Shown: piece by piece, positions 1 through 64,000 of the stretch
Layout of the letters: every line of letters begins with the position of its first letter
Position numbering within the stretch: the first letter of the stretch is position 1
From: Oceanispirochaeta sp.
GTDB taxonomy: Bacteria > Spirochaetota > Spirochaetia > DSM-2461
Assembly (NCBI GenBank): GCA_963663385.2
Contig: CAXXXD010000003.1
Coordinates: 640,001 to 704,000, forward strand
Length of the DNA: 64,000 nt
Direction: 5' to 3'
Notes under the pieces: generated by a model
Told to the model about the DNA's origin: nothing
The model's input: only the letters and a program-made list of their open reading frames with translations
The model's database searches: none
Translations under genes and position numbers: made by a program

Positions 1-203
1 GATAAAATCAAACAGGCCGTAGTTCGGGCCCGGTTGGCGGGACTGCTCAATATCAGGTCCGGGTTAATCCCCATTCCTTTTAATCTTCTGGCTATTGCCG
101 GAGCATCCTTCTGTCCCCGTTTGTTTAAAGGTCTATCAAAATCAGAAAGCTCATGATGTCCCCAGTCTGATTTGGCATGTCGGATAAGAACAAGGGTTTT
201 CAA
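1..203 (-). CDS. sixA: SixA-family phosphohistidine phosphatase, 5' part (runs off the window edge)
   Basis: Manual translation from TTG at 203 gives [34 protein letters not shown]...[15 protein letters not shown], with the RHAKS and SSPAxRA histidine-phosphatase motifs. Not in the ORF track. Confidence 0.85.
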
Positions 204-212
204 TGTTTTTCC

Positions 213-650
213 TTATTTGTCATATAACTTTTTTTCCAGGTCATTGATCTTTTTATCTACCTGATTAATGCGGTATTCAATAGAGTTCAGAATCCAGAAC
301 TGGAAATGGTTTACCTTGTGGGATGTATACATCATCCATACTATCTTGATCGATAGAAAAAGAATCCCTATTTCCAGGGACACAAAAGGGGGGAGCCAGT
401 GAGTGACTATCTCAAGTGTGAAAAATGTAAGAACTACAACCAGAAAAAAGATATTAATAAGTCTTTCCTTGCGATGGCTCATGCTGCCGCCAAGATTTCC
501 GAGGAGTTTCTTTACTCGTTCTTTCTCTTTTTTAAACTCCTCAACTTCTCTTGCCAGTTCCTTTTCAAGATCTGTCTGGGGTATCTGGTTCGCTTCCAAA
601 ACACTCTCCTTTAGTTCAGCATTATTCTTATTATAATATGAAAATAACAT
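213..650 (-). CDS. Hypothetical membrane protein (two TM helices flanked by coiled-coil segments)
   Basis: 145-aa ORF with two hydrophobic stretches, ending 9 nt upstream of the sixA start. Confidence 0.7.
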   Translation of the reverse strand: MLFSYYNKNNAELKESVLEANQIPQTDLEKELAREVEEFKKEKERVKKLLGNLGGSMSHRKERLINIFFLVVVLTFFTLEIVTHWLPPFVSLEIGILFLSIKIVWMMYTSHKVNHFQFWILNSIEYRINQVDKKINDLEKKLYDK

Positions 651-692
651 AATAAGGTTTCAGGGAAAAATCTTCAACAACTTTCGCCTTGG

Positions 693-721
693 TTGACTCA
701 TATCAATTATATCTATAATAT
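693..721 (+). promoter_or_regulatory. Putative sigma70 promoter of rpsD
   Basis: TTGACT at 693-698, followed by TATAAT (714-719) or TAATAT (716-721). Confidence 0.5.
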
Positions 722-774
722 GTTGCACTGATGCCCTGTATGGGTGTTAAGAAATTTTAGGAGTATGTAAAGTA

Positions 775-1392
775 ATGGCAAGAAATTCCAAATCAAGAGG
801 AAAAGTTGTCCGCCGTTTAGGTGTCAATATTTACGGAAACAGTAAATATGATAGATTACTTAAAAAGAAACCTCATACCCCCGGACAGGAAAAAGGTAAA
901 CGGGTTCGGAAAAAAGAGAGTGACTACGGTAAACAGCTGGCTGAAAAGCAGAAAATCAAATTTTCTTACGGCATGAGCGAGAAACAGTTCTATAACCTGT
1001 TTCTGAAAGCCAAGAAAATGAGCGGACTGACCGGTGATAACATGATGATCCTTCTCGAAAGAAGACTGGATAACATCGTTTACAGACTGGGAATCGCTTC
1101 TACAAGAGCTCAGGCTCGTCAGATGGTAAGTCACGGACACATTCATGTGAACGGCCGCCGTTGTAACATTCCTTCAAGAAGCCTTCGCGAGGGTGATGAA
1201 GTCTCCGTCAAAGATAATGACAGAACAAAGAAACTGATTAGGGAATGCTTGTCTTCCAACAACATGCCCGTTCCTGTTTGGCTGACTCTGTCTGAAGATA
1301 ACCTGATTGGCCGTGTGGAAAGAAGTCCTTACAGGACAGACATCGCCAGCGTTGCCAATGAACAGATGGTTGTTGAGTTCTACTCCAAATAA
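775..1392 (+). CDS. rpsD: 30S ribosomal protein S4, zinc-free form, stand-alone
   Basis: [35 protein letters not shown] and VVEFYSK S4 motifs; no N-terminal Cys zinc ligands. Confidence 0.97.
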
Positions 1393-1412
1393 TCCTGACT
1401 GTTTGTTATCTG

Positions 1413-1439
1413 AAACCCGGCATCAGCCGGGTTTTTTTT
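1413..1439 (+). terminator. Intrinsic terminator of rpsD
   Basis: AAACCCGGC-ATCA-GCCGGGTTT hairpin running into a T tract. Confidence 0.85.
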
Positions 1440-1695
1440 ATAATACTTTATATATCAGCCAGTGCTCCCTGACAGGATGGATCGGTCAGTGGAGAATGGT
1501 TTTTACAGTTTCCAGAGTATCATAACTGTTAAGAACCAGAAACCGGGATGATTAACGGCCTTAAATTCTGATATACGTGGATTTCACAGGATAATAGTTA
1601 AGTTCAGGAATGGTTGCAACTCTCTAGGTGTGGATAGTCATGATTTACTCCTGAAAGAAATGCGGAGTAAGCAGCTATCTCTCTTAATATTCAAA

Positions 1696-1714
1696 TTAGT
1701 CTTGCCTAAAATAA
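1696..1714. promoter_or_regulatory. Candidate DtxR/IdeR-type iron box upstream of the hutW operon
   Basis: TTAGTCTTGCCTAAAATAA matches TTAGGTTAGCCTAACCTAA at 14/19 positions and overlaps a possible -35 (TTGCCT). Confidence 0.45.
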
Positions 1715-1816
1715 TTATTTTAGCAATAATATATTTGGAAAAACTTAGGTAAATCCAGATTAACTATAAATAATAAAAAAGAATCATTTCGATTCTGCTT
1801 GTAGGAGAATCAAATA

Positions 1817-3373
1817 ATGACTGTAGAAGAAATGGACTATAAAGGCAAATGGGAAAGGTCTGCTGAAGATATGATGAATAGAATGCCTTCTTTTATGAAA
1901 GAGACAGTCAAAAAAAAGGTTGAGCAGGAAGCCCTGAGAAGGGGTATGGCAAGGATTACCAGTGATTTATTAAATGATATTAAATCAAGTATGATGAGAG
2001 GGTCTCCCCGACATTCGGAGAGGGAAGAGAGGGGCATCAGTGATTTCTATGCTTTGACTGACAAAGAACCCATCTTGGCCGGATTCAAAAAGAGGAGTAA
2101 AACTCCCCATGCCGGTATGGGGAGTATGGCACCTGTAGAGGACAGTTCCCGGATCTGGGACGATTTTTCCAGGCAGATTGACAGCGAGAAAGTCAGGGCT
2201 CTCTATATCCATATCCCCTTCTGCCTGGCTCGCTGTAAGTTCTGCGGCTTCTATCACTCGAAGACGAATAAAGAAGCAATCTCCGCCTATGTGGACGAAC
2301 TCCTCCGTGAAATGGATATGGTAGCGGATTCAACTTATGCCTCATCGACCCCATTCAATGCGGTCTATTTCGGCGGAGGGACGCCCACGGATATAGCTGC
2401 GGCAGATCTCAAACGGATCATGACCCATCTCCAAAGCCGCTGGAATCTGGCCAACGACTGCGAAATAACACTGGAAGGCCGTCTACACGGCTTTGACGAC
2501 GACAAGATGGCGGTGTGCCTTGACCAGGGAGTAAACAGATTCTCCTTCGGAATACAGTCCTTCAATACCCGGATACGCCGTTCGATGGGGCGTATTGAAA
2601 AGAAGGAATTCCTTCTCAAACGCCTTGATGAGATACTGAAAACCAATGGGGCCAATGTGTCCATCGACCTTATCTACGGTTTTCCCGAACAGAGTAATGA
2701 GATCTGGCTCGACGACCTGAAGTCTGCTGTGGAAAGCGGTGTAGACTCAGCCAGTATCTATCGTCTGAAACCTATGCCCGATTCTCCCATTCAGGAACTG
2801 GTGAAGCAGGGCAGACTCGCTCCTCCTGCCTCTATGGATGTTCAGGCCGAGCAGTTCGGCCTCTCCAACGATTTTTTCCGTTCTATGAATGCCCGTCGTG
2901 CCGGTGTGACCCACTGGGCTTTCACCAACCGGGAGCGCTGTGTGTACAACTCCATATCGGCCTACGGAGGTTCCATCCTGCCCGTGGGCTGCGGCGCCGG
3001 GGGAAATTTAGGAAAGTACAGCGTGATGCAGAGGATGAGCCTTAAAGAATATTCCGGCTATATAGAAAAAGGGCTAAAGCCCCTGGGTTCTATGATTGCC
3101 GAAAAGAAACAGAACCGGGCCCTTACCATGCTCAACGGAGAGCTTCACCTGAATCTGGGGATCAACCTTATTGAACACTCCCGAAGAACGGGCGAAGTGG
3201 GATTGAATGAAACCTTCGCCCCTCTTCTCGAACAGTGGGATGAGGCGGGGATGGTTTCATACAACAGGGAAATCGGTCTTGTGCGGCTGACTGATGCGGG
3301 TGTATTTCATGCGCCTCAAATCCAGCAGAACTTACTTGATTATTATGAATGGAAGAAAGGAGGAGAGGAGTGA
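1817..3373 (+). CDS. hutW: Anaerobic heme-degrading radical SAM methyltransferase (ChuW/HutW/HmuW family) with an extra N-terminal helical domain
   Basis: LYIHIPFCLARCKFCGF (CxxxCxxC), YFGGGTPT, EITLEGR and PVGCGAGG HemN/ChuW-like motifs; HutX domain and heme uptake genes nearby. Confidence 0.85.
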   Translation: MTVEEMDYKGKWERSAEDMMNRMPSFMKETVKKKVEQEALRRGMARITSDLLNDIKSSMMRGSPRHSEREERGISDFYALTDKEPILAGFKKRSKTPHAGMGSMAPVEDSSRIWDDFSRQIDSEKVRALYIHIPFCLARCKFCGFYHSKTNKEAISAYVDELLREMDMVADSTYASSTPFNAVYFGGGTPTDIAAADLKRIMTHLQSRWNLANDCEITLEGRLHGFDDDKMAVCLDQGVNRFSFGIQSFNTRIRRSMGRIEKKEFLLKRLDEILKTNGANVSIDLIYGFPEQSNEIWLDDLKSAVESGVDSASIYRLKPMPDSPIQELVKQGRLAPPASMDVQAEQFGLSNDFFRSMNARRAGVTHWAFTNRERCVYNSISAYGGSILPVGCGAGGNLGKYSVMQRMSLKEYSGYIEKGLKPLGSMIAEKKQNRALTMLNGELHLNLGINLIEHSRRTGEVGLNETFAPLLEQWDEAGMVSYNREIGLVRLTDAGVFHAPQIQQNLLDYYEWKKGGEE

Positions 3374-3921
3374 AGGAGAAAATTAAGGAATTCCTTTACT
3401 GGGAGAACATTGACCTGATATCAGTGGGGACCTTTGCGGCCCTGATAAGAGTCTCCACCTATCTTATCTCCATTTGCGGCGGGGGGATGAATCCCCTGGC
3501 TTTCATCCTTAAGAATATCATCGGAATAAGCCTCATTGTTGTATTGTGTCATAAGGTAACCCGCTTCGGAGTCCTGACCCTGTATTCCGCCGTCACCTAT
3601 CTGTTTTCCATGATCATATCGGGCAGCTTTACCCTTTCAATGCCTGTTGTTCTGATCTTCGCCCTGTTGTCGGATACACTGATGTACTTCGGAGGACGAA
3701 AGAAACGGCTGGGGGCGGTTCTTTTTTCGGTTATCTTCTATGAAATCGGGACAAAGCTATTCGGACTGGCCTACTCGTTCCTGTTCGTCAGGGAGGATAT
3801 AAGGCTTTTAATCATGCCGACTATCGTGGTTGTTATTGGACTTATCGGATCTTTTATAGGCCTTTACAGTGGAGCCAAATTGCTGAAGGAGCTGCGTCAT
3901 GCCGGGATTATTCGGAAGTAA
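3370..3921 (+). CDS. ECF transporter S component (MptD-like)
   Basis: Very hydrophobic ~183-aa protein ending ELRHAGII; GTG start overlaps the hutW stop (GTGA); precedes T and A components. Confidence 0.75.
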   Translation: MKEKIKEFLYWENIDLISVGTFAALIRVSTYLISICGGGMNPLAFILKNIIGISLIVVLCHKVTRFGVLTLYSAVTYLFSMIISGSFTLSMPVVLIFALLSDTLMYFGGRKKRLGAVLFSVIFYEIGTKLFGLAYSFLFVREDIRLLIMPTIVVVIGLIGSFIGLYSGAKLLKELRHAGIIRK

Positions 3922-4747
3922 ATTTCACAGATCGGAAGACTCATTCGCCATCAGACTGAGCGGTTGGACCAAGCTGGGCATGTGTACAGCCGTATCCGTG
4001 GTAACCCTATTCCTTAAGCATGAGCCGGCCCTTATGATTCTCCTGGCAGCGGGAGCGGTTTTCGCCTTTTCTCAACTGAAGCTGCGGGTCATCCTTTTTC
4101 TTTATCTTGCCATTGGAGTCATGTCGGCCCTCTCTGTGGGCTTTGCCTCCCTGCTGGGGCGGCTTGCTTCAAATATCCACCCCGCTTTTACCGGATATAA
4201 CGCCTTCGTTATGCTCCTCCCCTTTATGCGTGTTATCGCAGTAATGCAGGTCCTGGTGGTAACGGCCCTCTCCACCAGCCCCCAGGAGATCCTTACTAAT
4301 CTTAAAAGCATCAGACTGCCCCGCTTCCTCTACCTCCCCGTTCTGGTGATGCTCCGCTTCGTTCCCTCCTTTATCAACGATATGAAGCAGATCAATGAGA
4401 GCCTGAAAGTACGGGGTCTGCGGGTCAATCTGTTGACGTTGATAACCCGTCCCGGTCTCACCATCCGCTGCAGTGTCATTCCCCTAATCTTCAGAGCCTT
4501 CAGGTCGTCAGATGAGTTGGCCGTTGCCTCCGAATTGAAAGGGGTCGGTTATTTAAAGAAGACCACCTCCTTCAGGCCCAACAGAATGGGCCGGATCGAC
4601 GTTGTTATGATCCTTGTCTCAGTCCTCCTTCTCACTTCGTCTCTTTACCTTCAGTCTCTGGCCCCTCCCGAAGAATCGATGATGCACGGAAGAATGGGAT
4701 ACAACACGGAAGTGAAGATCAGCCCCTCTCCGGGACAGGATGTTTAA
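3899..4747 (+). CDS. ECF transporter T component (CbiQ/EcfT)
   Basis: Multi-TM protein with LRFVP, SLKVRG and ASELKG coupling-helix motifs. Confidence 0.85.
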   Translation: MPGLFGSKFHRSEDSFAIRLSGWTKLGMCTAVSVVTLFLKHEPALMILLAAGAVFAFSQLKLRVILFLYLAIGVMSALSVGFASLLGRLASNIHPAFTGYNAFVMLLPFMRVIAVMQVLVVTALSTSPQEILTNLKSIRLPRFLYLPVLVMLRFVPSFINDMKQINESLKVRGLRVNLLTLITRPGLTIRCSVIPLIFRAFRSSDELAVASELKGVGYLKKTTSFRPNRMGRIDVVMILVSVLLLTSSLYLQSLAPPEESMMHGRMGYNTEVKISPSPGQDV

Positions 4748-4749
4748 CA

Positions 4750-6180
4750 ATGGTAAAACTACGGAATATATCCTACAGCTATCCCCATAGCGATAAGAAT
4801 GTACTCTCCGGTTTGGATTATCACATCTCTCCGGGGGATGTGGTACTTGTCACCGGGGCAAGCGGCTGCGGGAAGTCTACCTTCATGCGCTGTCTCAACG
4901 GTCTTGTTCCCCACTTCTTCCAGGGAGAGCTGCAGGGAGAGGTGTTCATCGACGGAACGGATAGCCGGGATGAGAACATACCGGAGATTGCCTGCAAGGT
5001 GGGCTCCCTCTTTCAAGACCCTGAGCAGCAGTTCTTCACCCTGGATGTGGAAAGCGAGATTGCCTTTGGCCATGAGCAAAGGGGTGTGGAAGCGGAAAGG
5101 ATCAACTCTATCATTACCCGGATGGCCGAACGTCTGGGCATCTCCCATATTTTAAAATCCTCCCTCTTTACCCTTTCCGAGGGGGAGAAACAGAAGACGG
5201 CCCTGGCCTCGACTCTCTCCATGAAGCCGAAGGCAATCCTGCTGGATGAGCCGACGGCCAATCTGGACCACGAATCGACACTGAATCTGGCCGGGTTTGT
5301 AAGGGATTTAAAGGAAGAAGGGATCACTGTCATCATCGTGGACCACCGCCTCTACTGGCTCGACGGGATTGTTGATGCGACCCTGATCATGAAAGAGGGC
5401 CGGATCGTCAGGCAGTGCGCTTTTAAAGAACTTTATAATAAGGAGCTGAGAAAAGAGTTTGGATTGAGATCACCGGATATCAAAGGACTGAACAGGCATA
5501 TCGAAGGGATTCCCTCTACGGAGGCATGGACGGGAGACGCCGTAACCGTTTCGGGTCTGACATTCGGCTACAAGGGCAAGGACCTGCTTTTCGAGAATGA
5601 TAATTTCCGCTTCCCCATGGGTAAGGTCAGTTCCATCATCGGGCATAACGGATGCGGAAAAACCACTCTGGCCCGGCTTATGACTGGTTTAAGTAAGTTA
5701 AAAACAGGGGATATCTGTGTTGCCTCCGAGAGTCTCAGTACGAAACAACTGTGTAAACGGGCGGGACTGGTTTTTCAGAACTCGGATCATCAGCTGTTTA
5801 TGAGTACCGTTCTGGAAGAGATGGAAACAGCCGGCATGAAAATTAGAAAAAGAGAACGCAGGAAGAAGGCCGTAGATCTGCTGACCCACTTCAATCTGAA
5901 GGATTCCCTCCATGCTCATCCCCAGTCCCTTTCGGGAGGGCAGAAGCAGCGTCTGGTCATCGCCTGTGCTCTGATGAAGGAGCCGGACATCCTGATTCTT
6001 GACGAGCCCACCAGCGGATTGGACGGAAAGAACATGTCTGTCATAGCCCACACCCTTGAGAAGATAGGAAAAGAGGGGAGCTGCGTCATTCTCATCACAC
6101 ACGACCTTGAGCTTATCGCAAGTGCAAGTGACTATATATTGAATCTGGGAGATGTCCGCAAGGGAACTCCCGCTAAATAA
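4750..6180 (+). CDS. ECF transporter double ABC ATPase
   Basis: Two NBDs: GASGCGKS/LSEGEKQ/LLDEPT and GHNGCGKT/LSGGQKQ/ILDEPT. Confidence 0.92.
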   Translation: MVKLRNISYSYPHSDKNVLSGLDYHISPGDVVLVTGASGCGKSTFMRCLNGLVPHFFQGELQGEVFIDGTDSRDENIPEIACKVGSLFQDPEQQFFTLDVESEIAFGHEQRGVEAERINSIITRMAERLGISHILKSSLFTLSEGEKQKTALASTLSMKPKAILLDEPTANLDHESTLNLAGFVRDLKEEGITVIIVDHRLYWLDGIVDATLIMKEGRIVRQCAFKELYNKELRKEFGLRSPDIKGLNRHIEGIPSTEAWTGDAVTVSGLTFGYKGKDLLFENDNFRFPMGKVSSIIGHNGCGKTTLARLMTGLSKLKTGDICVASESLSTKQLCKRAGLVFQNSDHQLFMSTVLEEMETAGMKIRKRERRKKAVDLLTHFNLKDSLHAHPQSLSGGQKQRLVIACALMKEPDILILDEPTSGLDGKNMSVIAHTLEKIGKEGSCVILITHDLELIASASDYILNLGDVRKGTPAK

Positions 6181-6182
6181 GG

Positions 6183-7208
6183 ATGTTAAAAATGAAGATT
6201 GCCGTTATCTACTCCTCTAAAACCGGAAATACAAAGAAAGTGGCCCGGGCTATAAAAGATGCCCTGCCCGAGACCACAGATCTGATCGAAGCCAAAGATT
6301 TCAAGGGGGGCCATGATTACGATTTCATCTTTATGGGCTACTGGGTTGATAAGGGTACTGCCGATCGGGAAGCTCAGAAGGTGATGTCTCAGATCACCAA
6401 TAAGGAGGTGGCTATCTTCGCCACTCTGGGAGCCTATCCTGAGTCTGATCATGCCAGACAGAGCCTTGTGGGTGCCGCCTGCTGCTTCGGAAAGAACACG
6501 AAGGTTGTGGCCAGCTATATCTGTCAGGGAGCGATCGATCCGAAGATCATTGAAATGATGCGGAAAAACTCAGTCATACCCCATGGAAACTCGGAAGAGA
6601 GTGAAAAGCGCTGGGCCAACGGGGCAAGCCGCCCCGATGAGAACGATCTGAAAAAGGCAGCTGAGTTCGCCGTTAAAGCGATGGAAATGAGGGAGATTTT
6701 TGCTCCCTATAAAGAGAAGATAAAGACTGCCATGAAAGAGGCACTCGCTCAGGATCCGGGAATGCCGGCCATGGCGGCAATGAAATTTGGTGTGAGTGAG
6801 AAGGAAGTTTATGAGAACCTGCCGGAAGGAACGGTGAAATTTGTTGATATATCCAATTTTAAGGAAATCTGGGAAGAGATGGCGAGCTGGGAGAAGGTGC
6901 AATTCTTAAGCGTAAACTCAGGGCTGGTTATGGAAGTCCCGGGCAGACTTTCCCGGGGAAAGGAGGGACACGGCATGTTCAATCTGTCCGACAGGGATGC
7001 CCCCGTTCACGGTCATGTGATAGTCGACAATCTGGATTCCCTGGCCTTCGTATCCATACCTTTTATGGGTCGGGAGAGCCATAACGTGACCTTCTTTGCC
7101 AAGGACGGCAGCGTCGCTTTCGCTCTTTATCTGGGACGCAATGAAAAACGGGAAATCATTCCCGAAGTTAGAGAGTCCTTTCTGAAGCTTAAAGAATCTT
7201 TCTCATAG
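6183..7208 (+). CDS. Fusion of a flavodoxin-like domain (HmuF-like) and a HutX/ChuX heme-binding domain
   Basis: N-half: YSSKTGNTKKVA FMN loop, GYWVDKG, FATLGAYPESDHA. C-half: GVSEKEV, GKEGHGMFNL, HGHV, FVSIPFMGRESH and LYLGRNEKRE, typical of HutX/ChuX. Confidence 0.85.
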   Translation: MLKMKIAVIYSSKTGNTKKVARAIKDALPETTDLIEAKDFKGGHDYDFIFMGYWVDKGTADREAQKVMSQITNKEVAIFATLGAYPESDHARQSLVGAACCFGKNTKVVASYICQGAIDPKIIEMMRKNSVIPHGNSEESEKRWANGASRPDENDLKKAAEFAVKAMEMREIFAPYKEKIKTAMKEALAQDPGMPAMAAMKFGVSEKEVYENLPEGTVKFVDISNFKEIWEEMASWEKVQFLSVNSGLVMEVPGRLSRGKEGHGMFNLSDRDAPVHGHVIVDNLDSLAFVSIPFMGRESHNVTFFAKDGSVAFALYLGRNEKREIIPEVRESFLKLKESFS

Positions 7209-7394
7209 CACTCTTGTGCCCCCCTGTCCCGAAGAGGACGGGCCGCACCAGAAGTTAAATTGTGTATCTGTCTTTATAAAATTTCTTCTCATTCTCAGAA
7301 AATTATCCCGCAGTGCAACAAGTCGTAGTTTACAGGAGTCGGAAAACGAGGAGCTGCTGCTAAAAAAGCAGATACGACTTTAACTCTTTTTTTA

Positions 7395-8282
7395 TCAGCT
7401 CCTTCCTGTCTGGGTCATATTGTCCGGCACAACAATAATAAAATCGGCGATCTGCTCTCTCTCTTCGGTTGTCATCATATCCCATTCACTTTCCATTAAA
7501 GTAGTGATTGATTTGATGTTTATCCCGGGTTGTATTTCATTGATCCACCACATAATCCCCTGGCGATTGTTGCTGTGGTAGGAACCTGAAAAATGTAAAA
7601 GCAGGTTTCCAGGTTGATAGTTTTTCAGGGAGAAATAGGCCATTGTCGCATCCTTGGCAGCCTGAGCGGCCTGGAGATTTTTAATCTTAGGATTTGCATG
7701 GCCTCCCATAATAGAAGCCATATCGGCATAACACTTCACCTCATGATCAAAACGGGTTTTGAAATCCGGGCTGATCATGGTTAAAGCCTCAGGACTCAAA
7801 TGATCAAGAACTTCAATACCTCCTTTATTGATCATGGAGGCGTATCTGCGTGGTATATTGGTGGCAATGAAGCGGAGGCCCTTTTCCCTGGCGAAATCAA
7901 GAAGCGGTTTATAATCCGTTTTATAGTTTCCCCATAGCTGAGTTATTTCAGGAAGCATTTTATCTTCCTCATAGAATCCTTCTAAATATTCATTCAGCAC
8001 CAACTGGTTTCCGCTTTCAAACATTTCTGCTCCAAAAAACAGATCATCTCTTCTGATTTCGTATAGACTGTGACTCAACTCCTGCTGAAGCCAGTGGGAT
8101 ATCGGGTTGGTGTGGTACTCTCCAAAGAAGATCATATCCGATCGGGAAATATTGCTGATCATTTCTTCATATTTGATAGGCTTTCCTTCATTGGAATAGA
8201 GACGCCAGGCCGGCTTATCCTGGGCTATCGCCGATCCTGATATGCTGATCATCAGCAGTGATATAAGTTTTATGTTATTCAT
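7395..8282 (-). CDS. ChaN/PhuW-like exported heme-uptake protein
   Basis: Signal peptide; FFGEYHTNPISHWLQ, GAEMF, DYKPLLDFA, ATNIPR, KDATMA and GSYHS motifs of the ChaN family. Confidence 0.8.
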   Translation of the reverse strand: MNNIKLISLLMISISGSAIAQDKPAWRLYSNEGKPIKYEEMISNISRSDMIFFGEYHTNPISHWLQQELSHSLYEIRRDDLFFGAEMFESGNQLVLNEYLEGFYEEDKMLPEITQLWGNYKTDYKPLLDFAREKGLRFIATNIPRRYASMINKGGIEVLDHLSPEALTMISPDFKTRFDHEVKCYADMASIMGGHANPKIKNLQAAQAAKDATMAYFSLKNYQPGNLLLHFSGSYHSNNRQGIMWWINEIQPGINIKSITTLMESEWDMMTTEEREQIADFIIVVPDNMTQTGRS

Positions 8283-8447
8283 ATGTAACTCCTCAATGAA
8301 TGTCTTGATGTTTCCTCAGTTATTGGAGTGGGGCAGTAAAAAAAATAGAGGGCCATTACATAATTTCTTATGCATTAACCCTATGCATGCCTAGAGTATA
8401 GAGAGAAGGATCACCGGTAGATAATGACCGGCAATCCCATAGGAAAT

Positions 8448-8891
8448 CTACATTTCTACCTGAGAAAATTCTACTATGTTACCCATAATAGTAAACTCCA
8501 TAGTAACGCCATCCTCAAGGATGGTGAATACTTTGTCGGATGCTGATTCAGCAGTCATTCCCATATCTGGACAGTAGGCTTTGAAGGAAAAAATAATCTT
8601 ACCATCTTCTTCTGTAGTGGTAACATCCGTCGTATAGATATATGCCATTTCTCCCATCCCCCCGGACGACACATAGGAATCTTCCTTCAGTTCATAGTTG
8701 AGTGTGCTTACCTCACCCTGAATTGTTGCATTACCTGTCCATTGAACACCCATCATGTCGTCATATTCGGAAATCGTTTTAGGAAAATCATCATCACCGG
8801 AAGAGGAAGAACCATCATCGCAGGAAACGAACACCAGGGATGCAAAAACTACCAACACTACCAGAAAACTGCTGAAAAAACCTTTCTTCAT
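8448..8891 (-). CDS. Lipoprotein of unknown function, Met-rich
   Basis: Hydrophobic signal with FVS-C lipobox and a Ser/Asp linker; AAGGAG RBS; directly downstream of the TonB-dependent receptor. Confidence 0.75.
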   Translation of the reverse strand: MKKGFFSSFLVVLVVFASLVFVSCDDGSSSSGDDDFPKTISEYDDMMGVQWTGNATIQGEVSTLNYELKEDSYVSSGGMGEMAYIYTTDVTTTEEDGKIIFSFKAYCPDMGMTAESASDKVFTILEDGVTMEFTIMGNIVEFSQVEM

Positions 8892-8911
8892 TTTTTCACT
8901 CCTTAAATCTA

Positions 8912-10903
8912 TTAATATTCTATGCGGCCGCCGATCGTTCCGATGACGCCGTCATAATAACCAAAGTAATCTTCCTGATTCATACCTTCATAACTACTGC
9001 CCTCTCCTTCTAAGAAGTGATAGTTATTCAGGAGGTTTTCGCCGCGGATATATACGGAAAAATGCTCTCCAATACCTTTTTCAGTTCCCAGAACCAAGAG
9101 CAATTTATCGGGAGATTTAACATCTCCTGAACTCGTCAGCTTCATGGGAGCGTCCCAGGTCGTCGAGCCGAAGACTTTTAATGCTATCTTTGAGAACCTG
9201 TAGCTGGAGCTTAAACACACTGTATGAGGGACTCGGCCAGTCAAGTCTGTGTATTCACCATCCTCATAACTCTTGGCGGCTGTATAGGCGTATGAGAGGG
9301 AACCGGAATAATCGTTATGGTTGTAGTGAATGGCAGTATCTCCACCATAGGTCACGGCCTTTCCGATATTTTCGTAGCTGGTGTCCACATAGCCCCCGCT
9401 GCCGTCGGAATTGGAAGGGGTTTCGATAAGATCGATTATATAGTTGTAATAGGCTGCGGCTGAAAAGCTGAATCGCTCCAGGAATTCCTGTTCCAGCGAA
9501 ATATTGAAACCATGGGATTTCTCCGGTTTCAAATCGGGATTCCCATAGATATTAAAAACCGCAGACCCGCCGCCGGTATGGTGAAAAAACCAGTACTTTT
9601 GCTTTAAAGTGGGAATCTTATACCCCATCCCATAGGAGACACGAATTGTCGTATCTTCCGTTGGATCCGCCTTCAGGCTCAGCTTGGGCGTAAACTGGGA
9701 TAGCCCCGATTCTTCATCTCCGATGGGAGGAGTAAAATCAAAACGGAAACCGGGGGTCAGGAGAAAGAGATCCCGGGAGCCTATATTCCAGTCGTCCTGT
9801 GCGAACAGGCTGAGATGAAGCGCTTTTTTCCACTCCTCTTTTCCGAAGGACACCTCGTCTTGTAGAGCTTCGAGTTCAATGTGGGTCCCCGCAAGCAGGG
9901 TATGGGAAATATGAGGAATCATTTCAATACGATATTCCCCCTCGAAACCGGCATACTTCCTCTCGGACGATGACGATCCGCTTTCCAGATTCAGGCCGAA
10001 ATAGTTACCCGAAAGAAAGCCGCTGCCGGATAACCGGTCGGTGATCTCATGGTCTCCTCTGAAACCGCCGTAGATGCGGGGATTATCATATGTAGATTCT
10101 GAGGAGGGAATTCCTGCCGATGAAAGGGAGTTGTATTTACTGATGTACTGGTCATAGTTTGCGAAAATGCCCCACGTTCCCTGATCATTAAAGAAATCGG
10201 CTGTCAGCCCCAGTGAACTCAAGAAAGAAGAGGGAAGCTCGTAATACTCCTCCTCTTTCCGTCCTCGATTATAGGACTTTTTCTTTCCGTTATCATAATC
10301 CAGGGACGCTGTGGTACCTATGCTGTATCCTTCCGTTGTATAACTGAGCGCACCTGTTGTGTATGTTCTGAGATTCGTGGAGATCTCAGAGTTTGCATTA
10401 GCGCTGAATTCAGGCGTTGAGGGCTTTTCCTTTTTTGTAATGATATTAATGACACCACCGATCGCATCAGAACCGTAAAGAGCGGAGCTTGAGCCTCTGA
10501 TGATTTCGATTCTCTCTATATTGGAAACGGGGATCTGTCCTGTAGGGAGTGAACCGGCTATATCTCCAACCAGTTTCACACCGTCAACCAGGAATCTGAT
10601 GTATTCTCCTTCAAATCCCTGCATCATGATGGAACTCGACATCCGTCCGCCCACAGAAATACCTGGGATCTGCTCCAGGGCCTCGGAGAGATTCGTTGCC
10701 CCAGACTCCCGGATTTCTTCTGCTGTCACAACTTCGACTTTTTCACTTGCCTCATCTGATGTTTCAGCAAACTTGCTCCCAGTTATAACAATTACGGCCT
10801 CTCCGTCCGGAGCGGTCCTATCCTGAGCATAAAGAAAAAAAGAACCAGAAAAGAGTATTGTTGCGATAATCATGCCGTTCTTGATCGTTTGAGCTGTCCT
10901 CAT
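8912..10903 (-). CDS. TonB-dependent receptor, probably for heme
   Basis: VIVITGSK TonB box; plug motifs IERIEIIRGSSSALYGSDAIGGVINIITKK; YKIP...HH...GNPDLKPE (FRAP/NPNL-like with His); C-terminal aromatic residue. Start placed at ATG 10903 after a GAGG RBS. Confidence 0.9.
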   Translation of the reverse strand: MRTAQTIKNGMIIATILFSGSFFLYAQDRTAPDGEAVIVITGSKFAETSDEASEKVEVVTAEEIRESGATNLSEALEQIPGISVGGRMSSSIMMQGFEGEYIRFLVDGVKLVGDIAGSLPTGQIPVSNIERIEIIRGSSSALYGSDAIGGVINIITKKEKPSTPEFSANANSEISTNLRTYTTGALSYTTEGYSIGTTASLDYDNGKKKSYNRGRKEEEYYELPSSFLSSLGLTADFFNDQGTWGIFANYDQYISKYNSLSSAGIPSSESTYDNPRIYGGFRGDHEITDRLSGSGFLSGNYFGLNLESGSSSSERKYAGFEGEYRIEMIPHISHTLLAGTHIELEALQDEVSFGKEEWKKALHLSLFAQDDWNIGSRDLFLLTPGFRFDFTPPIGDEESGLSQFTPKLSLKADPTEDTTIRVSYGMGYKIPTLKQKYWFFHHTGGGSAVFNIYGNPDLKPEKSHGFNISLEQEFLERFSFSAAAYYNYIIDLIETPSNSDGSGGYVDTSYENIGKAVTYGGDTAIHYNHNDYSGSLSYAYTAAKSYEDGEYTDLTGRVPHTVCLSSSYRFSKIALKVFGSTTWDAPMKLTSSGDVKSPDKLLLVLGTEKGIGEHFSVYIRGENLLNNYHFLEGEGSSYEGMNQEDYFGYYDGVIGTIGGRIEY

Positions 10904-11069
10904 TTTTTTCCTCAATTATTAGTCCAATATATAGAATTATGTATATATTCATTCCGAGGTTTAAACACTGCCAGGGATGGTTGCCTGTCAATAAGCCCGG
11001 TTTGGACTCAATGAGAAAGGGTTCCAATAATTCCCTTGCTGAATGAAAAATTAGTAGTGCACAATAAAA

Positions 11070-11130
11070 GTATGCATGGCTAACATAATTAATATAAGAT
11101 AACATATTCTGATTGGGGAATATGTGTCAA
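11070..11130 (-). promoter_or_regulatory. Putative promoter of the receptor operon, overlapped by tandem DtxR-like boxes
   Basis: TTGACA (11130-11125) and TATGTT (11106-11101) on the minus strand; adjacent 19-mers 11070-11088 and 11089-11107 match the DtxR consensus at 13/19 and 12/19. Confidence 0.45.
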
Positions 11131-11237
11131 GAGAATTCAGTGTTTTTTGATTACCAGGTGGAATAATTTATGATTATGAATTGAATTCAGCTTGAAAATC
11201 GGCCTTGTAAAATCCCAGTGACAAAGAGTGGGGAGGA

Positions 11238-11951
11238 TCAATCAAGGCTGTATTCCAGGTAAAAAGTCAGTTCGAATTCGCTTTTCCCATCGGGTAATCC
11301 GGGAAAAGGAGCCGCTCTTTCAACAGTTTTCACGGCAGCTTCGTTTAAAAGAGAGTAGCCCGAATGCTCCATTATGAGACAGGAAGTCAACTCTCCGTCG
11401 GCTGAAATGACCAGGTGAAGTTTAATAAGACCTTCCTGACCTTTCCTGCGGGCACTCGAGGGGTAGATCTTTTTTCGTGCGATACGTGTGAGAACCTTGG
11501 TTTGATAGCGGACAATGGCGGGGCTTAACTCTTTTACAATGGGGCGGGGCGGTTGTGTATCTATAGGGGACTGAATGTTATTCAGCTGTGTAAACTCCGG
11601 CCCGGGAAGTGGCTCCGGCCCGGGAAGTGGCTCCGGCCCGGGAAGTGGCTCCGGCCCGGGAAGTGGCTCCGGCCCGGGAAGTGGCTCCGGCCCGGGAAGT
11701 GGCTCCGGCCCGGAAAGTGGCTCCGGCCCGGAAAGTGGCTCCGGCCCGGAAAGTGGCTCCGGTCCGGAAAGTGGCTCCGGCCCGGAAAGTGGCTCCGGCT
11801 CAGATACAGTCTGAGAGAAGGACATGGCCTTCAGAGCAACTTCTATCACGGTATCCTGGGCCATTTCCTCTGTCTTTATCGGGGGAGGGAGAAGGAACAG
11901 TGTCATAAAAAGGGAAGCGGAGAACAGGACGCTAAGAATCCATCTGATCAT
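11238..11951 (-). CDS. tonB: TonB energy transducer
   Basis: N-terminal TM, Pro-rich spacer, C-terminal YPSSARRKGQEG...SGYSLLNEAA...APFP TonB_C domain. Confidence 0.9.
   Translation of the reverse strand: MIRWILSVLFSASLFMTLFLLPPPIKTEEMAQDTVIEVALKAMSFSQTVSEPEPLSGPEPLSGPEPLSGPEPLSGPEPLSGPEPLPGPEPLPGPEPLPGPEPLPGPEPLPGPEPLPGPEFTQLNNIQSPIDTQPPRPIVKELSPAIVRYQTKVLTRIARKKIYPSSARRKGQEGLIKLHLVISADGELTSCLIMEHSGYSLLNEAAVKTVERAAPFPGLPDGKSEFELTFYLEYSLD
11595..11798. repeat. 18-bp tandem repeat, 11 full units plus a partial unit, encoding PEPL(S/P)G
   Basis: CTCCGGCCCGG(G/A)AAGTGG units: 6 of one variant and 5 of the other. Confidence 0.95.
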
Positions 11952-12339
11952 GACGAATCCCTATTTTCTCTATGCCGGATTTTTTCACCTCATCAAGGAT
12001 CTGAACCACCGTCTCAAAGACAATGTCTCGGTCACAGGCGAGAACCAGAGCCACCTCCGGATTTTTCTTCTTAAGTTTGTAAAGACTGGATTCCAGTTCT
12101 TCCCTTACTATGATCTGCCCGTCCAGGCTGATGACTTCCTCCCTGGATACAGTGAGGGTAACGGCTTTGTTCTCCTCCTTTTCCTCTCCTGAGGAACGGG
12201 GCAAATCGAGGGGAAGGGAATTCTGTCTGAACTGGGTGGAGATCATGAAAAAGATCAGTAATATGAAAATGACATCGATAAGAGGAGTCACATTCATTCC
12301 AGCTTGTTTCTTTTTCTTCCCTTGACCCATGTTAAGCAT
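11932..12339 (-). CDS. exbD: Biopolymer transport protein ExbD
   Basis: NVTPLIDVIFILLIFFM motif; LDLP. Confidence 0.92.
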   Translation of the reverse strand: MLNMGQGKKKKQAGMNVTPLIDVIFILLIFFMISTQFRQNSLPLDLPRSSGEEKEENKAVTLTVSREEVISLDGQIIVREELESSLYKLKKKNPEVALVLACDRDIVFETVVQILDEVKKSGIEKIGIRHDQMDS

Positions 12340-12919
12340 GGTTTTTCCTTTTTACCGGATAATCAAGTTCATCCTCATCTTCACAAGCGGGAACAGCCAT
12401 TCCCATATGGAGTAACCTTACCTCCTGCTTCCTGCGAAAGTAATGGACGAAGAAAAGGGAAGGAAGGGCTACGATCAATCCGAATGCCGTTGTAAGCATG
12501 GCTTCCCAGATTCCCCCTGAAAAATTCTGGATATCCAGGGAGGTCGCTCCTGCCATCCCTTGAAAACTCTTTATCAGACCGAAAACAGTCCCCAGAAGAC
12601 CCAGAGACGGAGATGCGGCGCTAATGAATTCCAGCAGCCACAATCCCCTTTCCATTTCATGATTCAGCAGGGCGCCGAATCTTTCCAATTCTTCATTCTT
12701 GTGATCTTGAGGAAAGTCTTTCAGTTCCAGATAGCGGTTGAACAGCCTCTGTATCTGGGATCGACATGGCGTATGGCTTCCCGCAAGGGAGTCGAGTTTA
12801 CGGTAGGTTATCAGAAAATAGAGACTCCTCTCTATTATCAGGGTCATACTTAGAAAGAGCATGCCTGTGAGGATCCATCCTATCAATCCTCCCAGGCGGA
12901 TGTATTCTATTAATTCCAT
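12332..12919 (-). CDS. exbB: ExbB (MotA/TolQ/ExbB) proton channel
   Basis: SPSLGLLGTVFGLI and GGIWEAMLTTAFGLIVALP. Confidence 0.92.
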   Translation of the reverse strand: MELIEYIRLGGLIGWILTGMLFLSMTLIIERSLYFLITYRKLDSLAGSHTPCRSQIQRLFNRYLELKDFPQDHKNEELERFGALLNHEMERGLWLLEFISAASPSLGLLGTVFGLIKSFQGMAGATSLDIQNFSGGIWEAMLTTAFGLIVALPSLFFVHYFRRKQEVRLLHMGMAVPACEDEDELDYPVKRKNHA

Positions 12920-13620
12920 TTCATCTGTCCCCCTGCCAGCAGGCCCATCGAGCGGCGCTATCTACCGGTTTTTCAAGTGATCAAGCATAGTCGATTTCTA
13001 TACATCCTATAAATAGTATAGTCTACTAAAGTTATGTTAAACTATTTTTTTATTCTCATTTTGTCAATAGAGCTTTACCATTGAGGCCAAAACCAGACTC
13101 AGCAAGGTTTTCATCATAATCTCCAATTCCTCCATCTTCCTGGTTATGAAGCCGACAATCCGTGAAGGTTCCCTGTATGATTGGCCTCTGACGAAACAGA
13201 TGAAGGCAATACATACTTGGCAGCTCAAGCCGACTCCCTTCGAACAGGGGACAGGATAACCCGGCTGTCCGGCTTTCGGTGTCAGGGCCAAATCGGCCGA
13301 TTACAAGAGAAGCGTTGCAGAAAACCTGGCCTCTCTTCTCTTGAAGTGCCTGATTTTTGGAGAAGAGATCTCCGGGATTCGCGGGCTAATGGTTCTGGAG
13401 GATCCGGTTGGTTCGGTTTTTATGGTCACCGAGCTGGAACCGGAACTTGATCTATAGAGGATCAGCTGTCCTATAGCTGTTCCTGCTGCCTCCGATGAGG
13501 ACTGTGCCACTGAGAATGTGGACCTGAAGTTCTTAATAAAGGTTGTCCCAGGTTACAGCAGAAGTGCCTCCTCATCAGGGTTAATTACAACGATAAAGGG
13601 AGGCCTATTGCTATTTTAAA

Positions 13621-16600
13621 TCACTCCGCCAGAAAAACGGTCTGCTGCCTATCCACAACAGAATACTCTGTCTCCTGAGCCGCTTCCATGAGGAGTTCCC
13701 TGTCCGACATAAACTCCCGGGGCTGTTTCCGGACCGGCATCATGGCCAGAACCACAGGCAGAACCGCCAGGGTCAGAAAGGTTCCGAAAATCAGTCCCCA
13801 GGCAATGGAGATTCCTACGGGAACCATCATCTGTCCTCCCACGCTCTTTTGGAATATAAGGGGCGCCAGACCGATGGAGGTTGTCAGTGTCGTCATCAGA
13901 ATGGGTCTGAACCTCTGAAGGGCCGCTTCTCTGGCTGCCAGTTTTTTGGGAATCCCAGAACGGATCTTTTTATTGAAACAGTCGATCAGAACCACCGAGT
14001 CATTAACAATGATACCGCCCAGGGCAACGCTTCCCAGAAAGGAGATGAAGGAAATGGGTTTTCCCATAATCATATGGCCGTATACAGCACCCAGAAAGCC
14101 CAGGGGGATCAGGGTTAATACAAGCAGAGCCTGACCCCATGATTTCATCTGAAACAGCAGCAGAGTAAACATGATCAGCAGGGCCAGGGCCATGCTGAAG
14201 ACCATGGACTTAATCATTTTATTGACCCATTCCGCCTGGCCGCCCTGGGAAAGGGTAACCCCTTCAACTCTGGAAAGGATATCGGGCAGGATCCTGTCGT
14301 TCACCTCTTTCATAACAATATTTATCTCTGTTACTCCCGTATCCACTCCTGCCATTACACGCAGGGAACGGTAGCCGTTCTCCCGGCGGATACTCCTCTG
14401 GCTTCTCTGCAGGGAGAAGTCTGCTACCTCCCGGAAAGGAACCAGACTGCCGGCGGGCGTGTGGATCATCATATCTTCCACACGGCTGAGGGAGTCCCTT
14501 TCTTCCTGGGAGAACCGGATTATAACAGGTATGGTATTTCTTCCGTCCTGGATGTTCATAACCTCGCTGCCGTAGAAACCCATACGCACCTGGTTGGCAA
14601 CCGATGCGGTTGTCAGCCCGAGGGCCATCCCTTTTTCGTTAAGCCGGATTATAAACTCTTTCTGTCCCAGAGGCGTATCATCCCGGATATCCTTGACACC
14701 GTTTATCCTGGCCAGCTCTTCCTTAAAGAGGTCGGCCGCTTCCTTCAGCTGTGTTTTATCCTTTCCCAGAAAGCGGATCGAAACAGGATCCCCCCCGAAC
14801 ATGGAATCGTTCCCTATAAACATTGACTCTACTTCAGGGTATTCGGGAACGGCCCTGGCTAACTCGAGGGAAAATTCGTTTACCGTAAAATCCCGAATCT
14901 CGTTATCCTGAAGGATCAGGTAGATATACATCTGGTTGCTGTTTCCCCAGGAGAGGTAGTCCACTATGGCATTATCAAAATCGGGGCTTTTCAGGGCGTA
15001 CTCCCTGCCGAATTCCATAGAGAACCGTTCCAGATCCTCCCGGGTTTCATTTATAACATCCGCGGAAGTTCCGGAAGGGAACTGGACCTGGGCATACACA
15101 TAGGGGGCTTCAATATCCGGGAAAAAGGCGGCTTTTATATGATTTCCCATAGCCGCTCCTGCGGAGATCATGATCGAACAGGCCAGAAGGGTCAGAATCA
15201 CCGCTTTATGATTCAGGGCAAAGTCCAGGAAAGGCTGATAGATTCTGTAGATCAGGAAATCCTGAGACTGCTGAAGCTTCTGTCTGAGGGGACGCGGCCT
15301 CCGTGCTTCGGCTGTAAGGGCTTTAGAGTGAGCCAGATGAACCGGCAGAAGTATCATGGCTTCCACCAGTGAGAAAGCCAGGCTGATTACCACAACCGTA
15401 CCAATCTGCGCGGTATACTTTCCCATATCTCCGTAGATAAAGAAATAGGGAGCAAAGGCAACCATTGTGGTGGCAATGGAGATCAGTACAGGAGACATGA
15501 CTTCCAGAGTTCCGTCTATGGCTGCCTGTTTCCGGGTTTTCCCCAGACGGTGCCACTGATCATAGATACTTTCTCCGATAACGATTCCGTCATCCACCAG
15601 TATACCGATGATCATAATCATTCCGAACAGGGACATCTCATTGATGGTAATTTTCATCATCCATTCCAGAAAAATCAGTCCCATAAAAGAGATGGGGATT
15701 CCCAGTGCTACCCAGAAAGAGATACGTGTATTCAGAAACAGCCCCAGAATCAGTATTACAAGGAGCAGCCCCCCGAGGCCGCTTTTGGTAAGGGTTCCCA
15801 GCCGTTCGTGCAGATCATCCACATCCCGGATATAGGTCTGGAAGGTAAAGGCATCCCCGTATTTTACCCGGTATTCCTCCAGTTTGGCATCCACGATTTT
15901 CGATATGGATATTACATCCTCCGTATTGCTGTACATTATCTGAAGGCCTATAGCTTCCTGGCCGTTTGCCCTGGTGTAGATGGCATTTTCCGCCCGGCCC
16001 ATCCTGATGGTGCTGATGTCCTTAAGGCGGATACTCCGGCCGTTCGGTGTGGTCATAATGACAATCTCTTCCAGTTCGGGGATGGTTGTCTTTTTTTCGT
16101 AGGAGCGTATCTGTATCTGTTCATCAGCGGTAAGAACGGATCCGGCAGACATATTGAGACTGGCAGACCGGATGGCGCCGTCAATATCATCCAGAGTCAG
16201 GCCGTACCGTTCCAGGGTGGAGGGGAGGGGTTCTATTATTATCTGTTCCCCCGGGAAGCCCCAGGTGTTAATCTGGGTTACCTGCCCTGTTCTGGACAGG
16301 TCCTCCCTGAATTCGGTTGCCACATCTTCCAGAAGCCGGAGATTTTCCTGACCGTAGATAAACAGAAGCATAACCCGGTTCCACTCGGTTTCCCTGTATA
16401 TAACGGGTTTATCCGCTTCCGAGGGGTATTCCGGTGTTGTTTCCACAGTGGAACGGACGTTGTCAAGGAGTTTGTCCATGGGATACCAGGGGGATGTTTC
16501 CAAACCGAACCAGGCGCCTCCGTCCCGGGCTGTGGATGTTACCTGGACAATGCCTTCCAACCCGCGCAGTCTTTCTTCAAGGGGAAGGACCAGCCCTTCC

Positions 16601-16782
16601 TCCACTTCAACGGCAGAGGCCCCGGGCCATGAGAGTTCAATGGAGATGTAATCAAATTCGATTTTCGGCCAGATCCGCTTCTGCAGGTTAAGCAGCCCGA
16701 AGGTACCTGCCGCAAAAATCAGAATCATAAGCCAGTTGGTTAAAAGAGAATTATCTACAAAATAGGTTAATAGCTTTTTCAT
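13621..16782 (-). CDS. RND efflux transporter permease subunit (AcrB/AcrD/AcrF family)
   Basis: 1053 aa; GILVDDGIVIGE (TM4 Asp pair) and RFRPILMTTLTT. Confidence 0.93.
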   Translation of the reverse strand: MKKLLTYFVDNSLLTNWLMILIFAAGTFGLLNLQKRIWPKIEFDYISIELSWPGASAVEVEEGLVLPLEERLRGLEGIVQVTSTARDGGAWFGLETSPWYPMDKLLDNVRSTVETTPEYPSEADKPVIYRETEWNRVMLLFIYGQENLRLLEDVATEFREDLSRTGQVTQINTWGFPGEQIIIEPLPSTLERYGLTLDDIDGAIRSASLNMSAGSVLTADEQIQIRSYEKKTTIPELEEIVIMTTPNGRSIRLKDISTIRMGRAENAIYTRANGQEAIGLQIMYSNTEDVISISKIVDAKLEEYRVKYGDAFTFQTYIRDVDDLHERLGTLTKSGLGGLLLVILILGLFLNTRISFWVALGIPISFMGLIFLEWMMKITINEMSLFGMIMIIGILVDDGIVIGESIYDQWHRLGKTRKQAAIDGTLEVMSPVLISIATTMVAFAPYFFIYGDMGKYTAQIGTVVVISLAFSLVEAMILLPVHLAHSKALTAEARRPRPLRQKLQQSQDFLIYRIYQPFLDFALNHKAVILTLLACSIMISAGAAMGNHIKAAFFPDIEAPYVYAQVQFPSGTSADVINETREDLERFSMEFGREYALKSPDFDNAIVDYLSWGNSNQMYIYLILQDNEIRDFTVNEFSLELARAVPEYPEVESMFIGNDSMFGGDPVSIRFLGKDKTQLKEAADLFKEELARINGVKDIRDDTPLGQKEFIIRLNEKGMALGLTTASVANQVRMGFYGSEVMNIQDGRNTIPVIIRFSQEERDSLSRVEDMMIHTPAGSLVPFREVADFSLQRSQRSIRRENGYRSLRVMAGVDTGVTEINIVMKEVNDRILPDILSRVEGVTLSQGGQAEWVNKMIKSMVFSMALALLIMFTLLLFQMKSWGQALLVLTLIPLGFLGAVYGHMIMGKPISFISFLGSVALGGIIVNDSVVLIDCFNKKIRSGIPKKLAAREAALQRFRPILMTTLTTSIGLAPLIFQKSVGGQMMVPVGISIAWGLIFGTFLTLAVLPVVLAMMPVRKQPREFMSDRELLMEAAQETEYSVVDRQQTVFLAE

Positions 16783-16793
16783 GAGTATTCCTT

Positions 16794-17993
16794 TCAGTCC
16801 TGTTCTTCCGAATCAGTTTCAGGGGTCTCTGCTTCGTCCGTTTCTCCGGGCTTTCTCAATGCCATACCGGCAAAGGTTTTCTGAAGTCTTGTAATAACAA
16901 TCTCTGTTCCTTCGGGCAGTGTGGGAGCCAGGATTACTTTGTCTCCCTGACGGGCCAGGATTGTTACAGGCTGGAATTCCAGCTTTCCTTCCCTGTAGAC
17001 ATTTACGGTCTGATCCGCATTGATCAGAGCCCTGGGAATCGCATAGGCATGGGGCACTGTTTTACCCGATACGGAAATATCTACATAATTACCAGGCATG
17101 AACAGGGCCTGTCTTTCCGGATTGTCAAATCTGATATGAACCATGATTGTCTGTGAGCTTCTGTCCATTACCGCATCCCTTCTGGTAATGCGGCCGGGAA
17201 GGGTATACTCTTTCATACCGGCCGGATAGATGGTAACCGGAGATTCCAGCTCATCCAGAAGAAGCAGTTCCTCCCGGGTCAGGGGAACCGATACTTCCAG
17301 GTGTTCCGTATCGGTCAGAGTCAGCAGGGACTGGCCGGGAGAGACAAAGCTGTACAGTCTGATTCCGTCCCCTTCCAGATGACCGGAAAAGGGCGCTCTT
17401 ATGTGATGGTAGGATAGCAGGTTTTCCAGTTCTCTGACCTGATAGTAGGCCGAGAGCACCCCGTAGGTACTGGTCAGGATTTTCTCCCTTTCCGACTGTA
17501 CGGGAGGCAGGGCGGGGATTTTTTCCGTATCCGTGTTAAGGACTGTCAAATAGGAATTCCACCTCTGATAGATTGTACCCGAACTCTCCGATTTCATGGC
17601 TGACAGAAGGGATGCCGTAGCCTGTATTAGCTGTACCCGTGCGAGGGCCAGGTTGTTTATGGTCAATTCGTCATCCAGCTTAATCAGGAGGTCGCCCTCT
17701 GATACGGCCGTTCCGCTTTTCAGATCCTCATGGCAGTAGACAGCCTGTCCGCCGGTCTGTGCGGACAGAACCAGAGACCGTGAAGACTGAACAAATCCAT
17801 GCCCTTCTATCTGCAGGGGATAAGGGGAGTATTTGAGTATTTCTGTTTCTACAAGACGGGCTTCTTTCTCCTCTTCAGGCTTTTCCACCTCTGCGGAATT
17901 GCCAATAAGGTAGGCTGTTGCCCCTCCGGACAGGAGCAGGATAACACCTATCAGGATCAGGGACTTTTTATTTTTCTTAAAAAACTGTTTCAT
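16794..17993 (-). CDS. RND periplasmic adaptor (MFP) subunit
   Basis: N-terminal TM, lipoyl-like G-x-V-x-GDLL segment, IRAPFSG; directly upstream of the RND permease. Confidence 0.9.
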   Translation of the reverse strand: MKQFFKKNKKSLILIGVILLLSGGATAYLIGNSAEVEKPEEEKEARLVETEILKYSPYPLQIEGHGFVQSSRSLVLSAQTGGQAVYCHEDLKSGTAVSEGDLLIKLDDELTINNLALARVQLIQATASLLSAMKSESSGTIYQRWNSYLTVLNTDTEKIPALPPVQSEREKILTSTYGVLSAYYQVRELENLLSYHHIRAPFSGHLEGDGIRLYSFVSPGQSLLTLTDTEHLEVSVPLTREELLLLDELESPVTIYPAGMKEYTLPGRITRRDAVMDRSSQTIMVHIRFDNPERQALFMPGNYVDISVSGKTVPHAYAIPRALINADQTVNVYREGKLEFQPVTILARQGDKVILAPTLPEGTEIVITRLQKTFAGMALRKPGETDEAETPETDSEEQD

Positions 17994-18056
17994 TCATCTC
18001 TCCAGCAGGGCCGGATGGCCCCGGTATATAACTCAGTATTTCTGTATTTATGCAAA

Positions 18057-18072
18057 TGCAAATCCTGTGCCA
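18057..18072 (-). promoter_or_regulatory. Sigma54 (-24/-12) promoter of the RND operon
   Basis: Minus strand reads TGGCAC-AGGAT-TTGCA, an exact TGGCAC-N5-TTGCA match, 63 nt upstream of the MFP start. Confidence 0.75.
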
Positions 18073-18258
18073 AAAAAACTAATGCTTTACCATTGACTCC
18101 TGATTGGATATCGGGCGGCAAAATCACCTGTCAATGGTCAGGATCACCGTTTAATCCGGGAATCTATTACTAAAACACACAGAATAGGAAATTCTGTTAC
18201 ATATAAAATATACGATAATACCAAAAAAATACGGGATAAATGAACAATAAATATAAAA

Positions 18259-18328
18259 TCCCTCTCCCTCTGGGAGAGGGGATTAAGGGGAGAGGGTTTA
18301 CCCGACAGGATTCCCTCTGGGAGAGGGC
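18259..18328. repeat. REP-like palindromic element (CCCTCTCCC-TCT-GGGAGAGGG), one full and one partial copy
   Basis: Same CTCCCTCTGGGAGAGGGGATTAAGGGGAGAGGG core as the repeats at 36315-36452. Confidence 0.8.
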
Positions 18329-18332
18329 AGAT

Positions 18333-18372
18333 AAAAAAAAAGAGGCTGTTTCATCTGCCATGAAACAGCCTC
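18333..18372 (-). terminator. Intrinsic terminator of cstA
   Basis: GAGGCTGTTTCAT-CTGCC-ATGAAACAGCCTC 13-bp stem with an A tract on the left (U tail on the minus strand). Confidence 0.85.
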
Positions 18373-18408
18373 CGGTATTAAAACGGTTTCTATCTTTACT
18401 TCATCAGC

Positions 18409-19836
18409 TTACGCTGCTTCGGGTACAGTGCTGTTATCTTTCTTTGAGAAAACGATAAATGTGGCAAACAGAACGACTGCAACTATGATCCCAACGGGTG
18501 TGGAAACCGCAGCGGGCAGTTTGAATCCTTCAGGTGCCTGCAGTATATATGTGGTAACAACAGCGCTCATAAATGTGGCGGGGACAGAAGCGATCCAGTG
18601 GATCTTCTCTTTCTTGACCAGGTATACCGCCGCGGTCCACAGGACGATGGTGGCCAGTGTCTGGTTGGACCAGGCAAAGTATCTCCAGATAATGGAAAAG
18701 TCAACAAAGTTCAGGGTGAAACCGACCAGGAAGAGGGGAATCGCAACCATCAGACGATTGGTTATTTTGTCCTGTTTCATATTCATAGAGTCTGCAATGG
18801 TCAGACGGGCAGAACGGAAGGCTGTGTCTCCGGAACTGATGGGACAGGCAATAACACCAAGGAGAGCCAGAAGACCACCGACTGTTCCCAGAAGTCCGAC
18901 GGATATTTCTTTAACGACCAGACCGGCTCCTCCCTGACCAACAACACCGGCCAGGCCTTCAACACCGCCGAAGAATGTTACGGAAGCGGCCGCCCAGATA
19001 AGGGCAATTATCCCTTCTGCAATCATGGCACCGTAGAATACAGGGCGGCCCATCCTTTCATCGGGGAGACAGCGTGCCATAATAGGTGACTGTGTTGCGT
19101 GGAATCCGCTGATGGCACCGCAGGCGATTGTGATAAAAAGGAAGGGGAAGAACGAGAGACCCTTGGGATGAAGATTGGCCAGACTGATTTCGGGGATATC
19201 GTAACCGCCGGCAAAGAGCATTACACCAACGCCGACAGCCATAATCAGCAGAACAATACCGAATACGGGATAGAGTTTGGCAATGATCTTATCGATAGGC
19301 AGGATGGTCGCTACAAAGTAGTAAACAAGGATAATGGCAAGCCAGAACCATTTATTGGCAAAAATACCGGTCAGGCCGAGGTTTGCCAGAAGGCCTGCGG
19401 GTCCTGCCATAAATACGGTGCCGACAAGAATCAGGAGAACAACCGAGAAGACGCGCATAACCTGTCTCATCACATTGCCTAGATACATACCGCTGATTTC
19501 GGAGATACTCTTGCCGTCATGACGGATAGACATCATTCCGGAGAAAAAGTCGTGAGTTGCTCCGGCAAAAATACACCCCAGAACAATCCACAGAAAGGAT
19601 GCTGTTCCGAACAGGGCTCCCATTACCGCTCCGTAGATGGGGCCGAGACCGGCAATATTCAAAACCTGGATAAGGAAAATCTTCCAGGGTTTGAGGGGAA
19701 CAAAGTCCACACCGTCCTGCCGGGTAAAAGCAGGTGTTTTACGGGCAGGATCGATTCCGAAAATTTTTTCTACAATTTTACCATAAAAGAAATAACCGGC
19801 TACAAGCATAACCAGACAAATCAGGAAACTGAACAT
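18409..19836 (-). CDS. cstA: Carbon starvation protein CstA family transporter (BtsT/YjiY-like pyruvate or peptide symporter)
   Basis: TPA...DGVDFVP, IAGLGPIYG, ITIACGAISGFHATQSP, WRYFAWSNQ. Confidence 0.93.
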   Translation of the reverse strand: MFSFLICLVMLVAGYFFYGKIVEKIFGIDPARKTPAFTRQDGVDFVPLKPWKIFLIQVLNIAGLGPIYGAVMGALFGTASFLWIVLGCIFAGATHDFFSGMMSIRHDGKSISEISGMYLGNVMRQVMRVFSVVLLILVGTVFMAGPAGLLANLGLTGIFANKWFWLAIILVYYFVATILPIDKIIAKLYPVFGIVLLIMAVGVGVMLFAGGYDIPEISLANLHPKGLSFFPFLFITIACGAISGFHATQSPIMARCLPDERMGRPVFYGAMIAEGIIALIWAAASVTFFGGVEGLAGVVGQGGAGLVVKEISVGLLGTVGGLLALLGVIACPISSGDTAFRSARLTIADSMNMKQDKITNRLMVAIPLFLVGFTLNFVDFSIIWRYFAWSNQTLATIVLWTAAVYLVKKEKIHWIASVPATFMSAVVTTYILQAPEGFKLPAAVSTPVGIIVAVVLFATFIVFSKKDNSTVPEAA

Positions 19837-19904
19837 AATGACTCCTTAATTAAAAGCTGTCGCCATTCTGCATAGGAGAAGTTTGTCTGTGTTGTAAAAA
19901 AGAA

Positions 19905-19933
19905 TGAATGGTAGAATTTCGGGAGTGAATGGT
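19905..19933 (-). promoter_or_regulatory. LytTR (BtsR-type) binding direct repeat
   Basis: Minus strand reads ACCATTCA-N13-ACCATTCA, upstream of cstA. Confidence 0.75.
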
Positions 19934-19979
19934 AATTATAGCCGCTTTCTATTGTTGTCCCTTCCGGAAATCGGTTCAA

Positions 19980-20750
19980 TTAGTCCATATTGAGGTTTTT
20001 TTTCAGCTCTGCCGTGTGGGAACGGCTTACAGGTATACCCTCTTTTACCCCTTTCATTCTGATTTTCAGGGCATTATTGAATCCTGGTTCCACCGACTCA
20101 ATATAATTGAGATTGACAGTATAACTTCTATGACATTTAAAAAGGGCGGGATCCCTGACCAGTTTCTCCAGTTCTCCCAGGCATTTCCGGTAGGAGTAGG
20201 ATTTGTTTTCCGTATAGATACGGGACTGTTTTTCCTCGGCTGCCAGAATTACAATGCTGTCAAAGTCGATGGGGATAAACCGCCCCTCCTTATAGACAGT
20301 AATTTTACGAAAAAGGTTCTGTTTTTTTTCATCCGCTGATTCCAGTACTCTTTGTATGGCCAGTTCAAGATCAGGTGAGTTGTCCTTTTTCATAAGGCGG
20401 TTACGGACCCGGTTCAGGGCCCGGTTTAAACGATCTGTTTCAACAGGTTTCAGCAGGTAGTCCAGGGCGTTCACATCAAAAGCCTCAAGGGCAAACTGAT
20501 CGTAGGCTGTGATAAAAATTATCTGGGGGAACAGGGGAAGACTCATCAATTGCCTTGCTGTTTCAAGACCGGTCAGTCCGGGCATCTGTATATCCAGAAG
20601 AATTAGATCCACCCTTTCATTTTCCAGTATTTCTAGGGCTTTCATACCGTTTTCCGCTTCCAGGATCTCTTCTATATCCCTCTCTTTCGTCAGGAGATAA
20701 TGAAGTTCATCCCTGGCAGGCTTTTCATCATCAACAATCAGAACTCTCAT
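19980..20750 (-). CDS. LytTR-family response regulator (BtsR/YehT/LytT-like)
   Basis: REC domain (VDDE, LLDIQMP, DYLLKP) plus LytTR domain (CHRSYTVN, PVSRS). Confidence 0.93.
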   Translation of the reverse strand: MRVLIVDDEKPARDELHYLLTKERDIEEILEAENGMKALEILENERVDLILLDIQMPGLTGLETARQLMSLPLFPQIIFITAYDQFALEAFDVNALDYLLKPVETDRLNRALNRVRNRLMKKDNSPDLELAIQRVLESADEKKQNLFRKITVYKEGRFIPIDFDSIVILAAEEKQSRIYTENKSYSYRKCLGELEKLVRDPALFKCHRSYTVNLNYIESVEPGFNNALKIRMKGVKEGIPVSRSHTAELKKNLNMD

Positions 20751-22459
20751 GTCTCCAGATCCCCCGCGGGAATAAAAATCTTGGCCGTGGTTCCTGTTTT
20801 TACGCTGTATTCAAGCTGAAGGTCGGCGGAGGGACCGTAGGTATTGAGCAGGCGCTGCCGTATATTGGTTAACCCTATGGAATCGGTCTGTTCGTCTTCC
20901 GGATCCATACAGCGGTTATTTTCCTTTTCATCGAGACCCTGTCCATTATCATTGACAGAAAGGATTATCCCCTTTTCCAGGGAAGAAGCTTTTATGGTTA
21001 TACATCCTCCTTCCGGCAGGGGCTGAATCCCGTGAATAACAGCATTTTCAACCAGAGGCTGGAGCAGAAGGGGCGGTATGGACAGGTTCAGTCCTTCCTC
21101 GATTTCATAACGTATCTCAAGCCTTTCCCCAAAACGGGCCTGTTCAATTTCCAGATAGGATCTGATGTGATTGATCTCCGTATCCAGGGGGACGGAAATA
21201 GCCCCTGACTGCAGGTTATTCCGATAGAACGTTCCAAGATGAAGGAGCAGGTTTCTTCCCTTTTCCGGTTCGCTGCGAATCAGGGATACTATTGTATTTA
21301 TGGCATTAAAAAGAAAATGGGGATTAATCTGTGCCTGAAGGGCTCGCAGTTCAGCCCGGCGAAGGAGTTCCTTCTGTTCATCCAGTCGGCTGAGCTCCAG
21401 CTGGGAAGAGAAGAGGGTCGCCAGACCTCTGGCCGTTTCAATATCGGCCTGATTGATAACATTCTCCTTTCCCCTGTAGAGTTTCAGGGTTCCGATACAT
21501 TCGGATTCCCGTTTGAGGGGAGCAATTACGGCCGATTTAAGGCAGCATCCGGGATGGCTGCAGCCTATCTCTTCGCTGGTCATGGCAACCTGAAGTTCTC
21601 CTGTTTTCATAACTTCTCTGGTAATCCTTGTGAGCAGATTGACTCCGGCGATATGATGATCACTGGCTTTTCCATAGTGAACCAGGATGGTATCCCTGTT
21701 TGTAATGGCAACCGCTTCCAGAGACATTTCCTTAAATATGATGGCTGCTGTTTTCTCGGCTGTTTCGGCTGTAAGGCCTTTTCTGAGAAGCGGAAGAGTT
21801 TGATCGGCAATTCTCAGAACCTGATGGGATTGCCGGGCGGCCCGTCTTTCCCCTTCGCTGAAAAGGTTTTCAAAGGCCAGGATAATGAGGGAGCATCCTA
21901 TACTGTTGGCAATAACCATAGGAAGAATAATTATACTGACAAGAGAGAGTGCGTCGGCAAAGGGCCGGGCCGTACCCAGGATAATCAGCATCTGCATCAA
22001 CTCGGCAAGTGCGGCTGTCAAAAGGGCGAAGAGGGGTTTCCGGCGGGACATATAGAAGGCTGAGCTTAAAATACCTGCCAGGGCTCCCTCCAGAATGGTT
22101 GACAGCATACAGGATATGGCTGTGAATCCGCCGATGTCGAATGCCCATCTGTGGATTCCCGCAATAACACCGGCCAGTACACCCACAATAGGACCTCCCA
22201 GAAGGCCTCCTACAAATACCGGAACCATCCGGGCGTTGGCCAGGGCCCCCTGAATGGGAACTCCCGTGTAGGTGCCCACAATACCCAGAAGTCCAAGAAC
22301 CATTACCGGGAACAGATAGTCCTTCAGGCGCCGGTTTCCCTTCTGAATGATCCGGGTGAATATTCCCAGCTGGGAGAGGAGAAGGGCAATGATTATGATC
22401 AGTCCGGCCTGCTGTACCAGAGCTATGATTATTTGAATGATTATTCGATCCGTTAACAT
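20747..22459 (-). CDS. LytS/YehU-family sensor histidine kinase (BtsS-like)
   Basis: 5TM-LytS N-terminus (ANAR, GGLLGGP), GAF domain, LQAQINPHFLFN, LQPLVENA. Confidence 0.93.
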   Translation of the reverse strand: MLTDRIIIQIIIALVQQAGLIIIIALLLSQLGIFTRIIQKGNRRLKDYLFPVMVLGLLGIVGTYTGVPIQGALANARMVPVFVGGLLGGPIVGVLAGVIAGIHRWAFDIGGFTAISCMLSTILEGALAGILSSAFYMSRRKPLFALLTAALAELMQMLIILGTARPFADALSLVSIIILPMVIANSIGCSLIILAFENLFSEGERRAARQSHQVLRIADQTLPLLRKGLTAETAEKTAAIIFKEMSLEAVAITNRDTILVHYGKASDHHIAGVNLLTRITREVMKTGELQVAMTSEEIGCSHPGCCLKSAVIAPLKRESECIGTLKLYRGKENVINQADIETARGLATLFSSQLELSRLDEQKELLRRAELRALQAQINPHFLFNAINTIVSLIRSEPEKGRNLLLHLGTFYRNNLQSGAISVPLDTEINHIRSYLEIEQARFGERLEIRYEIEEGLNLSIPPLLLQPLVENAVIHGIQPLPEGGCITIKASSLEKGIILSVNDNGQGLDEKENNRCMDPEDEQTDSIGLTNIRQRLLNTYGPSADLQLEYSVKTGTTAKIFIPAGDLET

Positions 22460-22500
22460 ATAAAGAAGAGTATAGTACCAAGGCTGTAGAAAATGAAAGT

Positions 22501-22561
22501 CCCCCTCGACTACACTCGGGAGGCAACGACTAGGCTCAGGAGAAAACGACTACGTTCGGGG
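22501..22561. repeat. Three degenerate 20-bp tandem units (CGACTAsRyTCrGG core), REP-like
   Basis: CGACTA recurs at 22507, 22527 and 22547, in the gap between the divergent kinase and patatin genes. Confidence 0.6.
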
Positions 22562-22639
22562 TACTGCAGCTTCCGTACCCTCTCCGTCTGTACTGATAAA
22601 TATCAAATCGTATATATTAATCGGATAAAGGGTTTGAAA

Positions 22640-24850
22640 ATGATTAACAGATTTCAGTTATCCGCAGTATTACTGCTGATTTCAATAATATATCCTCTGC
22701 AGGCACAGGAATCGGAAGAACCGGTCGTTGCGGTTGTCCTGGCCGGGGGAGGAGCCCTCGGTTTTGCCCATGTGGGGGCTCTGAAAGTTTTGGAGGAAGA
22801 GGGGATTTTTCCGGATATGGTAATCGGGACCAGTATGGGGAGTATCATAGGCGGGATGTATTGTGTCGGATACAATCCGGTAGAAATGGAGCGGCTTATA
22901 AATGGGATTGACTGGAAGGAAACCATGCTTGACAGCACTCAACGCAATAAAATGAGCTTTGATCAGAAGAAAAGGCAGGCCAGTTATAATATCGATATCG
23001 GGTTCAAAGAGGGCAGACTGATTACCGAAGCCGGATTCTCCGAGGCCCAGCATGTGGTTGAACTCCTCGATACTCTTCTGACCCCGTATTCAGCTGAGAT
23101 GAGTTTTGATGATCTGCCGATTCAATTCAGGGCTGTTGCTGCAGACCTGCTCACAGGAGAAAAAATCACATACGATTCGGGAGATCTTAAAACAGTCATC
23201 CGGGCTTCCATGGCTGTTCCGGGTGTCTTTACTCCCGTAGAGTACCGCGGCCGTTATGCTATAGACGGGGGATGGACCGAAAATCTGCCGACCACTGTAG
23301 CCAGGGATATGGGCGCGGATATTGTTATTGCGGTGAACCTCTTCTCCATGGAAGAGGATATTAATAACCTGACATCTGTCGATAAGGTTTCGGAACAGGC
23401 CTATCAGATAAGGGCCCTGGATCAGAACCGGGCGAGCGAAGCTGCGGCTGACCTGATTATTACCCCTGATCTCAGAGGATATACCATGGCCGATTTTGAA
23501 AAGGGTAAACCCCTGATGGCGCTGGGGTATAAGGAAGCGGACAGAAACAGGGAGGCAATCAGGGCTTTGGCTGATACCATCGGGACGCGGAACCGGAACT
23601 GTACAGAACCGCCGGGTGATGATCGGAAAATCCGTATTTCCCGTATTACTGTCGACTGTGATGGTAATGCTTCCATGGAGGAACAGGTCCGGAGGGAGAT
23701 TACCGGAACAGCAGGAATGACCCCCTTTCTGTCAGAGCTGCGTAATGCCATATACAGCATATATGACCGGGGTGATTTTACCCGGATCTGGTACCGCCTC
23801 TATCCGGAATCTGCCGGGGCTTACGAACTGGTGGTGGAGGCTCCCCCGGTTCCTCAGGCTGATGAAATGTTCAGCGCTTCTCTGGATTTTTCAAATCAGA
23901 TGATAGAGAGTCAGATTACGGATTTCAATCTTAAAACCTCCTACCAGAGATGGCTGGGGGGGACAAAGAATAGTCAGGCCTTTGTGGAATTATGGGTTTC
24001 CGACTTTCCCTCTCTCATTACGGGGGTGAGTCATAATCCAAGGGGCGCCCTGCTGCAAACCGGATTCGAAACTTATATGAAGGCGAAATCCCAGTATTTT
24101 TTTAAAAACGATGCTGTAGAATCCCTTTACGGATTGAATACCGTGGGAGGGGATTTCTTTTCGTCCCGCCCCTTTTTTAACAGATTTGAACTGGGGCTGA
24201 ATTTTTACTCCCGTTATTCCTGGGCTGATCACCGCCTGGGTGAGGACTTTCTGCCTGAGGAGTCCTGGCATCAAACCGGGATTACCGGGGTTCTGGCTAT
24301 TGATACACTGGACAGGAGTATTGCTCCCCGCCGCGGGATTAATGCCGCTTTCATGATGGACTGTGGTCTGGATGACAGTTCAGAGATAAAAGGGCTCTAC
24401 AAAATGGCGGGGGAAGTGTATCTGTCTCCTCTCAAGGGATTTGTGATCATACCCAGGTGGGAGGCTCAGGGACTTCTCTGGGGAGAGCTGAATATCCTCG
24501 AAATGCCGACCCTGGGTGAGGCGGTAACAACTTACGGATATTACCCCCAGGAACTCCGGAATGAGAATGTGGCTACGGGCGGCCTGGAACTCAGAAAACA
24601 GGTGACAAGCCTGCCACTCGGACTGGGTAAGGAAGTATACCTTCAGCTTGCCGGGAACTACTCCTACATGTGGGAGGATGATGCTGCAGATACCTATGAA
24701 GATCCGACTTCGTACTTCGGGGTTGCCGCCGGTGTCGTTCTCAATACGACTCTGGGAGAGATTCAGTTTAATCTCAGCAGGAACAAGGACGGACGGGTTT
24801 CCGGTTTTATGGGAATCTCTTCGTCCGCCTCTCTTTTAAACTGTTTCTGA
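22640..24850 (+). CDS. Patatin-like phospholipase with POTRA and probable beta-barrel (PlpD-like)
   Basis: Signal peptide from ATG 22640; GGGALG, GTSMG and DGG patatin motifs; beta-strand-rich C-half ending in Phe. Confidence 0.85.
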   Translation: MINRFQLSAVLLLISIIYPLQAQESEEPVVAVVLAGGGALGFAHVGALKVLEEEGIFPDMVIGTSMGSIIGGMYCVGYNPVEMERLINGIDWKETMLDSTQRNKMSFDQKKRQASYNIDIGFKEGRLITEAGFSEAQHVVELLDTLLTPYSAEMSFDDLPIQFRAVAADLLTGEKITYDSGDLKTVIRASMAVPGVFTPVEYRGRYAIDGGWTENLPTTVARDMGADIVIAVNLFSMEEDINNLTSVDKVSEQAYQIRALDQNRASEAAADLIITPDLRGYTMADFEKGKPLMALGYKEADRNREAIRALADTIGTRNRNCTEPPGDDRKIRISRITVDCDGNASMEEQVRREITGTAGMTPFLSELRNAIYSIYDRGDFTRIWYRLYPESAGAYELVVEAPPVPQADEMFSASLDFSNQMIESQITDFNLKTSYQRWLGGTKNSQAFVELWVSDFPSLITGVSHNPRGALLQTGFETYMKAKSQYFFKNDAVESLYGLNTVGGDFFSSRPFFNRFELGLNFYSRYSWADHRLGEDFLPEESWHQTGITGVLAIDTLDRSIAPRRGINAAFMMDCGLDDSSEIKGLYKMAGEVYLSPLKGFVIIPRWEAQGLLWGELNILEMPTLGEAVTTYGYYPQELRNENVATGGLELRKQVTSLPLGLGKEVYLQLAGNYSYMWEDDAADTYEDPTSYFGVAAGVVLNTTLGEIQFNLSRNKDGRVSGFMGISSSASLLNCF

Positions 24851-24857
24851 AATACTG

Positions 24858-25601
24858 TCAGGTGAGCAGGTGCCGTATCGTTTTTCTGGCCGCTTCCCTT
24901 ACGGAACGGTCCTCCCTGCGGGCTGCTGTGACTGCCCGGACAAATACAGATCCGGCTACAACAGCATCGCAGTATCCGGACAGAAGCTGTACCTGTTCCG
25001 GTTCGGATATACCGAATCCCGCCATCACCCTGCTGCGGGCAGGAGCCAGTTTCTTCAGCAGATTCAGACTTGCCTCCTCAATCACGGTATAGCTTCCTGT
25101 TATACCGCTGCGAAGGGCTGTATAGAACCATTCCGGTTCCAGCGCGACAAGCTCTTTCAGCCGGTCCTCCTGTATGGAAGGGGTCATCACAGGCACAATG
25201 GGAACCCCCTGTCGGCGGCCTTCTTCATACAAGCCTTCATCCCTGCCGTAGACCAGATCAGGGATAATCAGCCCTGCCGCTTCGGCCTCCTTAGCCTGTT
25301 TGACAAAAGAAGGGATTCCCCGTGAAAACAGAATATTTCCATAGCTCATCAGGAACACAGGAATTCCCGTCTCCTTTCTGATCCGCTGTAGAAGAGGGAA
25401 GGCATCGTCCACTTTAAAGCCTCCCGCCAGAGCATCCCGGCAGGCCCCTTCAATAACCGGACCGTCGGCGCTTGGATCGGAAAAGGGGATCTGCATCTCC
25501 AGATAGGCCGCTCCCCCTTCGGCCAGTCCGCAGGCGGTTTCAAAGGAAGATTCCAGGTCGGGGTATCCCGCAATAAAATGAGAAACAATATCAGCTGCCA
25601 T
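24858..25601 (-). CDS. trpA: Tryptophan synthase alpha chain
   Basis: AGYPD, EMQIPFSDPSADGPVI, GITG, AGFGIS. Confidence 0.96.
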   Translation of the reverse strand: MAADIVSHFIAGYPDLESSFETACGLAEGGAAYLEMQIPFSDPSADGPVIEGACRDALAGGFKVDDAFPLLQRIRKETGIPVFLMSYGNILFSRGIPSFVKQAKEAEAAGLIIPDLVYGRDEGLYEEGRRQGVPIVPVMTPSIQEDRLKELVALEPEWFYTALRSGITGSYTVIEEASLNLLKKLAPARSRVMAGFGISEPEQVQLLSGYCDAVVAGSVFVRAVTAARREDRSVREAARKTIRHLLT

Positions 25602-26811
25602 AATTCCTCCTGCTTTCGGTTTTCAGAAAATCTCTCCAGTTTTCGCCGTCCAGAGCGGCTGCAGATATAAAAATATCCTTATCGCCCCTCCCTGACATAT
25701 TGATAATCAGGTTCTGTTCCGGTTTCATCTCTCTTGCCAGCTTCATGGCGGCCGCCCCGGCGTGGGCCGACTCCATGGCAAAAATAATCCCCTCGGTCCG
25801 GGCGAAAAATTTCAGGGCCTCCAGAGCTTCATCATCCCGGGCATGGGTAAACTCGAGGCGGCCCGACTCTCCCAGATCTGCCAGCTGCGGGCCTATCCCG
25901 GGATAATCCAGACCGGCCGATATGGAGTGGGTATCCAGAACCTGTCCGTCATCATCTCTGAGAAAGCGGCTCTTATACCCCTGTATAATCCCCGGTCTCC
26001 CTTCGTCGGTCATCCTGACGGCATTGTTGCCCTTTCCGGGGCCCCTTCCTCCCGCTTCCACGCCAACCATCCGGATATCCGTATCTTCCAGAAAGGGGGA
26101 AAAGAAACCGATCGCGTTGGATCCGCCCCCAACGCAGGCTACCATGGTATCAATTTTGAAATCCGCCTGCTGACGGACTTCCGTTCCGATGACAGACTGG
26201 AATTCACGGACCATATCCGGGTAGGGAGACGGGCCAAGGGCGGAACCCAGCAGGTAGTGGGTATCTTCACTGTTGGCGGTCCAGTCCCGGAAGGCTTCGT
26301 TTACCGCATCTTTCAGGGTACGGGAACCTGAGGTAACCGGCCGGACCTCCGCTCCGAACAGTTGCATCCAGTACACATTGGGGTGCTGCCGGCGGATATC
26401 CTCTTCTCCCATATAGATAACACAGGGCAGGTTCAGACGGGCGCAGGCCGAAGCAGTGGCCACACCGTGCTGTCCGGCTCCGGTTTCGGCTATAATGCGC
26501 TTCTTCCCCATCCGTCTGGCCAGAAGGGCCTGACCGGCAGCGTTGTTTATTTTGTGGGCCCCCGTATTGGCAAGGCCTTCCATTTTGATATAGATAGAGG
26601 CGCCTCCCAGTTCCCTCGAGGCATTCCGTGCCGGAAGGAGGGGGGTGGGACGTCCGATAAACTCACTCTGGAACAGTTTCCACTCTCTGAGGAAATCCTG
26701 GTCTATTATGGCCTCCTTGAAAGCTTTTTCCAGTTCAGCCAGAGGGGGCTGCAGCACTTCCGGTACATAACGGCCGCCGTAGGGGCCGAAGAAATCATTA
26801 AATGCGGGCAT
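25591..26811 (-). CDS. trpB: Tryptophan synthase beta chain
   Basis: TGAHKINN, AETGAGQHG, SISAGLDYPG, SGRGDKD. Confidence 0.97.
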   Translation of the reverse strand: MPAFNDFFGPYGGRYVPEVLQPPLAELEKAFKEAIIDQDFLREWKLFQSEFIGRPTPLLPARNASRELGGASIYIKMEGLANTGAHKINNAAGQALLARRMGKKRIIAETGAGQHGVATASACARLNLPCVIYMGEEDIRRQHPNVYWMQLFGAEVRPVTSGSRTLKDAVNEAFRDWTANSEDTHYLLGSALGPSPYPDMVREFQSVIGTEVRQQADFKIDTMVACVGGGSNAIGFFSPFLEDTDIRMVGVEAGGRGPGKGNNAVRMTDEGRPGIIQGYKSRFLRDDDGQVLDTHSISAGLDYPGIGPQLADLGESGRLEFTHARDDEALEALKFFARTEGIIFAMESAHAGAAAMKLAREMKPEQNLIINMSGRGDKDIFISAAALDGENWRDFLKTESRRNYGS

Positions 26812-28225
26812 AATCGTTTATCTCCCTGAAAAATTGTTTCATTTTTTCCAAATCCTTGATTCCCGGCGAGGATTCCAGACCGCTGGAAAGATCCACCAGT
26901 TCGGGAGACCATGTCTCCAGTATCTCCCTGATATTACGGGGATTCAAACCGCCGGCCAGCCACAGTTCTCCCTTCTCCCGGGCCTTCTGTACCAGGCCTG
27001 GATCAAGACGTTTGCCGGTTCCTCCCGCCGCATCGGGGCTGAAGGCATCCAGCAGACAGGGGAGGGGACTGTAGGCCGTCATCTTCTCAATATCCTCTCC
27101 GGATTTGATCCGCAGGGCTTTGTAGCCGCGGTTCCGTACCGTACCGGATGACTCCCTGCCGTGAAACTGCACCATATCCAGTATCCCCTCATCCAGAAGG
27201 CTCTGTATCTCCCCGGGCAGATCCTCTCCCTCTTCAAGGACTGCCACTCCGACTTTCAGAGCGGCTGTTCTGGGAAGGGAACGGATAAAATCCGGAGTTG
27301 TCCGCCGGGGAGAAGGGGCCAGGATAAAACCTGTCATATCCGCCCCCAGGCTGACGGCCGCTTCGTAATCCTCCGCACGGGTTAACCCGCAGACTTTTAC
27401 CAGAGGTCGTCCCGGCACCCAGCGGCTGCAGAGCTTCTGCCAGGCCGCTCCCGACGGGCTTTCATTCCTTCCGGTAAGGAATCCCTTCAGTTTTTCTATC
27501 AGGGAGGGGTCCCTTACGACTCCCTCTCCCACCAGCAGGCCGGCAAAACCGGCTTCTGAAGCAAAAGCCCCGTCCGTATCTTTTAAAATACCCGATTCGT
27601 AGACTATCCGGCACTCCCAGTCTATGAGCCCCCGGATTTTCAGGGGCTGAAGGGGGTATATCCTGAAGTCCCTCAGGTCCCGGCTGTTGATTCCCACCAG
27701 ATCGGGTTTAACCGCCGATGCCTTTTTGACATCCTCCCCTGAATGGACTTCCACCAGAGGGGTCATCCCTTTTTCGAGGCAGAGATCATGCATTGATTTA
27801 AGCTTCTCCGTAGAAAGGAGAGAGGAAATAAGCAGGCAGGCATCTGCACCGGCCCTGAGGGACACTTCAATATCCTCTTCATTAAGCAGAAAATCCTTTC
27901 TGAGAACAGCCAGGTCCGGACAGGCTCTTTTAACCTGCATCAGATCCTCCAGGGATCCTCCAAAATAATCCGGTTCCGTCAGAACACTCACATGCCCGGC
28001 GCCGTGGCTCCGGTACATTTCCGCCTGGGCCGCCGCATCGGGGATCTCGCTGATGTGTCCTTTGGAAGGGCTTCTGCGCTTTACTTCGCAGATCAGAAGA
28101 GGATCTGTTCCAAAGGGCACACGGGGAACTGTCCGGGTTTCGGGTATGGTAAACCCTTCCTCCGCCCCCAGTCTGCTAATCCTCTCCAGGCGCTGATCAG
28201 CAATTCTCCGTCTGATGTCGGTCAT
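26798..28225 (-). CDS. trpCF: Bifunctional indole-3-glycerol-phosphate synthase / PRA isomerase
   Basis: [16 protein letters not shown] and LRKDF (TrpC); VKVCGLT, QFHG and LAGGL (TrpF). Confidence 0.95.
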
Positions 28226-29823
28226 GCGCTCTTTTCCTTCTGAACTTTGCGCAGTTTCTGTACAAGCCTGGTAACATCGCCGCTTTCCAGGGCTTTACGG
28301 GCCATTTTATACCCCTCTTCAATTGATTCGGTCTTGCCGTATACAAAGGCGGCTGCCCCTGCATTGAGATAACAGGCTTCTTTCAGGGCCCGGCTGCCTT
28401 TTCCCTTCAGCATGGCAATCGCCGCCCTGGCATTGGCCTCAGCGCTGCCCCCGACCAGATCCTCTGTTTTTATACCGCTGATCCCCACATCGGAAGGATG
28501 GAAGGTGGTATCGGTTTCTATCCCGTGCTCATCTATAAAGAAAATCCTTGTGGGAGCCGCCGGGGATATTTCATCCAGGCCGTCTTCGCTGTGTACGGCC
28601 ATCACCCTCTGGACACCAAGCAGACGGGCTGCCCTGGCCAGAACGGGACAGAGCTCCCTGTCCCATACCCCTATAAGCTGGCATTCTGCTTCCGCCGGAT
28701 TGGAGAGGGGGCCGATCAGGTTCATTATGGTTTTAATCCCCATCTCCCTCCTGACGGGAGCGGCAAAACGCATGGCCCCGTGGAAGATAGGGGCAAAGAG
28801 GAAGGAAAAACCATATTTTTTCACCATTTCAGCCGCTTCTTCCGGGTCGCTGTCTACAGGTATGCTCAGGCTTTTGTAAAAATCAAAACTCCCGCTCCTG
28901 GAACTGACCGCCCGGTTCCCGTGTTTGGCTACCGGAACACCGCAGGCTGCCATAATCAGGGCTGAAAAGGAGGAAATATTAAAAGTCCCTCTCCCGTCTC
29001 CGCCTGTTCCGACAATATCCACGGACTTTCCGGGGATATGAACTTTCAGTTTCTTTTTTGCCAGTATCCTGGCGCAGCCGGCGACTTCCTGGGGACGGAT
29101 GCCTTTGGCGTTAAGGGCGGTCAGCATGGAGGCCATAAAGGCTTCCGACAGGTTTCCTTCGGTCAGTTCATCCATAAAATCGGCCGCTTCCTTTTCACTC
29201 AGATCCTGCCTATCCAGAACCTTTTTCAGAAGAGCCGTTTTGGCAAGAGGTTCCCTTTTGTATTTCAGGAAGTTTTTTAAAAGCTGATGACCCTGTTCGC
29301 TTCCGATCGATTCGGGGTGAAACTGCACGCCTTCCAGAGTATGGGATTTGTGGCGTATACCCATTATCTCTCCGTCTGCAGAACGTGCAGTAATCTCCAG
29401 GCATTCGGGGAGACTGGCTTCTTCGGCCGCCAGGGAGTGATAGCGTGTATAGGGTGTATTCCGGGGGATATTACGGAACAGCCCTTTTCCGTCATGCTCC
29501 ATAGGCTCCACTTTTCCGTGAACAATCCGTGCGGCGGATACTATTTTTCCACCCAGGGCCTGAACTATAGCCTGGTGTCCCAGACAGATTCCCAGAATGG
29601 GAACTTTGCCGTTGAAATATCTGATTGTATCCAGGGATATGCCCGCTTCTTCCGGTCTGCCCGGACCGGGGGATATGATGATATGGTCCGGGTTCAGATT
29701 TTTAAGGTCCTGAAGGGTGATTTTATCATTTCGGTAGACCTGTATCTCATCCCCGGTAATCTCTTTCAGGTACTGGTAGATATTGAAGGTGAAGGAGTCG
29801 TAGTTATCAATCATTACAATCAT
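28222..29823 (-). CDS. trpGD: Bifunctional anthranilate synthase component II / anthranilate phosphoribosyltransferase
   Basis: [15 protein letters not shown] and QFHPES (TrpG); DIVGTGGDG and KHGNR (TrpD). Confidence 0.95.
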
Positions 29824-29825
29824 GG

Positions 29826-31238
29826 TTAAACCTCTATTCCGGCGGCCAGTGCGATGGCCCGCATTTTTTCTTTGGTCTCTTCCAGCTCTCTGGCCGGGTC
29901 GGAATCGTATACTATGCCTCCCCCTGCCTGAAGGTAGAGGAAGTCATCTTTTTTTAATGCGCTGCGGATGGTTATGCAGCTGTCCAGACTCCCGTCGGCT
30001 CCCATATAGCCGACCAGCCCGGCATAAAAGCCCCGGTTGATCTTTTCCATCCGGCTAATGGTTTTTATAGCCTGGATTTTCGGGGCCCCCGAGACGGTCC
30101 CGGCCGGGAAGGTCGCCCTTATAACGTCTCCCGCACTGACACCCTCTTTCAGGTCTCCCACTACTTCCGATACAATATGCATTACCTTGGAGTACCGCTC
30201 GATGCACATCATTTCGCTGATCCTGATAGTGCCGGCCCGGCAGACCCTCCCCAGATCGTTCCGGGCCAGGTCTACCAGCATGATATGTTCGGCTCTCTCC
30301 TTTTCATCCGAGAGCAGTTCCTTTTCCAGGGCTCTGTCTTCTTTCTCATTCCTGCCGCGTCGTCTTGTTCCGGCAATCGGGCGTATGATCGCCTGGCCGT
30401 GTTCCACTTTTACATGCACTTCCGGAGAGGCCCCCAGTAACTGGTATCTGCCGAAATCCAGGTAGAACTGGTAGGGGGAGGGGTTGCTGGACCGCAGGTT
30501 GCGGTAGGCATCCATGGCGCTCTGTTCCGTATGAACCGTCAGACGCCGGGAGGGAACAGCCTGAAGCAGGTTGCCTTTGATAATCTCCTCTTTCAGTTCT
30601 CCTACCATTTCCATATAAAACTTCTCATTTTCCGGGTCCGGCAGCAGGGTCCCTTTGCTGTTTCTGCTCTGCTCCGTCAGGTAGTTGAAGTTGAAATCAA
30701 AGATCTTCCTCTCCACCTCTTCCACGGCTTTCACCAGATCTGTTTCAAAGTCGGGGTAATTCAGACCGATCAGGGTTATCTCATCGGTGTAATGATCAAA
30801 AATCAGCATAACATGCCCGAAAAGGAACTCTCCCAGAGGAAGCCCCAGAGCATCTTCCCTGTCGGCAAAAGGGATATCATCGCAGTAGGCGGCAAACTCA
30901 AAGGAAAGGAATCCCAGGCCTCCTGCGGGTACGGGAAACTCCTCATCTATATCCTGATGGTAGGAAGCCATCTTTTCAAGGATATGGAGGATATCCTCGC
31001 CTTCATGGTTTATCCTTTCCTCTCCCCGGGAAGACCGTCTGTAGCAGATGTCCCCCTCCTGCACAATCCTGAAGGCTTCATCCACCAGAAGGATGGAGTA
31101 GCGGGAATGGCCGCCGGACAGGGAGGAGGACTCAAGAAGGCATCTGGCTTCCAGTTTGATAGACAGGGCGCAGGGGGTGAATTTATCTCCAGGCACCTTT
31201 TTATGGAAATATCTATTGGAACTGTTCTGTTCGGTCAT
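29826..31238 (-). CDS. trpE: Anthranilate synthase component I
   Basis: [36 protein letters not shown]. Confidence 0.95.
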
Positions 31239-31288
31239 GGTCTTTTCTCCAAAGTGTATCTGCGTATAGAAACGTTCTTGTGTGTAGA

Positions 31289-31317
31289 AACATACTATGG
31301 AAAAGTGTTTCTGTCAA
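31289..31317 (-). promoter_or_regulatory. Putative sigma70 promoter of the trp operon
   Basis: TTGACA-N17-TATGTT on the minus strand, about 50 nt upstream of trpE. Confidence 0.55.
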
Positions 31318-31349
31318 GAGATACGTATGGAAAATGAGCTGTTCCGAAA

Positions 31350-31994
31350 TTACTGTATGACTGTACCGTTACCGGGAGGGGGAGGAGGTGGACCGGGTTT
31401 CTGTGAGGCTCCGCCTTTTTTCCGGGAGGGTTTCATACCGATAACATTCAGAAATATACCGTAGATGGCGCCGCAAAGGCCTCCGACTATATGGGACATT
31501 TGTGAAATATCATCAGTATTAACAATATTGATTACTTCCTTTACAAGGTATAAACCTAAAATGGCCAGGAAGGAGATGGGTATTTCCCTCTCCTTGGAAT
31601 TGGCAAAGGAGGTAAGGAGAATCATCATAAAGGCGATGCCGCTGGCGCCCAGGAGTTCGGTCGGGAAGAAAAGGGCATTCAGGATGCCGTTTATCAGGGT
31701 CGTCATGATCATCATCAGGGCCATGCGTCCGCTGCCGTATTTCTCCTCCAGTACCGGTCCCAGGAGGAGGATGAATGTAAGATTGCTGATCAGATGGTCC
31801 CAGTTGGCATGGCCGAAGGCATGGGTTACCAGGCGTATATAGGCCGGGAAGTCATCCAGCTTGAACGTTAATGCCCCCTCCGCCGTGAAAACGCCCTGAA
31901 CCATTCCGGGAACAAGGTATTGATCGCACACCAGTATAAATGTGCATACCAGGGCAAAGCTGAGGGAAACGGGGGCATTGTACTTCAATCTCAT
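31350..31994 (-). CDS. Rhomboid-family intramembrane serine protease
   Basis: HxxxxHxxxN (HANWDHLISN), GASG nucleophile, SHIVGGLCG catalytic His. Confidence 0.85.
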   Translation of the reverse strand: MRLKYNAPVSLSFALVCTFILVCDQYLVPGMVQGVFTAEGALTFKLDDFPAYIRLVTHAFGHANWDHLISNLTFILLLGPVLEEKYGSGRMALMMIMTTLINGILNALFFPTELLGASGIAFMMILLTSFANSKEREIPISFLAILGLYLVKEVINIVNTDDISQMSHIVGGLCGAIYGIFLNVIGMKPSRKKGGASQKPGPPPPPPGNGTVIQ

Positions 31995-32066
31995 CTATCG
32001 GGTTCTCCTGATTCGATTGTCGGTGGATTTACAGAGGCAGTTTACGTTAATTTTCCCCGGACGCCT

Positions 32067-32828
32067 CTATTTGAGAATCAGTTCTATGGGACAGTGATCA
32101 CTGCCCAATACTTCCTGATGGATAAGGCTGTCTTCCACCTGTTCCATAAATTCCGGGTTTGCGCACCAGTAATCGATCCTCCATCCCACATTCTTCTCAC
32201 GGGCTTTCATGCGGTAGGACCACCAGGTGTACTGTTCCGGTTCCTTGTGAAAATGACGGAAGGTATCCACCCAGCCGGATCCGGTAAAGTGGTCCATCCA
32301 GGCACGTTCTTCGGGCAGGTAGCCGGGATTTTTCTCATTGCTCTTGGGGTGGGTCAGGTCTATGGGTTTATGGGCCACATTGTAATCCCCGCAGATCAGG
32401 ACATTCTTTCCTTCCTTCACCAGGGTATCCGCCAGATTATGAACCGCTTTGTTAAAACCGATTTTATAATCCAGCCGGGCCCCTTCATGCTGTGAGTTGG
32501 GGAAATAGCAGTTGATCAGGGTAAACTCTTCAAATTCAGCCACCATGGTGCGGCCTTCCGCATCATATTCCGCTATGCCTAAATTGCTTACGGAAATAGG
32601 CTTTTCCTTTGAGTAGAGGGCTACTCCGCTGTATCCCTTCCTTTCGGCTGATACAAAATAGATATGGTAACCCTTTCTTTCCAGAAAGTGGGGTTTCAGC
32701 TGTTCCGGCCGGGCTTTGGTTTCCTGAAGACAGAGGATATCGGGACAGAAATCCTCCATCCACTCAAAAAGTCCTTTGCCCTCTGCGGCACGGATTCCAT
32801 TCACATTCCAGGATACAAGTTTTTTCAT
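32067..32828 (-). CDS. xth: Exodeoxyribonuclease III / AP endonuclease
   Basis: SWNVNGIRA, LCLQETK, GDYNVAH, GWRIDY, GSDHCP; start placed at MKKLVS after a GAGGT RBS. Confidence 0.95.
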   Translation of the reverse strand: MKKLVSWNVNGIRAAEGKGLFEWMEDFCPDILCLQETKARPEQLKPHFLERKGYHIYFVSAERKGYSGVALYSKEKPISVSNLGIAEYDAEGRTMVAEFEEFTLINCYFPNSQHEGARLDYKIGFNKAVHNLADTLVKEGKNVLICGDYNVAHKPIDLTHPKSNEKNPGYLPEERAWMDHFTGSGWVDTFRHFHKEPEQYTWWSYRMKAREKNVGWRIDYWCANPEFMEQVEDSLIHQEVLGSDHCPIELILK

Positions 32829-32925
32829 TTCTACCTCGCTATCCAAAGAATAGAAAACCCTGCTGCAGGTGTCAACAGATTGTATGAATTAAGGATTTTT
32901 ATATAAAATGGATTGGATGTGTCCG

Positions 32926-33261
32926 CTAGATCGCTTTTATAATCAGGGGGATAAACCCGCCCAGCATGGTAATAAACAGGGCTGAAAGGAACCCGTAGAG
33001 TCTGTTGAATCTCTGATTCATTGTTCTCTGGAGTTCTTCAAAACGTCTGTCAGAGTGCTGCATCATCAGCTCCAGCTTTTCATTCTGAAATTTAAGCTGT
33101 TGTTCCACTGTCACCATTCGTTCCAGTAATTCCGTATCCCTGCTTCTTTCCTGCTGGGGATAGGGGAATATATTCTGCTCTTTTATCCACTGGCCGATAT
33201 GGATCTTTACATAGTTCCCTATCTGTTCCAACTGATTCTGATCCACCTGCGCTTCTCCCAT
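32926..33261 (-). CDS. Small coiled-coil protein with a C-terminal membrane anchor
   Basis: 111 aa; GAGGAG RBS; heptad-like segment followed by a hydrophobic C-terminus. Confidence 0.7.
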   Translation of the reverse strand: MGEAQVDQNQLEQIGNYVKIHIGQWIKEQNIFPYPQQERSRDTELLERMVTVEQQLKFQNEKLELMMQHSDRRFEELQRTMNQRFNRLYGFLSALFITMLGGFIPLIIKAI

Positions 33262-33408
33262 TATTTTACTCCTCTATTATAATTGGTATTTCCTGTTTAA
33301 TACAGGGATTTGGTTATATCTGCTTCAATAAATCAGTTTCGAAAGATGATTCATTGACTTCACAGAAATCTGATAGGATACTCTGTAAACATAAAACAGG
33401 AGGCTTAA

Positions 33409-33486
33409 ATGGGGGATTCTGAACAAAGCGTGTTAATCGGCTGCATTGCAGACGACTTTATCGTGGATACGGCGGTAGAGGAATAA
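33409..33486 (+). pseudogene. Truncated N-terminus of a four-carbon acid sugar kinase (DUF1537/OtnK-like)
   Basis: AGGAGG RBS, then MGDSEQSVLIGCIADDFIVDTAVEE*; LIGCIADDF is the family N-terminal motif (normally continuing TGA-x-D). Confidence 0.55.
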
Positions 33487-33492
33487 CTTACA

Positions 33493-34068
33493 ATGAACAG
33501 GCTCCCCGTTGAATTTTACCTGCAAACACCCGATCCTGTCGCCCGGGAACTACTGGGAAAAATCCTCTTACGCCGACTCCCGGACGGTACGGTACTTTCC
33601 GGACGGATCTGTGAAACCGAAGCCTACAGCCAGGAGGATCCCGCCTCTCACTCCTATCCGGGTCCGACCAGACGGAACGCCCCCATGTTTGATAAGGGCG
33701 GAATCGCCTATATTTACCTTATCTATGGAATCCATCACTGCTTTAATGTGGTAACAGGACCGGCCGGGGAGGGAAGCGCCGTGCTGATCCGTTCCCTGAT
33801 TCCCCTGGAGGGAGCAGAGGCAATGCGGCGGAACCGGGGAGTACACAGAACAGCACGGGATGCTTCCCTCTGTGACGGTCCGGGGAAAATCTGCCGGGCC
33901 CTGAATCTTGATCTGGGCTGGAACGGGCATAATCTGTCCGAAGAGCCTCTCAGGATACTGGACGACGGCTCTACCGTATCTGATAAAGATGTGAAACTGA
34001 CTCCCCGTATCGGGATTACAAAAAATGCGGATCAGCTCAGACGGTATCTGTGGGTTCAGGGTGATTGA
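33493..34068 (+). CDS. DNA-3-methyladenine glycosylase (MPG/AAG family)
   Basis: ARELLGK, ETEAY, DPASHS, YIYLIYGIHHC, AVLIR, GPGK, RIGI. Confidence 0.95.
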   Translation: MNRLPVEFYLQTPDPVARELLGKILLRRLPDGTVLSGRICETEAYSQEDPASHSYPGPTRRNAPMFDKGGIAYIYLIYGIHHCFNVVTGPAGEGSAVLIRSLIPLEGAEAMRRNRGVHRTARDASLCDGPGKICRALNLDLGWNGHNLSEEPLRILDDGSTVSDKDVKLTPRIGITKNADQLRRYLWVQGD

Positions 34069-34104
34069 TGTTCTTACGAAATTCATAAATATATATAAAT
34101 CTAC

Positions 34105-34133
34105 TTGACCAGTTTTTACAGCAGGAGTATCAT
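34105..34133 (+). promoter_or_regulatory. Sigma70 promoter of the Ala-leader/aminotransferase unit
   Basis: TTGACC-N17-TATCAT; predicted +1 falls at or near the leader ATG (34140). Confidence 0.7.
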
Positions 34134-34139
34134 TGGCCA

Positions 34140-34226
34140 ATGAAATTGCGAGAACAACTGTCTATTAACAGTCATCTCAACGCAGCAGCGGCGGCAGCGG
34201 CCTCTTATGGAGGAATCGCCGGCTGA
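34140..34226 (+). CDS. Putative attenuator leader peptide with 7 consecutive Ala codons
   Basis: MKLREQLSINSHLNAAAAAAASYGGIAG*; GCA GCA GCG GCG GCA GCG GCC at 34182-34202. Confidence 0.8.
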   Translation: MKLREQLSINSHLNAAAAAAASYGGIAG

Positions 34227-34246
34227 GCTGTTAACTAGTTAATTAT

Positions 34247-34281
34247 GCCGCGGTTCCTGAGGGAACCGCGGCTTTTTTTTT
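34247..34281 (+). terminator. Attenuator terminator upstream of the aminotransferase
   Basis: GCCGCGGTTCC-TGAG-GGAACCGCGGC followed by 9 T, lying between the promoter and the CDS. Confidence 0.88.
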
Positions 34282-34332
34282 ACCAGAACAGCAGCGGTTC
34301 CCAAAGGACTCAGGCAGCACAAGGAGTGTATC

Positions 34333-35622
34333 ATGCGTCGAAACATTGTCTGGGAGGGAGCCGATCAGCTCCATTACGAAATTCGTGAAATTGTGGGGAC
34401 CGCCCACGGTCTTCAGCGTCTTGGAAGGGATATTATCTTCGAAAACATTGGAGACCCCGTGCAGAAAGGGGAGGAAGTCCCTCTCTGGATTCGGGATATT
34501 ATTACGGGACTGGCATCTGAAAGCAGCAGCTATGCCTACACCGCTACCGAAGGGGATCTGACTACCCGCCGGTATCTGGCTCAGAGTGTAAACGGCCGGG
34601 GAGGCTGTCAGATTACACCGGAGGATATAATCTTTTTTAACGGACTGGGGGATGCGGTTTCAACGGTATTTGCCTTTTTAAAGAGGGAAGCCCGGGTTAT
34701 CGGCCCTTCTCCGGCCTATTCCACGCTCTCATCGGCCGAAGCGGCTCATTCAGGCTATGCCCATACCACCTATACCCTTGATCCGGATAATAACTGGATG
34801 CCCGATCTGGAGGATCTGGAAAACAAGGTCCGCTATAATGACTCCATTGCGGGGATACTGCTGATCAACCCGGATAACCCTACCGGAGCTGTCTATCCGA
34901 AAGACATACTGCTGAAAATTGTGGATATCGCCCGGCGGTACGACCTTTTTGTTATCTGTGACGAAACCTATGCCCATATTGTCTATAACGGAGCGGACAG
35001 CTGCCACCTCAGCGAAGTGATCGGGGACGTTCCGGGAATAGCCATGCGGAGTATCAGCAAGGAGTACCCCTGGCCCGGCGGACGCTGCGGATGGATAGAG
35101 GTTTTCAACCGGGACAAAGATGAGAATTTCAATGAGTTTATCCAGACTCTGGTTAATGCCAAACGTCTGGAAGTCTGTTCCACAACCCTCCCTCAGCTCT
35201 CCATCCCCCTTGTGTACAGTGATCCCCGTTACTGGGAGCACCTGGAAAGGCGGAACAGAATCTTCGGAGAGCGGGCGGCGGAAGCGGCGGAAATTTTAAA
35301 TGCCGTACAGGGTGTTCAGGTGAATCTTCCCAGAGGCGCTTTCTACCTGACCGTGCTCCTGGATAAGGAGCGGATCCGGAACTTTATCCCTCTGCCCATG
35401 AGACGGGATGTGGAAGAGTATCTCAATGAGAAGATGGGACATGCCCCGGCAGATAAAAAGCTGGTCTACAACCTCCTGGGCGCTGTGGGGATCTGTACGG
35501 TTCCTCTGAGCGGATTCTGTTCAGATCTGCCCGGGTTCCGCTGTACTCTGCTGGAACAGGATGATGCCAAACGCCTTCAGATCTGGCATACCCTTGCGGA
35601 TGCCCTGAAGCGGATGCTTTAA
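34333..35622 (+). CDS. PLP-dependent class I/II aminotransferase, AlaA-like (probable alanine transaminase)
   Basis: YEIR and NIGDP N-terminal motifs resemble AlaA (YDIR, NIGNP); INPDNPTG, DETY, SISK (PLP Lys), GRCGW. Confidence 0.8.
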   Translation: MRRNIVWEGADQLHYEIREIVGTAHGLQRLGRDIIFENIGDPVQKGEEVPLWIRDIITGLASESSSYAYTATEGDLTTRRYLAQSVNGRGGCQITPEDIIFFNGLGDAVSTVFAFLKREARVIGPSPAYSTLSSAEAAHSGYAHTTYTLDPDNNWMPDLEDLENKVRYNDSIAGILLINPDNPTGAVYPKDILLKIVDIARRYDLFVICDETYAHIVYNGADSCHLSEVIGDVPGIAMRSISKEYPWPGGRCGWIEVFNRDKDENFNEFIQTLVNAKRLEVCSTTLPQLSIPLVYSDPRYWEHLERRNRIFGERAAEAAEILNAVQGVQVNLPRGAFYLTVLLDKERIRNFIPLPMRRDVEEYLNEKMGHAPADKKLVYNLLGAVGICTVPLSGFCSDLPGFRCTLLEQDDAKRLQIWHTLADALKRML

Positions 35623-35632
35623 AACTTCTTAA

Positions 35633-35788
35633 TTAATAGACGGGCCTCTCCCTGTATCTCCATATACTACCCTGACTGGTGAGTTTCTCCCTGAATTCCC
35701 GGTCGTGGGATACCAGAAGCAGGGTCCCGTCATATTCCGGCAATGCCGATTCCAGAAAGGCTATAGCCGAAAGATCCAGCGGAATATT
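35633..35788 (-). pseudogene. Fragment of an ABC-F family ATPase
   Basis: Translates as NIPLDLSAIAFLESALPEYDGTLLLVSHDREFREKL..., the ABC-F D-loop/H-loop region, with no upstream gene body. Confidence 0.7.
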
Positions 35789-35838
35789 CCATCTGATTAT
35801 CGCTTCCCTCTCCTATATTTAAATGGATATAATGAGTT

Positions 35839-36309
35839 ATGAATCAATTTAAAATACTGTTCGTCTGTCTGGGGAATATCTGCCGCTCTCCTCTGGCTCA
35901 TGCTGTTTTTGAAACAATGGCCGGCCGGGAAGGTCTGGATATATTTGTCGAATCCTGCGGAACCGGGAGCTGGCATACGGGAGAACCGGCTGATTCCCGT
36001 ATGAGGAGCACCGCCCGGGAGCATGGCGTAATCATCGACCACCTGGCCCGGCGCTTTCAACCCTCGGATCTGGATGAATATGACCTTATTGTCCCTATGG
36101 ATAAAAATAATCTGAAAGATCTGAAGCGTTATATGCATCCGGAACACCGGGATAAGGTTGTCCTTCTGCGGGACTGGGATCCGGAAGGTCCCGGGGAGGT
36201 CCCCGACCCCTGGTATGGCGGCCCCGAAGGTTTTGAAACTGTATTCACCATTGTGGAAAGAAGCTGTACCGCTCTTCTGGAAGACGTAAAATCCCGATTA
36301 ATACAATAA
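35839..36309 (+). CDS. Low-molecular-weight protein-tyrosine phosphatase
   Basis: FVCLGNICRSP P-loop and VPDPWYG. Confidence 0.95.
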   Translation: MNQFKILFVCLGNICRSPLAHAVFETMAGREGLDIFVESCGTGSWHTGEPADSRMRSTAREHGVIIDHLARRFQPSDLDEYDLIVPMDKNNLKDLKRYMHPEHRDKVVLLRDWDPEGPGEVPDPWYGGPEGFETVFTIVERSCTALLEDVKSRLIQ

Positions 36310-36314
36310 CCCCT

Positions 36315-36452
36315 CTCCCTCTGGGAGAGGGGATTAAGGGGAGAGGGTATTACCAGCAAGCTCCCTCTGGGAGAGGGTATTAAGGGGAGAGGGTATTACC
36401 AGCAAGCTCCCTCTGGGAGAGGGTATTAAGGGGAGAGGGTATTACCAGCAAG
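36315..36452. repeat. Three tandem 46-bp REP-like units
   Basis: CTCCCTCTGGGAGAGGG(G/T)ATTAAGGGGAGAGGGTATTACCAGCAAG at 36315, 36361 and 36407. Confidence 0.93.
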
Positions 36453-36471
36453 CTCAGTCAGGAGGTAAACC

Positions 36472-37365
36472 GTGAACCGTAAAAAACATCTGTCCTTGAA
36501 AAACGCCGTTGAATCCCTTTACGGCCCCGGGGTAGAGCCCGGAACCGAAAGAAGTGTCGGTGGGGGCTGTATTAACGATACGGGGATTCTGACCCTCAGT
36601 AATGGAGAAAAACTTTTTATCAAGCGGAACGGGAAAGCCCGGCTGGAACTGTTTGAACGGGAGGCTGACGGGCTGGATGCTCTGGGTGCGGTGGAAGGAG
36701 CCCCCCGTGTTCCGGAAGTGATGGCCCTGGGGGTGGACGGGGCGTTTTCTTTTCTGCTGATGGAGTTCCTGCCGTCTTCTTCCCGGAGAAAGGATTTCTG
36801 GGAGTGCTTCGGCCGGGAAATGGCAGTGCTGCACCGGAACGGCCGAAGCGATCTCTGCGGATTCATCCATGATAATCATATAGGCGCCACCCCGCAGATA
36901 AATACGCCTGTATCATCATGGTTTGATTTCTTCAGGATATACCGGATTGAATATCAACTCAGGCTCGCCCGGGACCGGGGACTGGCCGACAGCACCATGG
37001 TACGCGCTGTGAGCCGGACGGCAGAAAAACTGGATGACTACCTTATACCGCCGGATGATAACAGGCCATCCCTGCTTCACGGTGATCTGTGGAACGGGAA
37101 TTTTCTGGAAGGCCCCGAAGGGCGGGCCTGCCTGATCGATCCGGCTGCCCATTTCGGGCACAGAGAGGCTGATCTGGCCATGACAGAACTTTTCGGCGGA
37201 TTTGACAGGTCATTCTACAGCAGCTATAACGAGGCCTGGCCTCTGGAACCGGGCTATGCGGTCCGGCGGGATTTATATAATCTGTATCATATGCTGAACC
37301 ATCTGAATTTGTTTGGTGGGGGATATGCGGGAAGCGTTCAGGCGATTGCTTCCCGCTATGCCTGA
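36472..37365 (+). CDS. Fructosamine/ketosamine kinase family protein
   Basis: GGGCIN, FEREADGL, LLHGDLWNGN, IDPA, READLAMT; AGGAGG RBS before GTG. Confidence 0.92.
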   Translation: MNRKKHLSLKNAVESLYGPGVEPGTERSVGGGCINDTGILTLSNGEKLFIKRNGKARLELFEREADGLDALGAVEGAPRVPEVMALGVDGAFSFLLMEFLPSSSRRKDFWECFGREMAVLHRNGRSDLCGFIHDNHIGATPQINTPVSSWFDFFRIYRIEYQLRLARDRGLADSTMVRAVSRTAEKLDDYLIPPDDNRPSLLHGDLWNGNFLEGPEGRACLIDPAAHFGHREADLAMTELFGGFDRSFYSSYNEAWPLEPGYAVRRDLYNLYHMLNHLNLFGGGYAGSVQAIASRYA

Positions 37366-37373
37366 TTAGGCTG

Positions 37374-38543
37374 TCAGCTGATCAGATTCTTTAATACCCG
37401 TCCTTTGACAATTGTAACCAGCACATTGAACTGTCTGTCAAATACGGTAATATCCGCATCGCTTCCCGGGACAAGGGTTCCCAGTTTGGGGAAGCCCAGA
37501 ATCCGGGCAGGGTTGCTCCCCGCCATCTGAACGGCCTGTTCAATGGGAATCTGCCAGGAGACAAGGTTCTGAATTCCCTTGATCATGGTCAGACAGGATC
37601 CGGCAAAAACTCCGTCTTTCTTTTTAAATACATTTTCATCAAGGATTACCTCTTCATTATTGGCTAAAAGAGGAGCACTGTGCTGTTCCGTAGGCTTCAA
37701 CCCGTCCGTTACCAGTACAACCTTGCTGACCGGTTTATCCCTCATTAAAAGCCGGATAAGCTCCGGATGTACATGTTCTCCATCAGCTATGATTTCACAG
37801 GACATTTCAGGATGAATCATAATGGCGCCCACCGCACCGGGATTCCGGTGGTGAAGACGGCTCATGGCATTGAAAAAGTGGGTGGAGTGAAGTATCCCCG
37901 CCTGCATGCCTTCCACCATGTTCTCGTAGGCCGCATCCGTATGACCGGCCTGCAGGGTTATCCCCTTTTTAAGGCAGTAGAGAGCCAGTTCCCGCATCTT
38001 CTTCAGTTCCGGTGCAACCGTCATATTTGTAATCAGGCCTTCTCCCGCCTGATAAAGGCGTTCCATCAGCTCCATATCAACGGGGCTGCAGCCATCTTTA
38101 TTCTGAGCGCCCAGTCTTTTTTCAGAAATAAAGGGGCCTTCCAGGTGTATTCCCAGTATGGATGCTCCCTTCTCCTGACCTTTAGCTTTAACTATGGCCT
38201 TGATAGCCGGGATCATTTTGTCTTCCGTATTGGAGTATATGGTAGGGCAGAAGGATGTTACACCGTATCCGGCCAGTTTTTCCGACATGCCCAGTATGGA
38301 GTTTTTATCGGCATCCTCCGTACCGTAACCCCCAAAACCATGGATATGGGAATCAATAAACCCCGGAGCTATCCAGGCCCCGCCTACATCATAGACCAGG
38401 GCATCGGCAGAGATTTTTTTTTCGTGAAAACGCTTAAGGCTGATAACATCCCCGATTTCGCCGTTTTCGATATAGATACAGCATTTTTCCTGCTGCAGGT
38501 AACCCGTAATTACGGTACCATTGATCAGCCATATATTACTCAT
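37374..38543 (-). CDS. nagA: N-acetylhexosamine-phosphate deacetylase (NagA/AgaA family)
   Basis: PGFIDSHIHG, HLEGPFI, THFFNAM, IADGEHVHP, LVTD. Confidence 0.88.
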   Translation of the reverse strand: MSNIWLINGTVITGYLQQEKCCIYIENGEIGDVISLKRFHEKKISADALVYDVGGAWIAPGFIDSHIHGFGGYGTEDADKNSILGMSEKLAGYGVTSFCPTIYSNTEDKMIPAIKAIVKAKGQEKGASILGIHLEGPFISEKRLGAQNKDGCSPVDMELMERLYQAGEGLITNMTVAPELKKMRELALYCLKKGITLQAGHTDAAYENMVEGMQAGILHSTHFFNAMSRLHHRNPGAVGAIMIHPEMSCEIIADGEHVHPELIRLLMRDKPVSKVVLVTDGLKPTEQHSAPLLANNEEVILDENVFKKKDGVFAGSCLTMIKGIQNLVSWQIPIEQAVQMAGSNPARILGFPKLGTLVPGSDADITVFDRQFNVLVTIVKGRVLKNLIS

Positions 38544-39987
38544 TAATCAACTCCTCCAGTATGGCAGCCCCATCAGAAGGTTTTACAGAAAAAAGCATCT
38601 TCCCGCCTTCAGGGTAATTCAGGTATTTATTGTAGTACTCTTCCAGCAGAGCCTTGCGGTATGTTTCTCCTTTATCTTTATTGACAAGGTGGACACTGCA
38701 TCCTCCGAATCCGGCTCCCGTCAAACGGCATCCCTCCGCACCGTTCTCATTTCCAATGGTAATCAGTTTATCCAGTTCGGGGCAGCTTATTTCATGATTA
38801 TCCCGGCAGCTGCCGTGGGATTCGTTCATCAGGCGTCCGAAGTCTGTTATCCTGTTTTCCAGGAGGGCGTTTTTAGAATCTTCCACTCTGTTCCATTCGG
38901 TCAATACATGGAAAGCTCTTTTGTAGAGCAGGAAGCCTTCTTCGGGTTCGGGAAAATCCGTTCCGTCTTTGCGGTAACACCACTTCCGGTTCAATTCCTT
39001 TTCGTTTACCTTCAGGATGCGGCAGAGTTCTTCCTTTGAATACCCGTCGGTTTTCAAAACTTCCTGCAGTTTTGTTTTCGCACCTTTTCCGCTCTCATAC
39101 CAGGAACCGGAAAGATCTCCCAGAAAATTTATCGCCGGCTGACCTTTTTCTTCCAGAAAACGGCTTATCAAAGCGGCTGCCAGGCGGCATTCGATGCTCC
39201 TTCGGTTGTATTTATCCATTACCTCCCGGGTTTTGGGGGCTTCCACAGTTGAATGGGCCACCAGTATTTCGAATCTTTCGGGCAGGGGGAAGCTGGCCGT
39301 TTTGAGGGGGGCAAAATCTATCTTCACAGCTTTTCCCGCTTCGCCCAACAGGATGGCCGCCTGATCCATTCCGCCTCCCTGGGTTCCCGTATACCGTTCG
39401 GCCCGGGCCAGAAGGTCGGCCAGATCCTTTTTATCCATCCTGCGATTGTTCACATGAAGGAATACCAGGGCAGTTAATACAACCAGTGCGGATGAAGAGC
39501 TCATCCCTGCCGCCGGAGGGATCTGGCTATGGAACATCAGGTTAAATCCGACAGCTTCTTCCGCAGGAACTACAGTTTCCTCAATCAAACCCTGAACGGC
39601 TGCCTTGATATAGTTCGCCCAGTCTCCCCCCGGATGAGGCTGTATCTGCCGACTCAGAAAGAAATCCCGTTCTCCAAAGGCCGGGTTGAAATCAGCGATA
39701 CGGACTTTGCGGTCGTTCCTGGGGGAAAAAAAACCGATAATATCCCTGTCAACCGCCATAGGGAATACGGGACAGTGATTATAGTCCGTATGTTCTCCTA
39801 TCAGATTAATCCGGCCGGGGGAACGAACGGGCAGGAATTTCTCACTGCCGCTCCATTGGCTGAAACGCTCAAAAATCTGTTTATACCGTTCTTTCTGAGC
39901 GGGTATATCTTCTTCCCGATAGATACGGGACATCCACTCACTCCCTTCGGGGCCGGTCAGGTATTCTGTAATTGTTCGATTATTCAT
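38536..39987 (-). CDS. galK: GHMP galactokinase-family kinase of the long GALK2/Gal1 type (possible GalNAc kinase)
   Basis: PGRINLIGEHTDY, GMSSSSA, GGMDQ, RLTGAGFGG; YNRRSIECRLAA and LYKRAFHV flank a long insertion. Confidence 0.85.
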   Translation of the reverse strand: MNNRTITEYLTGPEGSEWMSRIYREEDIPAQKERYKQIFERFSQWSGSEKFLPVRSPGRINLIGEHTDYNHCPVFPMAVDRDIIGFFSPRNDRKVRIADFNPAFGERDFFLSRQIQPHPGGDWANYIKAAVQGLIEETVVPAEEAVGFNLMFHSQIPPAAGMSSSSALVVLTALVFLHVNNRRMDKKDLADLLARAERYTGTQGGGMDQAAILLGEAGKAVKIDFAPLKTASFPLPERFEILVAHSTVEAPKTREVMDKYNRRSIECRLAAALISRFLEEKGQPAINFLGDLSGSWYESGKGAKTKLQEVLKTDGYSKEELCRILKVNEKELNRKWCYRKDGTDFPEPEEGFLLYKRAFHVLTEWNRVEDSKNALLENRITDFGRLMNESHGSCRDNHEISCPELDKLITIGNENGAEGCRLTGAGFGGCSVHLVNKDKGETYRKALLEEYYNKYLNYPEGGKMLFSVKPSDGAAILEELINE

Positions 39988-42041
39988 TTATTATCCTCCC
40001 AAAGCATGGTTAAGATTCTTTCCGCTTCTCCTTCAAGGCTCATATCAAAGGGGGATATCCCTTTATAAAAATCCCTGAGAACTTCACGGGTATTCTCTTT
40101 CAGTTCTTTTGCTGTTTCCGGGTCTTTCGGCGGTGGGAAAATCCACTCTCCGGCGGCTTCTACGACGCCGATTCCCTCTGATTTGATGTTGTTGCGGTTT
40201 TCGGGGTTGCGATGGTCTGAATTCCTCAGGATAAGAGCCATTTTATAATTTTCCCCATTCTTCCAGAAAAGCAGGTTGAAGGTGTTCTTTTCCGGACACT
40301 TGTCCTTCCAGTTTCTGATAATCCGTGTTCCCTTATTCACCAGGTCTTCTCTGCATTGTCCGGTCAGGCAAAGTACCGGCATGGGGAAGTTCAGCATCTC
40401 TCCGGTAATCCCCCGTTCCCGATGGAGCACTCCCTTCAGGGGGGAGGCATCCATCAGAGGGAGCCTGTGGTCCTTGAATACCTGAAAATGGGAGTGGGAG
40501 AGAATGGAAGCGCCCGCCCAGGCCCGGTCCGAATTGGAACAGATGGTATAACCTGGCATCTTTTTAAGGAGAAGCAGCCCGTCTTCCAGTGCCTCTCTGC
40601 CTATATCCATAGGAGTATGGATCCGGTTTATCAGTACAAAATGACGGGGAGAGAGGGGGAACGGGGTCAGTTGAGCAAAATAGTTCCTGCCGTTTTCCAG
40701 AGGAATATCATAAACCCTGAGATTCTCCTTTCCCCTGGCTCCAGCATTTTCCCGGCAGATAAGGCAGGAGGCTCCCGGCGCATCCGGGGCTTTTACCGCC
40801 TGATACCGGGCCCGTGCGTAGTTTATCTGATAGACCAGGTTGATATCCCTGTCCATATCATAGAGGGTAAAGCGGTCATTGGATTCAAGCTTTTCTCTGG
40901 TGAGATAACCTGACCGGAAGCACCACTTGTAGAGCTCTTCCAGGGCACTGTTCAGACAGTCCCTGTTTTCTATATTTCTCAGATATTCCGAAAGGGTCTT
41001 CTGATCAGCATCGGCTGCAGGAGTCACCCTTTTGGCTGAAGTACTGTCCCGCGGGATTAATTGTCCGGACAAAGGCTGATAGGTCCGGGGGGGCAGGCCG
41101 TCCAGTACGGATCTTATCTCCTGAAGGGCTATCTCTCCCAGATGCTGCCAGGGAAAAGACCATGTTGTTAACCCGGGATGGCAATAGGCCGCTTCCCGGA
41201 TTCCGTCAAACCCTGCTACAGCCATCTCATCAGGAACGGAAATTCCTCTGTCTTCCAGGCAGGACAGTGCTCCCAGTGCTCTCAGATCTGTCGAACAGAT
41301 CAGTACATCCGCATCGATATTCCCGTCCAGCAGCCTGCTGCAGGCGTCATACCCATCCTGTATAGTTCCGTTACACTCGGCAATATTCTCCTGTCCTATC
41401 TCCGGGTATCCCCTGTCAATCAGACTCTGATTAATCAGGGACACCCGGTTTTTCTGAGTTGTTCCGATATAGGCAGGTCTATGAAATCCCCTGGAAACAA
41501 GATGGTTCACAATCCCCCTGAGCCCTCCGGCCAGATCCAGTTCGTAATGGAGAGGGATAACAGGTTTCTCCAGGAGAGCAAGCCGCTCCGGTTCAATACA
41601 GCGAAAACTGATGAATCCATCGAAATCTTTATTAAGATCGGGATTGACAGCTCCTTCTGGAATCATTTCCAGGGAGATATTCATATCCAGGGCATTCTTC
41701 ATAACACCGTTAAGCATTTCCATATGATTGTGCCAGGTATACTCCCAGGTATCGGAACCGGAAAACTCCCTGTTGCTCAGCAGTATTCCCACCTTGCAGT
41801 TTTTCAGACGGATCAGAAAATCTGATGTAAGGAAAGTCCCTTTTCCGGCAGACCGTTCAATAATCCCCTCCCGTACCAGTTCATTCAGGGATGAGCGGAC
41901 CGTTCCACGTCCCACCTGGAATTTTTCCATTATCTCATGTTCAGTGGGCAGCTGGTCTTCCGGTTTAAAATCCCTGACAAACCAGTTCTTCAGGGTCTGG
42001 TATAGTTTATTTCCAATCGTGGTTTCTGTTTCTTTTCCCAT
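39984..42041 (-). CDS. GntR HTH + LacI-type sensor domain + HIT/GalT-like (DUF4922-like) nucleotidyltransferase domain fusion
   Basis: LPTEHEI...VGRGTVR...GKGTF (GntR); VPDEMAVAGFDG, LTT and LIPRDST (LacI sensor); CLIC, PFP..HF and GASILSHSHFQ (HIT-like). Confidence 0.8.
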   Translation of the reverse strand: MGKETETTIGNKLYQTLKNWFVRDFKPEDQLPTEHEIMEKFQVGRGTVRSSLNELVREGIIERSAGKGTFLTSDFLIRLKNCKVGILLSNREFSGSDTWEYTWHNHMEMLNGVMKNALDMNISLEMIPEGAVNPDLNKDFDGFISFRCIEPERLALLEKPVIPLHYELDLAGGLRGIVNHLVSRGFHRPAYIGTTQKNRVSLINQSLIDRGYPEIGQENIAECNGTIQDGYDACSRLLDGNIDADVLICSTDLRALGALSCLEDRGISVPDEMAVAGFDGIREAAYCHPGLTTWSFPWQHLGEIALQEIRSVLDGLPPRTYQPLSGQLIPRDSTSAKRVTPAADADQKTLSEYLRNIENRDCLNSALEELYKWCFRSGYLTREKLESNDRFTLYDMDRDINLVYQINYARARYQAVKAPDAPGASCLICRENAGARGKENLRVYDIPLENGRNYFAQLTPFPLSPRHFVLINRIHTPMDIGREALEDGLLLLKKMPGYTICSNSDRAWAGASILSHSHFQVFKDHRLPLMDASPLKGVLHRERGITGEMLNFPMPVLCLTGQCREDLVNKGTRIIRNWKDKCPEKNTFNLLFWKNGENYKMALILRNSDHRNPENRNNIKSEGIGVVEAAGEWIFPPPKDPETAKELKENTREVLRDFYKGISPFDMSLEGEAERILTMLWEDNK

Positions 42042-42064
42042 TGTATTCTCATAAACTGATTTAA

Positions 42065-42110
42065 TTGTTCGAACAAATAAAATACTATATCAGTTCTTCT
42101 GAGAAATCAA
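42065..42110 (-). promoter_or_regulatory. Promoter with palindromic operator for the regulator-galK-nagA operon
   Basis: TTGATT-N17-TAGTAT (42110-42082); perfect palindrome TTGTTCGAACAA at 42065-42076 at the predicted +1; second copy at 42148-42157. Confidence 0.7.
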
Positions 42111-42158
42111 GGGTTGATCGGCTATTTGACAGACAAATTAATTACTATGTTCGAACAA

Positions 42159-42854
42159 TTAACTGTTAATGAACTGTTCCGCCTGATTGGCTATAAACTC
42201 GTCCAGACCGGAAAGGCGGATGCGTTTAACAACTTCCGTTGTTTTCCGGCAGCCGAATTTCCGATGGATTCCCGTAATATGGGTTTTTACCGTGACAATC
42301 TCGATATTCCTGATGGAAGCTATCTGGTTCTGCTTCTTTCCGGCCAGGAGATAACTTAATATAATGGTTTCTGTATTTGTGAGGGAGGTGACTATTCTCA
42401 TTATCTCCATCATGGCTGATTTGTCTTCCCGGACCTGCTGAAGCTGTCGGCGGATGACCTCGGAAGCGTGGGGATGGATTCTGGACTTACCCTCATAGGC
42501 GTTGCGGACAGCTTCGATTATGTCGGAGAGAGAACTGGTTTTAAGTATGTAGTTTACGGCGCCTGCCCTGAACGCGCTCAAAATCTTGTCTTCCTCCTCG
42601 TGGCAGGTCAGCATAATAGTCGTAATCTCAGGATACTCTTTTGTAACTCTCTGACAGTATTCGATCCCTGCATTGGGGGAATCCATTTCTATATCCAGAA
42701 GGAGAACATTTGTTTCTGTGGACTTCAGCAGTGAGAATAACTCCGCACCATCAGCTGCGGAACCGACAACACTGATACCTGACTCATGATCCAGAAGATT
42801 TGAGTAGATGTTTCTCAATTCTGAAAAGTCTTCAGCCACAATGCATTTAATCAT
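42159..42854 (-). CDS. NarL/LuxR-family response regulator
   Basis: REC domain (AED, LLDIEM, YILK) plus LuxR HTH (LTNTE, TVKTHI). Confidence 0.92.
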   Translation of the reverse strand: MIKCIVAEDFSELRNIYSNLLDHESGISVVGSAADGAELFSLLKSTETNVLLLDIEMDSPNAGIEYCQRVTKEYPEITTIMLTCHEEEDKILSAFRAGAVNYILKTSSLSDIIEAVRNAYEGKSRIHPHASEVIRRQLQQVREDKSAMMEIMRIVTSLTNTETIILSYLLAGKKQNQIASIRNIEIVTVKTHITGIHRKFGCRKTTEVVKRIRLSGLDEFIANQAEQFINS

Positions 42855-44344
42855 TTTTTTCTCTCCGTGGTATGCAGATAAATATTTACAGTTGTCCCGT
42901 TTCCGGCAGTGCTGGCAACTTCAATGCTTCCTCCGAATGCTTCCATTACATTACGACAGTAGGAAAGACCCAGTCCCCAGTTACTGATGGAAGGTTTGGT
43001 TGTAAAGAAGGGATTGAATACCTGTTTCTGTATTTTATCGGGGATGCCGGATCCTGTATCTTTTAAAGAGATTATACAGTAGTTCTGTTTAAAATACTGT
43101 TTGACCCAGATAATTTTCAGGGCGCTTTTTTCAGAGGCTTCAATACTGTTGGAAAGGAGATTCCTGATGACTTCCTGAAAATGGTTCCTGTCAATCATAA
43201 GCATCCCGTATTCACCCTTAAGGTGAAAATCCCAGGCCCTGTATTCGACTCTGTACTCTCTGATAATTTCTTCCAGGAGCCGGTAAAGGTCTTCCATGGT
43301 GTAATTAAGGCTGAGGGTTCCGGTTTTTCGAGTCAGTTTGCCCAGCTGGTCTATGGAATCACTGCAGATCTTTTCAACTCTGAGAGCGGTTTCCCGGATT
43401 TCCTCATCCTTCAGTTTCCCCTGTGAGATTTGTGAAACCAGAAGACGGGCGGCAATGAACTGGTTTTTGATGGAGTGAGAGAAAATTTTCATACCCTGTT
43501 CCGCCGTGTTGACTCTGGTTGAAAAATTGAGTTCCTTTCGCTGTGTGCTCATCTGAAGGATTCTGAAGCGGTAGATTGAGTATGTCAGTACAAGTATGGA
43601 TGCCGAAGCTATTACCAGAATCAGCAGATATACCTCCCGGTTGTAGGGCATGTTGATACTCTGCAGGAAGGCATAGCGGGTATAATAGACACTATGGTTG
43701 GGAAACCAGTAGAAAAGAACCAGGAATACCATATGAATGGGAGCCAGGCTGATAATGGTAAGCATCAGACGGGATTTGTTAACGGGAATTACTTTCCGGT
43801 AATTTCGGAACATAAGGTATATGGAGAGGAGTATGCCGGTTTTAAGGAGAATATTTCCCATCAGGTTCCAGAATTTCAGCAGATTTGTGGTATTTGCATT
43901 CACGGTTCGACCATCGAATGGTGTACGGGGAATGGCAAAAAAAGTCCTGATAAACTCAGGATCAAACAGAATCAGAAAAAGTACACCCAGAAAAAGAATG
44001 CTTCGCTTCTTGCTCCTGATCCGTCTGTCGGGAATCAGGGTTACCGAAAAATAAAGGGCTCCCATGGTGTAAAGAACTGTTCCCAGGTTCATAATCCGGT
44101 ACACATCGAAGAGTTCCAGATCCAGCAGGTAGTTGATCTTCCAGATAATATCCGATAAACCGCTGAACAGATTGTTCTCGGTAAAAGTGGAATAGGCCAG
44201 GTATTCGCTGTAAACAGCCAATCCTCCGCAGCCGATAAGAAAACCGGCAAAAACCAGAAAAAACCAGAAACTCTGGGGATTCCGGAAATTCGTCAGGAGA
44301 ATGGCAATCCCCAGAAGGGTATATATCAGCAGGAACGGAAACAT
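42851..44344 (-). CDS. Multi-TM sensor histidine kinase
   Basis: FSHSIKN H-box, NLLSNS N-box, DTGSGI, FNPFFTTK, GLGL. Confidence 0.92.
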   Translation of the reverse strand: MFPFLLIYTLLGIAILLTNFRNPQSFWFFLVFAGFLIGCGGLAVYSEYLAYSTFTENNLFSGLSDIIWKINYLLDLELFDVYRIMNLGTVLYTMGALYFSVTLIPDRRIRSKKRSILFLGVLFLILFDPEFIRTFFAIPRTPFDGRTVNANTTNLLKFWNLMGNILLKTGILLSIYLMFRNYRKVIPVNKSRLMLTIISLAPIHMVFLVLFYWFPNHSVYYTRYAFLQSINMPYNREVYLLILVIASASILVLTYSIYRFRILQMSTQRKELNFSTRVNTAEQGMKIFSHSIKNQFIAARLLVSQISQGKLKDEEIRETALRVEKICSDSIDQLGKLTRKTGTLSLNYTMEDLYRLLEEIIREYRVEYRAWDFHLKGEYGMLMIDRNHFQEVIRNLLSNSIEASEKSALKIIWVKQYFKQNYCIISLKDTGSGIPDKIQKQVFNPFFTTKPSISNWGLGLSYCRNVMEAFGGSIEVASTAGNGTTVNIYLHTTERKK

Positions 44345-45651
44345 CAGTCCTGGTCTTTCCAGTAACGGACTGATCTCCGCTGCAGTTCATCAATAAACTC
44401 AACGGGAGATATCTCCCCGAAGACAAGGGCGTCATTCAGGGGGTTGAATACTCTGGAAAACCATTCGGGGTAATGGAGGAGAACTCCCCCGTAGGGTATA
44501 TGGAACTGTTCTGCTTCTGTGATATAGGGACGAATATCCTTAAGGGCTTCGGGATAGGGGATATCCTTACGGGCAGAAATGTTCCCGGTTTTTTCTACAA
44601 GGAATCTGCTGTTTTCCCTTCGGATCATATACTGGAGAAACTCTTCGGCGCCTTCTCTGTTGTCTGCTCCCAGCGGAATGGCGCATCCGATCAGATAAGC
44701 CTCCATCTGGAAACGTTTATCCTCTTCCGTCAAATTGGGAAAAGGGAAGTATCCTGCTGTAAATTTCCTGTATTTCTCTGTTTCCGAGGGAATCCAGCTG
44801 CCGCAGAGGATAAAAGCGCTTTCGTTTGAAGCCCACTGTTTCTGGGCAAGGGGGAAAATGCTCCTTTGATAACCGTCCTGAAAAAAAGCGTAGTGCCGGT
44901 CACTCAGGGAAGCCACATAACGGGCCGCCATCAGATAGTCATCTTCCTGCCATGTCTCTCCGCTACGGTCCATTACTGCTTTGATAAAGGCTTCCGGATC
45001 GATTAGACGGCTGAGGAACCAGTAGTAGTAATAAGCGTTATAGTAGGGGATGGAGCCGTCGAGAGCCAGGGGATTGAATCCTTTTATTTTCAGACGAAAG
45101 CAGAGGTCCATGAAAGAGTCCCAGTCCTCCGGGACGGACAGGTCTTTCTCTTCAAAGAGTTGCTTATTATAGAAAAATCCCGAAGTAATCAGTTCGTAGG
45201 GAAAAAAATAGACCCTGTCGCCTATTTTATACAGATCCATGGCCCGCTCATAGAAGATATCTATCAACCTGTTCTGTCCTTCGGGGCCGGGGCTTTTATA
45301 AAAAAGGTCCGTCAGGTCCTCGGCCTGAATCTCTTTCCCTCCCAGAAAGGCGCCATTGAGTTCACTTAAATCCTGATCCACAAGATCCGGAGGATCTTCC
45401 ATCAGTATCCTTCCGCGTATGCTGGTCAGAACTTCCCTTCCTGCGAAAGTGAACTGAATCCTGTATCCTCGATCCTGAAGAAAGCTGTCCCCCAGCTCTT
45501 TCAGGTAAAGAGCCTGGGGCTCTCCTTCGGTCCACATGGAGACGTATTCGATTATACGTTTTTCATCATCCGGAAAACGAGGTGTACAAGAGAGGAATAA
45601 AAAAACTCCTGCCAGAGCAGGAGTCAGGAGAAGCGGGACTCTGCGGTTCAT
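44344..45651 (-). CDS. Extracellular solute-binding lipoprotein, probably a sensor partner of the kinase
   Basis: FLS-C lipobox, GFFYNKQLF, P-x-DWD SBP family 1 motifs; its stop overlaps the kinase start. Confidence 0.8.
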   Translation of the reverse strand: MNRRVPLLLTPALAGVFLFLSCTPRFPDDEKRIIEYVSMWTEGEPQALYLKELGDSFLQDRGYRIQFTFAGREVLTSIRGRILMEDPPDLVDQDLSELNGAFLGGKEIQAEDLTDLFYKSPGPEGQNRLIDIFYERAMDLYKIGDRVYFFPYELITSGFFYNKQLFEEKDLSVPEDWDSFMDLCFRLKIKGFNPLALDGSIPYYNAYYYYWFLSRLIDPEAFIKAVMDRSGETWQEDDYLMAARYVASLSDRHYAFFQDGYQRSIFPLAQKQWASNESAFILCGSWIPSETEKYRKFTAGYFPFPNLTEEDKRFQMEAYLIGCAIPLGADNREGAEEFLQYMIRRENSRFLVEKTGNISARKDIPYPEALKDIRPYITEAEQFHIPYGGVLLHYPEWFSRVFNPLNDALVFGEISPVEFIDELQRRSVRYWKDQD

Positions 45652-45698
45652 CTGGGTATACATGATAGCACAGAGTCCTGCCTGTAGCAAAGGGAAGA

Positions 45699-46541
45699 TC
45701 ACTCTTTGAGAGCGCCGCCTGCCAATCCGGATACAAGCTGTTTCTCAACCAGATAGAAAAGGATCAGTACCGGAAGGATAGCCAGGAAGGAAGCTGTCAT
45801 CAGCAGTTCCCATTCAACGGAAAAGCGGCCGACAAACTGGAACAGCCCGATGGGAAGCGGAGTCTTCCCCTTGGACTGAATGAAAGTCAGGGCAAAGAGG
45901 AATTCATTCCAGGCATAAATAAAGGTATATATGGTTGTTGTCACTATCCCCGGTGCAGCTATGGGCAGCAATACCCTTATCATGGCGCCGAAACGGGTAC
46001 AGCCGTCTATGCGGGCCGCCTCTTCAATTCCCTTGGGGATGGCGGCAAAATAACCGTTCAGCATCCAGATGGTAAAGGGAATGGTAAAAACCGCATTGGA
46101 CAGTATCAGACTGAAGTAGGTATCGATGATTCTGATGGATACGGCGATTTTAAAGAGGCTGATTACGACAATTACCGGAGAGAACATCTGTGTTACAAGA
46201 AAAGCGTACAATATGGCTTTTCTTCCCTTGAAACGCAGACGGGCAACAGCATAACCGGCTGGGATGCTGACCACTGTATTCAGCACAACCGCACCCAGGG
46301 CAATAATCAGGCTGCTTTTAAAGTATACGCTCAGAGGGAGTACAGCCCAGACATCCTTGAAATTCTGAAGCCGGATCTGCTTGGGCAGCCAATAGGTGGG
46401 GATGCTGTATATCTCATTGGGAGATTTCAGCATGGATACGATCATTATGGCAAAGGGAAAAAGCATGACAGCCAGCAGAAAAATTACAGCCGTATAGACA
46501 AACGATCTGTTTAGAAGGAATTTCCTTTTAGTGGTAACCAT
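45699..46541 (-). CDS. Carbohydrate ABC transporter permease (MalG-like)
   Basis: IEEAARIDG EAA loop and AWNEF; start placed at MVTTKR. Confidence 0.93.
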   Translation of the reverse strand: MVTTKRKFLLNRSFVYTAVIFLLAVMLFPFAIMIVSMLKSPNEIYSIPTYWLPKQIRLQNFKDVWAVLPLSVYFKSSLIIALGAVVLNTVVSIPAGYAVARLRFKGRKAILYAFLVTQMFSPVIVVISLFKIAVSIRIIDTYFSLILSNAVFTIPFTIWMLNGYFAAIPKGIEEAARIDGCTRFGAMIRVLLPIAAPGIVTTTIYTFIYAWNEFLFALTFIQSKGKTPLPIGLFQFVGRFSVEWELLMTASFLAILPVLILFYLVEKQLVSGLAGGALKE

Positions 46542-47443
46542 TATTCTTCCTCCCTTGCAAAATAGAATTTCGCATATACCATGCTGAAAAGGGAGAGGAT
46601 CAGGAACGTGATTACAGACAGTACAGCCGCATTCTGCCACTTAAGCCATTCGAAGCTGTTTTTGTAGATATAGGTAATCAGGATATCCGTTGATCCGGCG
46701 GGTCCGCCCTTGGTCAGGATATAAATCGTATTGAAGTCATTGAAAGTCCATAAGCCCGACAGCAGGGTGGCAATCATCAGAATCTCCCGGATGCCGGGGA
46801 TCGTGACATTTGTAAATTTCCGTCCCCAGCTGGCACCATCCATTTCGGCGGCTTCGTAGAGGGATTCGGGAATCGCCTGCATACCCGCAAGAAAAACCAG
46901 AGCCATAAAAGGCACGCCCAGCCAGACATCCGCCCACAGGGTGGCAAATAGGGCTGAAGCCGTTTCTCCCAGCCAGACCGGAGGTTTCGCCCATAAATGC
47001 AGGGATTTAAGGGTGTGGTTCAGCAAACCGAATTCATGGTGATAAACCCAGCGCCACAGCATAATGCTTATGGGTACAGAGGAGGCCCAGGGCGTTATAA
47101 AGAGCATCCGGGCAACTTTCTTCCCGGCAAACGGCACATTAAGAAGAAGAGCGATGATCATCCCGATAACGGTTTTCAGCAACACCGCCGAGATCGTCCA
47201 CAGGATTGTTCTCAGGATAACAATCCATGTCTCTCCGTTGGAGAGTATTTTGATATAATTGGCAAGACCTACAAAAGCTTTCAGATTGGAAAGTTTATCG
47301 GTTTTGAAAAAGGACATGATAAAAACATAAACAATGGGATAAACCATAAACAGAAGAAGCAGCAGCACCGACGGAGCCAGCAGCAGAAAAGCCAGCTTTG
47401 TTTCTTCTTTATGATTTTTTTTACTCAAACTTGTTTCCGGCAC
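46541..47443 (-). CDS. Carbohydrate ABC transporter permease (MalF-like)
   Basis: LYEAAEMDGA EAA loop and TKGGP. Confidence 0.93.
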   Translation of the reverse strand: MPETSLSKKNHKEETKLAFLLLAPSVLLLLLFMVYPIVYVFIMSFFKTDKLSNLKAFVGLANYIKILSNGETWIVILRTILWTISAVLLKTVIGMIIALLLNVPFAGKKVARMLFITPWASSVPISIMLWRWVYHHEFGLLNHTLKSLHLWAKPPVWLGETASALFATLWADVWLGVPFMALVFLAGMQAIPESLYEAAEMDGASWGRKFTNVTIPGIREILMIATLLSGLWTFNDFNTIYILTKGGPAGSTDILITYIYKNSFEWLKWQNAAVLSVITFLILSLFSMVYAKFYFAREEE

Positions 47444-47467
47444 GTTATTTCTCCAGAAAATTGATAG

Positions 47468-47490
47468 GGAGAGCCGGTTTCCCGGCTCCC
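47468..47490 (-). promoter_or_regulatory. Intercistronic stem-loop after the SBP gene (probable mRNA stabiliser)
   Basis: GGGAGAGCCGG-TTTC-CCGGCTCCC hairpin between SBP and permease. Confidence 0.5.
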
Positions 47491-47511
47491 GATTAAAACT
47501 CAGGAATCAGA

Positions 47512-48756
47512 TTATTTAATATAGTCCGCGCGGGCTTCGTCAATTTTGGCGGCAGCTTCGTCCAGGGCTTCCCGGGCACTCATTTTTTCCAGGAATACTT
47601 TCTGTACGGCGTCCCAGATAATGTCGGAAGCTTCTGTCCAGCCGCTTACAAGGGGCCAGCCCCTGGCGTTCAGGTTGGCTTCAGCCATGGCAGCATACAT
47701 GGGTGTCTGAAACTGGGGGAGTCCGGCCGCACTGATTGTGACAGGAGGAAATCCGATAGCTTCGTCAAGAGCGGCTTTCCATTCATCCTGATAGAAGAAA
47801 TCCAGGAATTTTCCAACACCGTCATGGCTCTTTCCGTCTTTATAGATAACGATAGAGTCGGTAATAATAAGAGGAGTGGATTTGTTTCCTTTGAAGCCTG
47901 GGATCTGACCATATTTGATGGGCCAGTCGGCATTGACTTTCTTGTGTTCCGAATCAGCCCAGGCACCGATCATTACATAGGCTGCCTTTCCGCCGAAAAA
48001 TACGGGATGGGACTGTTTTCTATCCTGAGAAATGTAACCGTCCTGTACAACCTTATCATCGTTTGCCAGCATGGCCATATATTCCAGAGCTTTAACACCG
48101 GCTGCAGAGTTAACAGTGCTTCTGCCGTTTGCATCGAAGTATTCACCGCCGGCGGCATAGAAATAGTAGCAGAAGTCGGTCAGCTCAGTGTGTTTTCCAC
48201 CGGGCATGATCAGGCCGTAAGCGCCGTCTTTGTTGGCTTCGATTGCCAGATCGCGGAGTTCTTCCATTGTTGCAGGTGCTTTTGAAGCAAGGTTTCCGTT
48301 GTATGCAAGAAAGCGGGCGCCTGCAGCGAAGGGAATACCCATCAGTTTGCCGTCCACCTTAGCTTCCATGGCACCGGGTGCAATGTTATCAAGGGTTTCT
48401 TTGGCAATATAATCGCCGGGTTCTACAATAGCATCCAGTTCCATAAAGTCCAGGATCCATCTTGTTCCGATAACTGATGCATCGGGCGGGAGTTTACCGG
48501 CCAGAGCCGTTGTCAGTTTGTCAAGCAGATTGTCCCAGTCTACCATCACGATATTCAGATCATATTCCGGATAAGCTTCGTTATAGGCTTCTTCCAGGTT
48601 CGTCATGTAACCGCCGCGCATACCGTCGTAATCGGCCATCCAGAATGTGACTCCTTCCTTACCGGGAGAAGCTTCCTGCTGTCCGGCAGCGAACAGGGTC
48701 AGAGGAAGTAATGCCAGTACGAATAACATTAAAGATAAAACAGCTATTTTTTTCAT
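47512..48756 (-). CDS. Sugar ABC transporter substrate-binding protein
   Basis: MKKIAVL signal with FAAGQQE spirochaete-type N-terminus; SBP family 1 features; AGGGGG RBS. Confidence 0.9.
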   Translation of the reverse strand: MKKIAVLSLMLFVLALLPLTLFAAGQQEASPGKEGVTFWMADYDGMRGGYMTNLEEAYNEAYPEYDLNIVMVDWDNLLDKLTTALAGKLPPDASVIGTRWILDFMELDAIVEPGDYIAKETLDNIAPGAMEAKVDGKLMGIPFAAGARFLAYNGNLASKAPATMEELRDLAIEANKDGAYGLIMPGGKHTELTDFCYYFYAAGGEYFDANGRSTVNSAAGVKALEYMAMLANDDKVVQDGYISQDRKQSHPVFFGGKAAYVMIGAWADSEHKKVNADWPIKYGQIPGFKGNKSTPLIITDSIVIYKDGKSHDGVGKFLDFFYQDEWKAALDEAIGFPPVTISAAGLPQFQTPMYAAMAEANLNARGWPLVSGWTEASDIIWDAVQKVFLEKMSAREALDEAAAKIDEARADYIK

Positions 48757-48857
48757 ATAGCCCCCTTTTAAGTATTTATTTAATACTAAGTCTGAATAAT
48801 CAAATCCATAAGTCAAAATTTTTATCATACGTAAATGGGTATTTATAAGGAGGATAT

Positions 48858-48888
48858 AAAAAAAGGTAGGAGATTTCCTCCTACCTTT
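48858..48888 (-). terminator. Intrinsic terminator of trkH
   Basis: AAAGGTAGGAG-ATTTC-CTCCTACCTTT with an A tract on the left. Confidence 0.8.
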
Positions 48889-48923
48889 GCTTTCGGGAAC
48901 ATACGGGCAGATCTGCAGCCCTG

Positions 48924-50381
48924 TTACTGGCGCTTCCAGAACCAGGGGGTAAGGATTACCAGTACTGTATAGATTTCCAGCCGGCCCATCATCATAGCCA
49001 GGCTGAGGAACCATTTGATACCGTCCTGGAAAAACGAGTAATTCATGGTTGGACCTACCAGGTTAAAACCGGGGCCGATATTTCCTACGGTAACAAGGGC
49101 CGTAGAGAAGGAGGACAGGATATCATATCCTCCTGCCGCCACCACGACAGTCGTCGTCAGCAGGCTGACCATATAAAGGAACACGAATCCCGTAATCACA
49201 CTGATTATATCTTTTCGTACAACCATCCTGTTCAGGCGGAGATGAAAAACACCGCGCGGATGGATGAGGTGCTTCAATTCCCTGGAGGCCAGTTTGAACA
49301 GCGTAACAATACGAACAACTTTCATACCGCCTCCGGTCGATCCGGCACAGCCTCCGATGAACATCATCAGAAAAAGGATTGTCTTGCTGAAGTTGGGCCA
49401 AACATCATAATCCGCGGTGGCATACCCTGTAGTCGTAATAATGGAAGCGACCTGAAATGCCGCATACCGGAGGCTTTCCCAGAATCCCTTGAATACACTG
49501 TTCTTCATAAGGGAAAAGGTTATGGCCAGGGATGCCGCAGCAAAAATTCCCAGATAGGCTTTCATTTCCGTATCGTCAGCCAGATCCCTGAAACGGCCGG
49601 TCAGCAGTTTGAAGTAGAGGGCAAAGTTCATACCCGCCATAACCATGAAAATGGTAATAACCCAGTGAATCCAGGGGGAGTCATAAAACCCGACACTTGT
49701 ATTCCTGGGGGAGAATCCACCGGTTGCCATTGTTCCGAACGTATGAGTCAGGGCATCGAAAAGGTTCATTCCCCCCATCATCAGGAGGATTGTTTCCACA
49801 ATCGTCAAACCCAGATAGATAAACCACAGGATTTTTGCCGTGTGAGTAATCTTCGGGGTAATCTTGTCAACCGAAGGACCGGGGGCTTCTGCTTTCAGAA
49901 GCTGCATGCCCCCGATTCCCAGCAGGGGAAATATGGCAACCGTCAGAACAACGATTCCCATTCCTCCCAGCCAGTGGGTCAGGCTGCGCCAGAACAGCAT
50001 GGAATAGGGCAGGCCTTCAATCGCCTTAAGTATGGATGCTCCGGTTGTTGTAAAACCGGACATGGTTTCAAAGTAGGCATCCGTATAGGAGGGAATTGTG
50101 CCTGAGATGTAAAAGGGAACCGCACCAAGCGCAGAAGCGGCAATCCAGCTGAGGGTTACCAGCATAAACCCTTCCCGTGGGGTTAATACTTTATCTCTGT
50201 TGTTTCTGGTTAATACGTAGATGACGGCTGAAACAGGGAGGAGCATAAGGATCGGTTCGATAAAGGCCTTGAAACTGTCCATTTCTCCGTAAAAAAGCGC
50301 AATCCCGGCCGGAATAAGCATAAATGCCGCAATTATAAGCAGCAGAATGGTCAGAACGTGAAAAATCAGTTTGTATTTCAT
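48924..50381 (-). CDS. trkH: Trk potassium uptake membrane protein
   Basis: SGFTTTGA, WLGGMGI, ATGGF, GGCAGSTGGG, GRLE. Confidence 0.95.
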   Translation of the reverse strand: MKYKLIFHVLTILLLIIAAFMLIPAGIALFYGEMDSFKAFIEPILMLLPVSAVIYVLTRNNRDKVLTPREGFMLVTLSWIAASALGAVPFYISGTIPSYTDAYFETMSGFTTTGASILKAIEGLPYSMLFWRSLTHWLGGMGIVVLTVAIFPLLGIGGMQLLKAEAPGPSVDKITPKITHTAKILWFIYLGLTIVETILLMMGGMNLFDALTHTFGTMATGGFSPRNTSVGFYDSPWIHWVITIFMVMAGMNFALYFKLLTGRFRDLADDTEMKAYLGIFAAASLAITFSLMKNSVFKGFWESLRYAAFQVASIITTTGYATADYDVWPNFSKTILFLMMFIGGCAGSTGGGMKVVRIVTLFKLASRELKHLIHPRGVFHLRLNRMVVRKDIISVITGFVFLYMVSLLTTTVVVAAGGYDILSSFSTALVTVGNIGPGFNLVGPTMNYSFFQDGIKWFLSLAMMMGRLEIYTVLVILTPWFWKRQ

Positions 50382-50386
50382 TCGGT

Positions 50387-51793
50387 TTAACCGCTTATGA
50401 TGGATTCAATTTTAGAGATGGAGTTCCGCTCCAGAATCATAACCAGATAATCACCGTTCTGAACAACCGTATCCCCAGTGGGGATAATATCGTTACCGTC
50501 ATGGGATATAAAAATGATCAGACTCTTGGCGGGCAGCCGGATTTCATTTATTTTCTTACCGGCTATGGGGGATTCGTTGCCTATCAGGAATTCTATTACC
50601 TCCAGCTTTCCTCCGGGAAGGGCATGAACATTCTTGATATTTCCTTTTCTGATTATCTTCAGAATGGAATTGACTACCGTATCATTCAGGCAGACAGTCA
50701 TATCCACATTCAAATTATGCGCCATTGTCCTGTAGCTGTTTCTGGTTACAAGGGCGAGCGACTTGGGTACCCCCAGGGTTTTGGCATAGATGCCTGTGAT
50801 GATATTGAGTTCCTGATTATTGGTAGCCGTAATAATCAGATCTGTGTCGTTCAGAAATTCCTCATCCTGAAAATGATCTTCCGTTACATCCGCATGAGTA
50901 ATCAGGGCCAGGGGAAACCGTTCGGCCAGTTCTTTACAGCGTTCGTAGTCCTTTTCGATAATCTGAATCTGTTTTTTGTTTTTTCTGTTTAAAAAGCGGG
51001 AAAGACGGGTCAGCCCCAGACGGGAGTACCCCCCCGATTCCTGCTGAAGCATTTCATCTGCCACATAGGAGGTTATGTGACCGCCTCCTATCATCAGGAT
51101 CCTGTTGATCTCCCTGTTTTCCTGATACTCCATATGGAATATCATTTCAAATCCTTTTTCCGTTGAAAGGAGGTATAGCTCATCCCCTTCAAGGATCGTT
51201 GTTTCCCCGGAGGGTATTATAAAATGGTCTTCCCGCATAACCGCTGCGACAAGAAAGGCAAAATTCACTTCCTGACGTATTGATTTCAGATCCTTGTTCA
51301 GAAAAACCGAGTCCCTTCTTATGGTAAGGTTCCGCATCTGCAGGCTGGTATTCTCAAAAAGCATAATATCGCTTCTGGCACCATGATTGACTGCGTAAGT
51401 TATAATCCGGGCGGCTTCAATTTCGGGATTTATTACATGATCGATTCCCAGAAAGGAGTTGGAAATCATTTTGGTCCGGGAGTAATCCAGGTTTCGAACC
51501 CTCGCAATGGTTCTGACTTGTTCGAACTCTGCAGAAACAAGTCCGCAGGAAATAAGATTGGTTTCATCCGAAGCTGTGACACTGACAAAAATATCCGCTT
51601 TTTGAATACCGGCTTTTATCAGGCTTTCCAGGTTATTACCTTCATCGTTGATAACAAGACAATCCAGTCTGTTGGCAGCGTCCCGGGCTTTATCCGGGTC
51701 TCTTTCGATTAGGGCGACGTCTTTATTTTCGGCAATTAATTGCCGGGCCAGCTGTGAACCTACACGACCGGCACCAAGTATTACAACGTACAT
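50387..51793 (-). CDS. trkA: Trk potassium uptake NAD-binding subunit
   Basis: ILGAGRVG, two RCK_N/RCK_C pairs, INPE; start placed at MYVVIL. Confidence 0.93.
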   Translation of the reverse strand: MYVVILGAGRVGSQLARQLIAENKDVALIERDPDKARDAANRLDCLVINDEGNNLESLIKAGIQKADIFVSVTASDETNLISCGLVSAEFEQVRTIARVRNLDYSRTKMISNSFLGIDHVINPEIEAARIITYAVNHGARSDIMLFENTSLQMRNLTIRRDSVFLNKDLKSIRQEVNFAFLVAAVMREDHFIIPSGETTILEGDELYLLSTEKGFEMIFHMEYQENREINRILMIGGGHITSYVADEMLQQESGGYSRLGLTRLSRFLNRKNKKQIQIIEKDYERCKELAERFPLALITHADVTEDHFQDEEFLNDTDLIITATNNQELNIITGIYAKTLGVPKSLALVTRNSYRTMAHNLNVDMTVCLNDTVVNSILKIIRKGNIKNVHALPGGKLEVIEFLIGNESPIAGKKINEIRLPAKSLIIFISHDGNDIIPTGDTVVQNGDYLVMILERNSISKIESIISG

Positions 51794-51988
51794 GATGACA
51801 AGATGATAATAGGAAAAACGGAAAATTGTCAATTTAAGTATATAATAATAAAATCGTATTTTAATAATTGGAATTAAAAGATTTTATCAAGGGTGCTGCT
51901 GTTACAGGAAAGGAACTTAATAATATTGCGGTAGTTCTCCATTCACTTTATAATATATTATGTATCATATCGGAGGAGTTACAGCCAA

Positions 51989-53299
51989 ATGAAAGAACGA
52001 GCCAAGACTTTTGTTATCGACACCAATGTTCTTATTCACAGACCGGATGCCATTATGTCTTTTAAAGACAGCGAAGTTGTTATTCCCATATGGGTTCTGG
52101 AAGAACTGGATAAGCTGAAGACCGAACATGAAGGACGGGGCCGGAGCGCCAGAGCTGCCATTCGCTTTATGAACGGAGTAAGTCGTCACGGGAACCTGCA
52201 GCAGGGGGTAAAGCTTGAAAACGGAGGACTCCTGAAAGTCATACTTGAGTACGATAAATCCGTGGAGGAGTCTCTGACTTCCTCTAAAATGGATAACAAG
52301 ATTATCCTCTGTGCCAAATACCTGCAAAAGCACAACAGCAATGTCTTTTTTGTTTCCAAAGATATAAATGCACGGATAAAGGCAATTTCCATCGGTATTA
52401 AAGCGGTGGATTATGAAAAACATAAAGTTAATATGCAGCACCTGTACGAAGGTTTCAGAGAACTTGATGGAGAGAAAAAATGCATTGATACCCTTCTCTC
52501 GGAAGGTGTAGCCGAGGCTCCGGACGCTAATATTTTCCCGAATCAGTATCTTATGCTGAAAGAAGGGGGAGAATCCAGGACTTTTCATATGGCACGTTAC
52601 AATAAAAATGATAATACGGTGGTGCATGTTCCGTCCTCTCTTGATGAGGCCATTATGGGCATAAGGCCTTTGAATGCCCAGCAGAGAATAGCTTTTGATC
52701 TGCTGCTGAATGACGATATCAAACTGGTGACCCTTGTGGGAAAGGCCGGAACGGGTAAAACCCTCCTGTCTCTGGCTGCGGGCCTGCAGAAGACAATGGA
52801 TGAAAAAAAGTATACCAGGGTATTACTGAGCCGTCCCGTAATCCCTATGGGAAAAGACATCGGCTACCTGCCGGGTGCCAAAAACCAGAAAATGAGCCAT
52901 TGGATGCAGCCTCTGTTCGATAACCTGGAGTATATTATCGATGTAGCCCACAGGCAGAATCTGAAAAGTATAGATCAGGTTATGAATAACAAGGTTATCG
53001 AAATCGAGGCGCTGACGTATATCCGGGGCCGTTCGCTTCCGCGGCAGTATATAATCATTGATGAAGCACAGAACCTGAGTCCTCACGAAGTTAAAACCAT
53101 TGTGAGCCGGGCCGGGGAGGGAACAAAGGTTGTACTGACCGGCGATCCCTACCAGATTGACAACCCTTATCTGGATGCTGAATCCAACGGACTTACCTGT
53201 CTGGTTGAAGCATTCCGCGAGGTGGAACTGGCCGGGCATATTACTCTTGGGCACTCGGAAAGAAGTCCGCTGGCTGAACTGGCATCAGAGTTGCTATAG
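51989..53299 (+). CDS. PIN-PhoH (PhoH2/YlaK-like) RNA helicase-RNase
   Basis: VIDTNVL PIN motif, GKAGTGKT, DIGYLPG, YIRGRS, IIDEAQN. Confidence 0.92.
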   Translation: MKERAKTFVIDTNVLIHRPDAIMSFKDSEVVIPIWVLEELDKLKTEHEGRGRSARAAIRFMNGVSRHGNLQQGVKLENGGLLKVILEYDKSVEESLTSSKMDNKIILCAKYLQKHNSNVFFVSKDINARIKAISIGIKAVDYEKHKVNMQHLYEGFRELDGEKKCIDTLLSEGVAEAPDANIFPNQYLMLKEGGESRTFHMARYNKNDNTVVHVPSSLDEAIMGIRPLNAQQRIAFDLLLNDDIKLVTLVGKAGTGKTLLSLAAGLQKTMDEKKYTRVLLSRPVIPMGKDIGYLPGAKNQKMSHWMQPLFDNLEYIIDVAHRQNLKSIDQVMNNKVIEIEALTYIRGRSLPRQYIIIDEAQNLSPHEVKTIVSRAGEGTKVVLTGDPYQIDNPYLDAESNGLTCLVEAFREVELAGHITLGHSERSPLAELASELL

Positions 53300-53320
53300 A
53301 AAGTCGGTAAAGGATATCGG

Positions 53321-53647
53321 ATGCCAAAATACAGTAAAAAGGTTCTGAGTGAACTGAATAAATGGAAAAAAAACTCCTTTAAAATTGCCCAGGAAAAGGC
53401 ATTGAGCGATCTGGCCCGGGAATTTAACCGATGGGAAAAAAAAAGGATCAGCGCGGATACACTGGAAATCGCCATTGAAAAGCATAAATCCTTCAGACGG
53501 GATCAGCTTGAGAAACAGTATATCGAGGACGGTGACCCGGGAGTGCCGGTGGCGGAAGGAATTGTTCAGGGATATATTCGAAAAGAAGATTTATCTGCGG
53601 AAGCTTATAATTCTATTGAGATTTTAATCGACTTGGTTAATATTTAA
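53321..53647 (+). CDS. Hypothetical protein
   Basis: 108-aa ORF with AAGGA RBS, co-oriented with its neighbours. Confidence 0.65.
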   Translation: MPKYSKKVLSELNKWKKNSFKIAQEKALSDLAREFNRWEKKRISADTLEIAIEKHKSFRRDQLEKQYIEDGDPGVPVAEGIVQGYIRKEDLSAEAYNSIEILIDLVNI

Positions 53648-53684
53648 AGTAGGGACTGAAATTAATATATAAGGAGCGGCACTT

Positions 53685-53927
53685 ATGGAAGAAGTTAAAT
53701 TTTGTTCATACTGCGGTAAATTGACAAGCTCCTGTTATGCCTACTGTCCGTGGTGCGGAAAAAGTCTTGAAAATAAAACCGACCTGGCGGATGCTCTGGA
53801 TAAATCTTTTGATAAAATAGAGAGAATTCAGGCGGAAGACAGGCTTGAGGTTCTGGATAAGCTTCAATCCTGTCTGGATTCCCTTGAAGAGGAAATCGAA
53901 GCTTTTTTGGCAAAATCTCATCATTAA
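53685..53927 (+). CDS. Small zinc-ribbon protein with C-terminal coiled coil
   Basis: CSYCG...CPWCG; AAGGAG RBS. Confidence 0.75.
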   Translation: MEEVKFCSYCGKLTSSCYAYCPWCGKSLENKTDLADALDKSFDKIERIQAEDRLEVLDKLQSCLDSLEEEIEAFLAKSHH

Positions 53928-53953
53928 GCTCTCTGTTTCCGATAATTCCAGTA

Positions 53954-56215
53954 ATGTACCGATTTAAAATACTTATTCTATTCCTGATTATACCTCTGGC
54001 CGGATTGTTCTCTCAATCCAGGCAGTTTCAGTTATCCCTGGCGGATATCAGTTCCGATAACCATATCCTTGTAGCCGCCGAGAATCCCCTGACCGGGGGC
54101 TATTCCTATAAAACCCTTATTCTGGGAAATGCGGAAACCCTTGAATATGGACCCCTGACCCTGTTTCCCGAGGAGAGTGGTTATTTCCCGGCCAGAAGGG
54201 AGCTGAGAGTTCACAACCATTACGGAATGTTCTCCTATGATTTAGATAATAAGAGCTGGCAGAGGGCGGATTTTCTCCCCTCTTTTAAACAGGGTGTCAG
54301 TATTTCACCCCTGACGCTCCTGCCAGTATACGACTCGCCCGACGGAAAATACAGTCTGTATCTGAAAGAAGAGGAGGGCGTCCGTGTCTCTCTCTATCTG
54401 TATGATCACGACAGAAGCAAGTCTATTCTTGTAACAGGATCCGTCCCGAGGGACTTCAGTTCCGAAATGGCAAAATGGTCTCCCGATTCCCGGTACTTTG
54501 TTTACAGGCGGAACAGAGATCTCTATTATTTTTCCATTGAGCAGTATATGAGCGGACGTATCCCTGCAGAGGACTTCAGGACTCTGGGCCACGAATATAT
54601 GAACTCTGTTTGCTGGGGTCAGGGAAACTATCTCTATCTTATCAGTGATAATTTGATTTACAGGCTCCATAGTTCCGAGTTTTTTACAAGATCATTTTAT
54701 GCAGACCCTTTTCATAAAGGATCCGTATGGGGGCGGATTCCCATTCATTACGATCCCCTGTTTGACGGTTTTGCCATTAATCCTTCCGGAACAGATATTT
54801 TTGTGGATAAAGATGACAGGCATGGTTTTGTATTCGCCCTGAACCAGATCTATGAGGAAAAGGAGAGTGTCCGGCAATCCGGAACCCTGTCTCTTCCGGC
54901 CGGCCAGGTTCTCAGCGACTACACATGGGTTGATAACCACAGGGTTCTGACCATGGCCAGGGATAGGTTGAAAAAATCCGGAGTCCTGTATCAGATGGAC
55001 AGACGGGAATCTACCGCTTTTTCTCCTGTTACAGCAGATGAGATAAATGCATTTGCCCTCAGTCCGGATAATTCTCAGATAGCCCTGTTAAGCAGGGAAC
55101 ATCTGACTATTGTGGACAGCTCTTTTAAAGAGGAACTGAACACGTATAAGCTGGATTCTCCCAGGAAGGTATACTGGATCGATGAAGGACTACTGATACT
55201 GGGGGGGCATGTTTTATCCAGGCAGGAGGAAGGCAAAAGTGAAATTATCGGACTGAGTCAGGTGGATGCCTATGCCTTTGATGCGGACAACAGGGTTGTC
55301 GTGGTTTCATCCGGAGAATCTTTTACCTATAACAGGGATTTCTCCTGGGAAAAGACAGAGGATAAATCCCTGAGACCCCATCGTCAGAGTACGGATGATT
55401 ACAGAATCTATCTGGAAGACCGTCCCGAGGGCTGGTATGCTCAGTCCCTTAAGGTAAGAAAGAATGACAGCTATACAACTGATGATCTGCTGCAGCCCTT
55501 CAGGATAACCGGTCTGGATGAGCTTCTGCCGCAGAATCTCCGGAATCAGGAGGATATCCCCTGGTACTTCAGTCACGGTAACAGACAGGGACGGAGACAG
55601 GTCAGTCTGGTAATCAATGCTGTAAACTCTGCAGAAGGCCTGAACCGGCTGATGGAAACCCTGGACGGCTACGGAATAAGGGCCGCCTTCTTTCTGAACG
55701 GAGACTTTATTAACAATTATCCCGACGGAACAAGGCTTATTGCCGAATCCGGGCATACGGTGGGTTCCCTTTTTTATACCTATTTTGATATGTCCGATCC
55801 CAAGTATCAGATTAACCGTGACTTTCTGAAAAAAGGACTGGCACGGAATGAGGATGATTACTTTATTGTTACCGGAAAAGAGATGGCCATGCTCTGGCAC
55901 GCTCCCTATTACTACCTGAACCGGGAGATTCTGGAAACGACCGGTATTCTGGACTATACCTATGTAGGAAAGGAAATGGAAATTCCGGACTGGATCGGGA
56001 AAGGTTCCGCAGAAAACGGACGATCGGGGTATGCCGAATCCCTTGAGCTGATAGACAGGATTCTGGATCAGGTAACACCCGGAGCCATCATCCCGCTTAC
56101 TCTCGGGCGCTTCGCCGAACGGGATGATTACCTTTACATGAAACTGGGAATGCTGATAGAGGGGCTGATTCTCGAAGGGTATGAAATTGTCCCCCTCTAC
56201 AATCTGATGGAGTAA
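53954..56215 (+). CDS. Exported beta-propeller + polysaccharide deacetylase-like domain protein
   Basis: Signal peptide; SPDG/WSPDS propeller repeats; C-terminal NodB-like AAFFLNG, GHTVGS, WHAPY. Confidence 0.75.
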   Translation: MYRFKILILFLIIPLAGLFSQSRQFQLSLADISSDNHILVAAENPLTGGYSYKTLILGNAETLEYGPLTLFPEESGYFPARRELRVHNHYGMFSYDLDNKSWQRADFLPSFKQGVSISPLTLLPVYDSPDGKYSLYLKEEEGVRVSLYLYDHDRSKSILVTGSVPRDFSSEMAKWSPDSRYFVYRRNRDLYYFSIEQYMSGRIPAEDFRTLGHEYMNSVCWGQGNYLYLISDNLIYRLHSSEFFTRSFYADPFHKGSVWGRIPIHYDPLFDGFAINPSGTDIFVDKDDRHGFVFALNQIYEEKESVRQSGTLSLPAGQVLSDYTWVDNHRVLTMARDRLKKSGVLYQMDRRESTAFSPVTADEINAFALSPDNSQIALLSREHLTIVDSSFKEELNTYKLDSPRKVYWIDEGLLILGGHVLSRQEEGKSEIIGLSQVDAYAFDADNRVVVVSSGESFTYNRDFSWEKTEDKSLRPHRQSTDDYRIYLEDRPEGWYAQSLKVRKNDSYTTDDLLQPFRITGLDELLPQNLRNQEDIPWYFSHGNRQGRRQVSLVINAVNSAEGLNRLMETLDGYGIRAAFFLNGDFINNYPDGTRLIAESGHTVGSLFYTYFDMSDPKYQINRDFLKKGLARNEDDYFIVTGKEMAMLWHAPYYYLNREILETTGILDYTYVGKEMEIPDWIGKGSAENGRSGYAESLELIDRILDQVTPGAIIPLTLGRFAERDDYLYMKLGMLIEGLILEGYEIVPLYNLME

Positions 56216-56371
56216 TGATCGGCTTTCTATTTGTAGATAGTCCTTTTATGCACTACAATTCAAAAGGTGAAGAATTACCCGGTATCAAAGAACTGCGAAT
56301 ATTTTATGGATCGGGCAGCTTCAGGGTTGCAAATTCTGACAAGGAGTTATAGATTTTCTAACATTCCTATT

Positions 56372-56398
56372 TAAGAATACATGAAAGCTTGCCGAAAA
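56372..56398 (+). promoter_or_regulatory. Sigma28 (FliA) promoter of fliS
   Basis: TAAG-N15-GCCGAAAA versus consensus TAAA-N15-GCCGATAA. Confidence 0.7.
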
Positions 56399-56431
56399 TA
56401 TATTGAAGAATTAGGGGAGGGCTGCCTTTAG

Positions 56432-56854
56432 ATGAACAGAAATCCGTTAAACGCCTATCGTCAAACCAGGGTCAAAACAGCAGGACAAGGCCGACTAATT
56501 GTCATGCTCTATGATGAGGCAATCAAACAGTTGGATCATGCTGGCCAGGAACTGAAAAAATCCGAATCAAAACTCGATACCGTTCATAATTGTATCGTGA
56601 AAACACAGGATATCATCACCGAACTGATGGCATCCCTTGATTTCGAAAAAGGCGGCGATATCGCTCAGAATCTCTACAATCTTTATATGTTTTTCAATCA
56701 GCAGCTGATGGAAGCGAATATTCAGAAGAAACCGGAAAATCTTAAAGAGATACGTAATCTCATGTCTGAACTCAGAGAAGCCTGGTCTTCCATTGAAGGA
56801 AAAGCCGCTGCACCGGAAAAATCTGCTGCCATGGGTGTAAATATAGCCGGTTGA
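56432..56854 (+). CDS. fliS: Flagellin export chaperone FliS
   Basis: AYRQ..V.TA, LIVMLYD, ELMASLDFEKGG.IAQNL..LY, ELREAW. Confidence 0.95.
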   Translation: MNRNPLNAYRQTRVKTAGQGRLIVMLYDEAIKQLDHAGQELKKSESKLDTVHNCIVKTQDIITELMASLDFEKGGDIAQNLYNLYMFFNQQLMEANIQKKPENLKEIRNLMSELREAWSSIEGKAAAPEKSAAMGVNIAG

Positions 56855-57285
56855 TCCAGGAGAAAGGAATGCCGGTTCATTCCGCAGCTGACTATATTCA
56901 TTCCCTGATCCTGGAGCTGGATCAGGTATATGAAGAGTATGGTAAAATACTTTGCACAGCAAAGAATAATCTGAAAAAATGGAATAATACCTCACTGTCT
57001 CATTTTCGGATTGTGGAAAAGGAATCAATGGATCGCATACGATCCTATGAAAAAACACTTTCCGCCTGGCTGAATGATCAGGAATCTTTAAGAACCCGCT
57101 TCTCACCGGAGATTTCCCTTCTGGCTGTCCGCAGAAAAGATATTTTTCAGGAAAACAGGCAGATGATGGAAGAGATCCGCTGCGTTATGTATACTCTCAA
57201 AAAGGAACAGAATTCCCTCCGGCTGCCCCGGAGCAATCCCAGAATAAAGGAATCAGTACCGACACTGATAGATATTAAATTATGA
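56851..57285 (+). CDS. Hypothetical helical protein, possibly a FlgN/FliT-like flagellar chaperone
   Basis: Overlaps the fliS stop; helical; C-terminal PTLIDI. Confidence 0.55.
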   Translation: MIQEKGMPVHSAADYIHSLILELDQVYEEYGKILCTAKNNLKKWNNTSLSHFRIVEKESMDRIRSYEKTLSAWLNDQESLRTRFSPEISLLAVRRKDIFQENRQMMEEIRCVMYTLKKEQNSLRLPRSNPRIKESVPTLIDIKL

Positions 57286-59969
57286 AAGAACCCCTCTACC
57301 TGCTGGATGGATACAGCGTTATCTACCGTGCCTATTTTGCTTTTATAAGACAGCCTATGCGGAACCTGGAAGGAAAGAATGTCTCGGCTATTTTCGGTTT
57401 TTTCCGTACCGTATTCAGTATTCGAAAAAGAAGGAACACAGACCGTCTCGTCGTACTGATGGATTCGAAAACAAAGACTTTCCGTCATGAGATGTATCCC
57501 GAATACAAGGCCACCCGTGATAAAACCCCTGATGACCTGCATGAACAGATCCCTGTTATCGAGGAGCTTCTGGAGATCCTGGGAATCCCCTGTCTGCGGA
57601 CAGACGGGTATGAAGCGGATGATTTGATGGGAACCCTGGCTGTAAAAGCGAAGGAAGAGGGACGGCAGGCCTATATTATCTCGGGAGACAAGGACCTTCT
57701 GCAGTTTGCCGGCGGAAATATTTCCATTCTGAAGCCCGATAAGGGTGAGCTGGTCGAAATGAACCGGGAGGAAGTGTTTAATGACCGGGGAGTATGGCCA
57801 GAGCAGATTGTGGATTACCTGGCTCTGGTTGGGGATACGGCGGATAATGTCCCCGGTGTAGCCGGAATCGGACCTAAAACGGCATCCAGACTCCTTCAGA
57901 CCTACGGAACCCTGGATGAGGTCTATAATCATCTGGATGAGATAAAAAGCAAAAGTCAGAAGCAGAAACTGGAAGATAACAGGGAAAATGCTTTTTTCAG
58001 CCGGGAGCTGGTACAGATTAAAACGGATGTCCCCATAGAGTATGATGAGGAGAATCTTGTTATTCGGGGGGAACGGACACAGGAAGCCGCCGCCCGGTTT
58101 CTGGCGGAAGGGATTGCCAGTCTGGCCAGGGAACTGGATCCTGAAATTCAGGCGGAAGAAAAACCGGAAGCTCCTAAAAATAATAGGAAAGGGGAATACG
58201 AAGCGGTTCTTACTCCGGAGGCTCTTCAGAGCTGGATAGACAGAATCCGGGAAAAGGGCGCGGTCAGCCTGGACTGTGAAACAGACAGCCTTGATCCCAT
58301 GCAGGCCAACCCGGTCGGTATCTGTCTTTCCGTCGGGGGAGAAAAAGCCTGCTATATTCCCTTAACGGCGCCGGATGCCAGGTGTCTGCCCATGGATCTG
58401 GTTAAGGGAGAGCTGAAAGCCCTGCTGGAAGACCCATCGCTGAAGATCATCGGTCAGAATATCAAGTATGACTGGAAGGTGCTGAAACGCTGGGGGATTC
58501 ATCTGGGAGATGTTTTTTTTGATACCATGATTGCCGCCTGGATGATAGACGCCGGGACAGCGGTGAATATGGATTTTCTGGCTGAGCGCTATCTGGATTA
58601 TAAAACGGTTCATTTCAAGGATATAGTCCCCAAGGGTAAACTCTTCTCGGACGTTCCCCTGGAAGAAGCGGTGGAGTATGCGGCGGAAGATGCGGATATT
58701 ACCTGGCGTCTGTATGAAGTTCTGGATCCTCTGCTGGAAGAGAAAAAACTGAAAAACCTTTTTGATACAATGGAGATGCCCCTTATCCGCATACTGGGCG
58801 AGATGGAGTACCGGGGTATCCTTCTGGATCAGGTTGAGATGGACCTGTACAGCCGTGAACTGGAGGATTCTCTGGATCTTCTGAAAAAAGAGATCTATAC
58901 CCTCTGCGGCAGGAAATTCAATATCAATAGTACAAAGCAGCTTCAGGAAGTGCTTTTTACAGACCGGAAGCTTCAGCCCGTAAAAAAGACAAAGAGCGGG
59001 TATTCAACCGATACGTCTGTACTGCAGCAGCTGGCCCAGGAGGATCCCGTTCCCGAGAAAATCCTGATATACCGCGGTCTGGCCAAACTGAAGTCCACCT
59101 ATGTGGATACCCTGCCCGGCATGATCAACCCCAGTACCGGCAGAATCCACACCTCCTATATACAGACGGGAGCGGCTACCGGCCGTCTGGCCAGCAGGGA
59201 TCCCAACCTGCAGAATATTCCTGTACGGGATGAAAACGGCAGGCGCATCAGAAAAGCCTTCCACCCGGAAAAGGGCAGTCTCTTCCTTTCGGCCGACTAC
59301 TCCCAGATAGAGCTGGTGGTTCTGGCCCATCTTTCGGAGGATCCCGGGCTGATTGAAGCTTTTACAACGGGAGAAGACGTTCACCGGAAAACGGCCTCCC
59401 TGATTTATAAACAGCCTGTTTCGGAGATAACCTCTTCCCAGCGGCGGATTGCCAAAACCATTAACTTCGGAGTGATGTACGGTATGTCGGCCTTCCGCCT
59501 TTCCAATGAGCTGAAAATACCCAGGGCCGAAGCCAAACAGTTTATTGACACATACTTTGAGGAGTATGGGGGTATAAAAAAATTCGTTGACGATACCATT
59601 GTTCAGGCCGAAAAAGAGGGCGGTGTACACACGGTGATGGGGCGGTTTCGTCCTATTCCCCAGATAACAAGTAAAAACAAGATGGAAAAAAGCGGGGCTG
59701 AAAGGGCTGCTGTAAACTCCCGGATTCAGGGGACTGCTGCCGATATTGTCAAGATGTCCATGCTTGCTCTGGACAAACGGCTGAAGGAGTCTGAACTGAA
59801 GGCCAGGGTCCTGCTTCAGGTGCACGATGAGATAATCCTGGAGGTCCCGGAAGAGGAAGCTTCTCTCTGTGAAAAGCTGCTCCGTGAGGTTATGGAGGGG
59901 ATTATGGAACTGAAAGTCCCTCTCAAGGCCAATGTGGAAACAGGCCGCAGCTGGGGAGATATTCACTAG
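57282..59969 (+). CDS. polA: DNA polymerase I
   Basis: 5'-3' exonuclease (YEADD, GDKD), 3'-5' exonuclease (LDCET, YAAEDAD), polymerase motifs (ADYSQIEL, AKTINFG, QVHDE). Confidence 0.98.
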   Translation: MKEPLYLLDGYSVIYRAYFAFIRQPMRNLEGKNVSAIFGFFRTVFSIRKRRNTDRLVVLMDSKTKTFRHEMYPEYKATRDKTPDDLHEQIPVIEELLEILGIPCLRTDGYEADDLMGTLAVKAKEEGRQAYIISGDKDLLQFAGGNISILKPDKGELVEMNREEVFNDRGVWPEQIVDYLALVGDTADNVPGVAGIGPKTASRLLQTYGTLDEVYNHLDEIKSKSQKQKLEDNRENAFFSRELVQIKTDVPIEYDEENLVIRGERTQEAAARFLAEGIASLARELDPEIQAEEKPEAPKNNRKGEYEAVLTPEALQSWIDRIREKGAVSLDCETDSLDPMQANPVGICLSVGGEKACYIPLTAPDARCLPMDLVKGELKALLEDPSLKIIGQNIKYDWKVLKRWGIHLGDVFFDTMIAAWMIDAGTAVNMDFLAERYLDYKTVHFKDIVPKGKLFSDVPLEEAVEYAAEDADITWRLYEVLDPLLEEKKLKNLFDTMEMPLIRILGEMEYRGILLDQVEMDLYSRELEDSLDLLKKEIYTLCGRKFNINSTKQLQEVLFTDRKLQPVKKTKSGYSTDTSVLQQLAQEDPVPEKILIYRGLAKLKSTYVDTLPGMINPSTGRIHTSYIQTGAATGRLASRDPNLQNIPVRDENGRRIRKAFHPEKGSLFLSADYSQIELVVLAHLSEDPGLIEAFTTGEDVHRKTASLIYKQPVSEITSSQRRIAKTINFGVMYGMSAFRLSNELKIPRAEAKQFIDTYFEEYGGIKKFVDDTIVQAEKEGGVHTVMGRFRPIPQITSKNKMEKSGAERAAVNSRIQGTAADIVKMSMLALDKRLKESELKARVLLQVHDEIILEVPEEEASLCEKLLREVMEGIMELKVPLKANVETGRSWGDIH

Positions 59970-59971
59970 CA

Positions 59972-60565
59972 ATGATAGCAGGATTGGCCGGGAAAAGCTG
60001 TGCCGGAAAAAACCTTATCGCAGAAATCCTTCAGGACCGGGGCTGGGATGCGGTGGATATGGATCGAATGTCCCATGAAGTGCTGGAAGGACTTTCTGAA
60101 GAAGCCGCAGTCCTGTTCGGTGACGCCATCCTGACGGACAGCAGGAAGGTAGACAGGAAAGCCCTGGGGCAGATCGTGTTTTCCGACCCGGAAAAACTGA
60201 AGGATCTGGAAAATCTTATCTATCCCGTTCTTCATGACCGTCTGGATGATTATCTGAAAAACCGTAAGACCGGGCAGCCTCTGCTGATTAATGCGGCCGC
60301 TCTGGAAAAAAGTGATTTCTGGAAAATCTGTGACCTGGTTCTCTGGGTTGATGCCCCCTGGCCGGTGCGTCTGTTACGGGCCAGAAAGCGGGATAAAAAA
60401 CCTTACAGGCAGCTGGTTCAACGTTTTAGGGCCCAGGGTAAACTAAAACCTCAATATTTTTTTAAGCGGGTCGATATTTATATTATAAAGAATGGCGGAA
60501 GCAGGAAGAGACTGGAAAAGTCCATTGACAAATGGCTTCTGGAACCTTCCTCCGGAGTGAGATAG
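59972..60565 (+). CDS. coaE: Dephospho-CoA kinase
   Basis: GLAGKSCAGKN P-loop, DRKALGQIVF; follows polA. Confidence 0.88.
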   Translation: MIAGLAGKSCAGKNLIAEILQDRGWDAVDMDRMSHEVLEGLSEEAAVLFGDAILTDSRKVDRKALGQIVFSDPEKLKDLENLIYPVLHDRLDDYLKNRKTGQPLLINAAALEKSDFWKICDLVLWVDAPWPVRLLRARKRDKKPYRQLVQRFRAQGKLKPQYFFKRVDIYIIKNGGSRKRLEKSIDKWLLEPSSGVR

Positions 60566-60570
60566 AAAGA

Positions 60571-61248
60571 ATGGAAATGGATAAAAGAAATAAAAATCAG
60601 GTAGAAAGCCCTCTGAAGGTACTATGGGTTTTATTGTCAGTCCTCGGGCTGTTGATTATCGTGGGAACCGCGGGATTTCGTTTCTTCTCTCCCGATAGAA
60701 GTACGGGAGAACCCAAACCGGTGCTCGCCGCTACAACCGCTCTGCCGGCTGAAACCCCGGAGGAGTTTGATCCCATTGAATGGGCCAGGAAATCAGAAGA
60801 GTATCCGGAAATGCAGGAAGAGAGCGTTCAGGACGATTCGTTTATAGTAGAACTTATAACGGAAGAAGAGGCTGCCGCCCAGGCTGAGCCGGCTCCCGAG
60901 CCGGAGCCGGTTGTCTTACCGGTTGTCACTCCGGAACCGGAAAAGCCCGCTGAACCGGAAGTCCGGTATAAGGAAGTCTCTGTTGAGGTATACTGGATTC
61001 AGGTCGGATCCTATGGCTCCATGACAAAAGCGGAAAGTGTGACAGCCTTTCTGAAAGATAAAGGCGTAAGCAGTACGGTCCAGGTCAAGTCCGTTGACGG
61101 AACGGCCCGCTACAGGGTCCGTATCGGAGCATTTAACACAAAAGCGGAGGCGGACAAGTTCAATGTACAGGTCAGGTCTCTGGAGGGATTCGAGGAGAGT
61201 TTTGTGGTGCAGTCCACTATCTCCCGGCAAGTCCCGGTAAGCTCCTGA
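60571..61248 (+). CDS. SPOR-domain membrane-anchored protein
   Basis: Single TM, Pro/Glu linker, YWIQVGSY...YRVRIGAF SPOR domain. Confidence 0.88.
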   Translation: MEMDKRNKNQVESPLKVLWVLLSVLGLLIIVGTAGFRFFSPDRSTGEPKPVLAATTALPAETPEEFDPIEWARKSEEYPEMQEESVQDDSFIVELITEEEAAAQAEPAPEPEPVVLPVVTPEPEKPAEPEVRYKEVSVEVYWIQVGSYGSMTKAESVTAFLKDKGVSSTVQVKSVDGTARYRVRIGAFNTKAEADKFNVQVRSLEGFEESFVVQSTISRQVPVSS

Positions 61249-61251
61249 ATC

Positions 61252-61282
61252 AGACGGTACCATTTCGGTACCGTTTTTTTTA
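61252..61282 (+). terminator. Intrinsic terminator after the SPOR gene
   Basis: ACGGTACC-ATTTC-GGTACCGT followed by a T tract. Confidence 0.8.
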
Positions 61283-61327
61283 ATTAATATTTATCATTCC
61301 GTAAACCAATGTTATATAATTTTTATT

Positions 61328-63052
61328 ATGAAGACCAAAGAACAATTAATATCGCATATTTACGGTGAACAGAGTGAAGAGATCCGGAAGCGTCTTGAGC
61401 TGCTGCTTGAACAGTGGAAGCCGCTGATCCACAGGCCGGATAAACCGGTAAAAAAACTGCCGGTAGATGAAAAAGATGTGGTGATGATTACCTATGGGGA
61501 CTCCATTAAGGAAGAGGGGAAACCACCGCTGAAGGCATTGAAGGATTTTGCCGACGGGTGGCTGCGGGAGATGGTGTCGGGCATCCATATTCTACCGTTT
61601 TCTCCCTATTCCTCGGACGACGGATTTTCTGTAATTGATTACCGTAAAATTGATCCGGCTCTCGGCGACTGGGATGATATGACAGGACTGGGTGAAAATT
61701 TCCAGCTCATGTTTGATCTTGTGCTGAATCACTGCAGCGTCCAGAGCGAATGGTTCAAGCGGTATCTGAAAGGGGAAGGGAAATATAAGAGCTACTTTCA
61801 CTCGGTGGATCCTTCCGCCGATCTTTCCTCCGTCTTCAGGCCGAGGGCTCTTCCTCTGCTGACGGAGTTTGAAACATCCGAAGGGAAAAAGCACGTGTGG
61901 ACAACATTCAGCGCCGATCAGGTGGATCTGAATTTTTCCCGGCCCGATGTTTTCCTTGAATTTGTGGATATTATCCTTTTCTATATAGCCCAGGGAGCGC
62001 AGATAGTCCGCCTGGATGCCATCGGGTTCCTCTGGAAAGAGATCGGCACGTCCTGTATGCATCATGAAAAGACTCACGCCATGGTTCAGCTTTTCCGTTC
62101 CATCCTGAAGGAGGCGGCACCCCATGTGGTTCTGTTGACAGAAACCAATGTGCCCCATGCCGAAAACATCTCCTACTTCGGAGAGGGGTATAACGAGGCC
62201 CATATGGTCTATCAGTTTACCCTTCCGCCCCTGACCCTTGAGGCGTATATTAAAGAAAATGCCGCACACCTTACCGAATGGGCGGCTTCCCTGCCGGAGA
62301 CAAACGATGAACATACCTTCTTCAACTTCATGTCCTCCCACGACGGGATAGGGATTCTGGGAGCCAAAGGATATTTGAGCGACCGGGAAGTCAATCATAT
62401 GCTGGAGGTTGTAAAATCCAGGGGCGGACGGATCTCCTACAAAGCCACCCCCACGGGAGAGATTCCCTACGAAATGAATATCAACTACCGGGACGCTGTT
62501 ACGCATCCTGATCTGCCGGTGGATCTGCGGGCTATGCAGTTCCTTTCCTCCCAGGCGGTTATGCTCTGTATGGCCGGTGTGCCGGGAATCTATGTCCACA
62601 GCCTTCTCGGTTCCGGAAACTGGCAGGAAGGTGTGACCGAGTCCGGTATCAACCGCCGCATCAACCGGGAAAAACTGGACAGGGATAAACTGGTCGCCGA
62701 ACTGAACGAAGAGGGTTCCCTGAGGCAGCTGATCTATACAGGGTTCAGGGATCTTCTGAAGATCCGCAGGGCGCACAGGGCGTTTGATCCCACCTCTCCC
62801 CAGACCGTGCTGAAACTTGATCCCGAAGTCTTTGCCCTGGTCCGTACGGCCTATGACGGCAGCGAATCGGTTCTCTGTCTGCAGAATACCTCACGGAGGC
62901 GGCTGTATATGACTCTGGACGGACGGAACTGTCCTGTCCCCTTAAATGATGAATATTACTGCCTGACAGAGGGGGGCAGTACGATTCAGGGGGACGAAGC
63001 AGGCTGGACCATAACCCTGGAGCCCTACGAGGTTTTCTGGGTTCAGTTCTGA
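61328..63052 (+). CDS. GH13_18 glycoside phosphorylase, probably glucosylglycerate phosphorylase
   Basis: SSDDGF, DLVLNH, WTTFS.DQ.DL, RLDA, ETN, FNFMSSHDG, YEMN. Confidence 0.85.
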   Translation: MKTKEQLISHIYGEQSEEIRKRLELLLEQWKPLIHRPDKPVKKLPVDEKDVVMITYGDSIKEEGKPPLKALKDFADGWLREMVSGIHILPFSPYSSDDGFSVIDYRKIDPALGDWDDMTGLGENFQLMFDLVLNHCSVQSEWFKRYLKGEGKYKSYFHSVDPSADLSSVFRPRALPLLTEFETSEGKKHVWTTFSADQVDLNFSRPDVFLEFVDIILFYIAQGAQIVRLDAIGFLWKEIGTSCMHHEKTHAMVQLFRSILKEAAPHVVLLTETNVPHAENISYFGEGYNEAHMVYQFTLPPLTLEAYIKENAAHLTEWAASLPETNDEHTFFNFMSSHDGIGILGAKGYLSDREVNHMLEVVKSRGGRISYKATPTGEIPYEMNINYRDAVTHPDLPVDLRAMQFLSSQAVMLCMAGVPGIYVHSLLGSGNWQEGVTESGINRRINREKLDRDKLVAELNEEGSLRQLIYTGFRDLLKIRRAHRAFDPTSPQTVLKLDPEVFALVRTAYDGSESVLCLQNTSRRRLYMTLDGRNCPVPLNDEYYCLTEGGSTIQGDEAGWTITLEPYEVFWVQF

Positions 63053-63152
63053 GGCCTTCCCTTACCCCTCCAAAAGGAGGGGATTAATCAATACAGATTT
63101 TTGCCCCGGAGGAACAGTAGAGACAGGTTTATTGAAGCCTGTCTCTACTGGG

Positions 63153-64000
63153 TTAATCGGAACACTCCATTTTATCCCGGCACTTTTCTATAAAGAAAGC
63201 CGCCGCCTTATCGGAGGCATTTCCGCTCAGTATGGTATGCATGGCGGTAAGGCATTTTTCAAACTCTTCCTTGTGGTAATTCTCCACACCCTTTTCAAAC
63301 TCCCCGCAGGAACTGATTTTAAGGCTGCGTTCCGGTTCCGGAAGGCTGTTCAGAACCTCCAGCACTTCCATCTGTTTCTTCTTCCCTTTTACTTCGACGG
63401 CTCCCAGAAAGCGGGTATCCACCCTTTCCGGGTGTTTTAAAAGGGTATAGGTCTGACGGCTTATGATTATGGAGGCTCCGAAGTTTTTGGTAAGGCTTTC
63501 CATCCGGGAGGCAATGTTCACCGTATCGGAAATAACGGTAGTTTCCATCCGGTCATGTTCTCCTATTGTTCCCAGCATTATGCTGCCTGAATGAAGGCCT
63601 ATTCCCAGGCGGATCTCACGGTAACCCGCCTTGTCTCTGTTTCTGTTATACCGGGTAACCGCATTCTGAAGACCTATGGCGGCAGACAGGGCCCTGTCCG
63701 GGGATTCGGGAAAGAGGGCCATAATACCGTCACCGATAAATTTATCGACAAATCCCCCTTCCTCCCGGATAACAGGAACCACATTGGAAAGGAAGGAGTT
63801 GAGAAAACGGAAGTTTTCCTCCGGGGTCATATCTTCGGACAGGGAAGTAAAGGACCGGATATCCGCAAAAAGGATGGTCATTTCCTCATGCACCTGATCC
63901 CCCAGATTGACTTCCAGGATGCTCGCTTTCTGAAGGTATTTCAGAAACTGAAACGGGACGAACCGGGAGAGGGAGTCGTTAAACTCCTGCAGGTTGGTTG
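63153..64000 (-). CDS. Class III adenylate/guanylate cyclase domain protein, 3' part (start outside the window)
   Basis: SRFVP, TILFADIRSFT, DKFIGDGIMALF, GIGLHSG, DTVNIASRME; frame stays open to the window end. Confidence 0.92.
   Translation of the reverse strand, partial: TNLQEFNDSLSRFVPFQFLKYLQKASILEVNLGDQVHEEMTILFADIRSFTSLSEDMTPEENFRFLNSFLSNVVPVIREEGGFVDKFIGDGIMALFPESPDRALSAAIGLQNAVTRYNRNRDKAGYREIRLGIGLHSGSIMLGTIGEHDRMETTVISDTVNIASRMESLTKNFGASIIISRQTYTLLKHPERVDTRFLGAVEVKGKKKQMEVLEVLNSLPEPERSLKISSCGEFEKGVENYHKEEFEKCLTAMHTILSGNASDKAAAFFIEKCRDKMECSD

Follow-up and report, generated by a model that had tools for sequence, protein, structure and literature searches.

A polyalanine leader ORF, terminator and competing RNA segments ahead of an aminotransferase gene in Oceanispirochaeta sp. 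and other Spirochaetia: a probable alanine-specific attenuator

Organization of the locus

The locus described here lies in the 5.3 Mb genome of Oceanispirochaeta sp. and occupies 34105..35622 of the window, by which we mean the whole stretch of 64,000 nucleotides that was analysed and to which all positions refer. It comprises a promoter, a short leader ORF with an uninterrupted run of alanine codons, an intrinsic terminator with several segments that are complementary to its arms, and the gene of a class I/II PLP-dependent aminotransferase (Table 1). A first-pass annotation, made from the letters alone, had proposed both a promoter TTGACC-N17-TATCAT and a 28-codon ORF at 34140-34226 containing seven Ala codons, and both are present as described. 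The hexamer pair is the top promoter-like site on the + strand of 32500-36500, with 10 of 12 positions matching, and its -35 and -10 columns are kept in a 15-sequence alignment (A1).

Table 1. Features of the leader and of the aminotransferase gene, in window positions
Feature	Position	Strand	Details and basis
Sigma-70-type promoter	34105..34133	+	-35 TTGACC 34105-34110, 17-nt spacer, -10 TATCAT 34128-34133
Putative leader-peptide ORF, 28 codons, MKLREQLSINSHLNAAAAAAASYGGIAG	34140..34226	+	ATG 6 nt past the -10 box; stop codon 34224-34226
Putative regulatory codons, seven consecutive Ala (GCA GCA GCG GCG GCA GCG GCC)	34182..34202	+	Read from sequence
Segment 1, 5' strand of the 1:2 hairpin (last Ala codons and next 4 nt)	34192..34206	+	Predicted to pair with 34210-34225; RNAalifold consensus
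Segment 2, antiterminator strand AGGAATCGCCGGCT	34211..34224	+	Ends in the stop codon 34224-34226; partner is segment 1 or segment 3
Segment 3, terminator 5' arm GCCGCGGTTCC	34247..34257	+	Stem, folding, alignment pairing
Segment 4, terminator 3' arm GGAACCGCGGC	34262..34272	+	In 13 close relatives, 98.6% of cells are paired and 2 pairs show compensatory changes
T9 tract of the intrinsic terminator	34273..34281	+	Read from sequence
Segment 5, GCGGTTCCC	34294..34302	+	Potential partner of segment 4 when transcription reads through
Shine-Dalgarno AAGGAG of the aminotransferase gene	34321..34326	+	Read from sequence; 6 nt ahead of ATG 34333
Class I/II PLP aminotransferase, 429 aa, NCBIfam PRK06855	34333..35622	+	631.7 bits against a cut-off of 443; PF00155

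The same arrangement of promoter and ATG is found at 43 of the 65 loci of the class that are considered below, with the ATG 4-9 nt, mostly 6-7 nt, past the -10 box, and a Shine-Dalgarno sequence for the leader uORF is not conserved among them. Because the ATG lies so close to the -10 box, the message for the leader peptide is probably leaderless, translation starting from an ATG at its very 5' end. A strict scan of the whole genome for this layout (TTGACN, 16-18 nt, TANNNT, 5-8 nt, ATG, short ORF, terminator) returned this locus and one 10-codon ORF only, and leaderless attenuators therefore cannot be called common in this genome.

The closest solved relatives of the aminotransferase are alanine aminotransferases (E. 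coli AlaA, 4cvq, E 7.6e-41; 1xi9, 5.8e-36). The description of the enzyme as AlaA-like in the first-pass annotation holds to the extent that AlaA is its nearest solved relative, but the protein is not an AlaA equivalog: it scores 167.8 bits against the alanine aminotransferase equivalog PRK08363, for which the cut-off is 534, and is a member of PRK06855, a family that carries a generic name only. The regulated gene is linked to alanine because its product resembles AlaA, and the enzyme would on this basis be expected to make alanine from pyruvate. An alanine dehydrogenase is also encoded in the genome; we have counted it against the alanine reading.

Conservation of the leader

On both strands of the genome there are 60 runs of at least five GCN triplets, 23 of which sit in stop-to-stop frames of at most 60 codons, and a single one of these 23, at the present locus, has a terminator-like hairpin within 120 nt downstream. 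The combination of an Ala run and a terminator is unique in the 5.3 Mb genome and is more than a chance occurrence.

Of 401 genomes of the class, 67 encode an orthologous aminotransferase, and our analysis took in 65 loci. At 49 of these we found an ATG-started ORF of at most 60 codons with at least four consecutive Ala codons, the other 16 being without an Ala run, and at 48 the ORF is accompanied by a terminator. The families represented number 15 of 17, and the genera 23 of 27. Shuffled sequences yielded such an ORF once in 1300 and reverse complements yielded it nine times, in neither case together with a terminator. The first-pass annotation had suggested looking upstream of orthologues for a conserved Ala-run uORF and for matching stems, and both were found, the uORF in these counts and in its reading frame, the stems in the pairing of the segment after the Ala run with the terminator of its own locus (both below). 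A chance ORF ahead of the ordinary terminator of the upstream gene, which encodes a 3-methyladenine glycosylase (33493-34068) and has no terminator of its own before 34247, would account for the single locus, but it is contradicted by this conservation: ORF and terminator persist behind differing neighbours across 15 families, the genome has no second locus of this layout, and none of the 1300 shuffled controls reproduced it. We regard this explanation as hardly credible.

The position of the start codon provides a further line of evidence. We looked for promoter-anchored ATGs without regard to frame and then compared them with the frame of the GCN run, the chance expectation for agreement being one third per locus or genus. 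ATG and run share a frame in 39 of 40 cases; where a locus offers one candidate only they always do (38 of 38), and the same holds for 16 of 16 genera. Within the run, alignment A2 shows no change at G or C in the last four Ala codons, whereas third positions vary; across the leader ORFs of the class the codons used are GCC (90), GCA (89), GCG (84) and GCT (20). These data bear on the proposal that the leader is an RNA switch that is not translated (for example a riboswitch, a T-box-like sensor of tRNA or a leader that binds a protein), its GCN repeat serving as a structural or binding element. It is true that the GC-rich repeat falls in predicted helices, and that at 10 of 41 loci nothing in the leader pairs with the terminator arm better than the Ala run does. 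An untranslated element, however, does not explain an ATG that keeps its distance from the -10 box and its frame with the run, nor variation within the run at third codon positions. There is likewise no conserved aptamer-like core, the leaders of different families being unalignable except at the Ala run and the stems, and an Rfam cmscan of 33400-35000 gave, at E values up to 10, chance-level matches to unrelated families only, far below their gathering scores. We consider an RNA switch very improbable.

At the remaining 31 of the 41 loci, the stretch that pairs best with the terminator 5' arm begins 2-9 nt past the Ala run or is part of a relay hairpin located farther downstream. Among 17 genus representatives, cognate pairs of this segment and the terminator arm beat non-cognate pairs, and none of 2000 permutations gave a value as low.

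A second alternative is an independent small gene, encoding an Ala-rich micropeptide or a small RNA, that has its own promoter and terminator and merely adjoins the aminotransferase gene. The promoter and the strong terminator are indeed there, and most transcripts would end at 34281. Against this stand the lack of conservation of the leader peptide among relatives outside the Ala run, and the example of one locus (L009) where a 1-nt insertion shifts the reading frame in segment 2, and so the C-terminus of the peptide, although the nucleotides are retained. Segments 2 and 5 complement the terminator arms, which a plain small gene would not need, and in two phyla the element invariably has the same gene immediately downstream of it, in the same orientation. 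The probability that we assign to a small gene is as slight as that for an RNA switch.

A covariance model of the leader (R1) found one real match per genome, always ahead of the same aminotransferase gene. Of the extra matches in the Oceanispirochaeta genome, all rejected, L105 is an ordinary terminator at a gene end, L106 is the same terminator on its reverse strand, and L107 consists of another uORF with a terminator, ahead of an ABC-transporter-like gene. The three weak extra matches in the family (L119-L121) proved to be terminators at gene ends or a short, unrelated ORF that has no Ala run. A second Ala leader was thus not found by the R1 search of this genome and family. In another phylum, in a Desulfuromonadales-type order, unrelated Ala-rich leaders with terminators precede the orthologue at 26 of 30 loci, and 19 of these 30 loci have five or more Ala in a row, compared with none of 600 shuffles.

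Terminator and competing helices

The first-pass annotation had placed a strong terminator at 34247-34281, an antiterminator formed by segment 2 with the terminator 5' arm, and a downstream segment able to capture the freed 3' arm, and folding agrees with it in all three. The terminator stem (34247-34272) has 11 pairs, nine of them G-C, followed by T9; the 3:4 helix folds with -23.6 kcal/mol (z -6.46, none of 200 shuffles as good) and is kept in the close relatives (Table 1). No other 14-nt stretch of the leader pairs with the terminator 5' arm as well as AGGAATCGCCGGCT (34211-34224), at -17.9 kcal/mol, and the 2:3 helix forms in a fold of 34203-34261 (-20.2 kcal/mol, z -2.41). In the 13 close relatives 94.4% of antiterminator cells are paired, compared with 35-51% in slid controls; two-sided covariation of the antiterminator was not seen among these 13. 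GCGGTTCCC pairs with the 3' arm in a fold of 34259-34310 (-23.3 kcal/mol, z -4.93, none of 200 shuffles as good). On alignment A1, 75.2% of the 4:5 cells are paired against 33-50% in slid controls, and seven of the nine pairs change on both sides, giving a covariation score of 0.382 against 0.256 for shuffled alignments, with none of 500 shuffles reaching 0.382.

The 1:2 hairpin is the weakest part of the anatomy. It appears in the RNAalifold consensus of A2 (columns 53-68 with 72-87) and folds with -20.5 kcal/mol in 34182-34230, but its z is -0.45 and 56 of 200 shuffles were as good. The leader has, in sum, four successive and mutually exclusive helices of nearly equal energy (1:2, -20.5; 2:3, -20.2; 3:4, -23.6; 4:5, -23.3 kcal/mol).

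Proposed mechanism

The anatomy of the leader, its conservation, its reading frame and the complementarity of its segments are direct observations, and they support the alanine attenuator that the first-pass annotation had read here. We think it highly likely that the element is a ribosome-mediated, leader-peptide transcription attenuator specific for alanine, ahead of the aminotransferase gene. Transcription would start at or beside the A of the ATG at 34140, as the distance from the -10 box suggests, and a ribosome would translate the 28-codon leader straight from the 5' end. With Ala-tRNA plentiful, the ribosome would reach the stop codon and cover segment 2, so that 3:4 could pair and RNA polymerase would terminate at the T9 tract. 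The signal for read-through would presumably be alanine shortage: with Ala-tRNA scarce, the ribosome would stall within the run of seven Ala codons, at one of its first four or five, melting the 1:2 hairpin and leaving segment 2 free to pair with nascent segment 3 ahead of the synthesis of segment 4. The terminator would then not form and the aminotransferase gene would be transcribed, with segment 5 pairing with the freed segment 4 in the read-through RNA. If the leader were not translated, 1:2 and 3:4 would both form and transcription would stop. Of the public sequencing runs listed for this stretch, none is recorded as RNA.

We modelled the ribosome positions by equilibrium folding with ribosome footprints masked, at 41 loci. 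With the whole terminator present there was no switch, the terminator forming in every modelled ribosome state: its median probability is about 0.98 with no ribosome or with a ribosome at the stop codon, and 0.94-0.96 with a ribosome on the Ala codons, and only 3 of 41 loci switch. A thermodynamic switch was rejected on these grounds. Of the two alternative structures that the first-pass annotation had wished to see folded, each helix does fold alone, but their competition at equilibrium goes to the terminator in every modelled ribosome state. The choice between helices would therefore have to be kinetic, as in trp. A truncated-transcript model, in which only the terminator 5' arm has been transcribed, gave for the same 41 loci a median 5'-arm pairing of 0.69 with the ribosome at the stop codon, 0.70 with no ribosome, and 0.90-0.92 with a ribosome on the Ala codons; a gain of 0.3 or more is confined to 14 of the 41 loci.

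A stall at any of the first ~20 codons would likewise free segment 2, and the leader might therefore act as a general sensor of translation stress, answering to any slowing of the ribosome by antibiotics or general starvation, with an Ala run that confers no alanine specificity. There is a precedent in mycobacterial whiB7, whose uORF is Ala-enriched and yet is reported to respond to depletion of many amino acids as well as to drugs that target the ribosome (PMC10274678). We nevertheless judge a stress sensor improbable in the present case. The uninterrupted Ala run is the only conserved coding feature of the leader (49 of 65 loci), the other codons varying; the regulated gene is not a stress regulator or resistance gene, but an aminotransferase whose nearest solved relatives make alanine; and the unrelated leaders of another phylum are Ala-rich too.

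An alanine attenuator, if real, would add alanine to the amino acids known to be sensed by leader-peptide attenuation, would give the widespread PRK06855 family a testable function as a biosynthetic alanine aminotransferase, and would offer dozens of natural variants (leaderless starts, relay hairpins, the fifth segment) for the study of how such switches are constructed. More broadly, and with somewhat less confidence than for the locus itself, the sequence comparisons lead us to favour the view that direct sensing of Ala-tRNA charging governs alanine supply in many, mostly anaerobic, bacteria of at least two phyla (Spirochaetia and the Desulfuromonadales-type order). A cis attenuator would precede aminotransferases of the PRK06855 family, which would be regulated alanine-forming enzymes; the spirochaete leader peptide would be encoded at the transcript 5' end with no ribosome-binding site, and the fifth segment would lock the read-through fold.

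Comparison with known systems

The classical leader-peptide attenuators of amino-acid operons are E. coli trpL, hisL, leuL, thrL, ilvL and pheL. The leader described here has in common with them a short ORF with a run of cognate codons, an intrinsic terminator ahead of the structural gene, predicted 2:3 and 3:4 pairings that overlap, together with a more tentative 1:2 pairing, a stop codon at which a ribosome would cover segment 2, and an antiterminator that is weaker than the terminator, so that the choice between them would be kinetic. It differs in its alanine codons, in preceding a single aminotransferase gene rather than a pathway operon, in having no Shine-Dalgarno sequence and an ATG 4-9 nt past the -10 box (and hence a probably leaderless message), and in its fifth segment, which pairs with the terminator 3' arm. 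It matches none of the Rfam leader families (Trp_leader, His_leader, Leu_leader, Thr_leader and others) or T-box. The locus is very probably a real, and apparently undescribed, variant of a textbook mechanism.

A cis-acting Ala-run attenuator before an alanine-forming enzyme was not found in the main texts of the openly accessible papers that were searched. The words "alanine", "Ala" and "aminotransferase" are absent from Naville and Gautheret 2010 (PMC2965389), and Brewer et al. 2021 (PMC8632094) describe Cys and Phe uORF motifs in a paper from which the word "alanine" is absent. Similar in architecture, and in that respect only, are the mycobacterial polycysteine-encoding short ORFs, which are described as leaderless ORFs at the 5' end that carry a codon run for a single amino acid and attenuate downstream genes for cysteine (bioRxiv 10.1101/834739); they concern a different amino acid and a different phylum.

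The first-pass annotation knew of no characterised Ala-specific leader attenuator, which stands, for the literature searched, in the case of attenuators acting in cis but not in general: the mycobacterial whiB7 uORF, called an "Ala leader" by its authors, has been published as an alanine-tuned attenuator that acts indirectly, through a transcription factor (PMC10274678). As reported (PMC10274678; bioRxiv 10.1101/2025.10.10.681568), it resembles the present leader in being an Ala-enriched uORF at which stalling blocks a rho-independent terminator, and its output is more of the alanine aminotransferase AspC, closing an alanine feedback loop. WhiB7, however, is according to the same reports a transcription factor that activates aspC together with resistance genes, and its uORF is longer and of mixed composition. 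The arrangement upstream of a WhiB7 gene is not what is found here, the downstream gene being the aminotransferase: a pure Ala run stands in cis directly ahead of it, with no regulator between. If the attenuator is real, it would also suggest that these bacteria do run short of alanine in their normal physiology, in agreement with the recent mycobacterial work on whiB7.

Organization of the leader and the aminotransferase gene

The first-pass annotation had listed a promoter, a short reading frame with seven Ala codons, a terminator and an aminotransferase gene; all of them are present exactly as described, and its observation of an attenuator-like layout is confirmed. The promoter is the top-ranking plus-strand site between 32500 and 36500, and the seven Ala codons are consecutive and use mixed synonyms. 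On both strands of the 5.3 Mb genome there are 60 runs of at least five GCN triplets, 23 of them within stop-to-stop frames of at most 60 codons, and only one of those 23, the run at this locus, has a terminator-like hairpin within the following 120 nt.

Coordinates of the leader, its pairing segments and associated genes
Feature	Coordinates	Strand	Evidence
3-methyladenine glycosylase gene, upstream neighbour	33493-34068		
Sigma-70-type promoter, TTGACC-17-TATCAT	34105-34133	+	10/12 matches
Leader ORF, 28 codons, encodes MKLREQLSINSHLNAAAAAAASYGGIAG	34140-34226	+	sequence reading
Segment 1	34192-34206		
Segment 2	34211-34224		
Segment 3	34247-34257		
Segment 4	34262-34272		
Segment 5	34294-34302		
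Terminator hairpin, 11 pairs, G+C-rich, then T9	34247-34272 (stem)	+	fold -23.6 kcal/mol, z -6.46
Aminotransferase gene, AAGGAG in front	34333-35622	+	PF00155 (class I/II PLP aminotransferase)
Alanine dehydrogenase gene	contig C1 of the same genome, 486767-487867 (outside the window)	-	TIGR00518, 513.1 bits (cut-off 391.85)

The enzyme had been called AlaA-like, and E. coli glutamate-pyruvate aminotransferase AlaA (4cvq, E 7.6e-41) is, with 1xi9, among its nearest solved relatives, but the family assignment should be amended to NCBIfam PRK06855 (631.7 bits against a cut-off of 443). Alanine dehydrogenase is a second enzyme in this genome interconverting alanine and pyruvate, so the PRK06855 enzyme need not be the sole route to or from alanine. 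The upstream glycosylase gene has no terminator of its own in the sequence ahead of 34247 (region 33493-34246), and its transcripts would enter the leader and stop at the leader's terminator; on such read-in transcripts the leader ORF would not be 5'-terminal.

Conservation in the Spirochaetia

An orthologue of the aminotransferase gene is present in 23 of 41 related genomes. Among the 22 near-relative loci having upstream sequence, 15 carry a short Ala-run ORF and a terminator, three, all from one genus, have a weaker leader with scattered Ala codons, and four lack any such leader. When 13 close leaders are aligned, the first 14 codons are free to vary while codon number stays constant, the last four Ala codons have invariant G and C with variable third positions, and the block GGAATCGCNGGCTGA is conserved. 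One relative, L009, has a one-base insertion after the Ala run that reframes the C-terminus of its leader (..AAAAAAFLKRNRRLT) and moves the stop 4 nt farther downstream (L009:2836-2976, minus strand), yet it retains the nucleotide block GGAATCGCAGGCTGA; the block is thus constrained as RNA rather than as peptide.

Class-wide, an orthologue was found in 67 of 401 genomes (E up to 1e-100), and we analyzed 65 of these loci, leaving out L023, where the match starts at the contig end, and the partial match in genome G052. Scoring followed fixed rules (an ORF that begins with ATG, is no longer than 60 codons and has four or more Ala codons in a row). Such an ORF was found in 49 of the 65 loci, with a terminator-like hairpin downstream in 48, spanning 15 of 17 families and 23 of 27 genera; the conserved Ala-run ORF proposed upstream of orthologues is therefore borne out. 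The reverse complements of the same loci gave nine Ala-run ORFs, none with a terminator, and 1300 dinucleotide-preserving shuffles gave one and none, respectively. Ala runs appear on the reverse strand because a GCN repeat is again a GCN repeat, shifted in frame, on the opposite strand. Outside the Ala run, the leader peptides are unrelated to each other. Sixteen loci lack the run, five of them being degenerate (scattered Ala in L019, L021 and L022; AAAGA in L127 and L139), and in several of the sixteen the aminotransferase gene lies directly behind another gene or its own promoter.

Reading frame and start of the predicted leader peptide

We searched for starts without regard to frame, taking a promoter-like site with an ATG 4-9 nt on and 15-100 nt upstream of the Ala run. 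Of 40 promoter-anchored ATGs, 39 are in frame with the GCN run, as are all 38 at loci with a single candidate and all 16 when one is taken from each of 16 genera; by chance a third would be expected in each case. At 43 of the 65 class loci a TTGAnn box, a spacer of 16-18 nt, a -10 box and a gap of 4-9 nt (mode 6-7) lead up to the start codon. No Shine-Dalgarno sequence before the leader ORF is conserved among the relatives compared; the AGGAG of the window overlaps the promoter spacer and is missing in most of them. Since the ATG is in frame and at a fixed distance from the -10 box, with no conserved Shine-Dalgarno sequence, the most probable start of the leader peptide is the very 5' end of its mRNA, which would be leaderless. 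The ORF and frame of the first-pass annotation thus stand, with a leaderless start, a point absent from it, added.

Four loci of one genus in the same family (L138, L140, L141 and L142) have no Ala leader, and their aminotransferase ATG lies 6-7 nt past a TTGACC-18 nt-TAnnnT promoter. The aminotransferase mRNA itself looks leaderless there, which fits the use of leaderless initiation in the group, and the attenuator has apparently been lost.

Alternative RNA structures

The window can form four overlapping helices of similar strength: 1:2 (-20.5 kcal/mol), 2:3 (-20.2), 3:4 (-23.6) and 4:5 (-23.3). RNAalifold predicts two helices on the 13 close leaders, 1:2, joining the last Ala codons to the stop-codon block, and the terminator 3:4, which is 98.6% paired with two compensatory pairs. 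The antiterminator 2:3 is 94.4% paired against 35-51% in slid controls, and no two-sided changes occur in it within this close set. The fifth element, earlier suggested to capture the 3' arm of the terminator, is supported both by its fold (z -4.93) and by a 15-sequence alignment, in which pairing is 75.2% against 33-50% when slid, two-sided changes affect seven of nine pairs, and covariation scores 0.382, compared with 0.256 for shuffled alignments (0 of 500 shuffles as high). Least secure is the 1:2 hairpin, which folds no more stably than shuffled sequence does (z -0.45).

For the 41 loci that combine a promoter-anchored ORF with a terminator, we sought the 14-nt stretch that pairs best with the terminator 5' arm (median -16.4 kcal/mol). 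In 31 loci that stretch begins 2-9 nt past the Ala run or is part of a relay hairpin, and in 10 it is the Ala run itself. In 17 genus representatives, the post-run segment pairs more strongly with its cognate terminator arm than in permuted combinations (observed mean -1.351 kcal/mol per nt; 0 of 2000 permutations as low), the poor cognate pairings being at loci with an additional relay hairpin. In one family (L020, L146, L151, L153, L154 and L159), the partner of the post-run segment is the 5' arm of an initial hairpin that lacks a T tract, and the 3' arm of this hairpin complements the 5' arm of the next one, the real terminator; judged by these complementarities, the arrangement is a predicted relay of six segments, not four. 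Two hairpins likewise occur in L124, L125, L132 and L137.

The alternatives were also folded with a ribosome in place. With the whole terminator present, its mean pair probability is about 0.98 with no ribosome or one at the stop codon and 0.94-0.96 with one on the Ala codons, and ribosome position switches the equilibrium in only 3 of 41 loci. When the transcript is cut after the 5' arm, median arm pairing rises from 0.70 (no ribosome) or 0.69 (at the stop) to 0.90-0.92 (on the Ala codons), and in 14 of 41 loci the increase reaches 0.3 or more; the shift is modest and in the predicted direction. Absent a switch at equilibrium, the choice to terminate would have to be kinetic and not thermodynamic, like that of the trp attenuator.

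Occurrence elsewhere

Searched with a covariance model built from the leader, its own genome yields a single true copy, and 12 of 37 other genomes of the family yield one strong match each, always at the aminotransferase gene. Weaker matches were rejected as extra leaders, being plain terminators or unrelated short ORFs. One weak match (24.6 bits; L107:1501-1664, contig C2 of the same genome, 93600-93763, plus strand, outside the window) has a 27-codon ORF, MFNFMAVLIAEISIRDSYVPNASAFPV, without an Ala run, behind a TTGACA promoter-like site and ahead of a strong terminator and a gene with an ABC exporter-like product; it may be another leader-peptide attenuator.

In a wider survey of 80 orthologous loci from named genomes, the leader is carried by Spirochaetales-type records and missing from most records of Desulfobulbia, Balneolales, Planctomycetota, Hydrogenedentota and Leptospiraceae, and several from Desulfuromonadales or Thermodesulfobacteriota carry an Ala-rich ORF of another kind, followed by a GGCCATGG-type terminator. 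The Desulfuromonadales-type order has the orthologue in 142 of 151 genomes, and 26 of the 30 loci listed have an ORF with at least three consecutive Ala codons and a terminator; runs of five or more are present at 19 of the 30, while shuffling produced none in 600 and the reverse complements eight in 30. The ORF chosen was the one with the longest Ala run, and the real starts are uncertain; nevertheless, the same enzyme family is preceded by leaders of two unrelated designs, both Ala-rich. These loci (L165-L194) often share a peptide pattern, approximately AARA, a few residues, a run of 4-8 Ala and a Cys-rich tail, with a GGCCATGG-type palindrome as terminator. In at least one of them (L075, the same as L165) a Shine-Dalgarno-like AGGAA stands ahead of the ORF, so the Desulfuromonadales-type leaders are not leaderless.

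Comparison with known systems

The comparative test supports the attenuator interpretation, amended by the probable leaderless start, the PRK06855 assignment, the presumably kinetic switch and a precedent in whiB7, and we consider it likely that the leader is an alanine-sensing attenuator of the aminotransferase gene. No Rfam family matches it. The first-pass annotation knew of no characterized Ala-specific leader-peptide attenuator, and our full-text literature search turned up no attenuator with an Ala run that works in cis on an aminotransferase, but there is an indirect precedent. The mycobacterial whiB7 uORF, named an "Ala leader" by its authors (PMC10274678), is Ala-enriched, controls a terminator and, via WhiB7, raises the alanine aminotransferase AspC (PMC10274678; bioRxiv 10.1101/2025.10.10.681568). 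This closest published case acts indirectly and is broadly responsive, whereas the leader described here places an Ala run in cis before the aminotransferase gene. Its probable leaderless design is shared with the leaderless polycysteine short ORFs reported from mycobacteria (bioRxiv 10.1101/834739). The mechanism itself is well known and unsurprising; as far as could be found, the Ala specificity, the breadth and the design details are new.

Follow-up and report, generated by a model that had tools for sequence, protein, structure and literature searches.

Trigger enzymes are enzymes that control gene expression through their catalytic or ligand state; PutA, BirA, and NadR are trigger enzymes with a DNA-binding domain built into the chain. 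In the GalT branch of the HIT superfamily, the chemistry of the HxHxQ motif runs via a nucleotidyl-histidine, and the zinc site of Escherichia coli GalT consists of a CxxC plus two histidines. The lacto-N-biose/galacto-N-biose (LNB/GNB) route proceeds through a kinase, a transferase, and an epimerase, and LnpC/GalT2 of the bifidobacterial version counts among the type-2 GalTs. On the regulatory side, AraR of Bacillus subtilis joins a GntR-type winged helix to a LacI/GalR-type effector domain. PMC1950556 describes the AraR operator as a 16-bp palindrome of the ATTTGT..ACAAAT type and reports that AraR depends on in-phase boxes and on looping of the DNA. In the window analyzed here (the whole stretch of 64,000 nucleotides, from Oceanispirochaeta sp.), AraR-like and GalT-like parts are found on one chain.

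Results

A single gene encodes a repressor half and a GalT-like half

The open reading frame at 39984..42041 (minus strand) is a genuine single gene, whose product is one chain with repressor and enzyme parts. It begins with ATG, contains no internal stops, and encodes 685 aa in the order GntR-type helix-turn-helix (HTH), LacI-type sugar-binding domain, 12-aa linker, and 339-aa GalT-like domain. An earlier note, made from the sequence alone, had described this three-part layout, with an enzyme domain of ~340 aa, and had pointed to the linker, a CxxC, and GASILSHSHFQ; the reading frame, its translation, and the Pfam domains agree with that description, and the linker and both motifs are present (CLIC at residues 426-429 and HSHFQ at 516-520). 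In the domain search that the note had proposed, PF00392, PF13377, and PF16269 all scored over their cut-offs. The linker, KRVTPAADADQK (residues 335-346; 41004..41039, minus strand), is without secondary structure in the model and varies in length among homologs (alignment columns about 365-400). The full-length model has a pTM of 0.54, and therefore no fixed domain arrangement is predicted.

Contigs from two runs, one 51,216 nt long at depth 12.3 and the other 13,642 nt at depth 35.7, belong to two studies and cover the region 39900-42200 with no other letters and no gaps. They are not fully independent, as this assembly may derive from either; two further runs cover small parts of the stretch only, and no RNA run is listed among those that contain it. 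Since contigs of two studies span it identically, the junction does not stem from a single faulty assembly, and the region around 41000-41050, which had been singled out for verification, is crossed without stop, gap, or difference. A 94%-identical, 687-aa copy of the fused protein lies on another contig. That the locus really consists of two genes, joined by an artefact of assembly or annotation, finds no supporting sign in the contigs that span the gene; given this coverage and ten other fused proteins from other contigs, we consider it to have almost no chance of being right.

The N-terminal half resembles AraR and is preceded by two candidate operators

Residues 1-334 appear to form an AraR-type repressor, for which we infer operator binding and release by a sugar. 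The GntR-type winged HTH occupies residues 12-70 (41832..42008, minus strand; PF00392, E 1.8e-15, 56.7 bits against a cut-off of 27) and matches the YvoA DNA-binding domain (PDB 4u0y, E 1.4e-7) and that of B. subtilis AraR (4egy, E 6e-7), the latter likeness being modest in sequence. The LacI/GalR-type effector domain of periplasmic-binding-protein fold, at about residues 80-334 (41040..41804, minus strand), is recognized from PF13377 (Peripla_BP_3; residues 178-334, E 1.8e-20, 74.1 bits against 26.5), from PDB matches to LacI-family effector domains (best E 2.1e-18), and from the full-length model, in which strands and helices alternate from residue 82; in the alignment, it carries many invariant residues. 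AraR stops after its effector domain, whereas the 685-aa protein adds 339 residues with a fold of their own; moreover, AraR responds to arabinose, whereas an amino sugar or the corresponding phosphate is the probable effector here.

Upstream of the fused gene lie two AraR-like palindromes, neither assigned to a strand, with centers 82 bp apart, much as, according to PMC1950556, AraR promoters that loop DNA have two boxes at one promoter. Candidate operator O1, ATTTGTTCGAACAATT (42063..42078), ends 21 nt before the start codon. It agrees with the AraR box consensus in 13 of 16 positions, among them the ones described as critical in PMC1950556, and its core, TTGTTCGAACAA, is the sole perfect copy in the 5.3-Mb genome. 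Candidate operator O2, AATTGTTCGAACATAG (42145..42160), is the upstream member of the pair and overlaps the stop codon of a response-regulator gene. A box with a TTCGAA core precedes all four fused genes compared and none of five free-standing enzyme or regulator genes. Since the 11-mer core is no more and no less frequent in the genome than its reversed control, and since four one-mismatch sites occur elsewhere in the genome (two inside reading frames, two intergenic), the case for the operators rests on position, pairing, and conservation rather than on rarity. These other one-mismatch sites were dropped as operators, being probable chance occurrences; the intergenic two adjoin unrelated genes, for a toastrack-domain protein and an ECF sigma factor.

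A possible promoter, TTGATT-17 nt-TAGTAT (42082..42110, minus strand), was read by eye and ends 3 nt before O1. It agrees with the consensus at 8 of 12 positions, which is under the threshold of the promoter/terminator scan, and between 42042 and 42158, in the intergenic gap, that scan reported no promoter at all; we therefore treat it as a weak candidate.

The C-terminal half belongs to the GalT/Ap4A-phosphorylase branch

Sequence and fold support placing residues 347-685 (39987..41003, minus strand) in the GalT/Ap4A-phosphorylase branch of the HIT superfamily. The AF2 model of this domain (pLDDT 95.5, pTM 0.93) has a two-HIT-repeat fold, and its best structural match is yeast Apa2 (Z 20.6, rmsd 3.1, 268 aligned residues); lower values were obtained for ADP-glucose phosphorylase (Z 10.1), human GALT (9.2), and E. 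coli GalT (8.3-8.7), with GalT-type enzymes overall at Z 8.3-10.3. There are 598 relatives at E <= 0.001. In PDB sequence searches, the domain alone had no match at E <= 1, and a profile of 40 sequences gave chance matches only (E 1.3, LacI-family chains). DUF4922 (PF16269) covers residues 419-521 (E 1.2e-7, 32.2 bits against 23.6) and was found at E <= 0.001 in 26 of 38 relatives scanned, 24 of these being over the cut-off. The assignment to the GalT/NDP-sugar-phosphorylase branch, which the earlier note had drawn from HxHxQ, is thus upheld by Pfam and NCBIfam profiles, by the relatives, and by the fold matches.

The match to the NCBIfam models of type-2 GalT is partial. The best, NF003629 (E 1.2e-28), aligns residues 350-637 with profile positions 99-416 of 508, and the models as a group give about 91-100 bits against cut-offs of 628-721 (E 1e-28 to 1e-25). 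In the equivalog test with TIGR01239/PRK05270, the domain reaches 91.4 bits against 650.15 over positions 105-408 of 489, below the cut-off and not full-length; roughly the first 100 and the last 90 positions of type-2 GalT are absent. Since the scores are far under the GalT cut-offs and both profile ends are missing, the reaction may differ from that of GalT. The best structural neighbor, Apa2, is a phosphorylase, and the Pfam family is that of GDP-L-galactose phosphorylase, which likewise suggests that the reaction may differ; the papers found on DUF4922 all concern GDP-sugar phosphorylases of plants or animals.

The catalytic signature is intact, and the evidence supports its being under purifying selection. 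CLIC (residues 426-429; 40755..40766, minus strand) holds presumed zinc ligands, both cysteines being at least 90% conserved in 40 sequences, and in most listed relatives the CxxC lies 87-100 residues ahead of HxHxQ. The HxHxQ motif itself, HSHFQ (residues 516-520; 40482..40496, minus strand), contains the presumed nucleophile His518, and its H172, H174, and Q176 in domain numbering (+344) are invariant in 40 of 40 sequences. Residues invariant throughout this alignment, which takes in six type-2 GalTs, include H467, N503, H516, H518, Q520, R606, K620, and E622. Four candidate ligands of a GalT-like zinc site (C426, C429, H467, and H516) are present and conserved in the alignment columns. In the C-domain tree, the short enzymes form a clade of their own apart from the six type-2 GalTs (100), and the end branch of this domain is 0.30, compared with 0.16-0.6 for free-standing enzymes. 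No paralog of the enzyme domain was found elsewhere in the genome. Altogether, residues 347-685 are predicted to be a catalytically competent member of a short, ~340-aa sister family of the type-2 GalTs.

The gene context points to an N-acetylhexosamine

The fused gene ends in an ATGA overlap, its stop codon running into the start of a gene for a 483-aa, GALK2-like GHMP anomeric sugar kinase (38536..39987, minus strand; TIGR00131, 270.8 bits against 226.65), whose end overlaps by 8 nt the start of nagA, encoding a 389-aa N-acetylglucosamine-6-phosphate deacetylase (37374..38543, minus strand; TIGR00221, 388 bits against 225.65, the only match over the cut-off in the genome). The coupling to galK and nagA that had been proposed therefore stands as regards the overlaps with both genes, but by PDB match the kinase is closer to GalNAc kinase than to galactokinase: human GalNAc kinase (2a2c) matches residues 31-479 at E 7.8e-75, and the next best match is at E 4.1e-50, with Gal3 and galactokinases at that value or weaker. 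GalE and a NagB-like gene are present elsewhere in the genome. Judged by these genes, the most likely substrate is an N-acetylhexosamine, such as N-acetylgalactosamine. Upstream of the fused gene, at 42159..49014 (minus strand), Pfam identifies a LuxR-type response regulator, a histidine kinase, a solute-binding protein, two ABC permeases, and a second solute-binding protein; by their position, they may be linked to the operon.

Free-standing enzymes of ~350 aa are commoner than the fused form, and every domain of the fused protein has free-standing, apparently functional relatives. All 8 loci with an intact enzyme (that of the window, L011, L012, and L025-L029) have an orthologous long kinase gene as the next gene downstream; kinase orthologs 43-56% identical adjoin the enzyme in six other loci, and within the genus, kinase and enzyme occur in the same 3 of 11 genomes. 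In most relatives, regulator and enzyme are separate genes, the regulator nearby being of AraC type. The GALK2-like anomeric kinase and the short DUF4922-bearing enzyme form an uncharacterized bacterial module, which probably serves activation or catabolism of N-acetylhexosamines in a Leloir-like manner. Among the papers found on a bacterial GalNAc kinase with a uridylyltransferase, or on a GalNAc-1-phosphate Leloir route, none describes this module in its title or the opening of its abstract, and a 2025 review of amino-sugar use (PMC12118421), searched for selected terms, gave nothing on such a Leloir-like route.

The fusion recurs, and some relatives have lost the catalytic motifs

Eleven fused proteins, including this one, are known from our searches (P0001, P0167, P0006-P0012, P0022, and P0023; 39-94% identical), and two of these lie on MAG contigs that are named as Spirochaetaceae. 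The earlier note had put up for checking whether the fusion recurs elsewhere, and ten further proteins establish that it does; its counter-proposal, that homologs are always two genes or that a stop lies at the junction, fails on these fused homologs and on the contigs that cross the junction, even though free-standing enzymes are the commoner form. The full-length fused form occurs in G000 alone among 61 related genomes, of which G008 has a degenerate form, and a scan of species genomes with two peptide patterns, which can miss members, gave two further fused loci.

In the N-half tree, ten fused N-halves form one clade (88/88) apart from four free-standing regulators, and the branching order inside this clade agrees with that of the C-domain tree; such congruent trees would fit one old fusion. 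In the C-domain tree, which was built with a quick method and includes two very long rows, free-standing enzymes nest among the fused ones, so that later fission and several fusions are not separable with confidence. The two fused subclades are 39-42% identical, with the halves diverging in step. Motif-intact pairs diverge equally in the N- and C-terminal halves (41.7% and 40.7% identity for P0001 versus P0007, 94.0% and 94.1% for P0001 versus P0167), which shows that both are equally constrained in evolution.

Three of the 11 fused proteins (P0006, P0011, and P0012) are without the catalytic motifs. Since these include P0006, the closest relative below 90% identity, catalysis is not required for the fusion to persist. 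The dead relatives retain about 260-310 domain residues in frame; in G008, the dead domain has no stops in 269 codons, compared with 3-9 in the other five frames. Such retention suggests a role beyond catalysis. The end branches of the dead domains are 4.5-5.1, compared with 0.26-0.33 for their N-halves. The G008 locus is without the kinase, and none was found in the G008 genome with this query at E <= 1e-30; the association of motif loss with kinase loss rests on this one locus.

Discussion

Our best explanation, to which we assign a probability of about 0.7, is that an autoregulated repressor and an active hexosamine-1-phosphate nucleotidyltransferase share one chain. Residues 1-334 would bind O1, beside the likely promoter, and O2, 82 bp upstream, and would repress their own operon until a sugar effector releases them. 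The enzyme domain would take the sugar 1-phosphate from the kinase encoded next door and exchange the nucleotidyl group through a covalent His518-NMP intermediate to yield an NDP-sugar, either by GalT-type transfer from a UDP-sugar or by an NDP-sugar phosphorylase reaction in reverse. Combined with a mutase, GalE, and the nagA of the operon, these steps would amount to a Leloir-like route for an N-acetylhexosamine. Since the repressor half has a LacI-type effector domain of its own, the enzyme domain would not be needed for sugar sensing.

A refinement compatible with this explanation, and one that we hold to be rather unlikely, is a true trigger enzyme, in which the ligand or nucleotidylation state of the active domain, or its dimerization, also changes DNA binding or looping, so that the promoter would read flux through kinase and transferase and not only sugar concentration. 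It would account for a fusion kept at 39-42% identity between subclades while the halves diverge in step, and for dead domains kept in frame though the G008 locus has lost its kinase. The enzyme domain sits where LacI has its tetramerization helix, and two copies are predicted to pair with a score of 0.59 (best control 0.00), with at least 95% of contacts shared between runs and a partner pLDDT of 87 or more. Of proteins with known structures, 20 of 30 solved as one-chain pairs and 1 of 23 solved as single chains attained this mark, counts that hold only roughly here because the analysis used its own alignment, and the score may reflect likeness to solved GalT dimers. The two candidate operators 82 bp apart also recall the in-phase boxes and looping attributed to AraR in PMC1950556. 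On the other hand, the repressor half can rely on an effector domain of its own, in which many residues are invariant, the full-length model offers no fixed arrangement, simple loss of function would equally explain why the dead domains decay so fast, and most relatives manage with separate genes and a nearby AraC-type regulator. A more specific version, which we regard as more speculative still, makes the GalT-like domain a flux sensor and looping module: its dimerization would join two repressor dimers across O1 and O2, binding or nucleotidylation by the kinase product would loosen this joining, transcription would follow flux, and kinase-less relatives would keep the dead domain as a regulatory module.

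The halves could also be independent, the fusion merely fixing co-expression after loss of a stop codon between neighbors. The free-standing, apparently functional relatives of all domains, the short, unstructured, and variable linker, and the rarity of the fusion (full-length in one of 61 genomes, degenerate in G008, with two further loci) agree with such a passive origin, which nevertheless leaves unexplained the in-frame dead domains of three relatives and survival down to about 40% identity; we see it as possible, at somewhat less than even odds. By contrast, it is improbable that the C-domain here is a non-catalytic sensor of a sugar phosphate or NDP-sugar, serving as a second effector site. 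In its favor, catalysis has clearly been lost in three of the 11 fused relatives, and GntR-type regulators with enzyme-fold sensor domains are known from the MocR subfamily (PMC5320631). Yet all invariant family residues are present in this protein, its end branch is as short as those of free-standing enzymes, the genome holds no other copy to serve the adjoining kinase, and at the sole dead-domain locus seen, motif loss accompanies kinase loss.

Few enzymes are known to act as transcription factors as well, and genetics brought most of these to light, whereas this fusion was found from sequence. If the fusion is passive, the outcome is a modest improvement in annotation; otherwise, it could allow the promoter to be informed of pathway flux by an enzyme that it controls. 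Natural controls exist, some within one genus, in the form of enzyme and regulator each on their own and of fusions both live and dead, and whether an enzyme-repressor fusion creates flux sensing is therefore testable with few constructs.

Among known enzymes, type-2 GalT (TIGR01239/PRK05270) is the closest curated sequence family, sharing the CxxC, His, Asn, and HxHxQ columns and likewise acting after an anomeric sugar kinase, but the domain matches only positions about 100-415 of its about 490-510. Apa2 (PDB 4i5t and 4i5w) is the nearest in structure and the GDP-L-galactose/GDP-D-glucose phosphorylases share DUF4922; identity to Apa2, however, is 14%, and phosphorylases split a nucleotide compound with phosphate, whereas gene context here would favor making or exchanging an NDP-sugar. 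The best pathway analogue of the kinase and enzyme module is the LNB/GNB route, whose bifidobacterial kinase is of NahK type, unlike the GHMP GALK2-like kinase here.

Like PutA, BirA, NadR, and the MocR/GabR-type regulators with their aminotransferase-fold domain, the fused protein combines DNA binding with a pathway enzyme or enzyme-fold domain on one chain. Those proteins have no separate effector domain between the parts, whereas here the enzyme follows a repressor that is complete with both of its domains, and the titles and abstract openings of papers found on DUF4922, on trigger enzymes with GntR, and on uridylyltransferases in GntR/LacI fusions mention no HIT/GalT-type enzyme in such a fusion. 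Yeast Gal1/Gal3 offers a further parallel, by analogy only: a sugar-pathway enzyme and catalytically dead derivatives are tied to regulation, as live (P0001) and dead (P0006, P0011, and P0012) forms occur here within one clade. Gal3 acts by protein-protein contact and is not part of a DNA-binding chain; if the GalT-like domain does serve as a looping module, the fused proteins would be a bacterial counterpart of the path from Gal1 to Gal3 within a single DNA-binding chain.

A repressor and a GalT-like enzyme domain share one chain

The fused gene is an uninterrupted ORF of 685 codons starting with ATG (39984-42041, minus strand). Its product, P0001, exceeds the Pfam gathering cut-offs for a GntR winged helix (residues 12-70), a LacI-type periplasmic-binding-protein-like domain (residues 178-334), and DUF4922 (residues 419-521). 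In addition, the mid-part of the NCBIfam models for type-2 galactose-1-phosphate uridylyltransferase (GalT) aligns with residues ~350-637 (best E 1.2e-28), at ~91-100 bits against cut-offs of 628-721. These matches confirm the earlier note's proposal of one ORF with a GntR helix-turn-helix, a LacI-type domain, and an enzyme domain, and the linker, CLIC (residues 426-429), and GASILSHSHFQ (residues 510-520) were found where it had placed them. The translational coupling that it proposed is borne out by overlapping gene ends and starts: the fused gene stops within the ATGA that also starts the gene for a 483-aa GHMP kinase, the kinase gene end and the nagA start (nagA, 37374-38543) overlap by 8 nt, and a Shine-Dalgarno-like GGAGG precedes both the kinase and nagA starts.

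It is extremely improbable that the fused gene is an assembly or annotation error. Contigs from two sequencing runs of two studies, one or both of which may be the source of the assembly, cross the junction with no differences and no gaps over 39900-42200, and a separate contig encodes a 687-aa protein with 94% identity in each of the two halves. The fusion also recurs, with 11 fused proteins found in all (P0001, its near-copy P0167, P0006-P0012, P0022, and P0023), two of them encoded on Spirochaetaceae MAG contigs.

The genes immediately upstream, which share the strand of the fused gene (42159-49014), encode a LuxR-type response regulator and a multi-pass membrane histidine kinase, along with a first solute-binding protein, two ABC permeases, and a second such protein, a set that may form an uptake and sensing system for the operon's sugar. 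At the other end, a fructosamine-kinase-family gene (36472-37365) is convergent with nagA, and a hairpin between the two (37362-37385) could be a terminator for both strands.

The enzyme domain belongs to the GalT/Apa branch

We searched 1.84 billion representative proteins for relatives of the enzyme domain (C-domain, residues 347-685) and found 598 at E ≤ 0.001, including 48 at E ≤ 1e-30. The closest are free-standing proteins of ~320-375 aa (best 50% identity) and fusions of 650-705 aa; type-2 GalTs (~490 aa) rank after them, at ~E 1e-20. Among 38 relatives scanned, DUF4922 was detected at E ≤ 0.001 in 26, 24 of which pass the gathering cut-off, and the close free-standing relatives carry no other Pfam family. 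In the available excerpts of the literature, plant GDP-L-galactose phosphorylase and animal GDPGP1 are the proteins that carry DUF4922.

In a 40-sequence alignment that includes six type-2 GalTs, H467, N503, H516, H518, Q520, P528, R606, K620, E622, G625, and G631 are invariant, and C426 and C429 reach at least 90% conservation. If E. coli GalT is a guide, these residues would supply the zinc ligands, the histidine that acts as nucleophile, and the essential glutamine. A sequence search of the PDB detected no solved structure for the C-domain. Its high-confidence AlphaFold model (pLDDT 95.5, pTM 0.93) has yeast Ap4A phosphorylase Apa2 as its best solved structural neighbor (Z 20.6, rmsd 3.1 Å, 268 residues). 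Next in rank are a DUF4931 protein, uridylyltransferases, ADP-glucose phosphorylase, and the human and E. coli GalTs at Z 8.3-10.3. Given the conserved residues, fold, and relatives, we therefore place the C-domain in the GalT/Apa branch of the HIT superfamily, as had been proposed from the sequence. Its family is a short sister of type-2 GalT, differing from it in length and lying outside the GalT equivalogs.

Further fusions occur in the enzyme family (P0037, P0046, P0050, P0055, P0060, P0071, P0112, P0132, P0072, P0123, P0143, and P0166). P0037 joins the enzyme domain to a GDSL lipase, P0071 (4943 aa) contains it internally, and four family proteins have an N-terminal extension without a Pfam family. 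Type-2 GalTs are also seen joined to galactokinase or aldose 1-epimerase.

The enzyme is paired with a GALK2-like kinase

The earlier note had called the neighboring gene galK. The kinase does pass the NCBIfam galactokinase model, but of the solved structures in the PDB it matches human N-acetylgalactosamine kinase best (E 7.8e-75, nearly full length), far ahead of Gal3 and the galactokinases (E 4.1e-50 or weaker). Elsewhere, the genome of the window (G000) carries a canonical galK (C2:818042), a class-I galT, galE, and a nagB-like gene. The enzyme domain has no further copy there. Beside the class-I galT is the gene for a third and divergent GHMP kinase whose open frame spans 426 aa (C2:1696825-1699070, outside the window).

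A long-kinase ortholog is the next gene downstream in all eight intact-enzyme loci examined, fused or free (the window, L011, L012, L025, L026, L027, L028, and L029). In six of these, the kinase is 43-56% identical to the window kinase, against 22-28% identity, over comparable length, to G000's own galK. Within the genus, searches for the kinase (E ≤ 1e-30) and the enzyme (E ≤ 1e-5) hit an identical set of 3 genomes out of 11. At L012 (5024-6400), from a Spirochaetaceae MAG, the kinase beside the fused gene lies in two ORFs of 92 and 360 aa, a split that reflects either a frameshift or faulty assembly.

The third gene in the window's genus is nagA. Since the window nagA is the sole NagA-family match above the curated cut-off in G000, the fused regulator probably controls all N-acetylglucosamine-6-phosphate (GlcNAc-6-P) deacetylation in the cell. 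Outside the genus, the enzyme-kinase pair adjoins DegT aminotransferase genes in four loci (L011, L012, L028, and L029), accompanied by GFO/IDH/MocA oxidoreductases in L011, L012, and L029 (L028 has DegT alone) and by a PIG-L deacetylase in L011 only; nagA is absent from all four. These neighbors, together with the absence of nagA, suggest that the NDP-sugar undergoes further modification at those loci. We infer that the kinase would make an N-acetylhexosamine 1-phosphate, that the enzyme would convert it to, or exchange it with, an NDP-sugar, and that in this organism the carbon would end at GlcNAc-6-P and nagA by a Leloir-like route.

The repressor half resembles AraR and faces paired candidate operators

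The repressor half (N-half) comprises the GntR and LacI-type parts. In the PDB, residues 1-340 match GntR-type DNA-binding domains, including those of YvoA and B. subtilis AraR, as well as LacI-family effector domains (best E 2.1e-18). According to the accessible part of PMC1950556, AraR joins a GntR head to a LacI/GalR body, a layout that the N-half shares. The 117-bp gap before the fused gene holds two near-identical palindromes with centers 82 bp apart: candidate operator O1 (ATTTGTTCGAACAATT, 42063-42078), and candidate operator O2 (AATTGTTCGAACATAG, 42145-42160), which overlaps the response-regulator gene's stop codon. O1 is identical at 13 of 16 positions to the AraR box consensus in that part of PMC1950556, including purine-5, T6, G9, A11, and pyrimidine-12, which are given there as the most constant positions; strong repression by AraR is described there as depending on DNA looping and on two boxes in phase with each other.

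The 12-mer operator core has one perfect copy in the 5.3-Mb genome and five one-mismatch copies, O2 among them. The genome count of the 11-mer core equals that of its reversed control, so the operator case rests on position and pairing, not on rarity. A TTCGAA-core box lies at most ~115 nt upstream in all four fused genes examined (the window, L011, L012, and L030), and none was found in the upstream regions checked for two free-standing enzyme genes and three free-standing regulator genes. A possible promoter (TTGATT-17-TAGTAT), read by eye and under the scan threshold, would end 3 nt before O1. Free-standing regulators at L032 (G025) and L033 (G009), with 38-39% identity to the N-half, adjoin an ABC sugar transporter and a NAGPA-family phosphodiester glycosidase, another N-acetylhexosamine-related theme.

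Fused genes include live and dead forms

Of the 61 related genomes, G000 alone was found to carry the full fusion, and G008 carries a degenerate one. In other relatives, the enzyme and an AraR-like regulator are encoded by separate genes that are not linked, and the free-standing enzyme gene often adjoins one for an AraC-type regulator. An N-half tree built with a careful method (20 rows, P0167 omitted as a near-copy) groups the 10 fused N-halves in a single clade (88/88; 84% of bootstrap trees), outside which four free-standing regulators fall. In a C-domain tree built with a quick method (56 rows, two very long), 10 fused C-domains fall within one 16-row clade (SH-aLRT 90) with the internal grouping of the N-half tree, and six free-standing enzymes, including those of G009 and G042, nest among them. 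One fusion long ago, followed by loss of the regulator part, would fit these trees best; several separate fusions are a less favored but admissible history.

Both CxxC and HxHxQ are kept in 8 of the 11 fused proteins and lost in the other three (P0006, P0011, and P0012). For motif-intact pairs, the N-half and C-domain have diverged to an equal extent, with identities of 41.7% and 40.7%, 70.0% and 63.2%, and 94.0% and 94.1%, whereas the dead forms are 58-75% identical to P0001 in the N-half and 19-42% in the C-domain. End branches point the same way: for the C-domain and N-half, respectively, they are 0.30 and 0.18 for P0001, 1.04 and 0.21 for P0006, 5.12 and 0.26 for P0011, and 4.54 and 0.33 for P0012.

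The dead fusion of the same-genus relative G008 (L030, 7751-9622), with neither CxxC nor HxHxQ, is followed directly by nagA and a solute-binding protein gene, and the locus has no kinase. A search of the G008 genome with the window kinase as query (E ≤ 1e-30) did not detect this kinase. Thus, in the one locus read, loss of catalysis accompanies loss of the kinase. The dead domain has no stops in 269 decayed codons, against 3-9 in the other five frames; being stop-free in frame and, by this sign, still translated, it hints at a second role beyond catalysis.

Functional linkage between the two halves

We consider it likely, with a probability of roughly 0.7, that P0001 would be an autoregulated AraR-type repressor bearing an active hexosamine-1-phosphate nucleotidyltransferase, with its gene heading an operon with the kinase and nagA. 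Judged by sequence, the P0001 enzyme domain is under the constraint expected for a working enzyme, and a noncatalytic C-domain acting purely as a sensor is improbable. A passive fusion, with the repressor and the active enzyme each working independently on one chain, is somewhat less likely than not, though slightly more probable than the trigger mechanism considered next.

A true trigger mechanism, in which the enzyme and repressor parts are linked in function, would agree with the long retention of the two halves together, the dead domains that stay in frame, the spacing of O1 and O2 at looping distance, and a homodimer predicted for the enzyme domain, symmetric and formed via the strand at residues 388-396. 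Nevertheless, we regard it as rather unlikely: the repressor has a separate effector domain of its own, the full-length model (pTM 0.54) predicts no fixed inter-domain arrangement, and the genes are separate in most relatives. The homodimer prediction, which used a purpose-made alignment, scored 0.59 (best control 0.00), a mark reached by 20 of 30 solved same-chain pairs and 1 of 23 solved single chains, with at least 95% contact agreement among runs and a partner pLDDT of at least 87. Since GalT dimers have already been solved, this score may reflect likeness to them.

Comparison with known systems

A literature search, with subscription journals outside its reach and sources available in part, returned no description of the fusion architecture or the enzyme-kinase module. 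The bifidobacterial LNB/GNB pathway is a comparable Leloir-like route, which the proposed N-acetylhexosamine route of the window operon would resemble. Enzyme-repressor fusions are already known in PutA, BirA, and NadR, as are, individually, AraR-type repressors and HIT-branch nucleotidyltransferases. The MocR subfamily is another such fusion type, according to the accessible part of PMC5320631. Against this background, three things are new: the three-part GntR, LacI-type, and GalT-like architecture; the uncharacterized pairing of a GALK2-like kinase with a short GalT-like enzyme; and a naturally occurring series in which the enzyme is free, fused and live, or fused and dead.
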